Below, in pieces: positions 1 through 64,000 of a stretch of DNA of 64,000 bases. The stretch spans positions 1,674,001 to 1,738,000 of the forward strand of contig OZ218960.1 in NCBI GenBank assembly GCA_965112735.1, read 5' to 3'. The notes beneath the pieces are model-generated. The model saw only the letters and a list, made by a program, of their open reading frames with translations. It ran no database searches and had not been told where the DNA came from. The translations under genes were made by a program, and so were the position numbers. This DNA comes from Phaeosaccion multiseriatum (lineage: Eukaryota > Protista > Ochrophyta, other classes). How positions within the stretch are numbered: the first letter of the stretch is position 1; every line of letters begins with the position of its first letter.

Positions 1-1961
1 GTTCCGCTCGGACTGTTCAGCCGCCTCCTTGGCGGAGAGCCCATCGCCCACACCGTACCAGCCTCCACCAACTCCGTCGCTGAATTCGTCCGCCTCGTCC
101 CCCTCCCTGCTCCCATCGGACACCACCTCCACTTCCACGAATTCAATCTCCTCTATGTCGTCGTCCTCGTCGTCGTCATCCTCCCTCTCGTCGTCCTCCT
201 CTCTCTCCATCTGCCTGTCGTCCTCCACCACCTCCATATCCTCATCCTCCTCCTCCTCCTCCTCCTCCTCCTCCTCCTCCTCCTCGTCGTCGTCGTCGTC
301 ATCGCCGTCCTCCTCTCTCTCGTCCTCTCCCTCCTCGTCTCCCTCCCCTACAGACATGGTGATGTCAGCGTCCTCTACCTCCTCCTCGTCCTTGCTCTCA
401 TCGCTTCCTCCTCCTCCTGTAGCAGCATCGCCAGCAGCAGCATCGGCCGCTGCCGCCACCGCAGCAGCAGCGCTGTTCTTGTCATCACCAACCTTCTTGC
501 TGTAATCAAACATCTCCCCTCTCTCCACCGCAGCCTTTAGATCCGGTAAGAGCGGCCGCGTCTTCCCATCCTTCCTTTTGGGTCCTCCATCCCCACCAAA
601 CCCCATCGCCCTCCGCTTTGCCACAATCTTCTTGGCAAGCTCCCTCCGCTCCTCTATGCTCATGTTCACGAGTTCCTCCTCATCTCCGTACAAGTCGTCG
701 CCCTCTCCTCCTCCATCATCCGCTGCCATCTTCGCCCTCCATCCCGTGCCATTCTGGTCTAACTCGGCCATGCGTGCGTCTATTGCTGCTTGAATGTTGG
801 CCGCCGAGTACTCGCTGTCCTCATCCTCCACCACCTCCTCCTCCTCACCCCCCAAGCTCTCCAAGACAATGTCCGCATAGGCGTCGCCAGCCTTGCTTCC
901 TACTCCCCCTTCCTCCTCCTCCTCGTTCTCCTCACCGGCGACCTTCCTCCCAGGCTTGCCCCTCGCCCCTCCTCTCGCCCCTCCCTTCTTCGGGGGGGTC
1001 AAGTCGCCCTCTAAAATGCTAAAGTCGAAGTCGAAACGGGCGTCTTCCTCGTCTGCGTCGTACACGTCATCGTCGTCCTCGTCGTCGTCATCTGTGTCGT
1101 TGTCTTCGTACGGAGTCCCTGCAGCAGCATTGAGTAGATGGATAGATGGATGGCAGTGGATGGATGGATGGATGGATGGATGAGAAATGGATGGAGGGAC
1201 AGATAGATGGATGGATGGATGGAAAGATGGATGGATGGATGGAAAGGTAGATAGATGGATGGATGGACAGGTGGATGGATGGATAGATGATGGATGGATG
1301 GAAAGGTAGATGGATGGATGGATGGATGGACAGGTGGATGGATGAAAGGTAGATGGACGGATGGATGGAACGATGGATGGATGGACAGGTGGATAGGCAG
1401 ACAAGAGAGAGGAGAGAAATCAGACAACACACGGGTAGACTGAAGGGTACACAAACAAGAGATGAGAGAGAGAAAGATGCACACGCACACACATTGTAGT
1501 TGTGCTTGCCTAGGGCAAAGTACTTGGTTGGTTGGGGTGTGGTAGTGGTGAGTGAGTGAGTGAGTGAGTGAGTGAGTGAGAGAGTGAGTGAGAAAGTGAG
1601 TGAGTGAGTGAGTGAGTGAGTGAGTGAGTGAGTGAGTGAGTGAGTGAGTGAGTGAGAAAGTGAGTGAGAAAGTGAGTGAATGAGTGAGTGGGTGGGTGAA
1701 TGAGTAAGTGACTTGAATGCGTGGGTGTTGGTGTGTGTTGTGTGGTGGTGGTAGTTGTGGTGGTGGTTGTGGTGGTGGTGGTTGGCTGGTGGCTGGTGTT
1801 GGGAGATCAATGCGATGGTAGCAATGCAGATACGGCCCTTTCTTCCTTCCTTCCTTCCTTCTGCAGTGGTTGTGCGTGCAAACTCACAATCCCCAGGGTT
1901 TCTTCTGGCCCCAAGACGAAGACTCATCCGAAGAGAGTCCCTGTTCCTACTGCTCCTACTG

Positions 1962-2004
<43 letters not shown>

Positions 2005-2382
2005 GTGCACCAAAGCCCCTCCTCCTCTTGCTGCCGCTACTGCTGTAGAGTCCTCGTGTAGCCTGAGAGTCAAGGAAGAACGATGGATAGAGAAGAGGAG
2101 AGAGAGCGTTGGTTGTAAGCATCGCTGAGAGCCACACAGCACAAGTGTTGGCCCAAGGCTCCATGCCCCCCACAAAACCCCATGACAGACTGTTTTTTGG
2201 GGAGTAGTGAAAACTCCTCATCTGTGCAGAGAGTAGAGCGCAGAGAGTTGAGCAGCAATTCCAGCGCACACCGCCCTGTGGGTGTTCCCGCTCAATATGA
2301 AAATTCTCTTCAGTGATAGGGTATCGAGGTGCATCCTTCAGCTCCATCAGCACCCTGCACTCGCCGCTGCGCCATTGAGAAG

Positions 2383-2413
<31 letters not shown>

Positions 2414-2753
2414 TACATGAAGCGGCCCAACTACCTCTTCTCTATAGAGAGATCAGATCGTGACACGAGGAAAGACGTGCTGTGCCTTCGAACCCATTCC
2501 AACCCCAGATACCCACATCTGTGCGTCTCACCTGCAGTGCAAAGGGGACGGCGCTGAATCTTCCGTCCCGCCCTCGCTGCTGCTGCCCTGGGGGCTTGCT
2601 ATTGCTGGTGCCCCTGACTTCTATGCGACTTTTCTCCGCCGTTGCTGCTGACGCAAATCGGAGTGCGGAGGGCAAGGGCGGGGCGACAAACCCCGTGACT
2701 CCGCTGCAGCTCAGCAGCAAGCCCGCCATCGACAACATGGCTGGGGAAGACAT
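1..2753 (-). CDS. Uncharacterised acidic (Asp/Glu-rich) protein with a putative plastid bipartite presequence; 3'-partial (runs off the window start)
   Basis: Exons 2753-2532, 2062-1888 and 1118-<1 join in phase at GT-AG sites (...GD-W-TPYEDND...). The N-terminus [26 protein letters not shown] looks like a signal peptide plus an ASAFAP-like motif. The last exon is open to position 1. Confidence 0.7.
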
Positions 2754-3118
2754 CGGGAGGGAAAGACCCACGGGAGCAGCCAGCCTTTGAGGAAGAGGAG
2801 CCCAGATTCAAGGGCACATAAGTCAAGGAAATGACATATTTTCTATTTTTCTCTCTTTCTTTCTCTATCTTCCTTCCTTCCCTCCTTCACTTCAGCAATA
2901 GAACCTAAGTGGTGATAGGGTCAGGGACCTACTCTCAATGATATCCATCAAACTCTCTCTTGATGTACTCATTAAACTTTTGTCCCCCCGGTACTTGGTC
3001 TTTCCCTCCCTTCCCTTCCCGCTCCCTTCCAATGCGGAGACGGAGGAAAGAAAGCGTATTACGCGCATGCGTCACACCCTTCCGATTGTTCCATGGTGCT
3101 CATCACCGTTACTCAGTG

Positions 3119-4801
3119 CTACGTCTCACCAGAGGGGTCCTTCTCTCCCTCTCCCTCTGCCTCCTTCTCCTCCTTGTCCCCCTCCACCTCTCCCCCACCC
3201 CCCACACCAGCCTCCACGTCCACCTCAGCACCACCGCCACCGCTGCCACCACCGCCACCACCACCGCCGCCGCCCCTCCTCATCTCCTCCTCCTTCGCTT
3301 CTATCCTGCTCTGCCTCTTCTCCTCCCTTGCCATTAGTTCCTCCTTCCTCTGCGCCTTGAGCTTATCGGCCGCCTCCTTCCTCTTCATGGCCTCTCCCAT
3401 CGTCTCCTCGTCTGTCGGCAACGGCCGGCCTCCCGGATGCTCCCCTAACAGAGTCTCAAAGATGAAGTGCGCTTCCGCCCCAAGGCCCTTCTTGTCCATA
3501 TCTCTGATGAAGGTGTAACGTCGCTTTCGCATCTCTACGAGCAGTCGCACGAAGCGTTTCGTGTGGACGTTGCTTCTGCGTTGGAAAATCTGTTTCAAAG
3601 CAAAGCAAGAAAAGAAGGCCAACAAGGCAAAACGCAAACAAACAAGCATGCAAGCAGCAACGCAGAGGAAGGGGTGGAGGGAAGGGGTGTTATATCAACG
3701 CGTGGTTTGTCATTGGCAGCAGTGCTCACCCCCTCCTCCTCCTCCTCCTCCTCCTCCTCCTCCTCCCTCCTCCTCCCCCCACCCCCTCCTCCTCCTCCTC
3801 CTCCCTCCTCCTCCTGCTCCTCCTCCCTCCTCCTCCTCCTCCTCCTCCTCCTCCTCCTCCTCCTCCTCCTCCTCCTCCTCACCTTTCTATCGTAGCCAAT
3901 CTCGCGCATGCGCTTCTTCCATCTCTTGCCCTCCTCCTTGACACTCTCTAACCGAGCCTCCATTTGAGACTGCAGAGAAAGCCATTGGCAAGAGAGTGGC
4001 ACACAAAGAGAGAGAGAGAGAAGAGACAGGGAGAGATACAAACAAAGAGAGGGAGACGAGAGAGAAGGGGGCGGAGGGCGAGAGAAAGAGACGGAGAGTG
4101 AGACACACACACGCAAGAGAGGAAAAACAAGATAGAGAGAGAAAGGAGAAGGAAGAGACGCACAGAGACACACACGGAGAGAGGAGAGGGAGAGAGATAG
4201 AGTTGTCATCCCCCTCCTCCTCCTCCTCCTCCTCCTCCTCCTCCCTCCTCCTTCCCTTCCTCCTCCTCCTCCCCCCCCCCCCCCCACCCTTCCTCCTCCT
4301 TATCTTCCTCTCCCCATCTTGCTGCTCCTCCTTCTCTCCTCCTGCCACTACTTGTTGCTCCTCCTGCCACGATTACAGTGAGTGCCAGACAGTCACAGAC
4401 AGTGCCATACAGTGCCATCCATGGACTTACAGGGTTCGTGGCATCCCTCTGAAAGCGTTGCCACTCGAAGCGCTCCTGCGAGCGGCCGAAGCGCTCGTTT
4501 TGCTTGGCCATTTCGTCCTGAGCCTGAGGAGAGAGAGACAGAGAGAGGAAGCGAGAGGGGGAGAGGTGGGGGGAGAGGGAGAGGGGAATGAATGGGAGAG
4601 AGAGATACGAGAAAAGCAAAGCACAAAGCAAAGCACACGGATGGATGGCAAGGAAGCTGCATGCATACGCGCTCTCACCCTCACCCTCACCTTCGCCCTC
4701 ACCCCCACCCTCACCTTCACCCTCACCTTCACCCTCACCTTCACCTTCACTCACACCCCCACCCTCACCTTCACCCTCACTCACATCCCCACCCTCACCC
4801 T

Positions 4802-4849
<48 letters not shown>

Positions 4850-6103
4850 TCTCACCTTTTGGAACATGTCCACACCGATCTCGTAGCGAGACATGTCGCC
4901 CATGTCGTCCAAGTACTCCTCCTCCTCCTCCTCCTCTCCCTCTTCGTCCTCCTCTGAATCGAAGTGGCTTTCGTCCGGCTCTGTGCCTCGAATCATGTTA
5001 GGGAAGAGCTCCTCTCGAGCCTTGTCCAAGCAGCGGAACATTAGGTCGTCCAGAGGGAACTGGAGGAGGAGGAGGAGGAGGAGGAGGAGGAGGAGGAAGG
5101 AGGAAGGCGAGGGGGGTCAGGGGTAGGGGATGGGGTCCGGGGAGCGGATGCTCTTTCCTATCATCTCGGCGGGTTCTATTTTCACTCTCGACGGGTTCTA
5201 TTTCGCATGTCGTATCGTACCGTGGTGGGGAGGTGTGCCTCAAACTTGTTCCTGGCGAAGACTCTGTAGAGGTTCTCGGGCAGGTTCAGCATGGCGTCGT
5301 TGTCGAGAGGGTAGAAAGAGTTATCCTCGCTTTCGTCCAGGGTGAAGCTGGTGGGAGGGTTGTGGGGCGTGTGAGGGGGGGACGAAGGGGGGGGGGAGGG
5401 ATGGACAGAAGAAGAGGGAGAGGAAGGGACACAGACAGATGGGGACAGAGAGGGAAGATATAGAGAGGAAGGGAGAGAGAGACAGAGAGACAGGAACAGA
5501 GGGAGAGGAAGGAGAGAGAGACAGAGAGAGAGGAGGGAGAGAGAGGGACAGTGAGAGAGGAGGGCGAGGGTGAAGGGACAGTGAGAGGAGGGAGAGAGAG
5601 ACAGGGACAGAGAAAGAGAGAGACACGTCGGTATGAGTGGGGCCGGCTTATTAGGAGAGAAAGACGGGGAGAACATGAGAAGAGGGGAAACAGAGAGAGG
5701 TAAGACCAGGGAGGAGATGCCTGACGACAGTCACACACGCACGCTCCACCCACACATACACACCCACACACCCACACACACCCATTCACTCACCTACACA
5801 TACACACACCCACACACCACCATATACACACACACTCACTCACCCACCCACCCACACAGGCACACTCACACTCACCCATCCACCCACAAACACACCCACA
5901 CCCACACACCCACACACGCACTCCCACACACACGCTCACCCACACACACTCTCACCCACACACACACACACACTCATCCAAACACACACCGACACAGCCA
6001 CACACACTCACCCAGCCAGCCACCCACACACACACACACACACGCACGCATCCATCCACCCACAAAAACACACCCACCCACCCACACACACACGCACACA
6101 TGC

Positions 6104-6143
<40 letters not shown>

Positions 6144-9100
6144 CCACTCACTCACTCACCCCAGCTTTCCCCTTGCATCGTAGGCGCTCTCAAAGTCCTC
6201 GTCAAGCACAGGATCCTTCGCCGCCCTCTCCTCTCCGTCCTCCCCAAGCCTCGACAGCCGCGCCTCCTCCTCCTCCTGGGCTTTCCTCCACGCAGGCGTG
6301 ATCCTGTCGGGTCTGTATTATTTTTATTTTGGTTTTTTATTGTTTGTGGTTGTGGGTGGAGGGGGAGAGAGAAGGGATGGGGCAGAGGGGGCAGAGAGGG
6401 GGGAGAAGGAGAGAGAGTTGGCGAGGTAGACGAGGGAGAAGGAGTGAGCAAGCAGTGAGCAAGCATATCGGCAAGCAAGCAGTGAGCAAGCATATGGGCA
6501 AGCAGTGAGCAAGCCGAACGCACAAGAGATGCGACCTCTTGCTGTGGTATTGCCCGCCGTATGCCTGCCCATATGCCTGCCTGCCTGTCCATATGCCTGC
6601 TTACTTCTTGCTGTGGTATACCACTTCGTCCTCGGTGACATTGCCTGCCCACGCAGCCACGGTTTCCCAGTCATCGTGCTCCCCAGGGTCCACATCAGCA
6701 TCGATTTGCCCAATCCTGAGGGATAGAGGAAAGGACAGGAAGGATTGGAAAGGAGAGGAGAGCAGGAGGCAGGAGGGCGGCAGATAGAGACAAAAGAGAC
6801 GGGCCAAGTGTGTCAAGTAACGGGGGAGGGCAAAGCAAAGCAAAGCGAAGCAACGCGAAAGAGTGGGAGAATGGGCCCTTACTACCTCAGTGTACCCACC
6901 GCATAAGACCCACTTCCAACCTTCCAACCTTCCAACCTCGCCCCCTCTCACACCCCCTGTCACTCACCTGGCCTGCAGCCACCGCTCGTGCTTCTTCCTG
7001 AGCTCCACCTTGTCCTCTTCGAGCTCTCTCTCTGCCGTTTCCACTTCCTTCTCCAGCACAACGGGGTCGATGGCCGTGTCAACCAACCATGTGTTCTGGG
7101 GGTTGTGGAAGAGCGAAAAGAGGGAGGGAGGGAGGGAGGGAGGGACGGAGGGAGGGAGGGAGAGGAGGGAAGGGAGGGAGAGTGAGCGAAATACCATCCA
7201 CTGCCATCCACCCCATCCCCTGCCATCCACTGCCATCCTATCCTATCTCCGCCCATCGCGCCAACTCAACTCACGAGCGCCTCTCTGCCACTCCCATCCA
7301 CTGCCATCCCACTCCATTCCCTCCAATCTCATCCCACCCTGTCCACCGCCATCCACTGCCGTCCCATCCCCTCCCCCACTCACCAGCGCCTCTTTCTCCG
7401 ACGCGCTCCACTCCTCCAAGCGCGGCTTAGCTTCCACCTTTAGAGGAGGGTCAGGCGCAACATCAGAGGGTATGGGTCATATGGTCAGAAGGTCAGGGTG
7501 AGAGGGTGAGAGGGTGAGAGTGGCGGATCCAGCCTCAAAGGAGAGAGAGTGAGAGAGTGAGAGTGTGAGAGAGGACCTGGGGCAGAGTGCAGAGCCATGA
7601 GGTGTGACAGAATCAATCAATCACCTACCTTCAGCCTCCACGCCTCCAGCTCCTCCTCGAAGGTTGCTGTCTCCTTCCCATCCCTGTGCTGCCTCCTTAC
7701 AAGCACGGACGCTCCCTTGCTCAAGTCCGTATCAGTCTCCGGAAAGAGAGCAATTCTCAGGCGGACGAGCTCGGCCATGACCTTTCCAAAGAAGAGCAGA
7801 GGAGGAGGAGGAGGAGGAGGAGGAGGAGGAGGAGGAGGAGGAGGAGGAGGAGGAGGATGTGGGGTGGTGGAGTACGCCAGTGAATAAGTTACCGTTTCGT
7901 AGGGCAGGGAGTGCACGAGGAGTGTGAAAGAAGGGGGGCATGAGGATCAAGGCAATGAAAGAGTGTGTCAATGACGTGGAGGGAGGGTACGATGAAGGCC
8001 AAGGCAATGAAAGAGTGTGTCAATGACTTGGAGGGAGGGTACCATGAAGGCCATGACTGACTGACCTTTTCGTAACTGCCGTCATCGATGGCCTTCATGT
8101 TGAGCTCCATCTGGCGGGATATCTTCATAATGTCTGTTTGGTTCAAGAGAGAGCGAAGGGGGGGGAGGGTTGGAGAAGGAGAGAGGGAGAGGAGGAGAGA
8201 ATGGCAGAGAAAATGCAGAAAAGAGATGAGAGAGATGTGCTGTTGTTTGCGTTTTGTTTAGATTTAACGTTTCGTCTGGAGTAAAAATGGAGTCGCTCAG
8301 CCTCGCTCACTCACTCACTCAGATAGAGAGTGCTGATGTTGCTGTTGCTACTCTCTCTCCCTCTCCCTCTCTCTCTTTCTCTCTCCCCCCTCACCTCTCT
8401 TTCTCACATATCCACACAGACGCGCACACACCCACCCACCCACACCCACACCCACACATACACGCACCCACACCCACCCACACACACACACACCATCGTA
8501 CCTCTAAGGATGAAGTCCTCAAGCGCGAACCTCGCTGGGGACTCCCACCGCTGCCAGTCAAGTGTATCAAGTGCCTTCTTCCACTTCATCATGCTCATGT
8601 ACACACTTCGTTGGGCAAGGAAGGAGGGCCGAGCGTCGAGCAGGGAAGAGGCCTCATCTGCAAGCTTCTTCGCAGCACTGAGACGCTCCTCTCGCTCGAC
8701 TGCCATTTGCTGCATCACCTCGCTGCAAGGGGGGGTGGATGGGTGGTGAGAAGGGGGTGAGAAGGGGAGGGGTTTCCCACCCTCAATATGACCAGACAAC
8801 AACAAGCCTCAGCTGAAACGGTTGCCTGCTCTCCCTCTCCCTCTACTCTTCTCCTCCATGCCAGGCCATTTCTAACTCCCTCACTTTCTCCCCCCCACCT
8901 CCCTTTCCTTCCCTCTCCCCCTACCTATAAGCTGACTCCTCTGTCTTGCCCTGCTGCATGAGCGCCAGCTGTCTCTGAGCGAAGATGAAGCCGAGCTTGG
9001 AGAGGCCGTCTTGGCCGAGAAAGATGGGCTCGTGCATGACCTGGGGGTTACGCCCTTCGAAGATGCGCGCCAGTCTGTAGTGAGTAAGGAAGGGGTGTAG

Positions 9101-9877
9101 TCGGTGTAGCGAGGCGTGTGGAGGGAATGGGGCCCCAGTCGGAGGGGAGGGACGAGGAGGAAGGAGGAGGAAGGAGAGGACAAGAGGAATGGAGCAGGTG
9201 GATAGAGTGGGTGGATAGGATAGATGGATGGATGGGTGGATGGAGGGAGGGAGACATACAGGCGCACGCACAAGGAGAGGTTGAGGAGAGAGCGCAGGGG
9301 AGAAGAAACTATGAGGGGGTGGGCCTTCCGATGAGATGTGGCATGAGAGAGCCACGTGGGTGCACAGAGAATACAGAGCGAAGCAAGTTGCGGGGTGGAA
9401 CGGTGCGGTGTGTGTGGTGCCCGCTCAACACCGCTCGATGGTAGGAGGGAGAGAACGCCAAGGATGGGAAAGAAAAATAGGAGCCCGAAGAGGGGCCATG
9501 AAAGGCAGCGAGAGGCAGATGAAGTTGAGAAATGGGCAAAGCTGGGTATTACGGGGAGGTGGTGGGGAGAGAGAAGAGAGAAGGAGCACCACAAACAAAC
9601 AACCAACTTGTTTCCAAGCCAGCCACGAGTCTAAAATCCACTCAGGCAACAAGGCCAACAGAAGGGAAGGCGGCTTGCTCCCCTCCCTCGGGCCGTCAAC
9701 GCACCTATCAGTGGGGTACTTGAGCCGTGGAACCTTCTTGTTGAGCGCATAGAAGTCGGGAGGGAAGCGCTTGGCTGACTCGAGCCAGATGGGCTCATTG
9801 ACAATGCCACACTTGAGCAGAGGCAGCGTGCGATCCAGCACATTGTAAAAGCGCCAGGCGCTGCTCTTCCGCCCCAT
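3119..9877 (-). CDS. Mitochondrial small-subunit ribosomal protein mS23 (Rsm25/MRPS23)-like N-terminal domain plus a long C-terminal extension, 727 aa, 14 exons
   Basis: Exons 9877-9705, 9074-8925, 8722-8502, 8133-8066, 7781-7629, 7437-7384, 7095-6968, 6715-6605, 6303-6160, 5347-5221, 5059-4856, 4523-4431, 3969-3883, 3589-3119. All are GT-AG, phases are compatible, and the total is 2184 nt ending in TAG. Motifs EPIWLESAKRFPP...PRLKYPTDRL...QRQLALMQQGKTEESAY match the mS23 pattern from memory. Confidence 0.7.
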
Positions 9878-10084
9878 CTCCTTTACCCTCTCTTGACGTG
9901 ATCCCCAACCCCAGGAGAGGTTTTGCAACAAACCCGCCTTCCCTCGCAAACACACAAACACAAAAGGAAGTGCACATGGGCTGCCATCTCTTTTTCCGTC
10001 CATCTCATATTCACATTCTCATTTTTTTCGAAGCCTTCTCCTTCTTCTGTTTTTGGGTTTTATCCCGCTCCATGGGATATCTCC

Positions 10085-11732
10085 ATGGTTCCCTACATGA
10101 CTGCGGCTCCTGCTGCCACCGCTGCAGCTGGTGGTCGAGAGCTCAAGAGGCTGTGCCTGGGAAAGAGCACGTCAGCGCCTTGCCATGGCAATCCAGCAGA
10201 GGAGTCTGTTCCGTGCGGGGGAAAACGGGTTGGTTATCTAACAGAAGACTTTGTGGTGGACACGGTGATGCACATCCTGGGTGAGGGCCACCACATCTTC
10301 GTCGCCACCGTGTGTAAATCGTGGAATGAGAGATGCAAAGCCCTATTTCCCGCACCCAAGACGCTCATCCGGAATGTGGTCGCGACAAATGAGTGCTTGC
10401 TCTGGGCTATCCAGCACGGTGCCTACCAGCTCAGTGTGACCACCTTCAACGTGGCGGCTGAGTTTGGGGAGGTTAGCATCCTGGAGACTCTGTACGGTAT
10501 GGGCTGCCCCTGGGAGGAAGAGGTGTGTGTTATTCTGCTATCTCTCGCTCTCTCGCTGTTCTGCCGTGTTGCAGGCAGTGGGTGGTGTAGAAGACGGTAC
10601 ATGAGGGGTACATGAGGGGAAGGGGTGGGGGAAGCCCACCATGAAGCCCCTTCACCCTTAATCCCATCCCTACTCGCCTGCTGCTTTGCCCTCCCTCCCT
10701 CCCTCGCTCCCCTCCCTGAAGTCACCTTCCCCTCCCCTCCCCTCGTCCCTCCCTCCCTCTTTCCCTCCCTCCCTCTAATCCATCTTGTCCCTCCCTGCCT
10801 CCACCCCAACCCCCCTCTATCCATCCCTCCACCCCCCCCTCAGGCGAGCCTGGCAGCCCTCGACAACCAACGCCACGGCCTGAGCATCCTCAAGTTCCTG
10901 CGGGCCCTCAAGCACCCATGGCACCCCCTGATCTGCAATGAAGCGGCCTGGCGAGGCGGGGACGTGGCCATGCTCTGTTACCTGCTCTCGGAGGAGGCGG
11001 ACGCGCCCTTGCATGAGGATCTGTTCCGCACAGCGGTGAGTGTGTGTTGGGAGAGTTGGGAAGACGTCTCACTTGGCCATGACACACATGAAGTGCCGTC
11101 CTTTAGCGTAATGACACACATGTGGTGCCGTCCTTTAGCGTAACGCACTGTTGAGCGCGCTTGTTAGACCACAAAGACTTTGTATTGAGTGTATTTGGAC
11201 GTGCCTAGAGATACCGCCCGAGAGGTTTAGGTGTGGCGCCTTGGGGCCAGCATATGCTCTCATCCTAACGGATGCATGTGTGATTGTCTTGGTGCTTCAT
11301 TGAACAAACTCATAAAAACAACAGGTGAGCGTGGGGCGTATCAACGTTCTGGAGGTGCTGCTTCACCACCCCCGGGTCCGGCGAGAAATGGAGGCCGCGC
11401 CCGAGTACAGTATGTGGAGGAATGGAGCAGCACGGGCAGCCCGAGTCGGAAATCTGGAGGTGCTCAAGTGGCTCCACGCTAACGCCTCAACCTTGTGCGA
11501 TTGGTCAGCATGGACATGTCAGTGTGCTGTAGAGTTCGCCAAGCGGTTGGATGTGCTTCAATGGCTGAGAAGCGAGGAGGTCATGTGCGAGTGGGACGGG
11601 TTCGCGTGCCCGCAAGTCGCGAGGGACGAGGGGAGTATACTGTGGGGGATGGATGGGGGCGATCAACAAGCCTTTGATGCGATTAAGCAGTGGGTGCACG
11701 CCAATGGACACCCCTGTGACTGCAAGGACTGA
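10085..11732 (+). CDS. F-box-like plus ankyrin-repeat protein (GCPW / WL..NGC-type repeats), 345 aa, 3 exons
   Basis: Exons 10085-10522, 10844-11035, 11325-11732 (1038 nt). Motifs: FVATVCKSW, AAEFGEVSILETLYGMGCPW, AARVGNLEVLKWLHAN, LDVLQWLRSEEVMCEW. Confidence 0.8.
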
Positions 11733-12719
11733 CTGACTGAGAGAGACTGAGAAGGACTAAGAGAAGACCGAGAGGACTGAGGACCGAGCCAAGCAGCGGA
11801 GTGACATGAGAGCGACAGCAGGCACAAGTCGGCGTTTGTGAGCAAGGCCGTCTCTCTGTCTCTCTGTCTCTCTCTGTGTGTGTGCCTCTGGTGAAGCAAG
11901 CTTCGCTTCCTGGAGGGAAAGTGCTTGGGGGAGCTCGACGACGGTCCATGTCAGGCAGCAGCAGAGGCAGGAGGGCATCATTCTAGTCCTTTTGTGGGGC
12001 GATTCTTGCTTGGAACAAGTGTCACCAGTGTCACCACACAGCCGCTGTCCCCCTCAGCCTGTCAGAGGAGTCAAGGTAAAGGGGTGCCTCTATTGTGCCT
12101 GTCTTGGCTCTGGGCCGCTGTGGAAGCGGAGCCGAGTGGGACGGGAAAGGGCGCTGGAGGGAGTATGTGGAGGGAGAGGAAAGAAGAGATTCTTCTTGCC
12201 TTCCGCCTTCCCCCGGGGGGGGGGGGAGGGTAGGGTTTCACAGATAGGAGCTTTGTGAGACGTATTGGGCGTACAGCCATTCACATTTTTGCAGATTTTT
12301 ACACGGGTCTTTTTTTTGTTTTTTTTGAACGGGGTGAGGGAGGGTGAGGGAGTGATCAGTGAATTAAGGGAGAGGGGGGGGTATCTGTGACACACGAACA
12401 CACAGAGGGAGCAAGAGGAGCTCGAGTGAGTCGATAGAGAGGAAAGGTGGTGATGGAACAAACCGAGAGAGAGTGATACAATAGAGTCATGGAGGAATGG
12501 GTAGGAACGGCATCAGAGTGCGATAAGTCAGATAGAGTTGTGTTAACAAAAGAAGAACGATAGAAAGAAGAAAGAGTAAGGAAGTCAGATGATAGAATTT
12601 AAAACAGAACATAACCGATTTTTTTTTTATATGTCAACTTCGAAGCCCTCGTAAACCTTTCTGGCCCTCTCCAGCTCTCGAAGGGAGAGAGAGAGGAACT
12701 TGGAAGAACCAACAAGGTC

Positions 12720-12870
12720 TGGGGGCCTGACAAGGTCCCGAGGCGACCCAGGCCACCTGGAACCTGGCCCTCATTATCCCGCAACCTGGAACCTGGCCGG
12801 CCACAACCTGGATCCTCCCAAGACTGTGAACCTGTGAACCTGGGTCACTCAGAAGCTTGTCAGGGGCCGA
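12720..12870. mobile_element. MITE-like short element with imperfect TIRs (GGCCTGACAAG ... CTTGTCAGGGGCCGA)
   Basis: Inverted ends at 12724-12734 and 12856-12870. Segment 12849-12870 matches 36301-36322 at 21/22 nt. Internal ACCTGG/GAACCTG repeats. Confidence 0.5.
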
Positions 12871-13148
12871 ACGGTCGACGGTCGGCAGAAAGGGGAAAGG
12901 AAGTGTGAGTGTAAGTTTGATGGCCTTATGTTTATGTGGATCGGGGGGAATAGGCCCATTCTTATCGTGTGACAAAAATGGTCATCCAATTTCCTTTTTC
13001 GGGAAAAAAAGGAAATCGCCTACGCGGATTAGTGGGGGAGTAGGATGGACTCCCCCCCGCGTTGGAACCTCGATAGGTCCCCGGCGCCTTACGTCTCTGA
13101 GGACTGCGCTGGGGCGGGCTCCAATTTCGTTGCTAAAAAAGTACCTCC

Positions 13149-13830
13149 TTGCCCCACCAACAGGTCAGGATGCTGACGGCCGCCCCGACCTTGCGCTCCC
13201 AGAGCTCGCGATCTTAAATACGGTGTTGTTTTGACCCCGTCGCAGTCTCAATGGGTTGCTCCGGTGCTGGGACGGCGCCCGCTCCTGCAGTGCCGTGTGG
13301 CACCTGGGGCCTAAGCCTAACTAAAACTGCACTACTCCGCTAGCTACAATACTTGCCCCCACCAACAGGTCAGGATGCTGACGCGCCGTCTCCCCGCATC
13401 CCGGTGTGTGTGTGTGCGGGGACGGCGCCCGCTCCTGCAGTGCCGTGTGGCACCTGTGTGAGTGGGTGTGTGGGGGGGCTAATAGCCTACACTACTCCGC
13501 TACAATACATGATGCAGACGGCCGCGCTTGCTTGACGACCTGGGGGGTGGATTGCACGTGACAGCGGAGCACCGGATAAGTCAGTCGTCCGTCGTCTGTC
13601 GTCCGGCTCCGCAGGCAGCATGGCCTGGCGTGGCTGCGTGCTCTCGAATGCTACTACACACGACTCCAGCCACTCTTCCGATAGCTTCTTACCTCGTGGT
13701 CGGTGAAGGCGGCGGAGGGGGAGGAGGAGCCTAACGGCCGCACTTGACGACCTGGGGGGTGGATTGCACGTGACACAGTGGGGCACGGGATGAGTCAGTC
13801 GTCCGTCGTTTGTCGTGGGCAGCCTGCCCT
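13149..13830. repeat. Staggered direct duplications in the left subterminal region of the element
   Basis: CCACCAACAGGTCAGGATGCTGACG at ~13154 and ~13359; GGGACGGCGCCCGCTCCTGCAGTGCCGTGTGGCACCTG at ~13269 and ~13418; CTTGACGACCTGGGGGGTGGATTGCACGTGACA at ~13531 and ~13743. Confidence 0.85.
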
Positions 13831-14430
13831 CCGCCCGCAGCATGGCGTACACACACAGAGACAAAGTAGGACTACTAACCCCCGCCCCCCCCCCCGGCCT
13901 GCGTGCTGGAGTGCTACACACGACTCGAAGCTCACGACACGACAGGCAGACGACTGCCCCGGCTCCGCAGCGCTCACGACAGACTGCCCTCCGCCCGCAG
14001 CTCCGCATGGCGTAAATACACACACAGAGAGAGAGACAAGTAGGAATATTCACCCCACCCCCTCCCCGGCCTGCGTGCTGGAGTGCTACACACGACTCTA
14101 AGCTGCGGAGCTGCGGGCGGAGGGCAGTCTTGCTCCACAGCGCTCACGACAGACTGCCCTCCGCCCGCAGCTCCGCATGGCGTAAATACACACACAGAGA
14201 GAGACACAAGTAGGAATATTCACTCCACCCCCTCCCCGGCCTGCGTGCTGGAGTGCTACACACGACTCTAAGCTGCGGAGCTGCGGGCGGAGGGCAGTCT
14301 TGCTCCACAGCGCTCACGACAGACTGCCCTCCGCCCGCAGCTCCGCATGGCATAAATACACACACAGAGAGAGACACAAGTAGGAATATTCACCCCCTTC
14401 CCCGGCCTGCGTGCTGGAGTGCTACACTCA
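13824..14430. repeat. 170-bp tandem repeat (~3.5 units) containing a perfect 27-bp inverted repeat
   Basis: Near-identical units offset by 170 nt (ORFs 13974..14207 and 14144..14377 are near copies). Arms at 14104-14130 / 14151-14177 and 14274-14300 / 14321-14347. Confidence 0.9.
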
Positions 14431-14639
14431 TTCCCGTGGCTCACCTCGTGCTCCTCCTCCTCTCCTCCTTGTGAACTGAGTGGTGTGGGTGCATGCCCTC
14501 CCAACAAACTTCAAGGGTTCGAATTGAGAGGACGTGTTCACTTATTACGTAACGAAGTTAAGTAAGTAAGCAATTTCTTGATGGAAGAAGTAAGGCTCGG
14601 ACCCATGCGGGGAAAGGGTTACATGGAAGTAAACGAAAT

Positions 14640-17600
14640 AGATATTTTAGCCGGACACACATGCCGGTGTCCCTGGAGGAGAGAGGCGAAGACGAGGATA
14701 GTACAGTACATTTACAAGTACAGCGGAAGGCGAGGAGAAGAATGGCCCCTCCGACCTGCCCCCTCGCCTTCTGCGCCCCCCGCTTCTTCCACCTCCTGTC
14801 GTCTCCGCTGCCGTCGGGTGGGTAAAACGCACCCTCGCTGGAGTCAGACGAGCCAGGGCCGTCTTCGCTTCTTCGTTGCTCTCCCCCCCCCCCCCTGTCC
14901 TTGTCCGCTTGCCGCTCCCGCCGCTTGTACTTCTTTGCCGCTTTGGCACCGTTGCCCCCCTTCCCGGCCGCGTCCGCGAGTGCGACAGTGCATCTCCCTG
15001 GCCTTTCGCTGCTGCTGCTGCTGCTGCTGCCATTGCTGCCACTGCTACTGCTGCTGCTGCTGCCGATGCTGCCCATGCTGCGGCCGCATCGCCTTCCCCT
15101 GCCCCCTTTCTTCCTATGGCCAGGGCAGGGAAGGGTAGAGGTGCATGGGCAGGGCAGCGGGAAAGGCAAAGAAACAGGGCAGGGAGGGAGGGCAGAGGAT
15201 GAGGGAGAGGGAGAGGGGCAGAGGGAGAGGCACAAATCAAACTCACTCACCTTCTCACTAACTTACTCACTCGCTCACCATCTGACTTACGGCACTCCCT
15301 CCCTCCCTCTCTCATTGCGGAGTTACTCACCAAGGGGCGCAGGAGCGAGACTGCATGACACACGGTCGTGTGGAGACAGGGGGAATGGTCTGTGACAGCG
15401 AGCAGGTGTCCGGTGGGGACATGAGGCTACCTGTGTTGCTGTAACGCCAACAGGTGGTGCTCTCAGGGAGGGAGGGGGGGAGAGGGAGAGGAGGGAAAAG
15501 TTTTCCCTCAGTCACTCAGTCACTCACTCATCACCCACTCACGCACCCACCGACCCACCCAAGCACCCACTCAATCCGTCGCTCTCCTTGCCCCCCCCCC
15601 CCACGCCGTCGTTGTCCCCCAGGGCTCTTCCTCGGCGAAGCCGTCCCCCTCCTCCTCCGCTTGCCGAGCTCCCCTCCTCCTCCTCCTCCTCCTGCTCCAC
15701 GTGTGTGACCCTCCACCCCCTCCGCTGTAGTCATCATCATCATCATCGTCGTCGTCGTCGTACTCATCGCTCTGGCTACCCTCCAAGGACCTCTCCATTC
15801 GAAGTCATCGTCGAGGTAACGGTTGAGGTTTAGGTTTCCACTTCCCCCGCCCCTCCTATCACTGAGTCTCCTCTTCCCACCCTGCGGCTGCTGCCCCCCT
15901 GCTAGTAGAAGGGTCGCCCCCAACTCCTCCTCCTCCTCCTCCTCCGCCGCCGCCGCCGCCGCCGCCGCCGCCTGTGCCCTTCTCCTCCTCCACCGCGCAT
16001 GTTGCCCCCTCCTCCACTCCGCCCCTCCGTTCTCTTGGCCAAATAGCGCCCCGTCTCCGCATCCACCAAGTGAATCCTCACCATAGGCTTCACTATTCGC
16101 GAGTCCATTCCATGCGACTCAATTCCCCCGACCTTGAGCGTGATGACATCATTTGGGCCACATTGGGGTGGTGCGTGTCCACCTCCTCCACCTCGCCCAC
16201 CTCCTCCACCTCGTCCATTCTCCTGTGCCTCTCGCCTCCGCTAAAGCCACGGACAGACCCGTCTGCTTCTGTTCTTCCCCTTCCTCTCCTTTCTCTAGAT
16301 GAGCAGAGACTGCCATCACAGGTCCATTCCAGTGATGACGGTTGGGGTCGCAACCCCATTCTGGTGAATGGTCCTGTCCGCCACGAAAGGGGCAAAGACT
16401 TGATACGCGGCGTCGTCAAGCATTCACATGAGTGATTGCTGCTCGAAGGCTCTTCGTCTCTCGTTTAGGCTCTGCCCAGCTTGAGCCAAGGCCGACAGCG
16501 GTGAGCTGACGACACTGTACGGGAGGGAAGGGGAGGGGGAGGGACGAGAGGGAGGGAGGAATTGATGCATGGGCTCAGGTCACGACAAGAGCAAGACAAG
16601 CAGCAACAGCAGCCGGTGGTGATACAGCAGGAGAGTAATCACAGATGACAGCAAACACACGCACCTATCGAGCAGGAGAGTGGATAGCCCAACACGGCCT
16701 GCCGCCCCCCCCCAGGGGTGGAGGCATGGGTACCGTCGCTCGCCGTCGTTCTTCTCGTCCTGCCCGTGCTGCTACTACGACTGGCGCGGCTGTGGCTGCT
16801 CCTGCTGTGCCTACTGCTTGTGCTTTTCCTCTTGCTGCCTCCTGCATCACCGTCTTCGTCGTTTACGTTTCCGCCCCCGCCCCCCTCTTCGTCACCCCCT
16901 CGCCGAATGGGCTTTCCCTAAGCATCGACTTGCTCGCCCTGATGGTCTGAGTCGTCGGAGCTCACCGCGGAACAATCCGACGAGGAGCTGTCGGACTGCA
17001 AGGGGCGGAGGCCCCCCGCCTTGCTCTGGACACACAGGACAGAGAGGGAGGGGAGGGGAGGGGAGGAGGGGAGGGAGGGAAAGAGGGCGGGGGGGGGGGG
17101 AGGGGAGGGAAAGAGGAAGGGAAGGGGCGAGGAAAGACAGATGGCTCGGGAGGTAAGTAAGCACGGAAGGGATGGAAGGGAGCGACCTCCACTTTTGCGC
17201 ACTCTGCTCTTCCCAGCCTTTGTCCCAGCTATCCTAACCACCGCCGTCTGGATAGCTTCTTCCCGGGCACTTTACCTCCCTCCCTCCGTCTCTCTTACCT
17301 TTGTCTTCTTAAGCACTATTTGCTTCCCTGCAAGGAGGCGCGAGCGCAGGCCTACCCGGGCTTTCGAGTCGCCTCACCACGGTGCCCCCCCCCCCCCCGG
17401 CCCACTCTCCTCCGCTGCAGAAGCACCACTGTCCAGGGTAGCCTCGGTGAGCTGAGCAGCGCTCGTGTGTGAGTCGTCGTCGGAGACGCCCTCCACCCCC
17501 TCCCCGCCCAGTCTCGCTCTGCTCCTACTGCCTGCCCCTACTCCTACTGCGACTGGGGCTGCGACTGCTCCTGTTGCTGCTTGTCCTCTTCATGGTACTG

Positions 17601-18460
17601 GTGTGGCTATTGTTGCCATTGCCACTGCTCTGACGGCCGCGGCCGCCGGACATGTTCCCTCGAAGGAAGCCTCTACCCTTGCTGAGAAGGGAGGTCTTAC
17701 GTCTTGTACGGAGTGTGATGGGCATCGTCTTCGTGGGCTTCGCGGTCGTCGTCGTGGTCGTTCCAGCCGCCTCTACCACGCCCCCCTGCACGTGTTGGCC
17801 ATTCGAGGGCGGAGGAAATGAGAACGAGGGCACATGAAAAGGGAAAGAGAGCTAGGGCCCTGCTTTCACACATCACACAGTGAAGAAAGGCGGCAGGTGG
17901 GAATACGCCTCCGTCCCCCACCCTCGCGGTGACTGTGACTTTCGCCTGCCTGCTCCAAGGTTGAAGCTCACTTCGGGGCATCCGTCGGAGGTAGCGGGTC
18001 GGTAAGTAGCCCCCATGTGTGTTCGAGGGTGGACGACATACAGAAAGCACTTCAATGCCTCGGCTTACTCGTTGCGCGCTCTCCTCCGCGCCTTGGACGA
18101 TGAGACCCTCCCCTGCAAGCTCTTCTCGTCGTCCTCGTCATCCTCCTTTATGCTCTGATACTGGCGGTCGTTGCTGCCTTCAGAGGCGTCCTCGGACGAC
18201 TCCAGCGACACTTCCCCCATCCTCCTCCTTGGCCCCTTCTGCTACAGCTTGGGCTTGAGAGCGGCTGGAGTCGGCTGCGCTTCAGAGCCACCATCCTCAA
18301 TGGAGAGAGGGGGCACGACCTTGCCAGCGTCATCTGCAGGTGGAACGTGCTCGAGACTGCTCGTCCTGCTGGTGGGCCTGGTGCCTCTTGCCGTAGCACC
18401 CTCCGCCTCGTCCAGAGCAGGTCCAGTCTCTCTTTCTTTTGATGATCGATGATCTGGATC
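14640..18460 (-). pseudogene. Captured, intron-containing pseudogene fragments, including a jouberin (AHI1)-like C2-domain N-terminal part
   Basis: DVITLKVGGIESHGMDSRIVKPMVRIHLVDAETGRYLAK (16150-16034) and TIPPVSTRPCVMQSRSCAPW (15389-15331, followed by GTGAGT) resemble AHI1 HPMVKIHVVDEHTGQYVKK and YILPIMTQP..K....PEW from memory. Several GT-AG-bounded exons. In-frame stops at 18242, 16918, 16424, 16316, 16295 and 16241. Confidence 0.6.
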
Positions 18461-18535
18461 TGCGGTGGAGAAAAAATATGTCAATGACCGTTTCGTTTTT
18501 TTTTTTTAACTTGTACCGCCCTCCGGACGGGCGAG

Positions 18536-20133
18536 ATGGATGGCCGTCCGGGAAACGTGCTGAGGACCATGACCATGATGAGGCGCCTCATCCCTGTCTT
18601 GTGTGATGATACCAACGTCGGCCTCTCGTTGAGGATTCCGTCAGCAGCGGAGGTGTGTTGCTGCAATGGGTTGCTCACTTGGCTGGTGCACCTGGGCACA
18701 ATAAAGGTTTCGATGGCCACCGCCTTCGAAGACCTGGCGAAATTAGCGGAACACCACTCCTTCCTGTGACGCTGGAGCGCTTCATGTTGACTTCATCTGG
18801 CAGCATGTGAGGCCCTTCAAGCAAGGCTGACAGAGCAACTGTGAGTAGGCCGAGGGCCTTTTTTCGAGTTGATGTGTGCAGTGCGCTGCTTTGGACTGCG
18901 TGCGTGGACGTGGGCGCGCGTAACCCCGTATCGATTCCTTTTTCATCTGCTCTCCTCACTCCTGTCGTTGCTCACTGTGAATCCTCCTGCCCACGCCGCT
19001 CTCCGCCAGCCCTCGGGCAGCACCTGGGACAGTCAGGTGGACCTTCCGCATCTCCTGGACGAATTCGAACAGGCCGCATTGGTGATGGCAAAGGACTACC
19101 TCTTCAAGCCAGAGTATTGTCCTTGACGATGAGGTGAACGCATGTCGGGGACCGTAAAATGAAGGCGGCGAGGGAAGCAGGGAGGGCCGCTGCAACGACG
19201 CGCTCGCCCACAGTATTTTCCGCATGTACCTCGCCGTCAGGTTAGTGTATGTGGGTACCTTTGTGTGCGGAAGGCGCACTCGGTAGAGGCGGTCACTGAG
19301 GAAAAGGGGGGGGGAGGGGCTGAGTGACACAAGAAGGGGAGGGGGGGAGCGGAGTTTTTGTGGGCGCCGTGTCCTTTGCCCGAGTGTTCCGACTCCATAC
19401 ACCCTCCGACTCTCGTCCCATCGGTTGGGAGAGGACCAAGATCGGCGCGTAGCCGTGCTTGCTGACTGACAGGCTGCTGCCGGCCGTTGTGGGTGGTGGA
19501 GACCTGGAGCGAGTGCTCTTCTGCCTTGACCGTTGCGTCTTCAAGACCCTCTGCGAGAAGAAGAGCGCGGGGATCATCACCATCGGCGGGAAGAATCTCC
19601 GTGCCCACCCCCTCGTCGGCGCGTCTGCCGTGAGTGCAATGAGAGCTGCGTGTTGCCCAAAACAGGCCTTTGTGGTCGACGACTATCCACAACATGGCTC
19701 CAACGTCGTAGACAGCGCGGCGGCGAGGTGGTCGCCTGTGGGCGTGACCCAGAAGTGGAAGAAAGGAGAGACCAAGCACTTACGGTTCCTTCTCCGCTTG
19801 CCGCCAGGCGAGCAGTCACCGGAGGCACTCAACACTTGGGCTGCCGTCTAGCTCACGGAGGGTGAGGTGCAAGAACACGTCGTGATACTTCCCCCTGTTA
19901 GGGCTGGACGAACAGCCAGCCTGTACCGCCGCTCTTGCGAGACGAATTCAAATATGGCCCATCTCGCCCGGATTCGACTTTTCTTGGTACTTCCTGTGAA
20001 TTTCCAGGGTGGTGTGCCCCGGAAATTTTGGTACAGATTTGAGCACACATCTGGGAGCATATGGAACTGTTTTCGGTTTTCGGTAGCTATCACAGTCCGC
20101 CAAAACAAAGCATACACGTCTGCCTCGCCCTGA
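18536..20133 (+). pseudogene. Degenerate, internally deleted DDE/DDD transposase, divergent piggyBac-like
   Basis: Conceptual translation across frameshifts, stops and probable introns (donors at 18841 and 19241): TWDSQVDLPHLLDEFEQAALVMAKDYLFKP / IVLDDE (19116-19133) / EGRCNDALAHSIFRMYLAVR / VLFCLDR (D at 19528) / HPLVG / FVVDDYP. Stops at 19155, 19450 and 19849. The third catalytic acidic residue and a Cys-rich tail were not found. Confidence 0.55.
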
Positions 20134-20652
20134 CTCCCATCCACCCCGATGGATTCCCGATAATCCCACCAGTCCCCCCGGGCCGGGCGGGTGGGGAAGC
20201 TTAGGCTGTCGCTGCCAGCCCTTTCCGCGCGGTGAACTGCTGGGCTGCCCCTTTGCTGTCCTTACCGCGCTGAGCTCTTCGGCACTTGCTACAACTCTTG
20301 GGACGCTGAACTCGCGTCGCCTCCTCTTTCCACAGTAGTGGTTGCTTAGGGCTGACTCCTTGTACCCCTCGATACCCCGGCGGGGTGAGCCTCGTACGTA
20401 GGCCTTTGGGCCTTTGCGTCAGTCGACACGCATGCCCCTGCCTCCTAAGCGTCCGTTTTCTCTTTCCAGCTGTCGACATTGTACACTTCCTTCCCTGCTC
20501 GAGAAAGGTAGTTTTTCGATACCATCGGCTCATAAACTCGCTCTACTCGACCTTTTACCTTTTGCCTTTTTTAGCACAAAAAAAAATGAAAAAACACGAT
20601 AAGAACGGCCCTTAAAGTGTAAACCGCAAACAGAGGAGGGGGGCAAGGGTAA

Positions 20653-20666
20653 TTATATATATATAG
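20653..20666 (+). promoter_or_regulatory. TATA-like (TA)n element ~85 nt upstream of the legumain ATG
   Basis: TTATATATATATAG in otherwise GC-rich DNA, between the transposon end (20611) and ATG 20747. Positional inference only. Confidence 0.3.
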
Positions 20667-20746
20667 TAAGAAGTACATCCAACCCATACGAGACCGGCAG
20701 GAGCAGGAGAGCTCCAGGGAAAGACGGAAAGGGTTGCGGGTTGAGG

Positions 20747-23700
20747 ATGAAGGCCTCTTGTAGAGGAGGTGCTGGCGCCGCCCTGCTCCTGTCTTCGCTC
20801 GTTGCCAGTCCAGCCTTCGCGAAGCCTACCCTTGAGGCTCATGGGGGGGAGAATTGGGCAGTTGTAGTGAGCGGGAGCGGCGGCTTTGCGAACTATCGCC
20901 ACCAGGTCGGTGAAAACCTGAGAGAGAAAATTAATGCGGCACGCTCTTCCATGACGCATGTCCCACTCTACTTGCACCCCCCCAACTCCTCCTCCTTTCC
21001 TCTTCTATTTCTTGTCACCTTGCATTCCCAGGCCGATGTTTGCCACGCGTATCATATTCTCCGACGCAACGGTATGTTTTAAAGCCAAGGTTACCGAAGC
21101 AAATCACCACCCTTTGTTTCGCTCTACCGGGGGTCGCGAAGGAGGAACAGGCAGACAAGTGCAATGCTGGTGCTGTACCACCAACTGCTGCTCCTCCTAC
21201 TCCTGCTACTGCTTCCTCACTTTCTCTTGTCCATCCTCCTCCGACCTTGCTTCGATCCACCCACTAACAACCTCCCCCCCCCCCCCCATGAACCTCGCTC
21301 AGGCCTCAGTGAGGAGCGGATCATTTTGATGAGCATCGACGACGCCGCGCACAACGAGTTCAATCCTGTTCCGGGCACCCTGTTTAACAAGCCTACTAAG
21401 CAGGGCATCCCCGGGTGGGTACGAGGAGGGGTTGTGTAGTGCGAGGAGGGGTTGGTTTGTGTTTTGTTATCCTACGAAGTATCATGTTTGTTGCTATCTG
21501 CTGCCATCCCCTTCCCTCTCCCCTCCCCGGTCCAATGTGCGGTTCGATGTATCGAGTGTGTTATGGCTGCCCCTCTCCTTCTGACGTCCTTCGTTCCTAC
21601 CGTAGCGTTATTTTTTTTTTTTTTTTTTTCTCTCCTTCTGACTGCCTCACTGACTCAGTGACTCACTCACTCACTGACTGACTGCCCCTCAGCCTGACTG
21701 ACTGACTGACTGACTGACTGGCTGACTCACTGACTGACTGACCGACTCACTCACTCACTCACTCACTCACTCCCTGACTGACTGACTGACTGACTGACTG
21801 ACTGACTTGACAAACTGACGTGACAAACTGACTTGACTGACTGACTGACTCATTGAATGACTGACTGACTGACTGACTGAGACTGACTGACTGACTGACT
21901 GCTGACTGACTGACTGACTGACTGACTGACTGACTGACTGACTGACTGACTGACTGAATCATTGACTGACTGACTGACTGACTGACTCATCGACTGACTG
22001 AATGATTGACCGACTGACTAACTGACTTGACTGAGTGACTGACTGACTGACGGACTCCCTGACTCACTGATTAAATAACTGACTTACCATCAGATACAAT
22101 GTGTACGAGGGCTGTGAGGAGAACATCGACTATCGAGGAGACGATGTAACGGCGGGTAAGTATAGCAGTGGGCGAGCGAGGGAGGGAGGGAGGGAGGGAG
22201 GACGGTATCTCCACTCTCGCCCCTTAGCCCCTCACTCACTCACCCACCCCCTCCCTCCCTCCCTCGCTCACCCACGCACTCATTTGCCAGAAAATTTCCT
22301 TGCCGTTCTACGGGGAGACGAAGAGACAACAGAAGGGAAGCCCGTCCTTCGGAGCGGACCAGACGATAGGTGGGTAGGTACATCACTGCCGCTTGCTCAC
22401 TTGCTCACTCACTTGCTCACTTGCTCACTCACTCACTCACTCACTCACTGGCCCACTACTCATTCGCTTGCTCACTCACTTTCCTCCACCTCCCCCCCCC
22501 CCTCCTCCTCCTCCTCCTCCTCCTCCCACCCCCAGAGTGTTTATATACTTTGCTGACCACGGTGCCCCTGGCCTCATCGCCATGCCGAGCGGGAGTCCCG
22601 TGTATGCTCAGGACCTGCTTGAGGCCCTTGAGTACATGGAGGAAGAGGCCACATATAGAGACCTTGTGTTCTATCTAGAGGCCTGCGAGTCAGGTGAATG
22701 GGTGGGGTGTATAGGGACCATTCAGGACAGAAGGGGGGGGGTGTCAGGACTTGGGGGGTGGGGGGTGTCAGGACAGAGGATGGTTGGATGTAAGGATAAA
22801 GGGTGGGTTTGGTGGGTGTCAGGACATCGGGACCCCCCCACCACCACCAACACTCACTACCACCATCACTACAGTATCTATTCATCCATCCTCCACCCGC
22901 CCCTTCTGGCCCCTTCTGGGTACTAAAACCTCTCCTTCCGAGCACTACCATAACCATCCCTTCCGGGTCCTTCACGTGCTTGCCCCCCCCCCCCCCCCTG
23001 CAGGGAGCATGTTCGAAGGCCTGCTACCGAACACCACACATGTCTTCGCCACCACAGCCGCCAACCCTTCCGAGAGCAGCTTCGGTACTTACTGCGGGGC
23101 CGACGCCACCGTGGATGGGGTGGACATCGGCTCTTGTCTAGGGGATCTATATAGGTTGGTGATCCATGTATCAATAGATGGAATACATCAGTATATGTGT
23201 GTATGGGTGGGGGTGGGGCAATGGGGGTGGATGGGGCGAGCAAGAAGGCAAGTCTTGTTTGCTTTACTCAGTGCGTTCCCTCTCCCCTCTCAACCCCACC
23301 CCCCCTCCCCCTTGTCTCTCCTATCTCCCCTCTCCGCCCTCTGCTCTTCCCACTCCGCATGGGGCAAATGACACCATATATTGCCATCTGTATGATGCCA
23401 TGTATTGCCCATCTTATGTGGGCATTGCAGCGTGTCTTGGATGGAGGATGCGGACCAGCCCGACAGATTCCATTTCGAGAGGTACGTAAGTAGGCACTCA
23501 AGGGGCTTTGGAAGCATGTCCAAGTTCCCCACACTGACTTCTTATTAGAATGCGTCTGTCCGTCTGTCCGTCCGTCCTTCCTTTGCCTTAGCTCATCCCT
23601 CCCTGGAGTTCCTCTGCTTTACCCCTCCCTCCTGTGCTTTACCTCTACCTCCTCTGCCTTATCTCAAGCGTCCGTCCCTACCATCTGCTCTCCCTCTTCT

Positions 23701-24133
23701 CTTCCCTCTTGTCAGTCTGGAGCAGCAGTTCGAGTACCTGGTGTCAACCACCTCCATGAGCCACGTGCAGAGGTACGTAATCTTGCGTACTTATACAAGT
23801 TTTTCTTCTCGCGTATGTTTATAATCTTTTTTATTCTCGTGCTGACTGCTGTATCACCAACTGACCCATGCTTGATAAGGTATGGCGACTTGTCGCTCGG
23901 CCCTTCTCCGATAGCCGTGTTCCTCGGCGAGAAGGACTTTCCGGGCTTTGCTTCAGGTCAGTCAAGGCAGTCAGGCACTCAAAAGGCAGTCAGTAAGGCA
24001 GTCACTCAGTCAGTCAGTCAGATAGTCAACATAGTCGCCTATCTCTCTATCTCTCCTTCGCTCTCTCTCTCACACACACATCACTGCTCTCCACCCCCGT
24101 GCTGTGCAGAGACAAACACCGTAACCTACAACA

Positions 24134-24171
<38 letters not shown>

Positions 24172-25611
24172 CCTCGCTCGGGCGAAATGTGGGACTCGCG
24201 AGACATCGCACTCCACACGTATCGGCATAACTTCGACACTGTGAGTCGCGACAAACACTGCCATTGGACGAAACGCCCCCCGCCCCTCTCCCTCCCTCAG
24301 TCTTCCCTTTCGCCCATCTGCCTGCCCTGCTCTACCCTTCCCTTGTGTCTGCCTGCCTGAATGGCATGGCCCCTCTCGTTCTCTTTTCTTTCTGTTGCTT
24401 CTCCTTGTCAATGTATGTATGTATGTATGGATGCCCTCTTTCTTACCCCCTCTCCACCCCTCCCCTCTCCGCCCCTCCCCACCCCTCCCCTCTCCGCCCC
24501 TCCCCTCCCCTCCCCTCCCCTCCCCTCCCCTCCCCTCTCCTCTACTCCCCTCTCCTCCCCTCCCTTCCTCCCCCATCTCCCCTCTATCTACCCTTTATAA
24601 TCGACCATACCCCAGGCCGAGACAGCTGTGCTGAAGCAGCGCTGGGGTGCCCTCCTCGAGGGCGAGAAGGCCCACAGAGAGGCCCAAGACGAGGTGTTCT
24701 CCACCCTTCTCGCGAGGTATCGTAAGCTTGGGGGGCTTTAAGCCTGACAACCACACGATAGATACCAGTACATGCATGCGTTCCTTTCCTTTGCCCACGC
24801 ACACACAAATGCCCATATGCCCACAATATGCCTCCCTGCCATTTATTCCTACAAGTCAATGGACTTAAGTCAATAAAATCCCCTCCCTGCCTATCGCCCT
24901 CTCCCCAGGGCCGCGGAAGCAACGCAGCAGCTTGGTAGAGACAGGGGCAGGGGAGGGGGAGGGGGAGGGGGAGGAGGATCAGCAGTCGAGATGGACTTTA
25001 CTTCTCCTGTGACGCTCACCAGGGAGAGGCTGAGCTGCCACAAGGTCAGTCAGTCAGTCACTATCAGTCACTATCAGTCACTATCAGTATGCAGTGACTC
25101 AAAAAGATTGTTGCGATACGACCCCCAATTAAGTGCTGTACTTACCAGTCAAGACATTGAGTGATTGATTGGTTGTATGAATGCTTGCTGCTTTCTGTGG
25201 ACACAGGGTGGGGTCCGCTCCATCAGGCCAACGCTTAGTCCACCTCGGTGTCCCCTCCCACCCTCCCCCTCTCCTCTCCTCTCCTCTCCCCTCCCCTCCC
25301 CTCTCCTCTCCTCTCCTCTCCTCTCCCCTCCCCTCTCCTCTCCTCTCCCCCCCCCTCTCCTCTCCCCTCCCCTCCCCTCCGTCTCCCTCTCGCCCCCCCT
25401 TCAGGCTGTGAACCAAGCCGTCATTGACTTATGCGGTCCTTATAGTGACTACAGCCTAAAGTACGTCAGAGGGTTGGCACACTTGTGTGAGCGTGAGCGT
25501 GAGCGTGAGGGTGGAGCTGAGGTAGAGCTCACAGATGGCGATGAGGTGCGAGAGAGGCTGGTGAGAGAGATCGCGGCGGTGTGCTCCACCAGTCGCTTGG
25601 AGATGGAGTGA
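20747..25611 (+). CDS. LGMN: Legumain / asparaginyl endopeptidase (peptidase C13, vacuolar processing enzyme), 14 exons
   Basis: Exons 20747-20905, 21032-21071, 21303-21414, 22094-22155, 22291-22369, 22536-22693, 23004-23154, 23431-23481, 23716-23772, 23880-23956, 24110-24240, 24616-24716, 24909-25044, 25405-25611. Signal peptide, NWAVVVSGS..FANYRHQADVCHAY, catalytic FADHG and LEACESG, CLGDLYS, and the C-terminal prodomain CGPYSDYSLKYV..LAHLCE. Confidence 0.95.
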
Positions 25612-26144
25612 GAGGACCACCCATACTTGATGGCTCAGTGTATCGTGTCAAGTGAATGGGTCAAATGTACCATTGTATATAGACTGTAGAGCGACTGTAG
25701 ATGGACGGAAGGACGAGACACACACACCGCCTCCCTCTGTAGAGCTGTGCGTACTACCAACACGTGTGGCGTGTGGTAGTTGGGCGTAGTTTGTTCCCCC
25801 TCACAGACGTGCCCTCATCTGCGTATCTCGCTCTGCTACGATAGCCCAATAGCATCGTCACAGATGGCGAGAGAAAAAGCCCCCCCCCCTCTCGTCTCCT
25901 TCTCTTGTCTGCGTGTCTCCTCGCTGGCGAGTCCGACGGCGAACATGTCGTAGCTCTTCGAGGCAGCGTTCGTGGCACACTTCGCGGGATGAAATCATTC
26001 CCTCCCCTCTGTGTGTGTGCCTGTGCGTGCCAATCTCTTGGCAGGCTACTGCTGCTTTGCGTATCACCATCTGCTACGCTATTGTTGCTATCTGCTGCCG
26101 CGGCTGCTGCTTCTGCTTCTGCCCCAAATAGGCTTTCCTCCACC

Positions 26145-27056
26145 TCATCTGCCGCTCTTCCGCCTGTCGTCGTCTCCCTTCTCCCTTCTGCTGTCTCCCT
26201 CCCCCCGATGCTCTTCCCTCCTATGATGTCCCTTGTCCCTTCCCCTCTCCTGGGGCTCGTCTCTCCTGCTACTCCTGCTCCTGCTCCTGCTGCTGCTGGT
26301 GGTGCTGCTCCGCCTCCTCTGCTCCCTGCTTCGGCTTCGCCTTCTGTCCCGCCCCTCTTCCCGCTTCCCACCTCTCCTCTCAGCCCCTTCGTCGCTGCTG
26401 CTGCCGCTACCACCCCCGCTGCCACTGCTTTCACCTCCCCCCTCCTCCCGCTGTCTCTTCTTACTGCTCTTCTCCTCCTCCTTCCCCTTCCGCTCCTTCT
26501 TCCGCTCCTTCTTTTCCTTCTTTTCCTTCTTGCGCTCCTTCTTCTCCTTTTTACTTCTCTTTCTCTCCCTGTCCCTCTCCTTGTCGTCTCTCTTGCTTCC
26601 ACTCTTTTTGCTCCCATCCTCCTTTCTGCTCCGCTTCTTCCTCCTCCCCCTCTCTTCATCACTGCTCCCTCCACCCCTCCCACCGCCTCGCCCATCCTCC
26701 TCCTCACTGTCACTGTGTCCAAGCATGAGATTAATCATGTGCCCCCCGAGCCGCATGTCTTTGATCTTCTTCGCCTGCCCTTTACTAAGTTTGTTGCCCT
26801 TCTTCTCCGCTCGGGCCCTCTCCTTCTCCTGCGCGTTTTTGTACTTGCTCTGCGCCTTCGCCTCCGCCTCTCTGGCCATCTCCTCCTTGACCTTGACGAG
26901 CTGTCTAGCCACTGTATTGTCGTACATCCGCTTCATCAGGTCATTCGTATCCCCCAGCTTTGCCTTGAGGTCCTTCTCACGCTTTCCGTGGTCCTGCAGC
27001 TTGTGGCGTTTGCATTGCCCCACGTAGCACTGAGGACAGCTCTGCGTGCCGGCCAT
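26145..27056 (-). CDS. Uncharacterised Lys/Arg/Ser-rich basic protein with an N-terminal CxxCxxxxCxxH motif, 303 aa, single exon
   Basis: ORF MAGTQSCPQCYVGQCKRH..., a coiled-coil-like middle, and a KE/RS-rich tail typical of nuclear RNA-processing proteins (inference). Head-to-head with the transporter gene. Confidence 0.7.
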   Translation of the reverse strand: MAGTQSCPQCYVGQCKRHKLQDHGKREKDLKAKLGDTNDLMKRMYDNTVARQLVKVKEEMAREAEAKAQSKYKNAQEKERARAEKKGNKLSKGQAKKIKDMRLGGHMINLMLGHSDSEEEDGRGGGRGGGSSDEERGRRKKRSRKEDGSKKSGSKRDDKERDRERKRSKKEKKERKKEKKEKKERKKERKGKEEEKSSKKRQREEGGGESSGSGGGSGSSSDEGAERRGGKREEGRDRRRSRSREQRRRSSTTSSSRSRSRSSRRDEPQERGRDKGHHRREEHRGEGDSRREKGDDDRRKSGR

Positions 27057-27388
27057 CCTCGGTCTAGTTGCTTATCTTCTTCTTACTGAATACTGCTGCT
27101 GCTCCTGCTGCTGCTGGATCGCTGTGGCTTTCTTCTATTTGTATTTATCCTCGCTCTCAACGATCGATTGCCTAAAAGTATTCGATTGCGACGAGGTATT
27201 TTGTCGATCGAAGAATGGAAGGGGGAGCAGCAGGACAAGAGAAGGGCGCAGCAATAGAAGCAGCAGTGTAGTGAAATAGTAGTAGCAGCAGCAGCAGCGG
27301 CGGCGGCGGCGGCAGAGCACCAATCAAGACGGAAGGATGAACTGAGGAAATTAGAAGAAGGGGGGCGAGGATTGAAGGGTCGGCGCGG

Positions 27389-27766
27389 ATGATTCCTAAG
27401 GCGTCCTCCAGGGCCTCGATTGTCGATTCCGTCTCCCCAAGAGGGCCGGGCAGAGAAGAGGGAGCAAGCGGCGCGGTAGCGATGGTGACTTTTAGCGACA
27501 ATGTGAACGTCGTGCACCTTGGCCCAAGTGATGGTGAAGGTGGTCGCAGCAGCGGTGGCTTTGACGGTGTGAGCACGGCAGGCAGTGTGAGCGAGGACGA
27601 TCCAGACAAGAGCGAAAGGGAGTACGCGGAGGGCAAGGGGTCCAGGATTGGAGCTGTGGCCAATATCACTAATACAATCGTCGGCGCTGGCATCGTGGGA
27701 CTACCCTTCGCGCTAAGCGAGGTGAGAGCACAAGCGCCAGAGACGCCCACGAAATGAATGTTGCCA

Positions 27767-27801
<35 letters not shown>

Positions 27802-29527
27802 CAGGGAGAGAGAGGGGGGGGGGGCAGGAAGGGGTGGAGGGAGAGAGAGGGGTAGAGAGAGGGATAGAGGCAGTCAGGGGGGGAGGGAGAGCGTGCACGC
27901 TGCAGCAGCCGCAGAGGTGGTAGGACCCATTGTGGTTGCACAAATATCCCCCCCCCTTTTCAGTATGTATGTATCTACACAGTCCGCATCGTCCAATCAG
28001 CGATCACTCAATCAGTCAGTCAGTTACTCAGTCACCCCACTCACACTCAACCAACCAATCAACCAACCAGCCAAGTCTCACTCACTCACTCACTCACTCA
28101 CTCACTCACTGACTGAACTCCTCCGCACCTATGCACCCCATCCTCCTCCTCCCCTTCCTCCTTCACCATCCCCAGACGGGCCTGGTAGCGGGTGTGATTC
28201 TGGTGTGTATAGCGGCCCTAATGGGTCGCAAGGCCCACATCATGCTCATCGACTGCGGGGAGCTCACGGGCCTCCTCAACTATGAGGTGAGTAGTAAGTC
28301 AGTGGGTGGGTGGTACAGAAGTCAATGGGTGGGTGGGTTGTTGTTCCACTTAAATAATGACTTTTGATTAGCAACGGGACTCACATCAACCACCTGCATG
28401 CACGCACGTGCAGCCAGCAGCAGCAGCAGCGTCACCCGCCTACTCTCTCTCTCCCCCCCGCTCCTCTCCCTCTCCCTCTCTCTCTTCTCTCTCCTTCTTC
28501 CTCCTCTTCTTCTCTGCCAATCCCACCCACCCGCCACTGCTTTCTCATTCTTTTTATTGAAGAAGTGACGTAGGAAGCGTGGCAAAGCCATCACTGTCCG
28601 CACGGCACTCCTTCTTTTGTGTTTCAGTGTCTAGGCTACCCACCCACCCCTCCGTCTGTCTCTACTCTCTCCCCCAATCAATGATATCGCTCACTCACTC
28701 ACTTACTCACTCACTTACTCACTCACTCACTCATTCACGCACTCATTCACGCACTCCCTCCCTCACTCACTCACTCACTCACTCGCTCACTCACTTACTC
28801 ACTCACTCACTACTGACTCACTCAGTCACTTAGTCACTCACTCACTCACTTGCTCACTCACCCACTCACTCACTCACTCACTCACTCACTCAGTCACTCT
28901 CCCACTCACTCACTCACTCACTCACTCACTCACTCACTCACTCACTCACGCACTCACTCACTCACGCACGCACTCACTCACTCACGCACTCACTCACTCA
29001 CTCCGTCAGTCACTTGGTCACTCACTCACTCACTCACTCACTCACTCCGTCAGTCACTTAGTCACTCATTCACGCACTCACTCACTCACTCACTCACTCC
29101 GTCAGTCATGCCTCCCCACCCCCTACAGGAGCTAATGCAGAAGGTTTTCGGAGCCGCGGGCTTCGTCGGCTTCTGTACCATGACCGGCATCTTTGCCTTC
29201 GGGGCCATGTGCGCCTACCTCATCATCATTGGAGACACCATCCCCTTGATTGCAGAGCATACAAACGGGGGGGATCATGCCGTCTTTACGGACAGGGAGG
29301 CTGTGGTCACCATCTTTGCGTTCTTTGCGATTCTGCCATTGGTGAGTGGATGTTTGGGGTGTGAGGAAGGGGGTGGTGGGGTGGGGGGGGGGGTGTTTGT
29401 GTGTGGGAGAGTGAGAGAGAGATGCACACAAACACAAAAGCACACAGAGAGAGGAGGAGAGAGAGAGAGGGGGGGAGAGAGAGAGTGGAGAGAGAGTGGA
29501 GAGAGAGTGGAGAGAGAGACAGAGTGG

Positions 29528-29558
<31 letters not shown>

Positions 29559-32500
29559 CAGAGAGAGAAGGCAAGGTCCTCACAGAGTGGAGAGAGAGAA
29601 GGCAATGTCCTCACAGAGTGGAGAGAAGGGAGAAGCGGCAAGGTCCTCACAGAGTGGAGAGAGAGAAGGCAAGGTCCTCACAGAGTGGAGAGAAGGGAGA
29701 AGCGGCAAGGTCCTGACTCCCTTTGTCGTTCTCCTCCTTTGTCCTCTGTCCTGAAACCCCCCAGTGCCTTGTGAGGGACTTGCACCACCTGTCCTGGTCG
29801 AGCATCATCAGCGTACTCGCCGACCTCCTCCTCATCTTCATCGTGTTGGGCATCGGACCCAATGTGGTCAAGCAGGTGGGTGAACATCGGTGTATCAGGT
29901 TTTAATCTATTTCAAGTCAACCTGCATGGAAGTGAAACTGATACTGCATTTGCTCTGCCAACTGATGAGACTAAACTGAAACTGCACATGCATGTGGTTC
30001 GTAGGACTACCCGGGCACGACGGTTTCAGACGCGCTGACGGGCGTCAGGCCCTCTCTCTTCGCCGGTGAGTATGGGGTCGAGGCGAGGCGAAGGCCGTAG
30101 CTTAGCTCTCTTGGTGTATTGGACTGGTTGGGAGAGGGAGGGAGGATGAGGGGATGGCAGCGGATGGAAGGGAGGGAGGGAGCGAGGGAGGGAGGGAACG
30201 CATGGAGGAAGGGACGTTGGTTTATTAGGTGGTCAGTTGGTTGGTTGGCTGACTGCCTGACCTACTGGCTAACCCGACTACGTCACTCACACACTCAGTC
30301 ACACACTCACTCCCTCACTCACTCCTTCACTCACTCACTCCTTCACTCACTCACCAACCCACCCACCCACCCACCCACTCATCCACTCTCTGACTGACTG
30401 AATCATTGACTGAGCGACTAACCACAAGACCCTCCTTTCCTGCATGGATACACACAACACACACGTGGTGCTGCTCATACACATACGTGTGTGTCTCAAA
30501 CACTCAAATGGCTTTTCTCAGGTTTGGGCGCCATCAGTTTCGCCTTTGTGAGTCAATCGAGCGCCTTTCTCCTCTACAGGAGGTACGAGCGACTTGGGAG
30601 AGGGGAGGGAGGAACCACGCAGACCACATGTGTACTGCTTGATACATGCTTGACCACTGCTTAACAGTTATTAGACAACTGCGTTACCGTTGCTTGACAT
30701 TCATGCGATTTGGAGAAGAGTGGTCATTCATGCCACCGTGAAAGCCAAGCACCGAATTGGCCTCTCCAGGCACACGTGACAATACATGTGGACTCCTTCC
30801 CTCCCTCCCACGCACTCATCCGCTCCCTTACCTACCTACCTCCCTCCCTCCCCCCCTCCCTCCTTCCATCCCTCCCTCCCTCCCTCCCTCCCTCCCTCCC
30901 TCCCTCCCTCTCTCCCTCTCTCCCTCCCTCCCCCCCTCCCTCGCTTCCTCCCTCCCTCGCTCCCTCCCTCCTTCCCTCCCTCCCTCTCTCCCTCCCTCCC
31001 TCCCTCTCTCCCTCTCTCTCTCTCCCTCCCTCCCTCTCTCCCTCTCTCTCTCTCCCTCCCTCCCTCTCTCCCTCTCTCCCTCCCTCTCTCCCTCCCTCGC
31101 TTCCTCCCTCCCTCCCTCCCTCCTTCCCTCCCTCCCTCCTTCCCTCCCTCCCTCCTTCCCTCCCTCCCTCCCTCCCTCCCTCCCTCCCTCTCTCCCTCCC
31201 TCCCTCCGCAGCATGAAGAAGCGGAGTGTATCCGTCTGGCGGGAGGTGATCAGCAGCGCCCTCGGCCTTGCCTTCGTCATGGGAATACTCCTCGGTGTGG
31301 GGGGTTATCTTCTCTTCGCGGGTGATACACAGGGAGACATTCTCAACAATCTTCCCGTGACCAATGTGTCGGCGAACGCTGCGAGGGGCTTCCTGGCGGT
31401 TACTATGGTGCTTACCTATCCGCTGGAGATGTATGGTGAGGGCAGAGGAGAGGGGGAGGGGAGCGCGGGGGGGGAGGGGAGGGGAGGGAGGGAGGGAGTG
31501 TGTGCTGGGAGTTCTCGACTTATGGAATGGTCCCTCTTCCCCCCCGTCCCCATCCTCAACTCTCCCCCTCCCCCTCCCCCCCCCCCTTTCCCTTCCCCTC
31601 CCCCTCCGCCTCCCCCTCCCCTCCCCCCCCCCCCTTCTCCTCCTCTTCCCTCCCTCCCCCTCCTACCCCTCCTCCTACCGAACAGTCGCACGCCACATGC
31701 TCGATGCAATGCTCTGCACTCGTCTGATGGGCTGGGGCCCTACTTCGCTGGCCAGGCACATAGTATGGACCTTCCTCATATGGTTTGGAACTTTGATCGT
31801 GGCCATCTCGACCGATGACTTGGGCTTTGTACTGGAGATCTTTGGGGCATTTGCGGGCTCCACGCTGGGATATATATTCCCTTCCGTGCTATATCTGCAG
31901 GTGAGGAGGGAGGGAGGGAGGAGGGGAGGGGGAGACGACGGTGAGGGAGAAGCCCGTACCCCTCCACCCTACATAGAGGGAAGGAGAAGCGGAGAGGAAG
32001 ACGACGGCGAGGGAGAAGCCTGTACACCTCCACCCCTGCACATATACATGTATGATTTTCCCTGTCTATACTCCTCTGATCTGTCTTCTCTTCCTCCCGT
32101 CTGTCCGTCACCTTCCTTCGCCTTCCATCGCACTCCCCTCGTCAGGTGCATCGCCGCTCGGTGGAGGTCTCTCTCCTGGCGTGGAATAAGGGCAGCATGT
32201 AAGTCAGTCAGTCAGTCAGTCAGTCAGTCATTCATTCAGTCACTCAGTCACTCAATCACTCAGTCAGTCAGTCAGTCAGTCAGTCAGACACTCAGTCACT
32301 CAGTGAGTCAGACACTCAGTCACTCAGTCGCTCAGTCATTCATTCAGTCACTCAATCACTCAGTCAGTCAGTCAGTCAGTCAGTCAGTCAGACACTCAGT
32401 CACTCAGTGAGTCAGACACTCAGTCACTCAGTCGCTCAGTCATTCATTCAGTCACTCAATCACTCAGTCAGTCAGTCAGTCAGTCAGTCAGACACTCAGT

Positions 32501-32930
32501 CACTCAGTAAGTCAAGAAAAGGAGTGGGAGTAGTCAAGCCCCCCTCCTTCCCTCACTGCTGCAACTCTGACCCTGACCCCCGAGCACCACCTTGCCGCCT
32601 TGCCCTGCCTTGCCTTGTCTTGCTACTATTGCCTTTGCGTCTCTCCCTCCCTTCCTATCTCCCTCTCGCCCATTTGCCCCTCTCGCCTCTTTCCATTTGA
32701 CTCTCCCCATATTCCTGCCTCTACCCCTGCCCATACGCCTGCCCCTACCCCTGCCCCATGCAATGGCTGTGCCCACCCCCCCCCCTACTCTTTCCCCCAG
32801 CGAATACAAGCCCTCCCTGTGGGGCCGTACCAAGGCCCTCCGCCGCTGGTACCCCGCCATGGCCATGCTCTCATTCGGTATCGTGGCGATGGTAGCGGGC
32901 ACCGTCACCACCCTCGTGCAAAACGTGTGA
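27389..32930 (+). CDS. Amino-acid transporter, AAAP/SLC38 (Aa_trans) family, SLC38A11-like, 10 exons
   Basis: Exons 27389-27721, 28176-28286, 29129-29341, 29765-29875, 30005-30065, 30522-30582, 31212-31435, 31686-31900, 32146-32198, 32801-32930. Motifs NITNTIVGAGIVGLPFA, GAMCAYLIIIGDT, GAISFAFV, TQGDILNN, TYPLE; multiple TM helices. Confidence 0.92.
29566..29715. repeat. ~30-bp intronic minisatellite (GGCAAGGTCCTCACAGAGTGGAGAGA...), about 4.5 copies
   Basis: Directly visible tandem copies in intron 3 of the transporter gene. Confidence 0.85.
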
Positions 32931-33637
32931 TGTGGCCGTGTTGGTGATTGTTGGTGATCTTATCTCTGGGATATATCTGCCATCTGTTGTGAGTGGTGAT
33001 CTATATCTGCCATCTGTGTCAGTTTGCCCTGCCGGCCCACATACTTCAAACATGATACATACGACCATCAATTACGAAAGGGACTTTTGTCTCAAGAGAG
33101 CCGATGAAAAGCACGGATACACGCGTGAGTGTAGCACATGTAGAGATAGATACACATCTAAGGACTATGGGTATACAGTAGTATACAGTAGACATAAAGC
33201 GATGGAATCGTATCATGTTACGGTTACGATCTTGTTGCGCCTTACTCTATCACTTACTGTAACGAGTTCAATACTTTAAAAAAAAATAAAAAAAACTTAC
33301 GTACTCTCCCGTACTGTATCACCGACAGGACCAAGTGGCCCTACTTGAGCGGTGCGTGGTCCTTCCAGAAGCGGTGGCTCTGCATGTGCGTTCTCTTTCC
33401 CCTGACTAACCAACAAACAGACAACTGAACCATTTAATACTTTGCCCTCCCTGATTACTACCAGGACTAGCTGTTACTCTGTCTGAGCCGTGCGTGGTAG
33501 CTCTCTCTACCTCTCCTTGACTGACTAACACACTTACAAGCAGACCACGTTCAACATGCAAAACTGCTCAGCTCTCCCTGAGAGCCATGCGTGGTCCTTC
33601 ACTTCGCTCTTCCTGACCAACTGAACAACCAACTCCT

Positions 33638-35893
33638 TTACTTGAGCGGTGCGTGGTCCTTCCAGAAGTTGTAGCTTTCCATGTACTTTGTCTTGTCCAG
33701 CGGCACCCCTGAGCCCCCCTCTTCCGCCCCCAGTGCATTGCGCATCATCGTGATGGGCTGCATGGGGATCTCATGGTCCACATCCTTAGGGGGGTGGTTG
33801 GGTGGGATGGCAGTGGATGGAGGGGAGGGGATGGCAGTGGATGGAGGTGAGGGGATGGCAGTGTGTGGAGGGGAGTGCATTGCGCATCGACGTGATGGGC
33901 TGCATGGGCATCTCATGGTCCACATCCTTAGAGGGGTGGGTGGGTGGGATGGCAGTGGATGGACGGGAGGGGATGGCAGTGGATGGAGGTGAGGGGCATG
34001 GCAGTGGATGGTGGTGCGGGTAGGGCTGTGAGGGAGGATGGCAGGGGACTACCACCGCCACTGACCTGAGCCTTGACTGAGATAATTCCCCAGGGGGCAG
34101 TGGCCGTCATGCTGTCGTTACTCCCTTCTTCGGCTCCCTTGGCAGCATTCTCCATGCGAATTTGTTCCCTGTTTGAGTTGATAGAATTCGATTTGGAATT
34201 TACAGCAATGATGTGTCATGTTGTCAGGGGGGAGAAATGAGGTGAAACAAAAATGGGGGGAGTTGTCAGTTTGCAGTTTTCAGTTCATGTGACCTTCGTA
34301 TCGAAAACACCAAAAATGGACTTGATACTGATCAGGTCAAATAAACTGAACACTGCAAACTGAACACCACAATGGGATGGATATCGAAGCTTGAAGTTGT
34401 CGGCAAAGTAGGGTCGTCATCCACTGCCATCCCATCAACTGCAAACTGATACTGAATCAAGGTACCAACGGCCGATATCGATATAGAAATCGAATGCTTA
34501 CCGCGAGTAAAGGATAATGTCGAGGAACTTCGCCTCGGGAGCGTCGAAAGTGTCACGCGGGAACCACTGAGAGAGCACGGGCAGCTCCTGAGCAGGGGGA
34601 GGGGAGGAGGTGGGGGAGGAGAGGAGGGAGGTGGGGGAGGAGAGGAGGGAAGGGAGGAGGATGTGATAAAAGACAAGAATTCGGTTTCAAGAGCTGTACT
34701 CAGCGGAAGCATGCACGCACGCCCATACGCACCTCCGCTGTGCGCGCCTCATAGCCCGAGCGCAGTAAGTGTCTGTTGTCAGGAGTGATCTCCACCTGGC
34801 CGACGGCAGCGGACAGGGCAGAAGGCAGGAAGGAAGGAAGGAAGGAAGGAAGGGAGGAGGGCAGGCAGGCGGGCAGGAAGGAAAAGGAGAAGAAAAAGGA
34901 AAAGGAAAAGGAAGGAAGTTTGTGAGTCAATCAGTAAGGCTTCCTCCTTCCCTCTCTCTCCTCCCTCCCCTGCCTCCCCTGCCTCCCTCCCTCCCTCCCT
35001 CCCTCCCTCCCTCCCACTTGCCATGCTCGTCTTGACTCCGGCGAAGTTAGGCATAAAGATGTGCTTACAAAACGGAGCGTAACCGTCCACGAGAGGCGCC
35101 CCTTCCTTGTGCGCCTTGTTGACAGCATCTTGGAAGGCTTTTGGGTCGTACTGCACTTGTGTGCCCGTGTAGTTTGGGTCATCGAACTGGCGCATAGCAA
35201 AGGCATCTAGGCAGACAGGTAGCACAGATACACAGGGAGGGGGCGCGGGGGGGTGGCAGTGGATAGAGGGTGAGCAGAGAGCAAAGGAGAGAGGGCGAGC
35301 AGAGAGAAGAGGGAAGAGGGTGAGTAGCTAGAGAGTAGGAGACGGAGCAGCGGGAAGAAAAGAGGATGGGAGGGACCAAATAAAGAACAGTAGTAGTAGA
35401 CATGTGGAATGAGCAAGGTCTGACTCCGACACTCGGGTAGGGGGTGTACTTACTGCAAAGACATCTTTCCAAAGGCTTCTGTGAGAGTTTTGAGACGATA
35501 GCCTCCACTACCCTGGGCCCCTCCTACCCCCCCCCCTCCTCCCTCCATCCATCCATGTAGAGTCAATAGACAGCCTAACTAAAGGTCCAGTGCTTCATAG
35601 TGCTGATATGATAGGGACCGGGCCCTAGGTAGCCTTTCGAGCTGTATCATATTACTTTCCTCCCCAGCAATCAATCACACTTCCTCCTTTGGCCGCAGGA
35701 CCAGACACGACCTCTCTCCCAACTAGCGCACTGGCGACCGACTCTAGCCACTGCCACCACCGACTCACCCATTACCATCACGGGCTCCTCTTGCTCGGCG
35801 CCGACTGATCCTGCTGCGGCCATTGCTGCCATATTTCTGCGCGGGATACTTGCAAGAGGGGCAGAGCTGGCGAGAGGGCTAGTGCAGACTCTC

Positions 35894-35931
<38 letters not shown>

Positions 35932-36163
35932 TCCTCCTGATGCTACCGAAGACAGAGATAGGAGCGCCTGAGGGGGTGCTGCAATGAACGCTGTGGCTGC
36001 TGGGGCGAGGAGAGGGATACAGGCACAGAAGGGAGGAGCAAGAGGGACAGAGAAGGAACAGCGTGGTGATGCTTTCCAAGTCCCAATGACTCCACACACA
36101 CATACACACACCCCTACCTGTTGCAAATCCTCTTAGCAGCGTCACGGCCAGAAGCTGTCGCAT
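33638..36163 (-). CDS. DUF3228-family (flagella-associated-type) protein with an N-terminal presequence, 286 aa, 7 exons, one GC-AG intron
   Basis: Exons 36163-36118, 35999-35769, 35206-35022, 34795-34733, 34587-34502, 34168-34066, 33784-33638 (861 nt). Motifs FAMRQFDD, LVDGYAPFCKHIF.PNF, LLRSGYEART.EELPVLSRWF, LDIILYSREQI, WGIISVKAQ, PMQPITMMRNALG.EEGGSGVPLD. Confidence 0.88.
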
Positions 36164-36269
36164 GAGGTAAGAGGAGAGAGGAGAGGAGAGACGATGGAGG
36201 GGGATTGCTCGGTGCTGCCAACTGTGATCACCGTATAACCAAAGAGTGAGGGGCAATTGGCGGAAGGCT

Positions 36270-36775
36270 GGCCTGCTTCCTGCTTCTGGGCTGGCCTCTC
36301 TCAGAAGCATGTCAGGGGCCGACCTGTAATCAGATAATCTTGTCCAGGGTCGACTCCCTCCCTCCCTCCCTCCCTCCCTCCCTCCCTCCCTCCCTCCCTC
36401 CCTCCCTCCCTCCCTCCCTCCCTCCCTCCCTCCCTCCCTCCCTCCCTCCCTCCCTCCCTCCCTCCCTCCCTCCCTCCCTCCCTCCCTCCCTCCCTCCCTC
36501 CCTCCCTCCCTCCCTCCCTCCCTCCCTCCCTCCCTCCCTCCCTCCCTCCCTCCCTCCCTCCCTCTCTCCCTCCCCCTCTCCCTCCCTCCCTCCCTCCCTC
36601 CCTCCCTCCCTCCCTCCCTCCCTTGCTTCCTGCTTCTGGCCGGCGCCAGAGGGCCTGCTTCCTGCTTCTGGCCGGCGCCAGCCGGCCTGCTTCCTGCTTC
36701 TGGGCTGGCCTCTCTCAGAAGCATGTCAGGGGCCGACGCTATCGAGAATGTGGGCGATAGTGTATCAGGGGTTGA
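36270..36775. mobile_element. Composite of MITE-family ends: two identical 54-bp direct repeats around a (CCCT)n tract, followed by a second element end
   Basis: 36270-36323 = 36684-36737, each ending CATGTCAGGGGCCGAC. 36741-36775 is a near-identical reverse complement of 53634-53667. (CCCT)n spans ~36355-36620. Confidence 0.6.
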
Positions 36776-37578
36776 TGGCAAGGACCGGCTGGACCACAAC
36801 CAATGCGCGTGCATCACCGGCACGAGAACCCCGACCCCCCCACACACATACTGAAGGCTGCAATTCCCCTGAAGGGGCAGGTGTTGTTAATCAACGACGT
36901 TTAATTATAATTCTAATAAATTTCATTTTAATTTTTTTTAAATAATTAATTCAATTAATTGAATGAATATACTTTAAAGCACCTTATGTTACAATAGCGC
37001 TTTTGTGCTCTGGGGTGGGCATTTTTCTTTTTATCGTACAAAGATTGCGGTGATGATACAAGTCAGGCACCACTGCTCCCCTCCTTGTAAGCACGCTGCG
37101 GCATGCCTGTTAATAATACAGTCGTGATAAACGTATCACTTCCCCTCTCCTCTCTTCTCCTCTCGCCTCTCCGTCTCCCGTTCTCTCAGTGTGTGCCTCG
37201 AGTAATTCGGGGGGTCTGAAGATAGTTACGTTGTCGTGCTCGCGTTCCTTCCTTTGAACCAAAGCAAACCCAAACTAGTCTTGCAACCCCCCTTACCTAC
37301 GGAGTGGTCATTGAATAACCAACACACACACACACCAAGTTCTCCCTCCCTTCGTGCCCCTAACAGTTTTGGGTACCCCCCCAAACCCCCATCCCCTCCC
37401 GCTACTTCACCTCCGTCACCAGGACCTGCTCGCTGCCACTCCGCTGCGCTCTTCTCCCCCGACTCGGATCGCATATTTCTTCGCTGACACATCCATCCAT
37501 GATGTCGCTTCGAAGAAACACATTCTTGTAATAACCCCTCCCCACCCCCCACCCCCTGCTCACATCGCCTGGTAAGCC

Positions 37579-40500
37579 TTAGAAGGCCTCCTCTTCGTCT
37601 GGGAAAAAATTCTTCCTCATCTTCCTCTTGCTGTTCATCCCCTCCTCCTCCTCCCCCCCCTCCTCCTCCTCCTCCTCCTCCTCCTCCTCCTCCTCCTCCC
37701 GTGTCACCAACTGCTGCTGCTGCATCACCGACTGCTCCTCCACGAGCTGTGCGTGGTGGCGAGTGATCCAAGAGTGCTCAAGGGCGTCATGCACAGAGAG
37801 CCTCTTGTCCGGATCCGCCTCCATCAGCCGTGAGATAAAGTCCATCGCATCGAGAGACACCTCTGCCCACGCAGGCATGGTAAATTCAAACTCACATTCT
37901 CTGTTGCGCCGCAGAATGTCCGCCATCTCTCGGGCCTGCCCCTCCTCCTCGTCCTCCTCGTCCTCCTCCTCCTCCTCCTCCTCCTCGTCGTCCTCCTTGT
38001 CGAAGGGAGCCTCAACGTCGAAAATGCTTCCCATGATACTCCCTTCCTCATCCTCTTTGGGAAGAGCACAAAAGGGCTCATAGCCACAGAGGCTCACAAA
38101 CGCCACCACCCCCGCGGAGAACTCGTCCACTTTGTTGACATAGTACGCATTCTCAGGAGCCGCTGGAGGACCAACAGGAGAACCAACAGGAGCAGCGGCT
38201 GATGATGATGCGGCGGCGTCCCCCTCGCCTTCTGGTGTAGAAAGCGCATTGTTGTTGTTGCCCTTCTCCCCCCCCTCTTCCTGCCCATCACCCTCCTCCT
38301 CCTGCTGCTCCTCCTCCTCCCTCGCCTCCTCCTCCGGAAAGTTCACGACACCAACCACCTCAAACGCGCATAACTTCTCTCCTGCCGGGGACCCAAAGAC
38401 CCTAAACTCGCATTCGCCCTCCGCTTCCGCCACTCTGCTCTCCACCCCTGCCCCTATCCCATGCAATGCCCCTGCCCTTCCTCCTCCTTCTTCTTCTTCC
38501 TCTTGCTCGTGTATCTCCAGGGGTTGCAGTGCCAACCCCCCCACCCCCCCGAGAATCTCTGGAGCCGCGTAACCTGCCGTCCCGCAGCGGCCCGAGAGCA
38601 GACCCTTCTCGTCGACTCGTTCGGCCATGTGGAAGTCCACGAGGCTCACGTGAAGCGGGGCACACAAGAGCCCGGGCCTATGCAAAGCAACATGACGACG
38701 AGGGGGGAGGAGGGAGGTGAGGTGTGCGGACCAGGTGATACGTAAGTGTGGGGGGGGAGGGGAAGCGAAGGGAGGAGGACAAGAGGAGGAGAAGGGAGAG
38801 GAGGAGGAGGAGGAGGAGGAGGAGGAGGAGGAGGAGGAGGAGGAAGAGGAGGAAGAGGAGGAGGAGGAGGAGGAGGAGGAGGAGGAGGAGGAGGAGGAGG
38901 AGGAGGAGGAGGAGGAGGAGGAAGAGGAGGAGAAAATGAAAGAAAAAAAAAGCAGAAAAGAAAAGGAAGACAACACACTTACGCTTTCGACGCAGTGGCG
39001 GGTTGGTAGTCTACATACTCGCAGAGGCCGTCGTCACTTCCTTCCTCATCACTCTCCTCCTCGTCAGGCGTGTACTTATCGCGCTGCTTGGAGGGGAAGC
39101 TGAAGCTTGCCGGGCTGTCAAAGCGAAGACAGCAGTCCTCCTCTACACCTCCCCTATCGGCAGCAGCAGCAGCACCACCACCACCACCACGACGCAGTGA
39201 TGACTCCTCCTCCCCCCCCTCCTCCTCCTCCTCCTCAAAGGAAGGGGTAGGGGGCGCAACTATGACAAGGTTGGAAGGCTTAATGTCTCGATGCGCGCAG
39301 CCCGAGCCCCTCATCGTTCGAATGCCCAGTAACAGACTTCTCATCACGCTGGCCACCACCGCCTCTTCCAAGGCACCCTCCCTCGTCACCACGTCCAGCA
39401 AGGTTTCCGTGCCGACGTGTTGAGACTCCACAAGGAAAAAGTCTTGTGTCTCGTAACAGCCGTGGAAGAGAGCGATGCCCGAGGAGGATGGCAGTGGATG
39501 GGAGGAGAAGGTCGAGGGCGTCTGCGGCTGTGACACCTCCTCCTCCTCCTCCTGCTGCTGCTGCTGCTGCTGCTGCTGTGAAAGGGACTCCGAGAAGGTA
39601 TGGAGGGCCCTCTGCGACAAGTGTGCGTGCAAGAGCGTGCCTCTCACAACGGCGTGTGTGTGCCCCCTCTCCGCCCCCTCCTCTCCAAGCTTGTGCTTGT
39701 TGTAGACTTGGAGCATGCAGGACCGCCCCAGGGTACCGTCCGTCTGAGGATGGGCAAGGAATGGCAGGGGATAGCAGGGGATGGGGTAGAGTGAGTGTAT
39801 GAAAACACGAAGCAGCAGCAGCAGCAGCAGCAGCAGAAGAAGAAGAAGACACGCATTCTTTGTGCTTACTTACCCGTCCGAATCGCCGCCTCGCGCCCGA
39901 TATCAGTTGCCGAAAGCTCTCGCAACCCCCTCCTCCTCCTCCTCCAATATCAAGAGCAGGAGGCAGGTCGTACAATTCGTCGATTCGCCTTGGGGCAGCC
40001 CTGCTTCTGAAGAGGGCTAGCCAGCCCTCTGTGTCTCGGACACTTGTGGACCTGAGGAGAAGGACTGAGCCCGTGGATGGGCTGGCCACTCGCACCAGCT
40101 GGCTCCGGGAAGGGGACGATGGACAGGATATGAGTGTGACGGAGCAACCGTTGAGTGGAAATGCACCCACCTGAGACAGAGAGAAAGAGAGAGAGAGGGA
40201 GAGGGGGGGAAAGGGGGGGGGGAGGAGGAAGGGAGGGAGAGGGAGGGGGAGGGAGAAGAACGTGAGGGCAAGAGAAGCTCCACCAACGATTCTGCTGTAA
40301 GCGGTATCCGCCAAGAGCTCGTCATTTTCTCGCCCTAAGCACGGTACTCACAAGGAAGACAGAGCAGCCACAAAAAAAGACGCCGCCCCCCCCCCCCCCC
40401 CCCCGCCCAATCAAATAACGGCCCTTCTGCTAGTCACTCCCAGTGACTTACTACTGCTCACTCTCAATGGCTTACCACAGCTCACTCCCAGTGACTTAGA

Positions 40501-42542
40501 TGACTTACCAAAAGCTGGTCTTGCAAGAAGCTCTGTCGGCGGCCTGCCAGTGGGGTGTGGGTGTGGGGGCTCTCGTTGCTGCCGCCCACGGTGGCGGCAG
40601 GGGCGGCTACAGACGACCCAGCAATTGGTGATACAGCAGCAGAAGAGATGGTAGCGGACGCTGTAGGAGTGGCGGCAGCAGCGTCATCGCCCCCGGTGGG
40701 CAGTGCGAGGCGGTACTCAAGGAGATAGTGCTGCAAGAGCACAAGACAGCCCGGCTTGATCCACTTGACCTGCTCCTCCTCTTCCTCCTCCTTCTCCGTC
40801 TCCTGCTCCTCCCTCTCTTCCTCCTCTCCAGAAAGACCGACACCGCCACCGACAAGGGTCGAAGACGAGGAGAGCGACAAGAGTACGTCGGCACCCTCGC
40901 TGATGCGGTAGGCCTGATGTGGCTCGAGCATTGCAAAATCCGCTGCCACTGCCGCTGCAACTGCTTGTCTCTCCGTTTCTTCCCCTCCCACCCCCACCTT
41001 CTCCTGTTGAGCAGCAGCAATAGCAGCAGCATCATCCCGCTCTTGTGCGGTCCCTATTGCTGTTGTTGCCGCCGCCGCCGCCGCCGTCGTTGCTGCTGCT
41101 GCTGCTGCTACGCCAAGGTCCTCCACAGCCACCATGGGGAGCGACCAAGGGAAGGGCGATAACATGCCTGCCTCGTGGTTGGGGATGGCAGCCGAAGGAA
41201 GCTCTGCAAGGATGGAGGGCAGCATCCACGAGGGAGATGATGACGCCGCACATCGCGTTGGAGGAAGAGGAGTGCCGCCTGGCATCGTCACTCGGCACCC
41301 CCCACTGCAACAGAGGGGTAGCACGAGCTGCTCCAAGTCCTCCTCCTCGTCCTCCTCCTGCTCTTTGTCCACCTCCTCCTCTCCCTCCTGGTCCTCTTCC
41401 TTCGTCTCCTCCTCGTACTCCTGCTGCTGCTGCTGCTGCTGCTGCTCCTCCTGCTCCTCTTGCTCTTTGCGTCCATTCTGAGCCCCTTCTGTCGACCAAG
41501 CAGACTGCAACGATTCATTCCGTTTTCCCTTAAAACTTCCCCGTTCCTCCTCCCCTTCCGAGTCCGGTGCTGTCTCCAATGAGAAGCGCCCGTCGTCAGC
41601 CGCTGCTGCTCGGTCTTTTTCTCCTATTTTGGGCCCAAAGTGGACAGAGAGGGCACCGATGACCTTCCCCAGCCAACCGAGCCCTCCTCTCTTCTGCTGC
41701 TTGCGCTGCTGCTGGTGCTGCTGCCACCGCTGTTGATTCGCATTCTGCCACCTCTCCTGTTGCTGCTCCTGCTGCTGTTGCTTCGCTTTCTGCCGCCTCT
41801 CCTGCTGCTGCTCCTGTTGCTGCTGCTGCTCCTGCTGCTGGTGCTGGTGCTGGTCCTGCTCTTGCTGCTGTTGCTTCTGTTGCTGTTGTTGCTTCGCTTT
41901 CTGCTGCCTCTCCTGATCCTCCTTAAATTCTTGCTCCTCCTGCTGCTTCTGCTTTGTTGGCCACAGGAAACCCTGCTTCTTCACGGACTCAACCGAGTCT
42001 TTCGGCCCTTCGCCACGAGCCTCCGGCACCCGCTGGCCAGTCTCCATGGTGGTGGTGCTGCTGCTGCTCATCATTCTACCTTCCCCGTTCATGCTGTTGC
42101 TGAAGGATGAATGCAATTCTAGTACCGCGGCCTTGTTACAGAAGCCGTGACGACAAAAGCCTCCATCCAAATCGTAGCCTTCTTCTAGGCTCTGCTGCTC
42201 TGGATGGTGAAAGCCGCCGCTGGGGCAGCGTTGCCAGCTCTTGTTGCTGCCAGTACTACTGCTGCTGTTGCTGAGATTACCAGGGGTGGGAGTGGGTCTC
42301 GACCTGTGCATATCCGGTGGGTGAAGACCCCGCACATCGGAGCCGCCGAGCCTTTCGGGGCCAAGCGGGTGGCCAACATCTGTGCCCGTCGCCGGCCCCG
42401 GGCTGTACAGAGAGAAGGAGCGGCTTCGTGAGTCCGGAGTGCATAGCGATGCTGTCTCCCCCTCGTCCACAAAAACCTCAAGGTCTAGTCCTTCCAAATC
42501 CTTGGCGGAGAGAGGGAATATCCCAATCCCGTGAGATTCCAT
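37579..42542 (-). CDS. PH-domain plus CAMK-like Ser/Thr kinase (possible pseudokinase), ~1396 aa, at least 4 exons
   Basis: Exons 42542-40509, 40170-39874, 39743-38983, 38677-37579 (4191 nt). Split PH-like domain (LVLLQHYLLEY...VGAFPLNGCSV...EGWLALF). Kinase motifs HRDIKPSN, CGTAGYAAPE, LCGYEPF, DPDKRLSVHDALEHSWI. The start codon is uncertain. Confidence 0.82.
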
Positions 42543-42898
42543 CTCTCGGCTCTCGGCAAAGCAGCAGTCATCAACTACAAGAGGACAAGCGAGGCCCAAG
42601 CGACAAGCCGCGCGAATAATGTCTTTCCGCTCCTTCTTTGTGGACCAGGAGAGGAGGGGGTACCATAAAAGTGAATATGCTGGAAGGGGAAACGAATATT
42701 ATTCATATTTTTTGCCCCCTTAAAGTGCCATCTGCCGTCGCGCAAATGACGTAATAAATCAAATCAACGCCTTTTTCTATCATCCCACCAAGGGGAAAGA
42801 GCAAGGTTTGGAGGAGGAGGGCGAGAGTCACGCATATTACAATGAGACGAGTGCAACTACATCATTAAACTGTTCAGAATGGCCCGACTGAGATACAA

Positions 42899-45667
<2,769 letters not shown>

Positions 45668-46464
45668 CTTTGGGTTGCCTGAGCTCTCTTGTGTTGTTGT
45701 CTTCCGATCGTCGCCTTGGCGGTATAGCGGTTTTGTGACAGGTGCGGAGCGGTCCGGACACGCCGTCGCCAGCTGGAGAAACGGAGGACCAACCCTCCCA
45801 TAGAAATTCTCGAACTCTCCTCCTATTAAGTCAATAAAGTTCCCCTTCTCAAAGCAATGGGTTAAAGCTGAGTGCGGTGGATTGGGGTGTGGGATGGATA
45901 GGGGCTAATGTGGAATGTACTGAATTGAGCTGAGCTGACGCTTTGGTGTCTCAAACTTTGTTTCTTCTCTCCTTTTAGCAGCCTTCCAGTTTTGTTGGGG
46001 AGGGGGGAAGGAATTGATGTTGCTGCTCCCGTCGGTGCTCCAACCCATGATTTAGGTTGCAGACGAACATATGGGGATCAGAGTTGTGCTTTTGGTGGGA
46101 CCAGCATCCGCAGCAGGATGCGATAGGACCAGCCAGCGCCTTCGCAGTCACACGGCCGCAACGCGACTACACCAGCCGCATTACGACACAAAGTCGGCAA
46201 AGGAAGCTAAGCGCGTCGTCCCTCAGCTCGCGCGGTGGCCGGAGTGAGTAATCTGGGATATGTTGGTGGCCCAGTGGAAAGGGGTGGACTCGTCCAATGC
46301 TTTGGCGGACGTCGGAAGCTCCGTCCCATAGAGCTGCAAAAGTTGGTCAGGTCCTATCCTTTTCCCTCTGCTTCTTGACTTCAGCCCCTTTCTCCCTCAT
46401 ATGCGACTGCGGGTGCCGGCTCAGTGACAGCATCTCGAGCTCTGCGCAGCTTCTCTGTGGAGGC

Positions 46465-46640
46465 AGGGCTTCGATAATCAGGCCAAGGAGGGTGGGGTCA
46501 ACTATACGCAAGGGGGGGAGAGGAAGAGGTGCTCGTGGAGGGCTCCGAGGGTGGGGTCTGCGTGAATCACGGGGCCATAGTCAAGAGGTGCTCTGTGGAG
46601 GGCTGCGAGAATGGGGTCTGCGTGAATCACGGGGCCTATA
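46465..46640 (+). pseudogene. Relic of tandem CxxxGC...GxCxxHG (WRKY19-like) zinc-finger repeats
   Basis: Three degenerate units across a frameshift: GFDNQAKEGGVNYTQGGERKRCS / VEGSEGGVCVNHGAIVKRCSVEGCENGVCVNHGA. DNA-level tandem copies at ~46526 and ~46584. Confidence 0.55.
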
Positions 46641-48369
46641 CACACAGAGAGAGAGGGAGACAATCACACCTACACACGTACACACACATACATACACACG
46701 CCCATGGTGTCTTTCGTTCAGGCCCATAGTTGGGCCGCCTCCCCGGCCACGCAGAGGAGGAGGGATGGCGGTGTATCTTCCCGTTTCTTCTACTACTACT
46801 TCCTGTACAGTGCTTGCATTTTTGACACACTTTTGTGATACGTTTTGGAGGTTTTGTTTTGTGAATAAAGAGGAAGGCGTAGGATGGTGTAAAAGAAAGA
46901 CATACTGATATACTATAGGGATGGCAGTGGGAGAAGCTCACTGCGGGTGGGTCCAACAGGACACAATTCACTCAACACACTAACCAACCCCACAAACCCA
47001 CCGCGACGACGCGAAACAAACTCTTGGGCAGACAGGTCCTCCATTCGCAGCGACTTGGAGGAATGCTCTGAACTCCTTTCCATTCATTCCACGAAGCCGT
47101 TCCAAACGCTGTGGAATTGAATTTCATTCCACACCGCTACGTACGTGTAAGGCTTCCGCGAAAAGTGAGAGGCGCGGACTCAGCGGCATACCATACCCTC
47201 CACAAATGGCTGAGAATGGAGGACCAACCCCTTCGCTGCACAAAGCCCCCCCCGAGGAAGAGCGGATAAAGAGGGAGCAGCAGAGGACACAGCGGCCGGT
47301 GCCTTCTCGCCTCAGACAACGCGGAAGAAGGGCCGACCCCAGAAGCTGAAACTCATGATGAATCGACCCACAGCAGCAGCAGGTCCGTCCCTCCCCTCCC
47401 CACCCCCTGTCCGATCAGAACGAAGAGAGTCCTCCATTCGGCCGGGCCCAAGTCTATACATCCAGCGCCAGCAGCGGTATGCCCACGCGTTGGGCTCTTG
47501 GAGTGGTTTGTAAAAGAGAGCCCCCTCCCCTCCGCGCATCCTCTACGGTAATCCTCCACGGCTATCCTCCACGGTTGCGGCTCCCGCAGTCACGGCCTCC
47601 TTTCGTCCGTTCATTGCCGCCCTGTTGTCGGCATTGACGAGCAGAGCGCACGGGAGGCACTTAATGGGTGACCATGCGCACGTTGGTTGCCCTGCACCTA
47701 CTGTACCACCAACTGCTGCAGCTGCTGCTGCTCTCCTACTGTTGCTCCTGCTCCTGCTGCTCCTACTGCTGCTGCCACTACCTCTCTAGTGGCATGTACT
47801 TGCGCTCTCGCTAAAAAGCCGTCCTCACCTTCAGCCCTCGCCTTCAGCCCTCGCCTCCGTAACGAGCTGGTGCAGCCTGTCTGCGAGGAACCCTGGTTTG
47901 TTCTCTTGGCACACTGAGGCTGGGCAACTGCCTGCCTGCCTCGTCCAAGTTCATCACTGCAAACCAAGTGACGGGGGATGGTGGGAAAGGGGCATGCCTG
48001 CGTGTCTCAGGCCCATCCTCTGAGGACCATATGCGTTTCATCTTTCATGTCGTCCTAGACGCACCATCGACCATCCTGTCAGTTGTCCAGTCCAGCCGAG
48101 CCGTCTGTGAATTTGAATGAGCAACGCCCACACATCCCAGACACGCCCACACACACACATCCGCTGCCATCCGCCGCTGCTGGACTCCTCCTCATGCAGC
48201 TATTAAACACAATCCCATCCGAAGGGGGGTCCTTGAAAGTGCCCACAGTTGCCCCAAAGGTGCCAAAAGTGCTCTCAAGTGGCGACGAAGCTTAGCCGTC
48301 GGTAGGCACGGTACGGTACCGTACGCGAAGAATCACTCGCAGTTTGGCTTTCCTCAGCCAATAGAGTCC

Positions 48370-48560
48370 CTTCCCCTCTCCGTGTTCGTGGGGGCCAGAG
48401 TAGAAGCAAAGCCCATACAAAACAAAACCGCCGTGCATCTTCAACCAAAGAAGTAGCAGCAATGACCGTACAAAACAAAACCGGAGTGCATCTTCAATCA
48501 AAGTAGCTTCCCTTCCCGTGCGCGCTGGGCCAGAGTAGCGAGGCAAAGACCACAAACATG
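48370..48560. repeat. Degenerate nested tandem repeats (TACAAAACAAAACCG..GTGCATCTTCAA x2; GGGCCAGAGTAG x2)
   Basis: Directly visible duplications downstream of the proteasome gene. Confidence 0.7.
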
Positions 48561-48895
48561 CATGTCTACAAAGCCGCCCTCTCCAGGTCCGTCCCACGTC
48601 CTATCAGTGGTGCGATGACGAGCGATGACGAGCGATGACGTGTGACTTTCTCGACGATTGAAGGCTCTCTGAAGAAGGAAGTTAGGTTTCTCTGAGGGGG
48701 TCGCTCGCCGAAGCTGTTTGCTCCTCCTGCTAATCTCTTACTCGACCCGGGGGGGAGAGAACGCAAGCCGCGTGACATGGTCATGAGCCCTCCACTGTCA
48801 GCCTCTCCCCATCCATTGCCATCCTGCCAGTACACCTCTCGCCCCGTGAGAATGGAATGGCCATCTCCACACAAGAGCAAAGTGCCCTCTCTTCT

Positions 48896-49442
48896 TCAGT
48901 GCTTGCTCAGCCGAAGAGTCTCCCTCCTTACCCCCTCCCCGGTGAGAATGGCAATGTCCACCTCATCCCCAAGCGTAATGTCCCTCTCCGCCCCCGCCAC
49001 GAATGCTTCCCTCACCAGAGACAAGGCCTCCGCACAGCTGCAAGAGACCACCTCCCCGCCGTCCAGAGCAGTTGATGATACGGCAGCAGCAGTTGGCGAT
49101 ACAGCAGCAGCACTAGCATCCCCTCCTTCCTTATCCGCCCTCTGCTGCTGCTCCTGCTGCTGTATCACCAACTGCTGCTGCTGCTGCTGCTGCTGCATGT
49201 TGCTCAGTCCGTCCAGCACGCTCTGCATGATGGCACGTCCGCCGCCCGTGCACGCCACACAATGTCTGCGTGCGGTGTGGTATGTGGGGCGGCGTCGATA
49301 AAGCAGCAGGTAGAGCAGCAGGGGTACATTGGAGAGATCAGCGCCAGGACGTGGGAAGTCGAGTAGAGCAGCCGCTGCCAGCAGCAGGAGGAGCAGCAGC
49401 AGAAGTAGAAAGTAGAAAGTAGTCGTAGTTGTAGTTGTAGAG

Positions 49443-49479
<37 letters not shown>

Positions 49480-50994
49480 AAGGAGGAATAGTAGTAGTAG
49501 TAGTAGTAGTAGTGAGCCACCCCTCCCCTTCCCATCCCTCCTGCCCACCCCCCTCCCTCCCTCCCTCCCTCCTCGGCAGCTCCTTGCCTACTCACGTACT
49601 TCTTCCTTACTTCCTAACTGACCTACTCACCTCTCGAAGGAGCCCACAGAGTCGTAGGAATACACGGCTCCCACCCCCCTCTCGTCCAACCCCCCCACCA
49701 CAGCAGCCACATAGTAGGGAAACGCTCTGCGGTAGTACAGGTTGGAGCTCAGGAGCTGGCTCAGGGGCTTCACCCCCAGGGGTCGGCTCTGGTCCCACTC
49801 GTACTGAGGTGGTGGGTGTGGGTGTGTGTGTGTGCGTGTGTGGGTGTGGGTGTGTGTGTGTGTGTGTGTGTGGGTGTGTGGGTATGTGTGTGGGTGTGGG
49901 TGTGTGTGTGTGTGTGGGTGTGTGTGTGGGTGTGTGTGTGGGTGTGGGTGTGGGTGTGGTTGTGGTTGTGATCGTGGGTGGATATAAAAGAAGGTAGGGG
50001 TAGAGGTAGGGGTAGGACAGGGGGGGGAGGGTGGCAGGGATGGAGGGAGGGATAGAGGGAGGGAGGGAGGGAGGGAGGGATGGAGGCAGGGAGGGAAGGA
50101 GGGAGGGAAGGAGGGAGACCAGTATTGAATAGTGAGCGGCGCGGCATGCCTGCTACTCAAGCCATCTTTGCAGGCCTTCGCTGACTTACTCAGCTCTCCC
50201 TCTCTCTTTCACACACCCAGAGAGTGGTTAAGGAGACTGACACAACAGGCTCACTGTCACTGATTTGCTGGCTCTCTTTGTAATGTAACACACAAAAACT
50301 AATACACACATTACATACTTGCGCTCTCTCACACCCAGTCTAAAGAGCGACAAAGACTGCTGACTGACTAATCTTACCTTTCTGGCCAGGAAGCCGAGCT
50401 CTTGGCGCATCCCCTGCACGTCAGCACAGCACCCTCCCATGGCCATGAGCGTCCCTCTGGACACGGAGAAGATGCGACTGATGGACCGAGTCAACACAGT
50501 GTAGCCATCCACTAGTCTGCAGGGGGGGTAGGGGTGGCATTAAGGGGTGGAGGAAGGGCAAAGAGGCGTGGCAATGGAGAGATAGGAGATAACGAACAGC
50601 TCTTCTCCTTCATCTTCTCGTTCTTCTCCTTTGGGGGATCAACACACTACCTCGTATCTGCCGCGACGATAACAAAGTCCTTTCCCGCCACAGCCACCAC
50701 AGTTCCTCCATTGTTTGCGTACGGCTCGAAACCACGCTGAAAGGCTGCTTGGACGACGGAATCATGCGGTAAGCTGAACATAGGAGGGTGGTCCACGGCC
50801 GCTGCTGAAGTGGAAGGCACTTCCGTACTGAAGGCACTCGAGCTCCTGAGCAACCCTTCGCTGGACAGAGGCAACCTGGCCCTCTCAATATTGGGAAGAA
50901 GTTCTCTTGCAGAGGAGGACAGCGAGGGTGCCGCAGCCACCACGCGTAGGCTACTGAGCGCCAGCAGGAAGGTGCTACTGCTGAGACAGAGCAT
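48896..50994 (-). CDS. PSMB1: 20S proteasome subunit beta type-1 (beta6/PRE7) with a long N-terminal signal-peptide-like extension, 4 exons
   Basis: Exons 50994-50651 (alternative upstream ATG at 51126), 50516-50378, 49803-49631, 49265-48896. Motifs [63 protein letters not shown]. Confidence 0.9.
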
Positions 50995-51009
50995 GGCGAC
51001 CAGGGACCT

Positions 51010-51040
<31 letters not shown>

Positions 51041-51348
51041 GGCCGTGAGAGCCTTGAAGGACGGTCTCGTTCCACGCATGGCTGAGCCTCTTCTGCTTCC
51101 GCTACTACTGCCGCTAGTGGAAGCATTTTTCTCTCTTTTTACTCTTTTTTCTCTCCGCTTGGATATCCCGCTTGGGCGGGGTGTGGGTCGGAGAATTTCA
51201 ATTTCAGCCCCCACCCCCCCTGACTGCGAAGAGAGAGAGAGAGGATAAGAAAGAGAAAAAACAAGAGAGTTGGCGTGCTTGTACTTCATTTCGCGTCCAT
51301 CCTTTTGGCCGCTGAAGTGCAACTGGTCAGGAGAGGGAAGGGGAGAAA

Positions 51349-53485
51349 ATGGGGAATGCGCACTCTCGTCGGGTGCTGGACAAGTCACTACCCTCTGGAG
51401 GGAGGAGTCAGCTGTTGGAGTCGCTGAAGACATCAGTCCCGGCCAACATTGTATCTAAGGTGAGTCAATAGTGTAATGCTCTCAGAGTGCGTAGCCGTGA
51501 GCAGTGCAGAGGGGAGCACAAGCGGCAGAACCAGCGCAGGAGTAGGCAGACAAAGAGGGGGAGGAGGGAGAGAAACGAAACACCGCATCGCGAGTCGGAG
51601 ACGGTACCCCTTCTTGTTTGGAGGAATTTATGGCATCAGTAGGCCACCAGCTGCGTCACCCCCCTAACTCTTTGGCTCTTTCCTCTCAGCATCGCTCTCC
51701 CCACCTGCTGGTGATTCATTCAGCCCTCACATCACTGTACCCCCTCCCTCCCTCCAACCCAACCCCCCCCGTCTCTCTCTCCCGCTTCCTCCCACACGAA
51801 TGCATAACATGAAACATGCTCTCCTCGTCCCACCGCATCCCATCCAATCAATGCCCATATTACCCCACCCCAGGTTCGTAGCGCTTTTCTGTTCCGCCCG
51901 GACGATGGCTTCGACCTTCAGCAGACGCACCCTGCGCGTATGACGGTCAAGGGCGTGGACCGCATTAAGGGCTACCGGTATCCGGCACCAGGCTCCAGGG
52001 GTCCCGTCTCCATCCCTGTAGAGCCAGAAGAAGACAGGTGTGTGCTCTCTCTTCTGCTCTTTCTTTCTCTCCCTGTCCCTCTCCCTCTGTATCTCTCGCT
52101 CTCTCTCTGTGTGTGGAATAGTGTGGAACTCCCCTCTGCACCCCCCCCTGTACTATTTCGAGCCCCCTCCCATCCCATCTCCGCCCCCCTTCCCTTCCCC
52201 ATACGCGGCTCACCTCCACTGCCCGAGGCTTGACGAAACGCTGCTGCTGCCGCTCCCTCCCTCCCTCACTCCCTCCCCTCCGTCCCTGCCTTCCCTCCCT
52301 CCGTCCCCTCCCTCCCTCCCTCCTCCTTCTCTCCCTCCCTCCCTTCCTCCCCCCGTCCCTCCCTCCGTCCCTCCCCCCCCTTCCTCACTCCCTCCCTCCC
52401 TGCCTTCTCTCCGTCCCCTCCCCCCTCCCTCTGTCTCCTCCCCCTCCCCTCCCTCCCTCCCTCCCCTCCCTCCGTCCCTCCCTCCCTTCTCTCCCTCCCG
52501 TCACTCACTCCCTCCCTCGCTCCCCTCCCTCGTTCCCCTCCCTCCACTCCCAGCCACAAGCAGAACTTCTACGCCAGGGACTCTCGCAGCGTCCCTGTGC
52601 CCGAGCTCGTCATGACTCAGCCTCGATACGCCAAGGGCAAGGTTGCCCCGGGGGAACTCGAGGTTCGAGTGGTGCTTCCCGAGGGGCTCGTCATAGATCC
52701 GGAGAAGGGAGACGTGGGGAAATACATTGTCGACCCCGAGAATAAGAGCTCTCCAGGTGGGTGCGTGTGTGGGTGCGTGTGTGAGTGGGGGTGCGGGTTC
52801 GTGCGTGCGGGTTCGTGCGCGGGTGTGTTACATTTTAGCCGTTCCAGAGTCCCCTCCCTGGACCGGATCCGTCTCTTGGGCCTGTCTTGACCTCGTCGAA
52901 GAGGGGGAGTAGTACGCGTCTGTAAGCAGTAGGCCGATACCCCTCCTTGTTTGTACATATTCATTTCCCTCTGCCCCGCCTCTCTGATCGAATCCTGTGG
53001 GCGGGGCGGTAAGGGGAAGGACTTGAGTGTTGCCGTAATACCATGTATCTGACTGTCTGACTGATTGGCAGCAACATAATACCCGCTCTGTCCTGACACC
53101 AACCCCCCGCCCCCTTTCTGTCCGGGCACACACCCTCTCTCCTCACAGCCCCCCCCCCCCTCGGTCCTTACACCCACCCTCTGTCCTGACACCTCTCCCC
53201 CCGTCTGTCCTGACACCCACCACCCGTCCCCCCGCAGGTGTGCCCAACCCCGACGCCCTCCGCTGGGACCCATCGGGCCTGTCGTTCACCATGATGGCAA
53301 CATGGAAGGAGATGTACAACAGCATTGAGGCCAAGGCCAAACCCAACCATCTACCCACCCCTGCCTGGCTCAAGGATGAGGACGAGATTATCGCAGAGTA
53401 CGAGAGGAAGGGACTGCCCATGCCTCCGGGGAGGGAGTACGGGGGGTGGAAGCGGTCCAAGAGGGCACTTACCAAGGTGTGGTAG
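51349..53485 (+). CDS. Probable mitochondrial complex I accessory subunit, NDUFA7/B14.5a/NUZM-like, 241 aa, 4 exons
   Basis: Exons 51349-51459, 51874-52037, 52554-52756, 53238-53485 (726 nt). Motifs [16 protein letters not shown] and GLPMPPG resemble NUZM/NDUFA7 from memory. Confidence 0.6.
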
Positions 53486-53633
53486 TGTGTGGTGGTGTAC
53501 GCACATCCATTCTTCTTTCCTTTAGTGTGGCAAATTGCTTTAGTATTAAAATTAAAATTTAATCAAAGATGAAAGTGAAGTGAAAGAGGAAAGTGGTAAA
53601 ATGTAAAATGTCCTGGCCCCTGACATGGTACGG

Positions 53634-53805
53634 TCGACCCCTGATACACTATCGCCACATTCTCGAAAGCGCGCTATCGGGCCCCGGCGATAGCGGATAG
53701 CGCGCCGGCTGGCGCCGGCGATAGCGGATAGCGCGCCGGCTGGCGAATAGCACGCCCCAACAACCCCCCCCCCCCCCCCGATAGCGGATAGCGGATAGGG
53801 GTCGA
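53634..53805. mobile_element. 172-bp MITE-like element with perfect 9-bp TIRs and a 6-bp target-site duplication
   Basis: GTACGG | TCGACCCCT ... AGGGGTCGA | GTACGG (direct repeat at 53628-53633 and 53806-53811). Internal GATAGC repeats. It lies next to a related end, GGCCCCTGACATG, at 53615. Confidence 0.75.
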
Positions 53806-53948
53806 GTACGGAGCGATTCTCGGCCATTTGAAGGTGTACGGGCCCTGAAACGGCGAAAAATTACTTTTACCCCCCCCCCTTTTCCTCCTCCTCGTCAGCT
53901 TCCCCTCGAAGCGTCTTTCTCCCCTCCAGGGGATGTGGCTGAGGGACT

Positions 53949-59799
<5,851 letters not shown>

Positions 59800-60133
59800 A
59801 TGAATCATGTCCCGAGGATGTCCGAGGATTCGTCCGAGCGCCGAGCGCCTTCCCATATCTCCCCCCATGTATTCTTGCTGGTTTGGGCTTTCTGGCAATA
59901 TGCGCTGCCCTTCAGCCGAGATGTCAGTCACGAAACAGGAGATAAACGAGAGATTGTACATGAATTTCAAGGACTCAATAGTACGAAGTTTGAGAGGGGC
60001 AACGAATACATTGACTTACAGGAATCAGAGAGGGAGAGGGATCGGATTACGAATCACCTAAGAAACTGAACGTGTGTGTGAGTGCGTGTGTCACTGGGGC
60101 CCACTGGGGCCTCCCCCCCCCCCCCTGCGCTGA

Positions 60134-60244
60134 TCGACCCCTGACGTGGTATCTGCTATCTGCTATCACCGGCGCCAGCCGCCGTGCTATCTGCTATCGC
60201 CAGCGTCAGCCGGCGTGCTATCGAGATAGCACGTCAGAGGTTCA
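60134..60244. mobile_element. MITE-like element of the same family (TCGACCCCTGACGTG ... CACGTCAGAGGTTCA)
   Basis: Imperfect 15-bp TIRs; internal GCTATC and CCGGCGCCAGCCG motifs shared with the 53634 copy; no TSD visible. Confidence 0.6.
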
Positions 60245-60466
60245 AAAGTAACGTCTCAGCCCCGGGGAACTTAGCCCCCGAGGTCGTATCCCTCCGACTC
60301 GTCAGTCCTCCCCATCGGAACAAAGTTGATACCAGCCAGGATCCTGTGTCGTATCGATGGTTCGTGTCCGGCCCGCTGGAGCGCCACGTTGAAGTGTTTG
60401 AGGGGAAGAGTTGGTACTCCACTCACAGATACGTATGAAATAATGACTAACGGGTCCCCACATACC

Positions 60467-60544
<78 letters not shown>

Positions 60545-60584
60545 TCTCCCCCCCCTCTGTTAAGTAACGTACCGTAGCAGCAGC

Positions 60585-61193
60585 ATGGACGAAGACCACT
60601 TGGAAGAAAATGGGCAAACGCTGGGGATGCAGAACTACCTCTGTGACATGACCACAGGGACTGTCGTCTTTAGGAAAATGTATCACGGCATTCCAGGCTA
60701 CCCTTGCGATGAGCCGCCCCTCCTTGACGACGTTTATGTGGCTCAGGAAGCAGGGAAAGTAGCAGCAGCAGCAGCAGCCGAAGAAGAAGGAGAGGAAGGA
60801 GGCGAAGGAAAAGTAGCCGACCTTGCGAACCACTGGCTTGATGAGATTGAAACCGTGCGGTTAATCTTTAGCAATGTGAGCCGGGAAACGATGGCGTCAA
60901 AGAAGAAGCGGCCTGTCTTGGGGGGGATCGATACTGCTGGCACTAGCGTCTATGGCGATGATCTTGCTGCCGTGAAAGAAGACGCGGTCCCTCCCTGCTT
61001 CTCCTCCTACCCATCGTCATCGAGGGATTTTTGGCTCTACAACGGAGGATCTGCTTCTGCAGCAGCGAGAGATTGCCATAGAGGTGATGATACCGACATA
61101 CCAGGAGGGAGCTTCTCCCTCCATCGGCAACGAATGGCGCAGAGCCAGTTACGAAGGAACATACAGCACAAGCAGAAGCAGCAGCGGCGATAG
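60585..61193 (+). CDS. Hypothetical 202-aa ORF; possibly an exon of a larger or decayed gene
   Basis: Non-repetitive ORF preceded by a (TC)n tract and an AG acceptor at ~60577, with a possible donor at ~60432. Coding-like sequence continues past the TAG with stops. No family recognised. Confidence 0.4.
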   Translation: MDEDHLEENGQTLGMQNYLCDMTTGTVVFRKMYHGIPGYPCDEPPLLDDVYVAQEAGKVAAAAAAEEEGEEGGEGKVADLANHWLDEIETVRLIFSNVSRETMASKKKRPVLGGIDTAGTSVYGDDLAAVKEDAVPPCFSSYPSSSRDFWLYNGGSASAAARDCHRGDDTDIPGGSFSLHRQRMAQSQLRRNIQHKQKQQRR

Positions 61194-61792
61194 GGTGGGA
61201 ACAAGGCAGCACGGGGCGTGCCTTCTGCCTTCGACCATCGATGTTCACTGATGACAAGAACCGACCACCAAAAAGGAAGCACATTCTTTCAGTAGCCGGT
61301 AGTAGTGGTTTTTGAGGGGCTTGCCGAGTTGCCATCCACACAGCAGGGGCTCTGTGGGAGTTGCAGGTCCTGACCAGGGGCCAAGAGAGGCGGGGTGGAG
61401 GAGAGGCGACAGGGACGGGGGCACCAGGTGTGGTGCTGGCTTCTTTTCTCACTCACACTCGTCCAGCAAGCTGGTGGAAGAGCTCAACGCGGCCGTTCGA
61501 GACGAGGCGGACGACGAGGGAGGCCGCTGTTGAAGTGCTGCTACTGAAGTGCTGCGAGAGAGGCTGTACACCAGTAAGGAGGGGGTATTTGCTGCCAACC
61601 AAGTCAACATCGTAGCAGTTTCTCCACACCATCCGACCTGACCATGCGTATCCGATCAGTGGTCCTACACACATCTGTTCCCCAGAGTAGGGTCTTCCTC
61701 TTCGCAAGGGAAGGGTAGAGCGCAGGAAGCTGCTGTCCTAGGCGGTGTCCACACGCGCCACCTCAGAAGGAGAAGAAGACGGGTGGGCCTAC

Positions 61793-61871
61793 TGATTTGG
61801 ACCTGATTGGACCTGATTGGACCTGATTGGGCCTGATTGGGCCGGATTGGGCCGGATTGGGCCGGATTGGG
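61793..61871. repeat. 10-bp tandem repeat (GATTGGRCCK), about 8 units
   Basis: CTGATTGGAC, CTGATTGGGC and CGGATTGGGC units grade along the array. Confidence 0.9.
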
Positions 61872-62543
61872 TGAATGTCTATGATGGACGCTGCCCTGCA
61901 GGGGATCGCGTGACTTTGCTTCGATTCTTCGATTCTGTCACGGCGACGCGACACGTATCGGTAGTGAGAGCTTTTGTTTGAGGTGCCTACCTCTCTGTGT
62001 TCTGCTGACTTACTTCGAGAAACTGAAACTGTCCATTGGCGAGTTTCGAGGCTTCGAAAATGAGTGTGAGAGTGTATGACTGTGCTTGAGAGTGTGTGTG
62101 AGTGCGTGCCTCGCGTTCCGCCCTGTCGTGGAAGAATGAAAGCCGTGTGGTAAGTGCCGACTCCATGGCTCATCCCACTGATGCAATAGGTCAGGGGCAG
62201 GAGCCGCAAGCGCGATAAAGAGAAGAGTAGCGCTTTTCTCTGATTTCTCTCATGAATCTGATTGGGTGCTGACGTGTGACATGGCGAGAGGAAAACAAAA
62301 ACAAACACACACTTCACATTCAATTTGCTTTATACAATCACAACACACAACATATATACTCTCTTCTCTTTCTCTCTCTCCCTCCGCGCTCTGCAGCCCC
62401 CCTGGTGAAGCACCATCTCGTGTGCGTACAGGCACACTGCAGCGCGCAACGGACCCAAGGTCCGCACTACTACACTACAGACGCTGTAGCTCCCCCACTC
62501 CCTCCCCCCTCGGCCTCCCTCTCTCGTCCTCTCCATGAGTAGA

Positions 62544-63267
62544 TCAGAGGATGCCCGGTGCTCGAATGCCCCCAGTGCCTCGTAAGCTCCTCTGAAGCTG
62601 TTTGGGGTCCGCCCATGAGCTACCCAAATAATCATCATCCGTGGCTTCTGCTAACTTTTTCATCTCCTCCTGCTTCTTAAAGTAGTGGGCCATCATTGCC
62701 TTACGCTCGTCTTCTGTAACGGCGGCTTCTCTCCCAGGAGGGCCCGAGCCCGCCTTCTGCAGTTTCACCACCAGTTTTGTCTTCTCGTTCCGGCCCACTC
62801 GGTCTCGAAGCTTGCTGCCCCGCCTGATGGAGAGGTTGGATTGAATTCATTGGTTGGATTCCAATCATTTGATTACAGTCGTTGGATTGGAGAAAAGAAG
62901 AACATACATCAGAAACAAAGCGATTGAATAAGAGCAACGTGCTGTGTTTCGCAGTCGATTTTACCCTCCCACGAACACACGCACTCACTCGAACTCCTTC
63001 CCCGCCATCCACAGCCTCACGCACGTAAGCACGCACCCACCCACTCACCCACTCAGCCACTCACCCACCCACGCACCCACCCACCCACGCACTCACTTGA
63101 ACTCCTTGCCCGACATCCACAGGCCTGCGGTGTCGTCCTCCAACAGCTCCTGCTCGGCTTGCGTGCCCGCCAAGCCCTCGGTGCCCTCGATGCTCAGACG
63201 CACAATGTCGAACTCAGGCAGGCCCATCGGGTAGGCTGTTTAATTATTTCATTCAATTTGTAAGGCA

Positions 63268-63302
<35 letters not shown>

Positions 63303-63691
63303 AGGTGTGTTAGGGGGAGGGGGTTGGGGAGGGGGGGGCGGCGGAATGGAGGGGACTGAGTACCAACATCTTCTCCACACGCAACACAGCTGCCTTTCTT
63401 CCTTCCTCCTTTCCTCCCGCCTTCCCTCCCTCCCTCACTTCCTCACTCCCTCTCTCCCTCCCTCCCTCCCCCTCCCCTCTCCCCCCTTCCTCACCCATGG
63501 TGACTGCTCCTCGAATATTGTCAAGCTTCTCGTCGAGGATCTCCTGTGTGATGGCGATGCGTTGCTTCACCTGCTGAGGGTCAACGGCCATCTCCGCGTC
63601 TCTACCATTAGGGTGAGTGGGGGGTGTCAGGACAGGGGGGGGGGGGGGGGGGTGTCAGGACAGAGGGTGAAAGTACACGCACACACACGCA

Positions 63692-63740
<49 letters not shown>

Positions 63741-63836
63741 ATCCCCCTCGCCAAGGTCCTACATTCCCCTTTCCTTGCGGGCCCATACTGTGTGGGGCTT
63801 TTGCGGCCTTCAACAGGAAATCATACTAGAGGACAT

Positions 63837-63875
<39 letters not shown>

Positions 63876-64000
63876 ATCTTACGTGCAAACTCTGTCGAAC
63901 GTGTCCATAAGCTGGGGGCCCACTCCGTTTCCAGTCCTCTTGCCCGAGGGGTCAGCACAGTAGTGCTCGCCTTTATCGATGACTATGCCTTCCGATTCCT
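62544..64000 (-). CDS. CFAP298: Cilia- and flagella-associated protein 298 (C21orf59/kurly/FBB18), 5'-partial
   Basis: Exons >64000-63883, 63601-63495, 63235-63097, 62823-62544. Motifs DPSGKRTGNG, IRGAVTMAYPMGLPEFD, LWMSGKE, GRNEKTKLVVKLQK.GSGPPGRE, MMAHYFKKQEE.KKL, DDDYLGSSWADP. Confidence 0.93.

Follow-up and report, generated by a model that had tools for sequence, protein, structure and literature searches.

A putative Pack-type transposon with PIF/Harbinger-like ends and a decayed host-derived interior in the stramenopile alga Phaeosaccion multiseriatum

The window analyzed here is a stretch of 64,000 nucleotides from Phaeosaccion multiseriatum (contig OZ218960.1, positions 1,674,001 to 1,738,000). 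Its positions 12953-20611 are, with a probability of roughly three in four, a non-autonomous Pack-type cut-and-paste transposon with terminal inverted repeats (TIRs), PIF/Harbinger-like in kind and with a patchwork interior drawn from the host genome. The description given in the earlier note, which was made from the letters alone and proposed a cargo-carrying, non-autonomous TIR transposon, stands: the termini are paired, a second copy exists, the flanks agree with a T-W-A target, and 3.3 kb of the interior derives, in decayed form, from a locus on another contig, C9. Here we present the boundaries, copies and interior of the element, together with the alternative readings of its class and origin.

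Boundaries, copies and sister family

The element is bracketed by 18-bp inverted ends that match at 16 of 18 positions (Table 1), a pair reported earlier and confirmed by a motif search. The ends have the form GGSCC...GGSCC, and the genome-wide search with the TIR pattern yielded 16 matches (4 for the control). A second large copy of about 7.5 kb is located at C3:2620344-2627872 and is 98.5% identical to the window copy over 7394 aligned sites. The two are homologous from window position 12951 to 20613, a span that takes in the TIRs and two further matching bases on each side, and the flanks beyond are unrelated. The element has thus moved as a unit to a non-homologous site, with boundaries at most 2 bp from the TIRs, and as read from the sequence it is a recently transposed one.

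Three complete elements of 1.6 kb carry the same ends (C1:6057812-6059458, C8:3214943-3216568 and C13:2763667-2765233), as does a truncated one on C10; identity among the four members of this family is 98-99%. The TIRs are therefore shared with a transposon family, and they are multi-copy and paired elsewhere around differing interiors, which the earlier note had named as support for its reading. Regarding the similarity between the 1.6-kb family and the window element, BLAST gave no match; by eye, just an end region of about 28 nt is in common. The genome yielded no relative of the 1.6-kb element that was longer (autonomous). The family as a whole is small, with two large and four small copies plus a few relics.

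That the two large copies arose by segmental duplication or ectopic gene conversion, with no transposition and with merely coincidental inverted ends, is most improbable. It would fit the presence of only two large copies and their imperfect target duplications, but it is already contradicted by the position of both boundaries within two bases of the 18-bp motif; moreover, the same motif delimits a separate family in which perfect 3-bp duplications occur, and it is found nowhere else in the window, where 0.03 sites are expected by chance.

The coding pieces of the interior are broken, as previously described. Regarding the neighboring genes, both of which had been called intact, the right one is recognizable as a multi-exon Peptidase C13 gene, the ATG of which is located at 20747, 135 bp past the element, and the left one yielded just a weak ankyrin hint.

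Table 1. Features of the element and its immediate flanks (positions in the window)
Feature	Position	Strand	Remarks
ATA triplet of the left flank (putative copy of the target site)	12950..12952	.	Right counterpart TTA
Left terminal inverted repeat	12953..12970	+	'GGCCCA' variant; common to the C3 copy and the old relative C11:727025-727042
Left terminal module	12953..13310	+	Old relatives (76-84% identity): C5:1735464-1735642, C11:726764-727042, C7:3362275-3362713
Two staggered local duplications	13148..13816	.	Period lengths of about 150 and 214 bp
170-bp tandem array, 3.4 units	13849..14427	.	Each junction gives a hairpin with a 27-bp stem
Spacer	14428..15114	.	Limited to the two large copies
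11-nt TIR-like word	14738-14748	-	Inside the spacer; weak hint of an earlier internal end
Cargo, decayed copy of the C9:2349613-2354120 open reading frame	15115..18425	-	Sharp breakpoints on both sides
Fragment akin to C2:3495018-3495642 (83%), partly C14:2378914-2379315 (79%)	18515..19207	+	First part of the claimed transposase relic
Short fragment akin to C3:990651-990761 (79%)	19416..19532	+	
Open frame of 130 codons common to the two large copies (94% aa identity)	19459..19851	+	No family, homologue or sign of constraint
Fragment of repeat 'R', 5' side cut off	20110..20558	+	The repeat measures about 610 bp and is abundant (at least 40 copies in the genome)
Right terminal inverted repeat	20594..20611	-	'GGGCCG' variant; matches the 1.6-kb family end at 18/18 positions
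Right flank triplet TTA	20612..20614	.	

Target site and superfamily

The left and right flanking triplets are ATA/TTA for the window copy and TTA/TTT for the C3 copy, with two of three bases matching in each, which bears out an earlier caveat about an imperfect target-site duplication. Two of the sister elements show perfect triplets (TAA/TAA on C1, TCA/TCA on C8) and the third shows TTA/TTT (C13); a perfect 3-bp duplication is thus present in two of the five complete copies, and an imperfect one in the other three. At a divergence of 1-2%, the one-base mismatch in both large copies and in the young C13 element is not explained by point mutation. The base adjoining the TIR is A at all 15 termini, 8 of which have TTA or TAA as their flanking triplet. 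For the five flank pairs, neither a duplication of 1, 2 or 4 bp nor a shift of the element ends improved on the fit obtained with 3 bp. The flanks point to a putative 3-bp T-W-A target of the PIF/Harbinger-like kind.

The ends of PIF, Pong and Tourist elements start with GGSCC. Transposons of the PIF/Harbinger superfamily produce a duplication of 3 bp, usually TAA or TTA (PMC2836001). The window element resembles these transposons and their Tourist-like derivatives such as mPing (PMC2836001) in a putative 3-bp duplication with TTA/TAA preference, in short GGSCC TIRs, in the probable use of enzymes acting in trans, and in insertion near a gene start (the Peptidase C13 ATG is 135 bp away). In contrast to PIF/Harbinger elements, neither ORF1 nor DDE_Tnp_4 is linked to its ends and the duplication is imperfect in three of five copies; unlike Tourist-like MITEs, the members of the family measure 1.6-7.7 kb, far above MITE size.

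DDE_Tnp_4 yielded two matches above the Pfam cut-off in the genome (C1:5641081-5641368 and C5:3468142-3468429), and these two loci are a possible source of the transposase. The TIR core (15 nt, at most one mismatch) is absent near either of them, where diverged ends may still occur, and no autonomous element with the same ends (DDE_Tnp_4 transposase plus Myb-like ORF1) was found in the genome. An origin from another superfamily that makes 3-bp duplications (Zator, Academ, CACTA-like or undescribed) is a possible but rather doubtful alternative. Such an origin would agree with the lack of a Harbinger-type autonomous partner linked to the ends and with the one target triplet, TCA, that falls outside T-W-A, but not with the predominance of TTA and TAA in the flanks, the GGSCC ends typical of PIF, Pong and Tourist, or the existence of DDE_Tnp_4 genes in the genome.

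Taken alone, the A/T flanks are compatible with the insertion of a Helitron. Helitrons have 5'-TC...CTRR-3' ends and no TIRs, and they insert between A and T without duplication. This class was ruled out by the GGSCC ends with 18-bp TIRs and by the perfect 3-bp duplications at C1 and C8.

A mosaic interior with a decayed cargo

The interior of the element is a mosaic from at least four unrelated sources (Table 1). Both pairs of staggered duplications reported previously are present (13264-13306/13414-13456 at 98%; 13561-13602/13775-13816 at 88%), as is the 170-bp hairpin repeat. The perfect inverted arms of the hairpin array measure 27 nt, with a DNA folding energy of -42.9 kcal/mol (z = -9.7), and the array is shorter by one unit in the C3 copy than in the window.

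The cargo is collinear with the C9 locus, occupying 3.3 kb in the window versus 4.5 kb at C9, and the identity between the two is 89.7%, with six in-register stops and 37 indels, of which 23 shift the frame. The C9 locus is single-copy and contains an uninterrupted frame of 1011 codons (the longest in 1000 block shuffles had 383). The intact parent sought for the cargo is thereby found, and the cargo may be regarded as a fragment of a host gene, the putative gene on C9; it is the open frame that suggests an expressed gene there. Because the C9 counterpart is one continuous frame, the gaps between the open reading frame (ORF) pieces in the window are frameshifts and stops, not the host-style introns between pseudo-exons that had been proposed. 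The divergence of the cargo from C9 (about 10%) is much larger than that between the two copies (1.5%), so that the actual donor may have been a since-lost paralogue of C9.

A ciliary (Jouberin-like) identity of the cargo, suggested earlier, received no support from any search. The architecture of AHI1 is WD40 plus SH3; Pfam gave no match, word searches with the conserved-looking part of the C9 frame were empty, and the part of the gene expected for WD40 or SH3 lies outside the sequence searched. For the C9 protein no homologue was detectable, and the Atlas score of 0.83 for the C9 frame to a C2-domain cluster is a lead only.

The plus-strand ORF pieces at 18536-20133 had been taken for a transposase relic; the element would then be a decayed autonomous transposon that retains the remains of its own enzyme. 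This is very unlikely, and the reading is largely refuted. The pieces all lie on one strand, one 130-codon frame stays open in both copies, and a 77-aa piece matches (64% identity) within a 270-codon open frame on C2, but the region is pieced together from low-copy fragments of three unrelated loci, with no detectable relative. No transposase signal was obtained with Pfam (no match for any ORF piece, each searched singly, at E up to 1), with the PF13359 profile (no match in the window), with HMMER against 1.84 billion representative proteins (the sole match, P0001, was junk, a translated tandem repeat) or with Atlas. (Relaxase matches of element pieces in Atlas were below the Atlas recognition threshold.) The PF13843 (piggyBac) profile had no match in the genome, which is weak evidence because the control genomes were also without a match. 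By the Pfam, PF13843/PF13359 and protein searches of its ORF pieces, the element is without a transposase of its own. A piggyBac identity of the 18536-20133 region was rejected, as a TTAA duplication is absent from all five complete copies and no DDE_Tnp_1_7 signal was found in the genome or the window (the genome search being weak evidence); the right flank of the window element happens to be TTAA, but its ends do not match the CCC...GGG termini of piggyBac.

Proposed origin and relation to Pack-type elements

We propose that an enzyme acting in trans and recognizing the ends of about 18 bp (GGSCCRTTCTTATCGTGT) would move the element, which itself encodes no transposase, and that insertion at T-W-A sites would give rise to the 3-bp duplication that is a hallmark of PIF/Harbinger. 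The patchwork interior would have come from the host genome; it consists of the dead 3.3-kb piece of the single-copy C9 coding locus, smaller pieces related to C2, C14 and C3, the fragment of the abundant repeat and a 170-bp hairpin satellite that would be home-grown. The whole unit of about 7.6 kb would have moved recently, at about the time when the same-ended 1.6-kb family was active, yielding the copies on C11 (in the window) and C3.

Regarding the manner of cargo acquisition only, and not the nature of the element, a tentative alternative is end fusion (macro-transposition), in which an older element gave the left end and a nearby element of the 1.6-kb type the right end, the inner ends decayed, and the transposase subsequently mobilized the two outer ends along with all the DNA in between. 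Such a model was put forward for the Pack-PIF clusters of maize (PMC8903248), and it agrees with the differing end variants, of which the left one (GGCCCA) has old relatives at 80-83% and the right one (GGGCCG) is that of the young 1.6-kb family (18/18). The 11-mer at 14738-14748 is in right-end orientation and would close a 1.8-kb element, but it is marginal (about 0.03 expected in the element, an estimate from motif length), differs at one position in the C3 copy and shows no resemblance to other ends in the subterminal sequence. The interior, moreover, comes from at least four unrelated sources instead of a single contiguous genomic block.

The duplication and recombination of gene pieces by Pack-type elements is regarded as a process of plants, and to our knowledge nearly all cases of such gene capture by TIR transposons documented so far come from land plants. 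In maize, Pack-PIF elements have been described (Gisby and Catoni 2022, PMC8903248). The window element has in common with plant Pack-TYPE elements (maize Pack-PIF, PMC8903248; Pack-MULEs) that it is non-autonomous, that its TIRs belong to a DNA transposon family and its interior holds fragments of putative host genes with parents elsewhere, that its sister elements have common ends and differing interiors, and that the cargo is non-functional. It differs from them in its host, a stramenopile alga, in having two copies only and no known autonomous partner, in its cargo, which is a single long piece of 3.3 kb about 10% off its parent, and in the presence of a hairpin satellite and of part of another repeat in its interior; it also measures 7.7 kb, whereas the maize Pack-PIF cluster measures about 0.5 kb (PMC8903248).

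For annotation, the ORF pieces inside the element should be treated as pseudogene debris and not as genes, and since the cargo is dead and the element has two copies, its biological effect is probably small. With due reserve, capture and shuffling of the Pack kind might operate in this alga via a small, recently active PIF/Harbinger-like family, the hybrid ends being a snapshot of the fusion route. If this is true, members of the family have little beyond their ends in common, and the hybrid ends record a capture in which neighbors fuse and carry what lies between them. With two near-identical copies, a young sister family, an intact parent and two end variants, the system would be tractable for studies of the capture route and of the mobilizing enzyme, and a stramenopile case would mean that the Pack-type process is not confined to plants.

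Termini and internal repeats of the window element

Searches covered the eukaryotic genome that contains the window (G000:C11:1674001-1738000; 67 Mb, 22 contigs). The 18-bp terminal inverted repeats (TIRs) claimed in the earlier note were confirmed at their positions, with 16 of 18 bases identical. Within the 8.6-kb region there are 118 inverted pairs of at least 14 nt, and an 18-bp pair, taken alone, is unremarkable. The end motif GGSCCRTTCTTATCGTGT has its sole two sites in the 64-kb window (up to 3 mismatches) at the two ends, against a chance expectation of 0.03. The staggered duplications were likewise recovered, as was the 170-bp array, which comprises 3.4 units and has perfect inverted arms of 27 nt (DNA fold -42.9 kcal/mol, z = -9.7).

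The right part of the element contains a 5'-shortened fragment of an abundant repeat, 'R' (ca. 610 bp, at least 40 copies), which stops 53 bp short of the terminus. On C10, 'R' adjoins an incomplete member of a 1.6-kb family sharing these ends, precisely at the missing start of that member, at a poly-A run. 'R' may have a preference for the A-rich subterminal DNA of the TIR family. A multi-exon Peptidase C13 (legumain/VPE-like) gene begins 135 bp past the right end; because a TATA-like run lies between the two, the element is placed within the promoter region of this gene.

Coordinates of the element, its relatives and associated features (plain positions refer to the window)
Feature	Location	Strand	Flanking triplets (left / right)	Remarks
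Window element	12953-20611		ATA / TTA	TIRs 12953-12970 and 20594-20611
Second large copy	C3:2620344-2627872	opposite	TTA / TTT	triplets in element orientation
1.6-kb element, complete, paired	C1:6057812-6059458 (L042:1501-3147)		TAA / TAA	18-mer search
1.6-kb element, complete, paired	C8:3214943-3216568 (L043:1501-3126)		TCA / TCA	18-mer search
1.6-kb element, complete, paired	C13:2763667-2765233 (L044:1501-3067)		TTA / TTT	18-mer search
1.6-kb element, incomplete	C10			first 42 bp missing
TIR-like 11-mer	14738-14748			marginal
Cargo	15115-18425			collinear with C9:2349613-2354120
Open frame, C9 locus	L053:1522-4554 (C9:2350794-2353826)	-		1011 codons
Mosaic piece	18515-19207			resembles C2:3495018-3495642, with a 270-codon open frame there
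Mosaic piece	18695-19089			resembles C14:2378914-2379315
Mosaic piece	19416-19532			resembles C3:990651-990761
Repeat 'R'	20110-20558; L012:1483-2094; L045:5747-6522
TATA-like run	20655-20666
Peptidase C13 gene	20747-23400	+
50-130-bp word	L043:2717-2850			element positions 1217-1350
Recurrences of this word	C14:2384330-2385007; C4:3076023-3076115			examples
DDE_Tnp_4 match	G000:C1:5641081-5641368	-		Harbinger-type; inside 168-codon open frame
DDE_Tnp_4 match	G000:C5:3468142-3468429	+		Harbinger-type; inside 168-codon open frame

A second large copy and a family sharing the ends

The genome search found a second copy of each terminus on contig C3. Homology to C3 runs from window position 12951 to 20613 and then ends, the flanks being unrelated (compared with 30 kb of C3). 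Identity between the copies is 98.5% over 7394 aligned sites; the C3 copy has one 170-bp unit fewer and a small deletion within its right end. Sequence comparison thus indicates that the window element is a mobile unit.

With up to 2 mismatches, the TIR 18-mer gave 16 matches genome-wide versus 4 for the reversed control. Among them are the 1.6-kb elements, with a mutual identity of 98-99% and TIR-like subterminal repeats on one end (+74 and +161). This family yielded no BLAST match to the window element and shares with it the end region alone (by eye, ca. 28 nt at the left terminus of the window element). The BLASTN test of the termini proposed earlier therefore had a supportive outcome, namely several paired copies with unlike interiors. 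Older relatives (76-84% identity) of the leftmost 350 bp of the window element lie on C5, C11 and C7. Their 'GGCCCA' variant is also found at the element's left end; its right end matches the young 1.6-kb family at 18 of 18 positions.

The complete 1.6-kb elements carry a short tandem repeat and a 193-codon open frame that includes a stretch rich in cysteine and histidine (weak zf-RING-like match, E = 0.026, under the Pfam cut-off), which could be another captured gene piece. A 50-130-bp word within them occurs at dozens of loci (90-100% identity), frequently as adjacent inverted pairs, suggestive of a small palindromic repeat or a mini-element inside the family.

Origin of the interior

The collinearity of the cargo with C9 (whole-element genome search and local alignment) has a sharp breakpoint on each side, and no TIR-like words were found at the C9 locus. 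The open frame there is single-copy and is maintained, since the longest frame in 1000 block shuffles of this DNA was 383 codons. Within it, the window copy shows 89.7% identity, 37 indels (23 frameshifting) and six in-register stop codons. Judged by these lesions against the open parent frame, the cargo is a defunct copy of a coding locus that is present once in the genome. Between the two large copies the cargo block is 97-100% identical; either the capture long predates the most recent transposition or the donor was a paralogue since lost.

Host-style introns were not borne out: as the parent frame is continuous, they are better read as frameshift debris. A ciliary (Jouberin-like) origin is unsupported though not disproved; the C9/cargo protein gave no Pfam domain and no homologue in two word searches, and the sole Atlas result was a lead (0.83) to a C2-domain cluster. 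The predicted C9 product is mostly low-complexity, rich in Gly, Ser, Arg, Asp and Glu.

The supposed transposase relic did not hold up either. ORF pieces were searched individually, and none from 18536-20133 matched Pfam at E up to 1. PF13359 had no match within the window, and the Atlas result for the region fell under the recognition threshold. HMMER comparison of a 93-residue frame (18488-18766) with 1.84 billion representatives returned one match (E = 1.5e-4), a translated tandem repeat. A piggyBac reading was rejected, PF13843 being without a match in the genome; the same search was silent in control genomes too. The DNA is a mosaic, its remainder confined to the two large copies, and is read as more captured low-copy DNA, with no transposase.

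Target site, superfamily and mobilisation

When single ends and the old relatives are counted with the complete copies, an A adjoins the TIR at all 15 termini, eight of which have TTA or TAA as their triplet. Each of the three imperfect flank pairs (C13, window and C3) differs at its outer base, the one most distant from the element. Point mutation does not explain this at 1-2% divergence; flank carry-over at excision may be the cause. At C13 and C3 the right end is followed by TTTTA, i.e., a perfect TTA beyond two extra T's.

PIF/Harbinger elements characteristically duplicate 3 bp of target, usually TAA, and show an extended target preference (PMC2836001). DDE_Tnp_4 (PF13359) has two genome matches of 39 bits, above Pfam's cut-off, and both loci are candidate sources of the enzyme moving the TIR family; a search for the 15-nt TIR core that tolerated one mismatch found it close to neither. 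The genome search found no longer relative of the 1.6-kb element. No autonomous element was linked to the family's ends, and membership in PIF/Harbinger is inferred at roughly even odds.

Plants are known to harbour Pack-TYPE elements, Pack-PIF among them, and for maize Pack-PIF clusters a model has been described in which neighbouring insertions fuse (PMC8903248). In a limited full-text search, Pack-MULEs and stramenopile algae were not found mentioned together. Cargo capture by such fusion fits the differing variants of the left and right ends and the internal TIR-like 11-mer, but the interior, a mosaic from four sources, argues for multiple events.

The best-supported reading is that the window element is a non-autonomous TIR element mobilised in trans, probably by a PIF/Harbinger-type pair of ORF1 and transposase. 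Since both it and the 1.6-kb sister family have diverged by 1-2%, its last transposition would have been roughly contemporary with the activity of that family.
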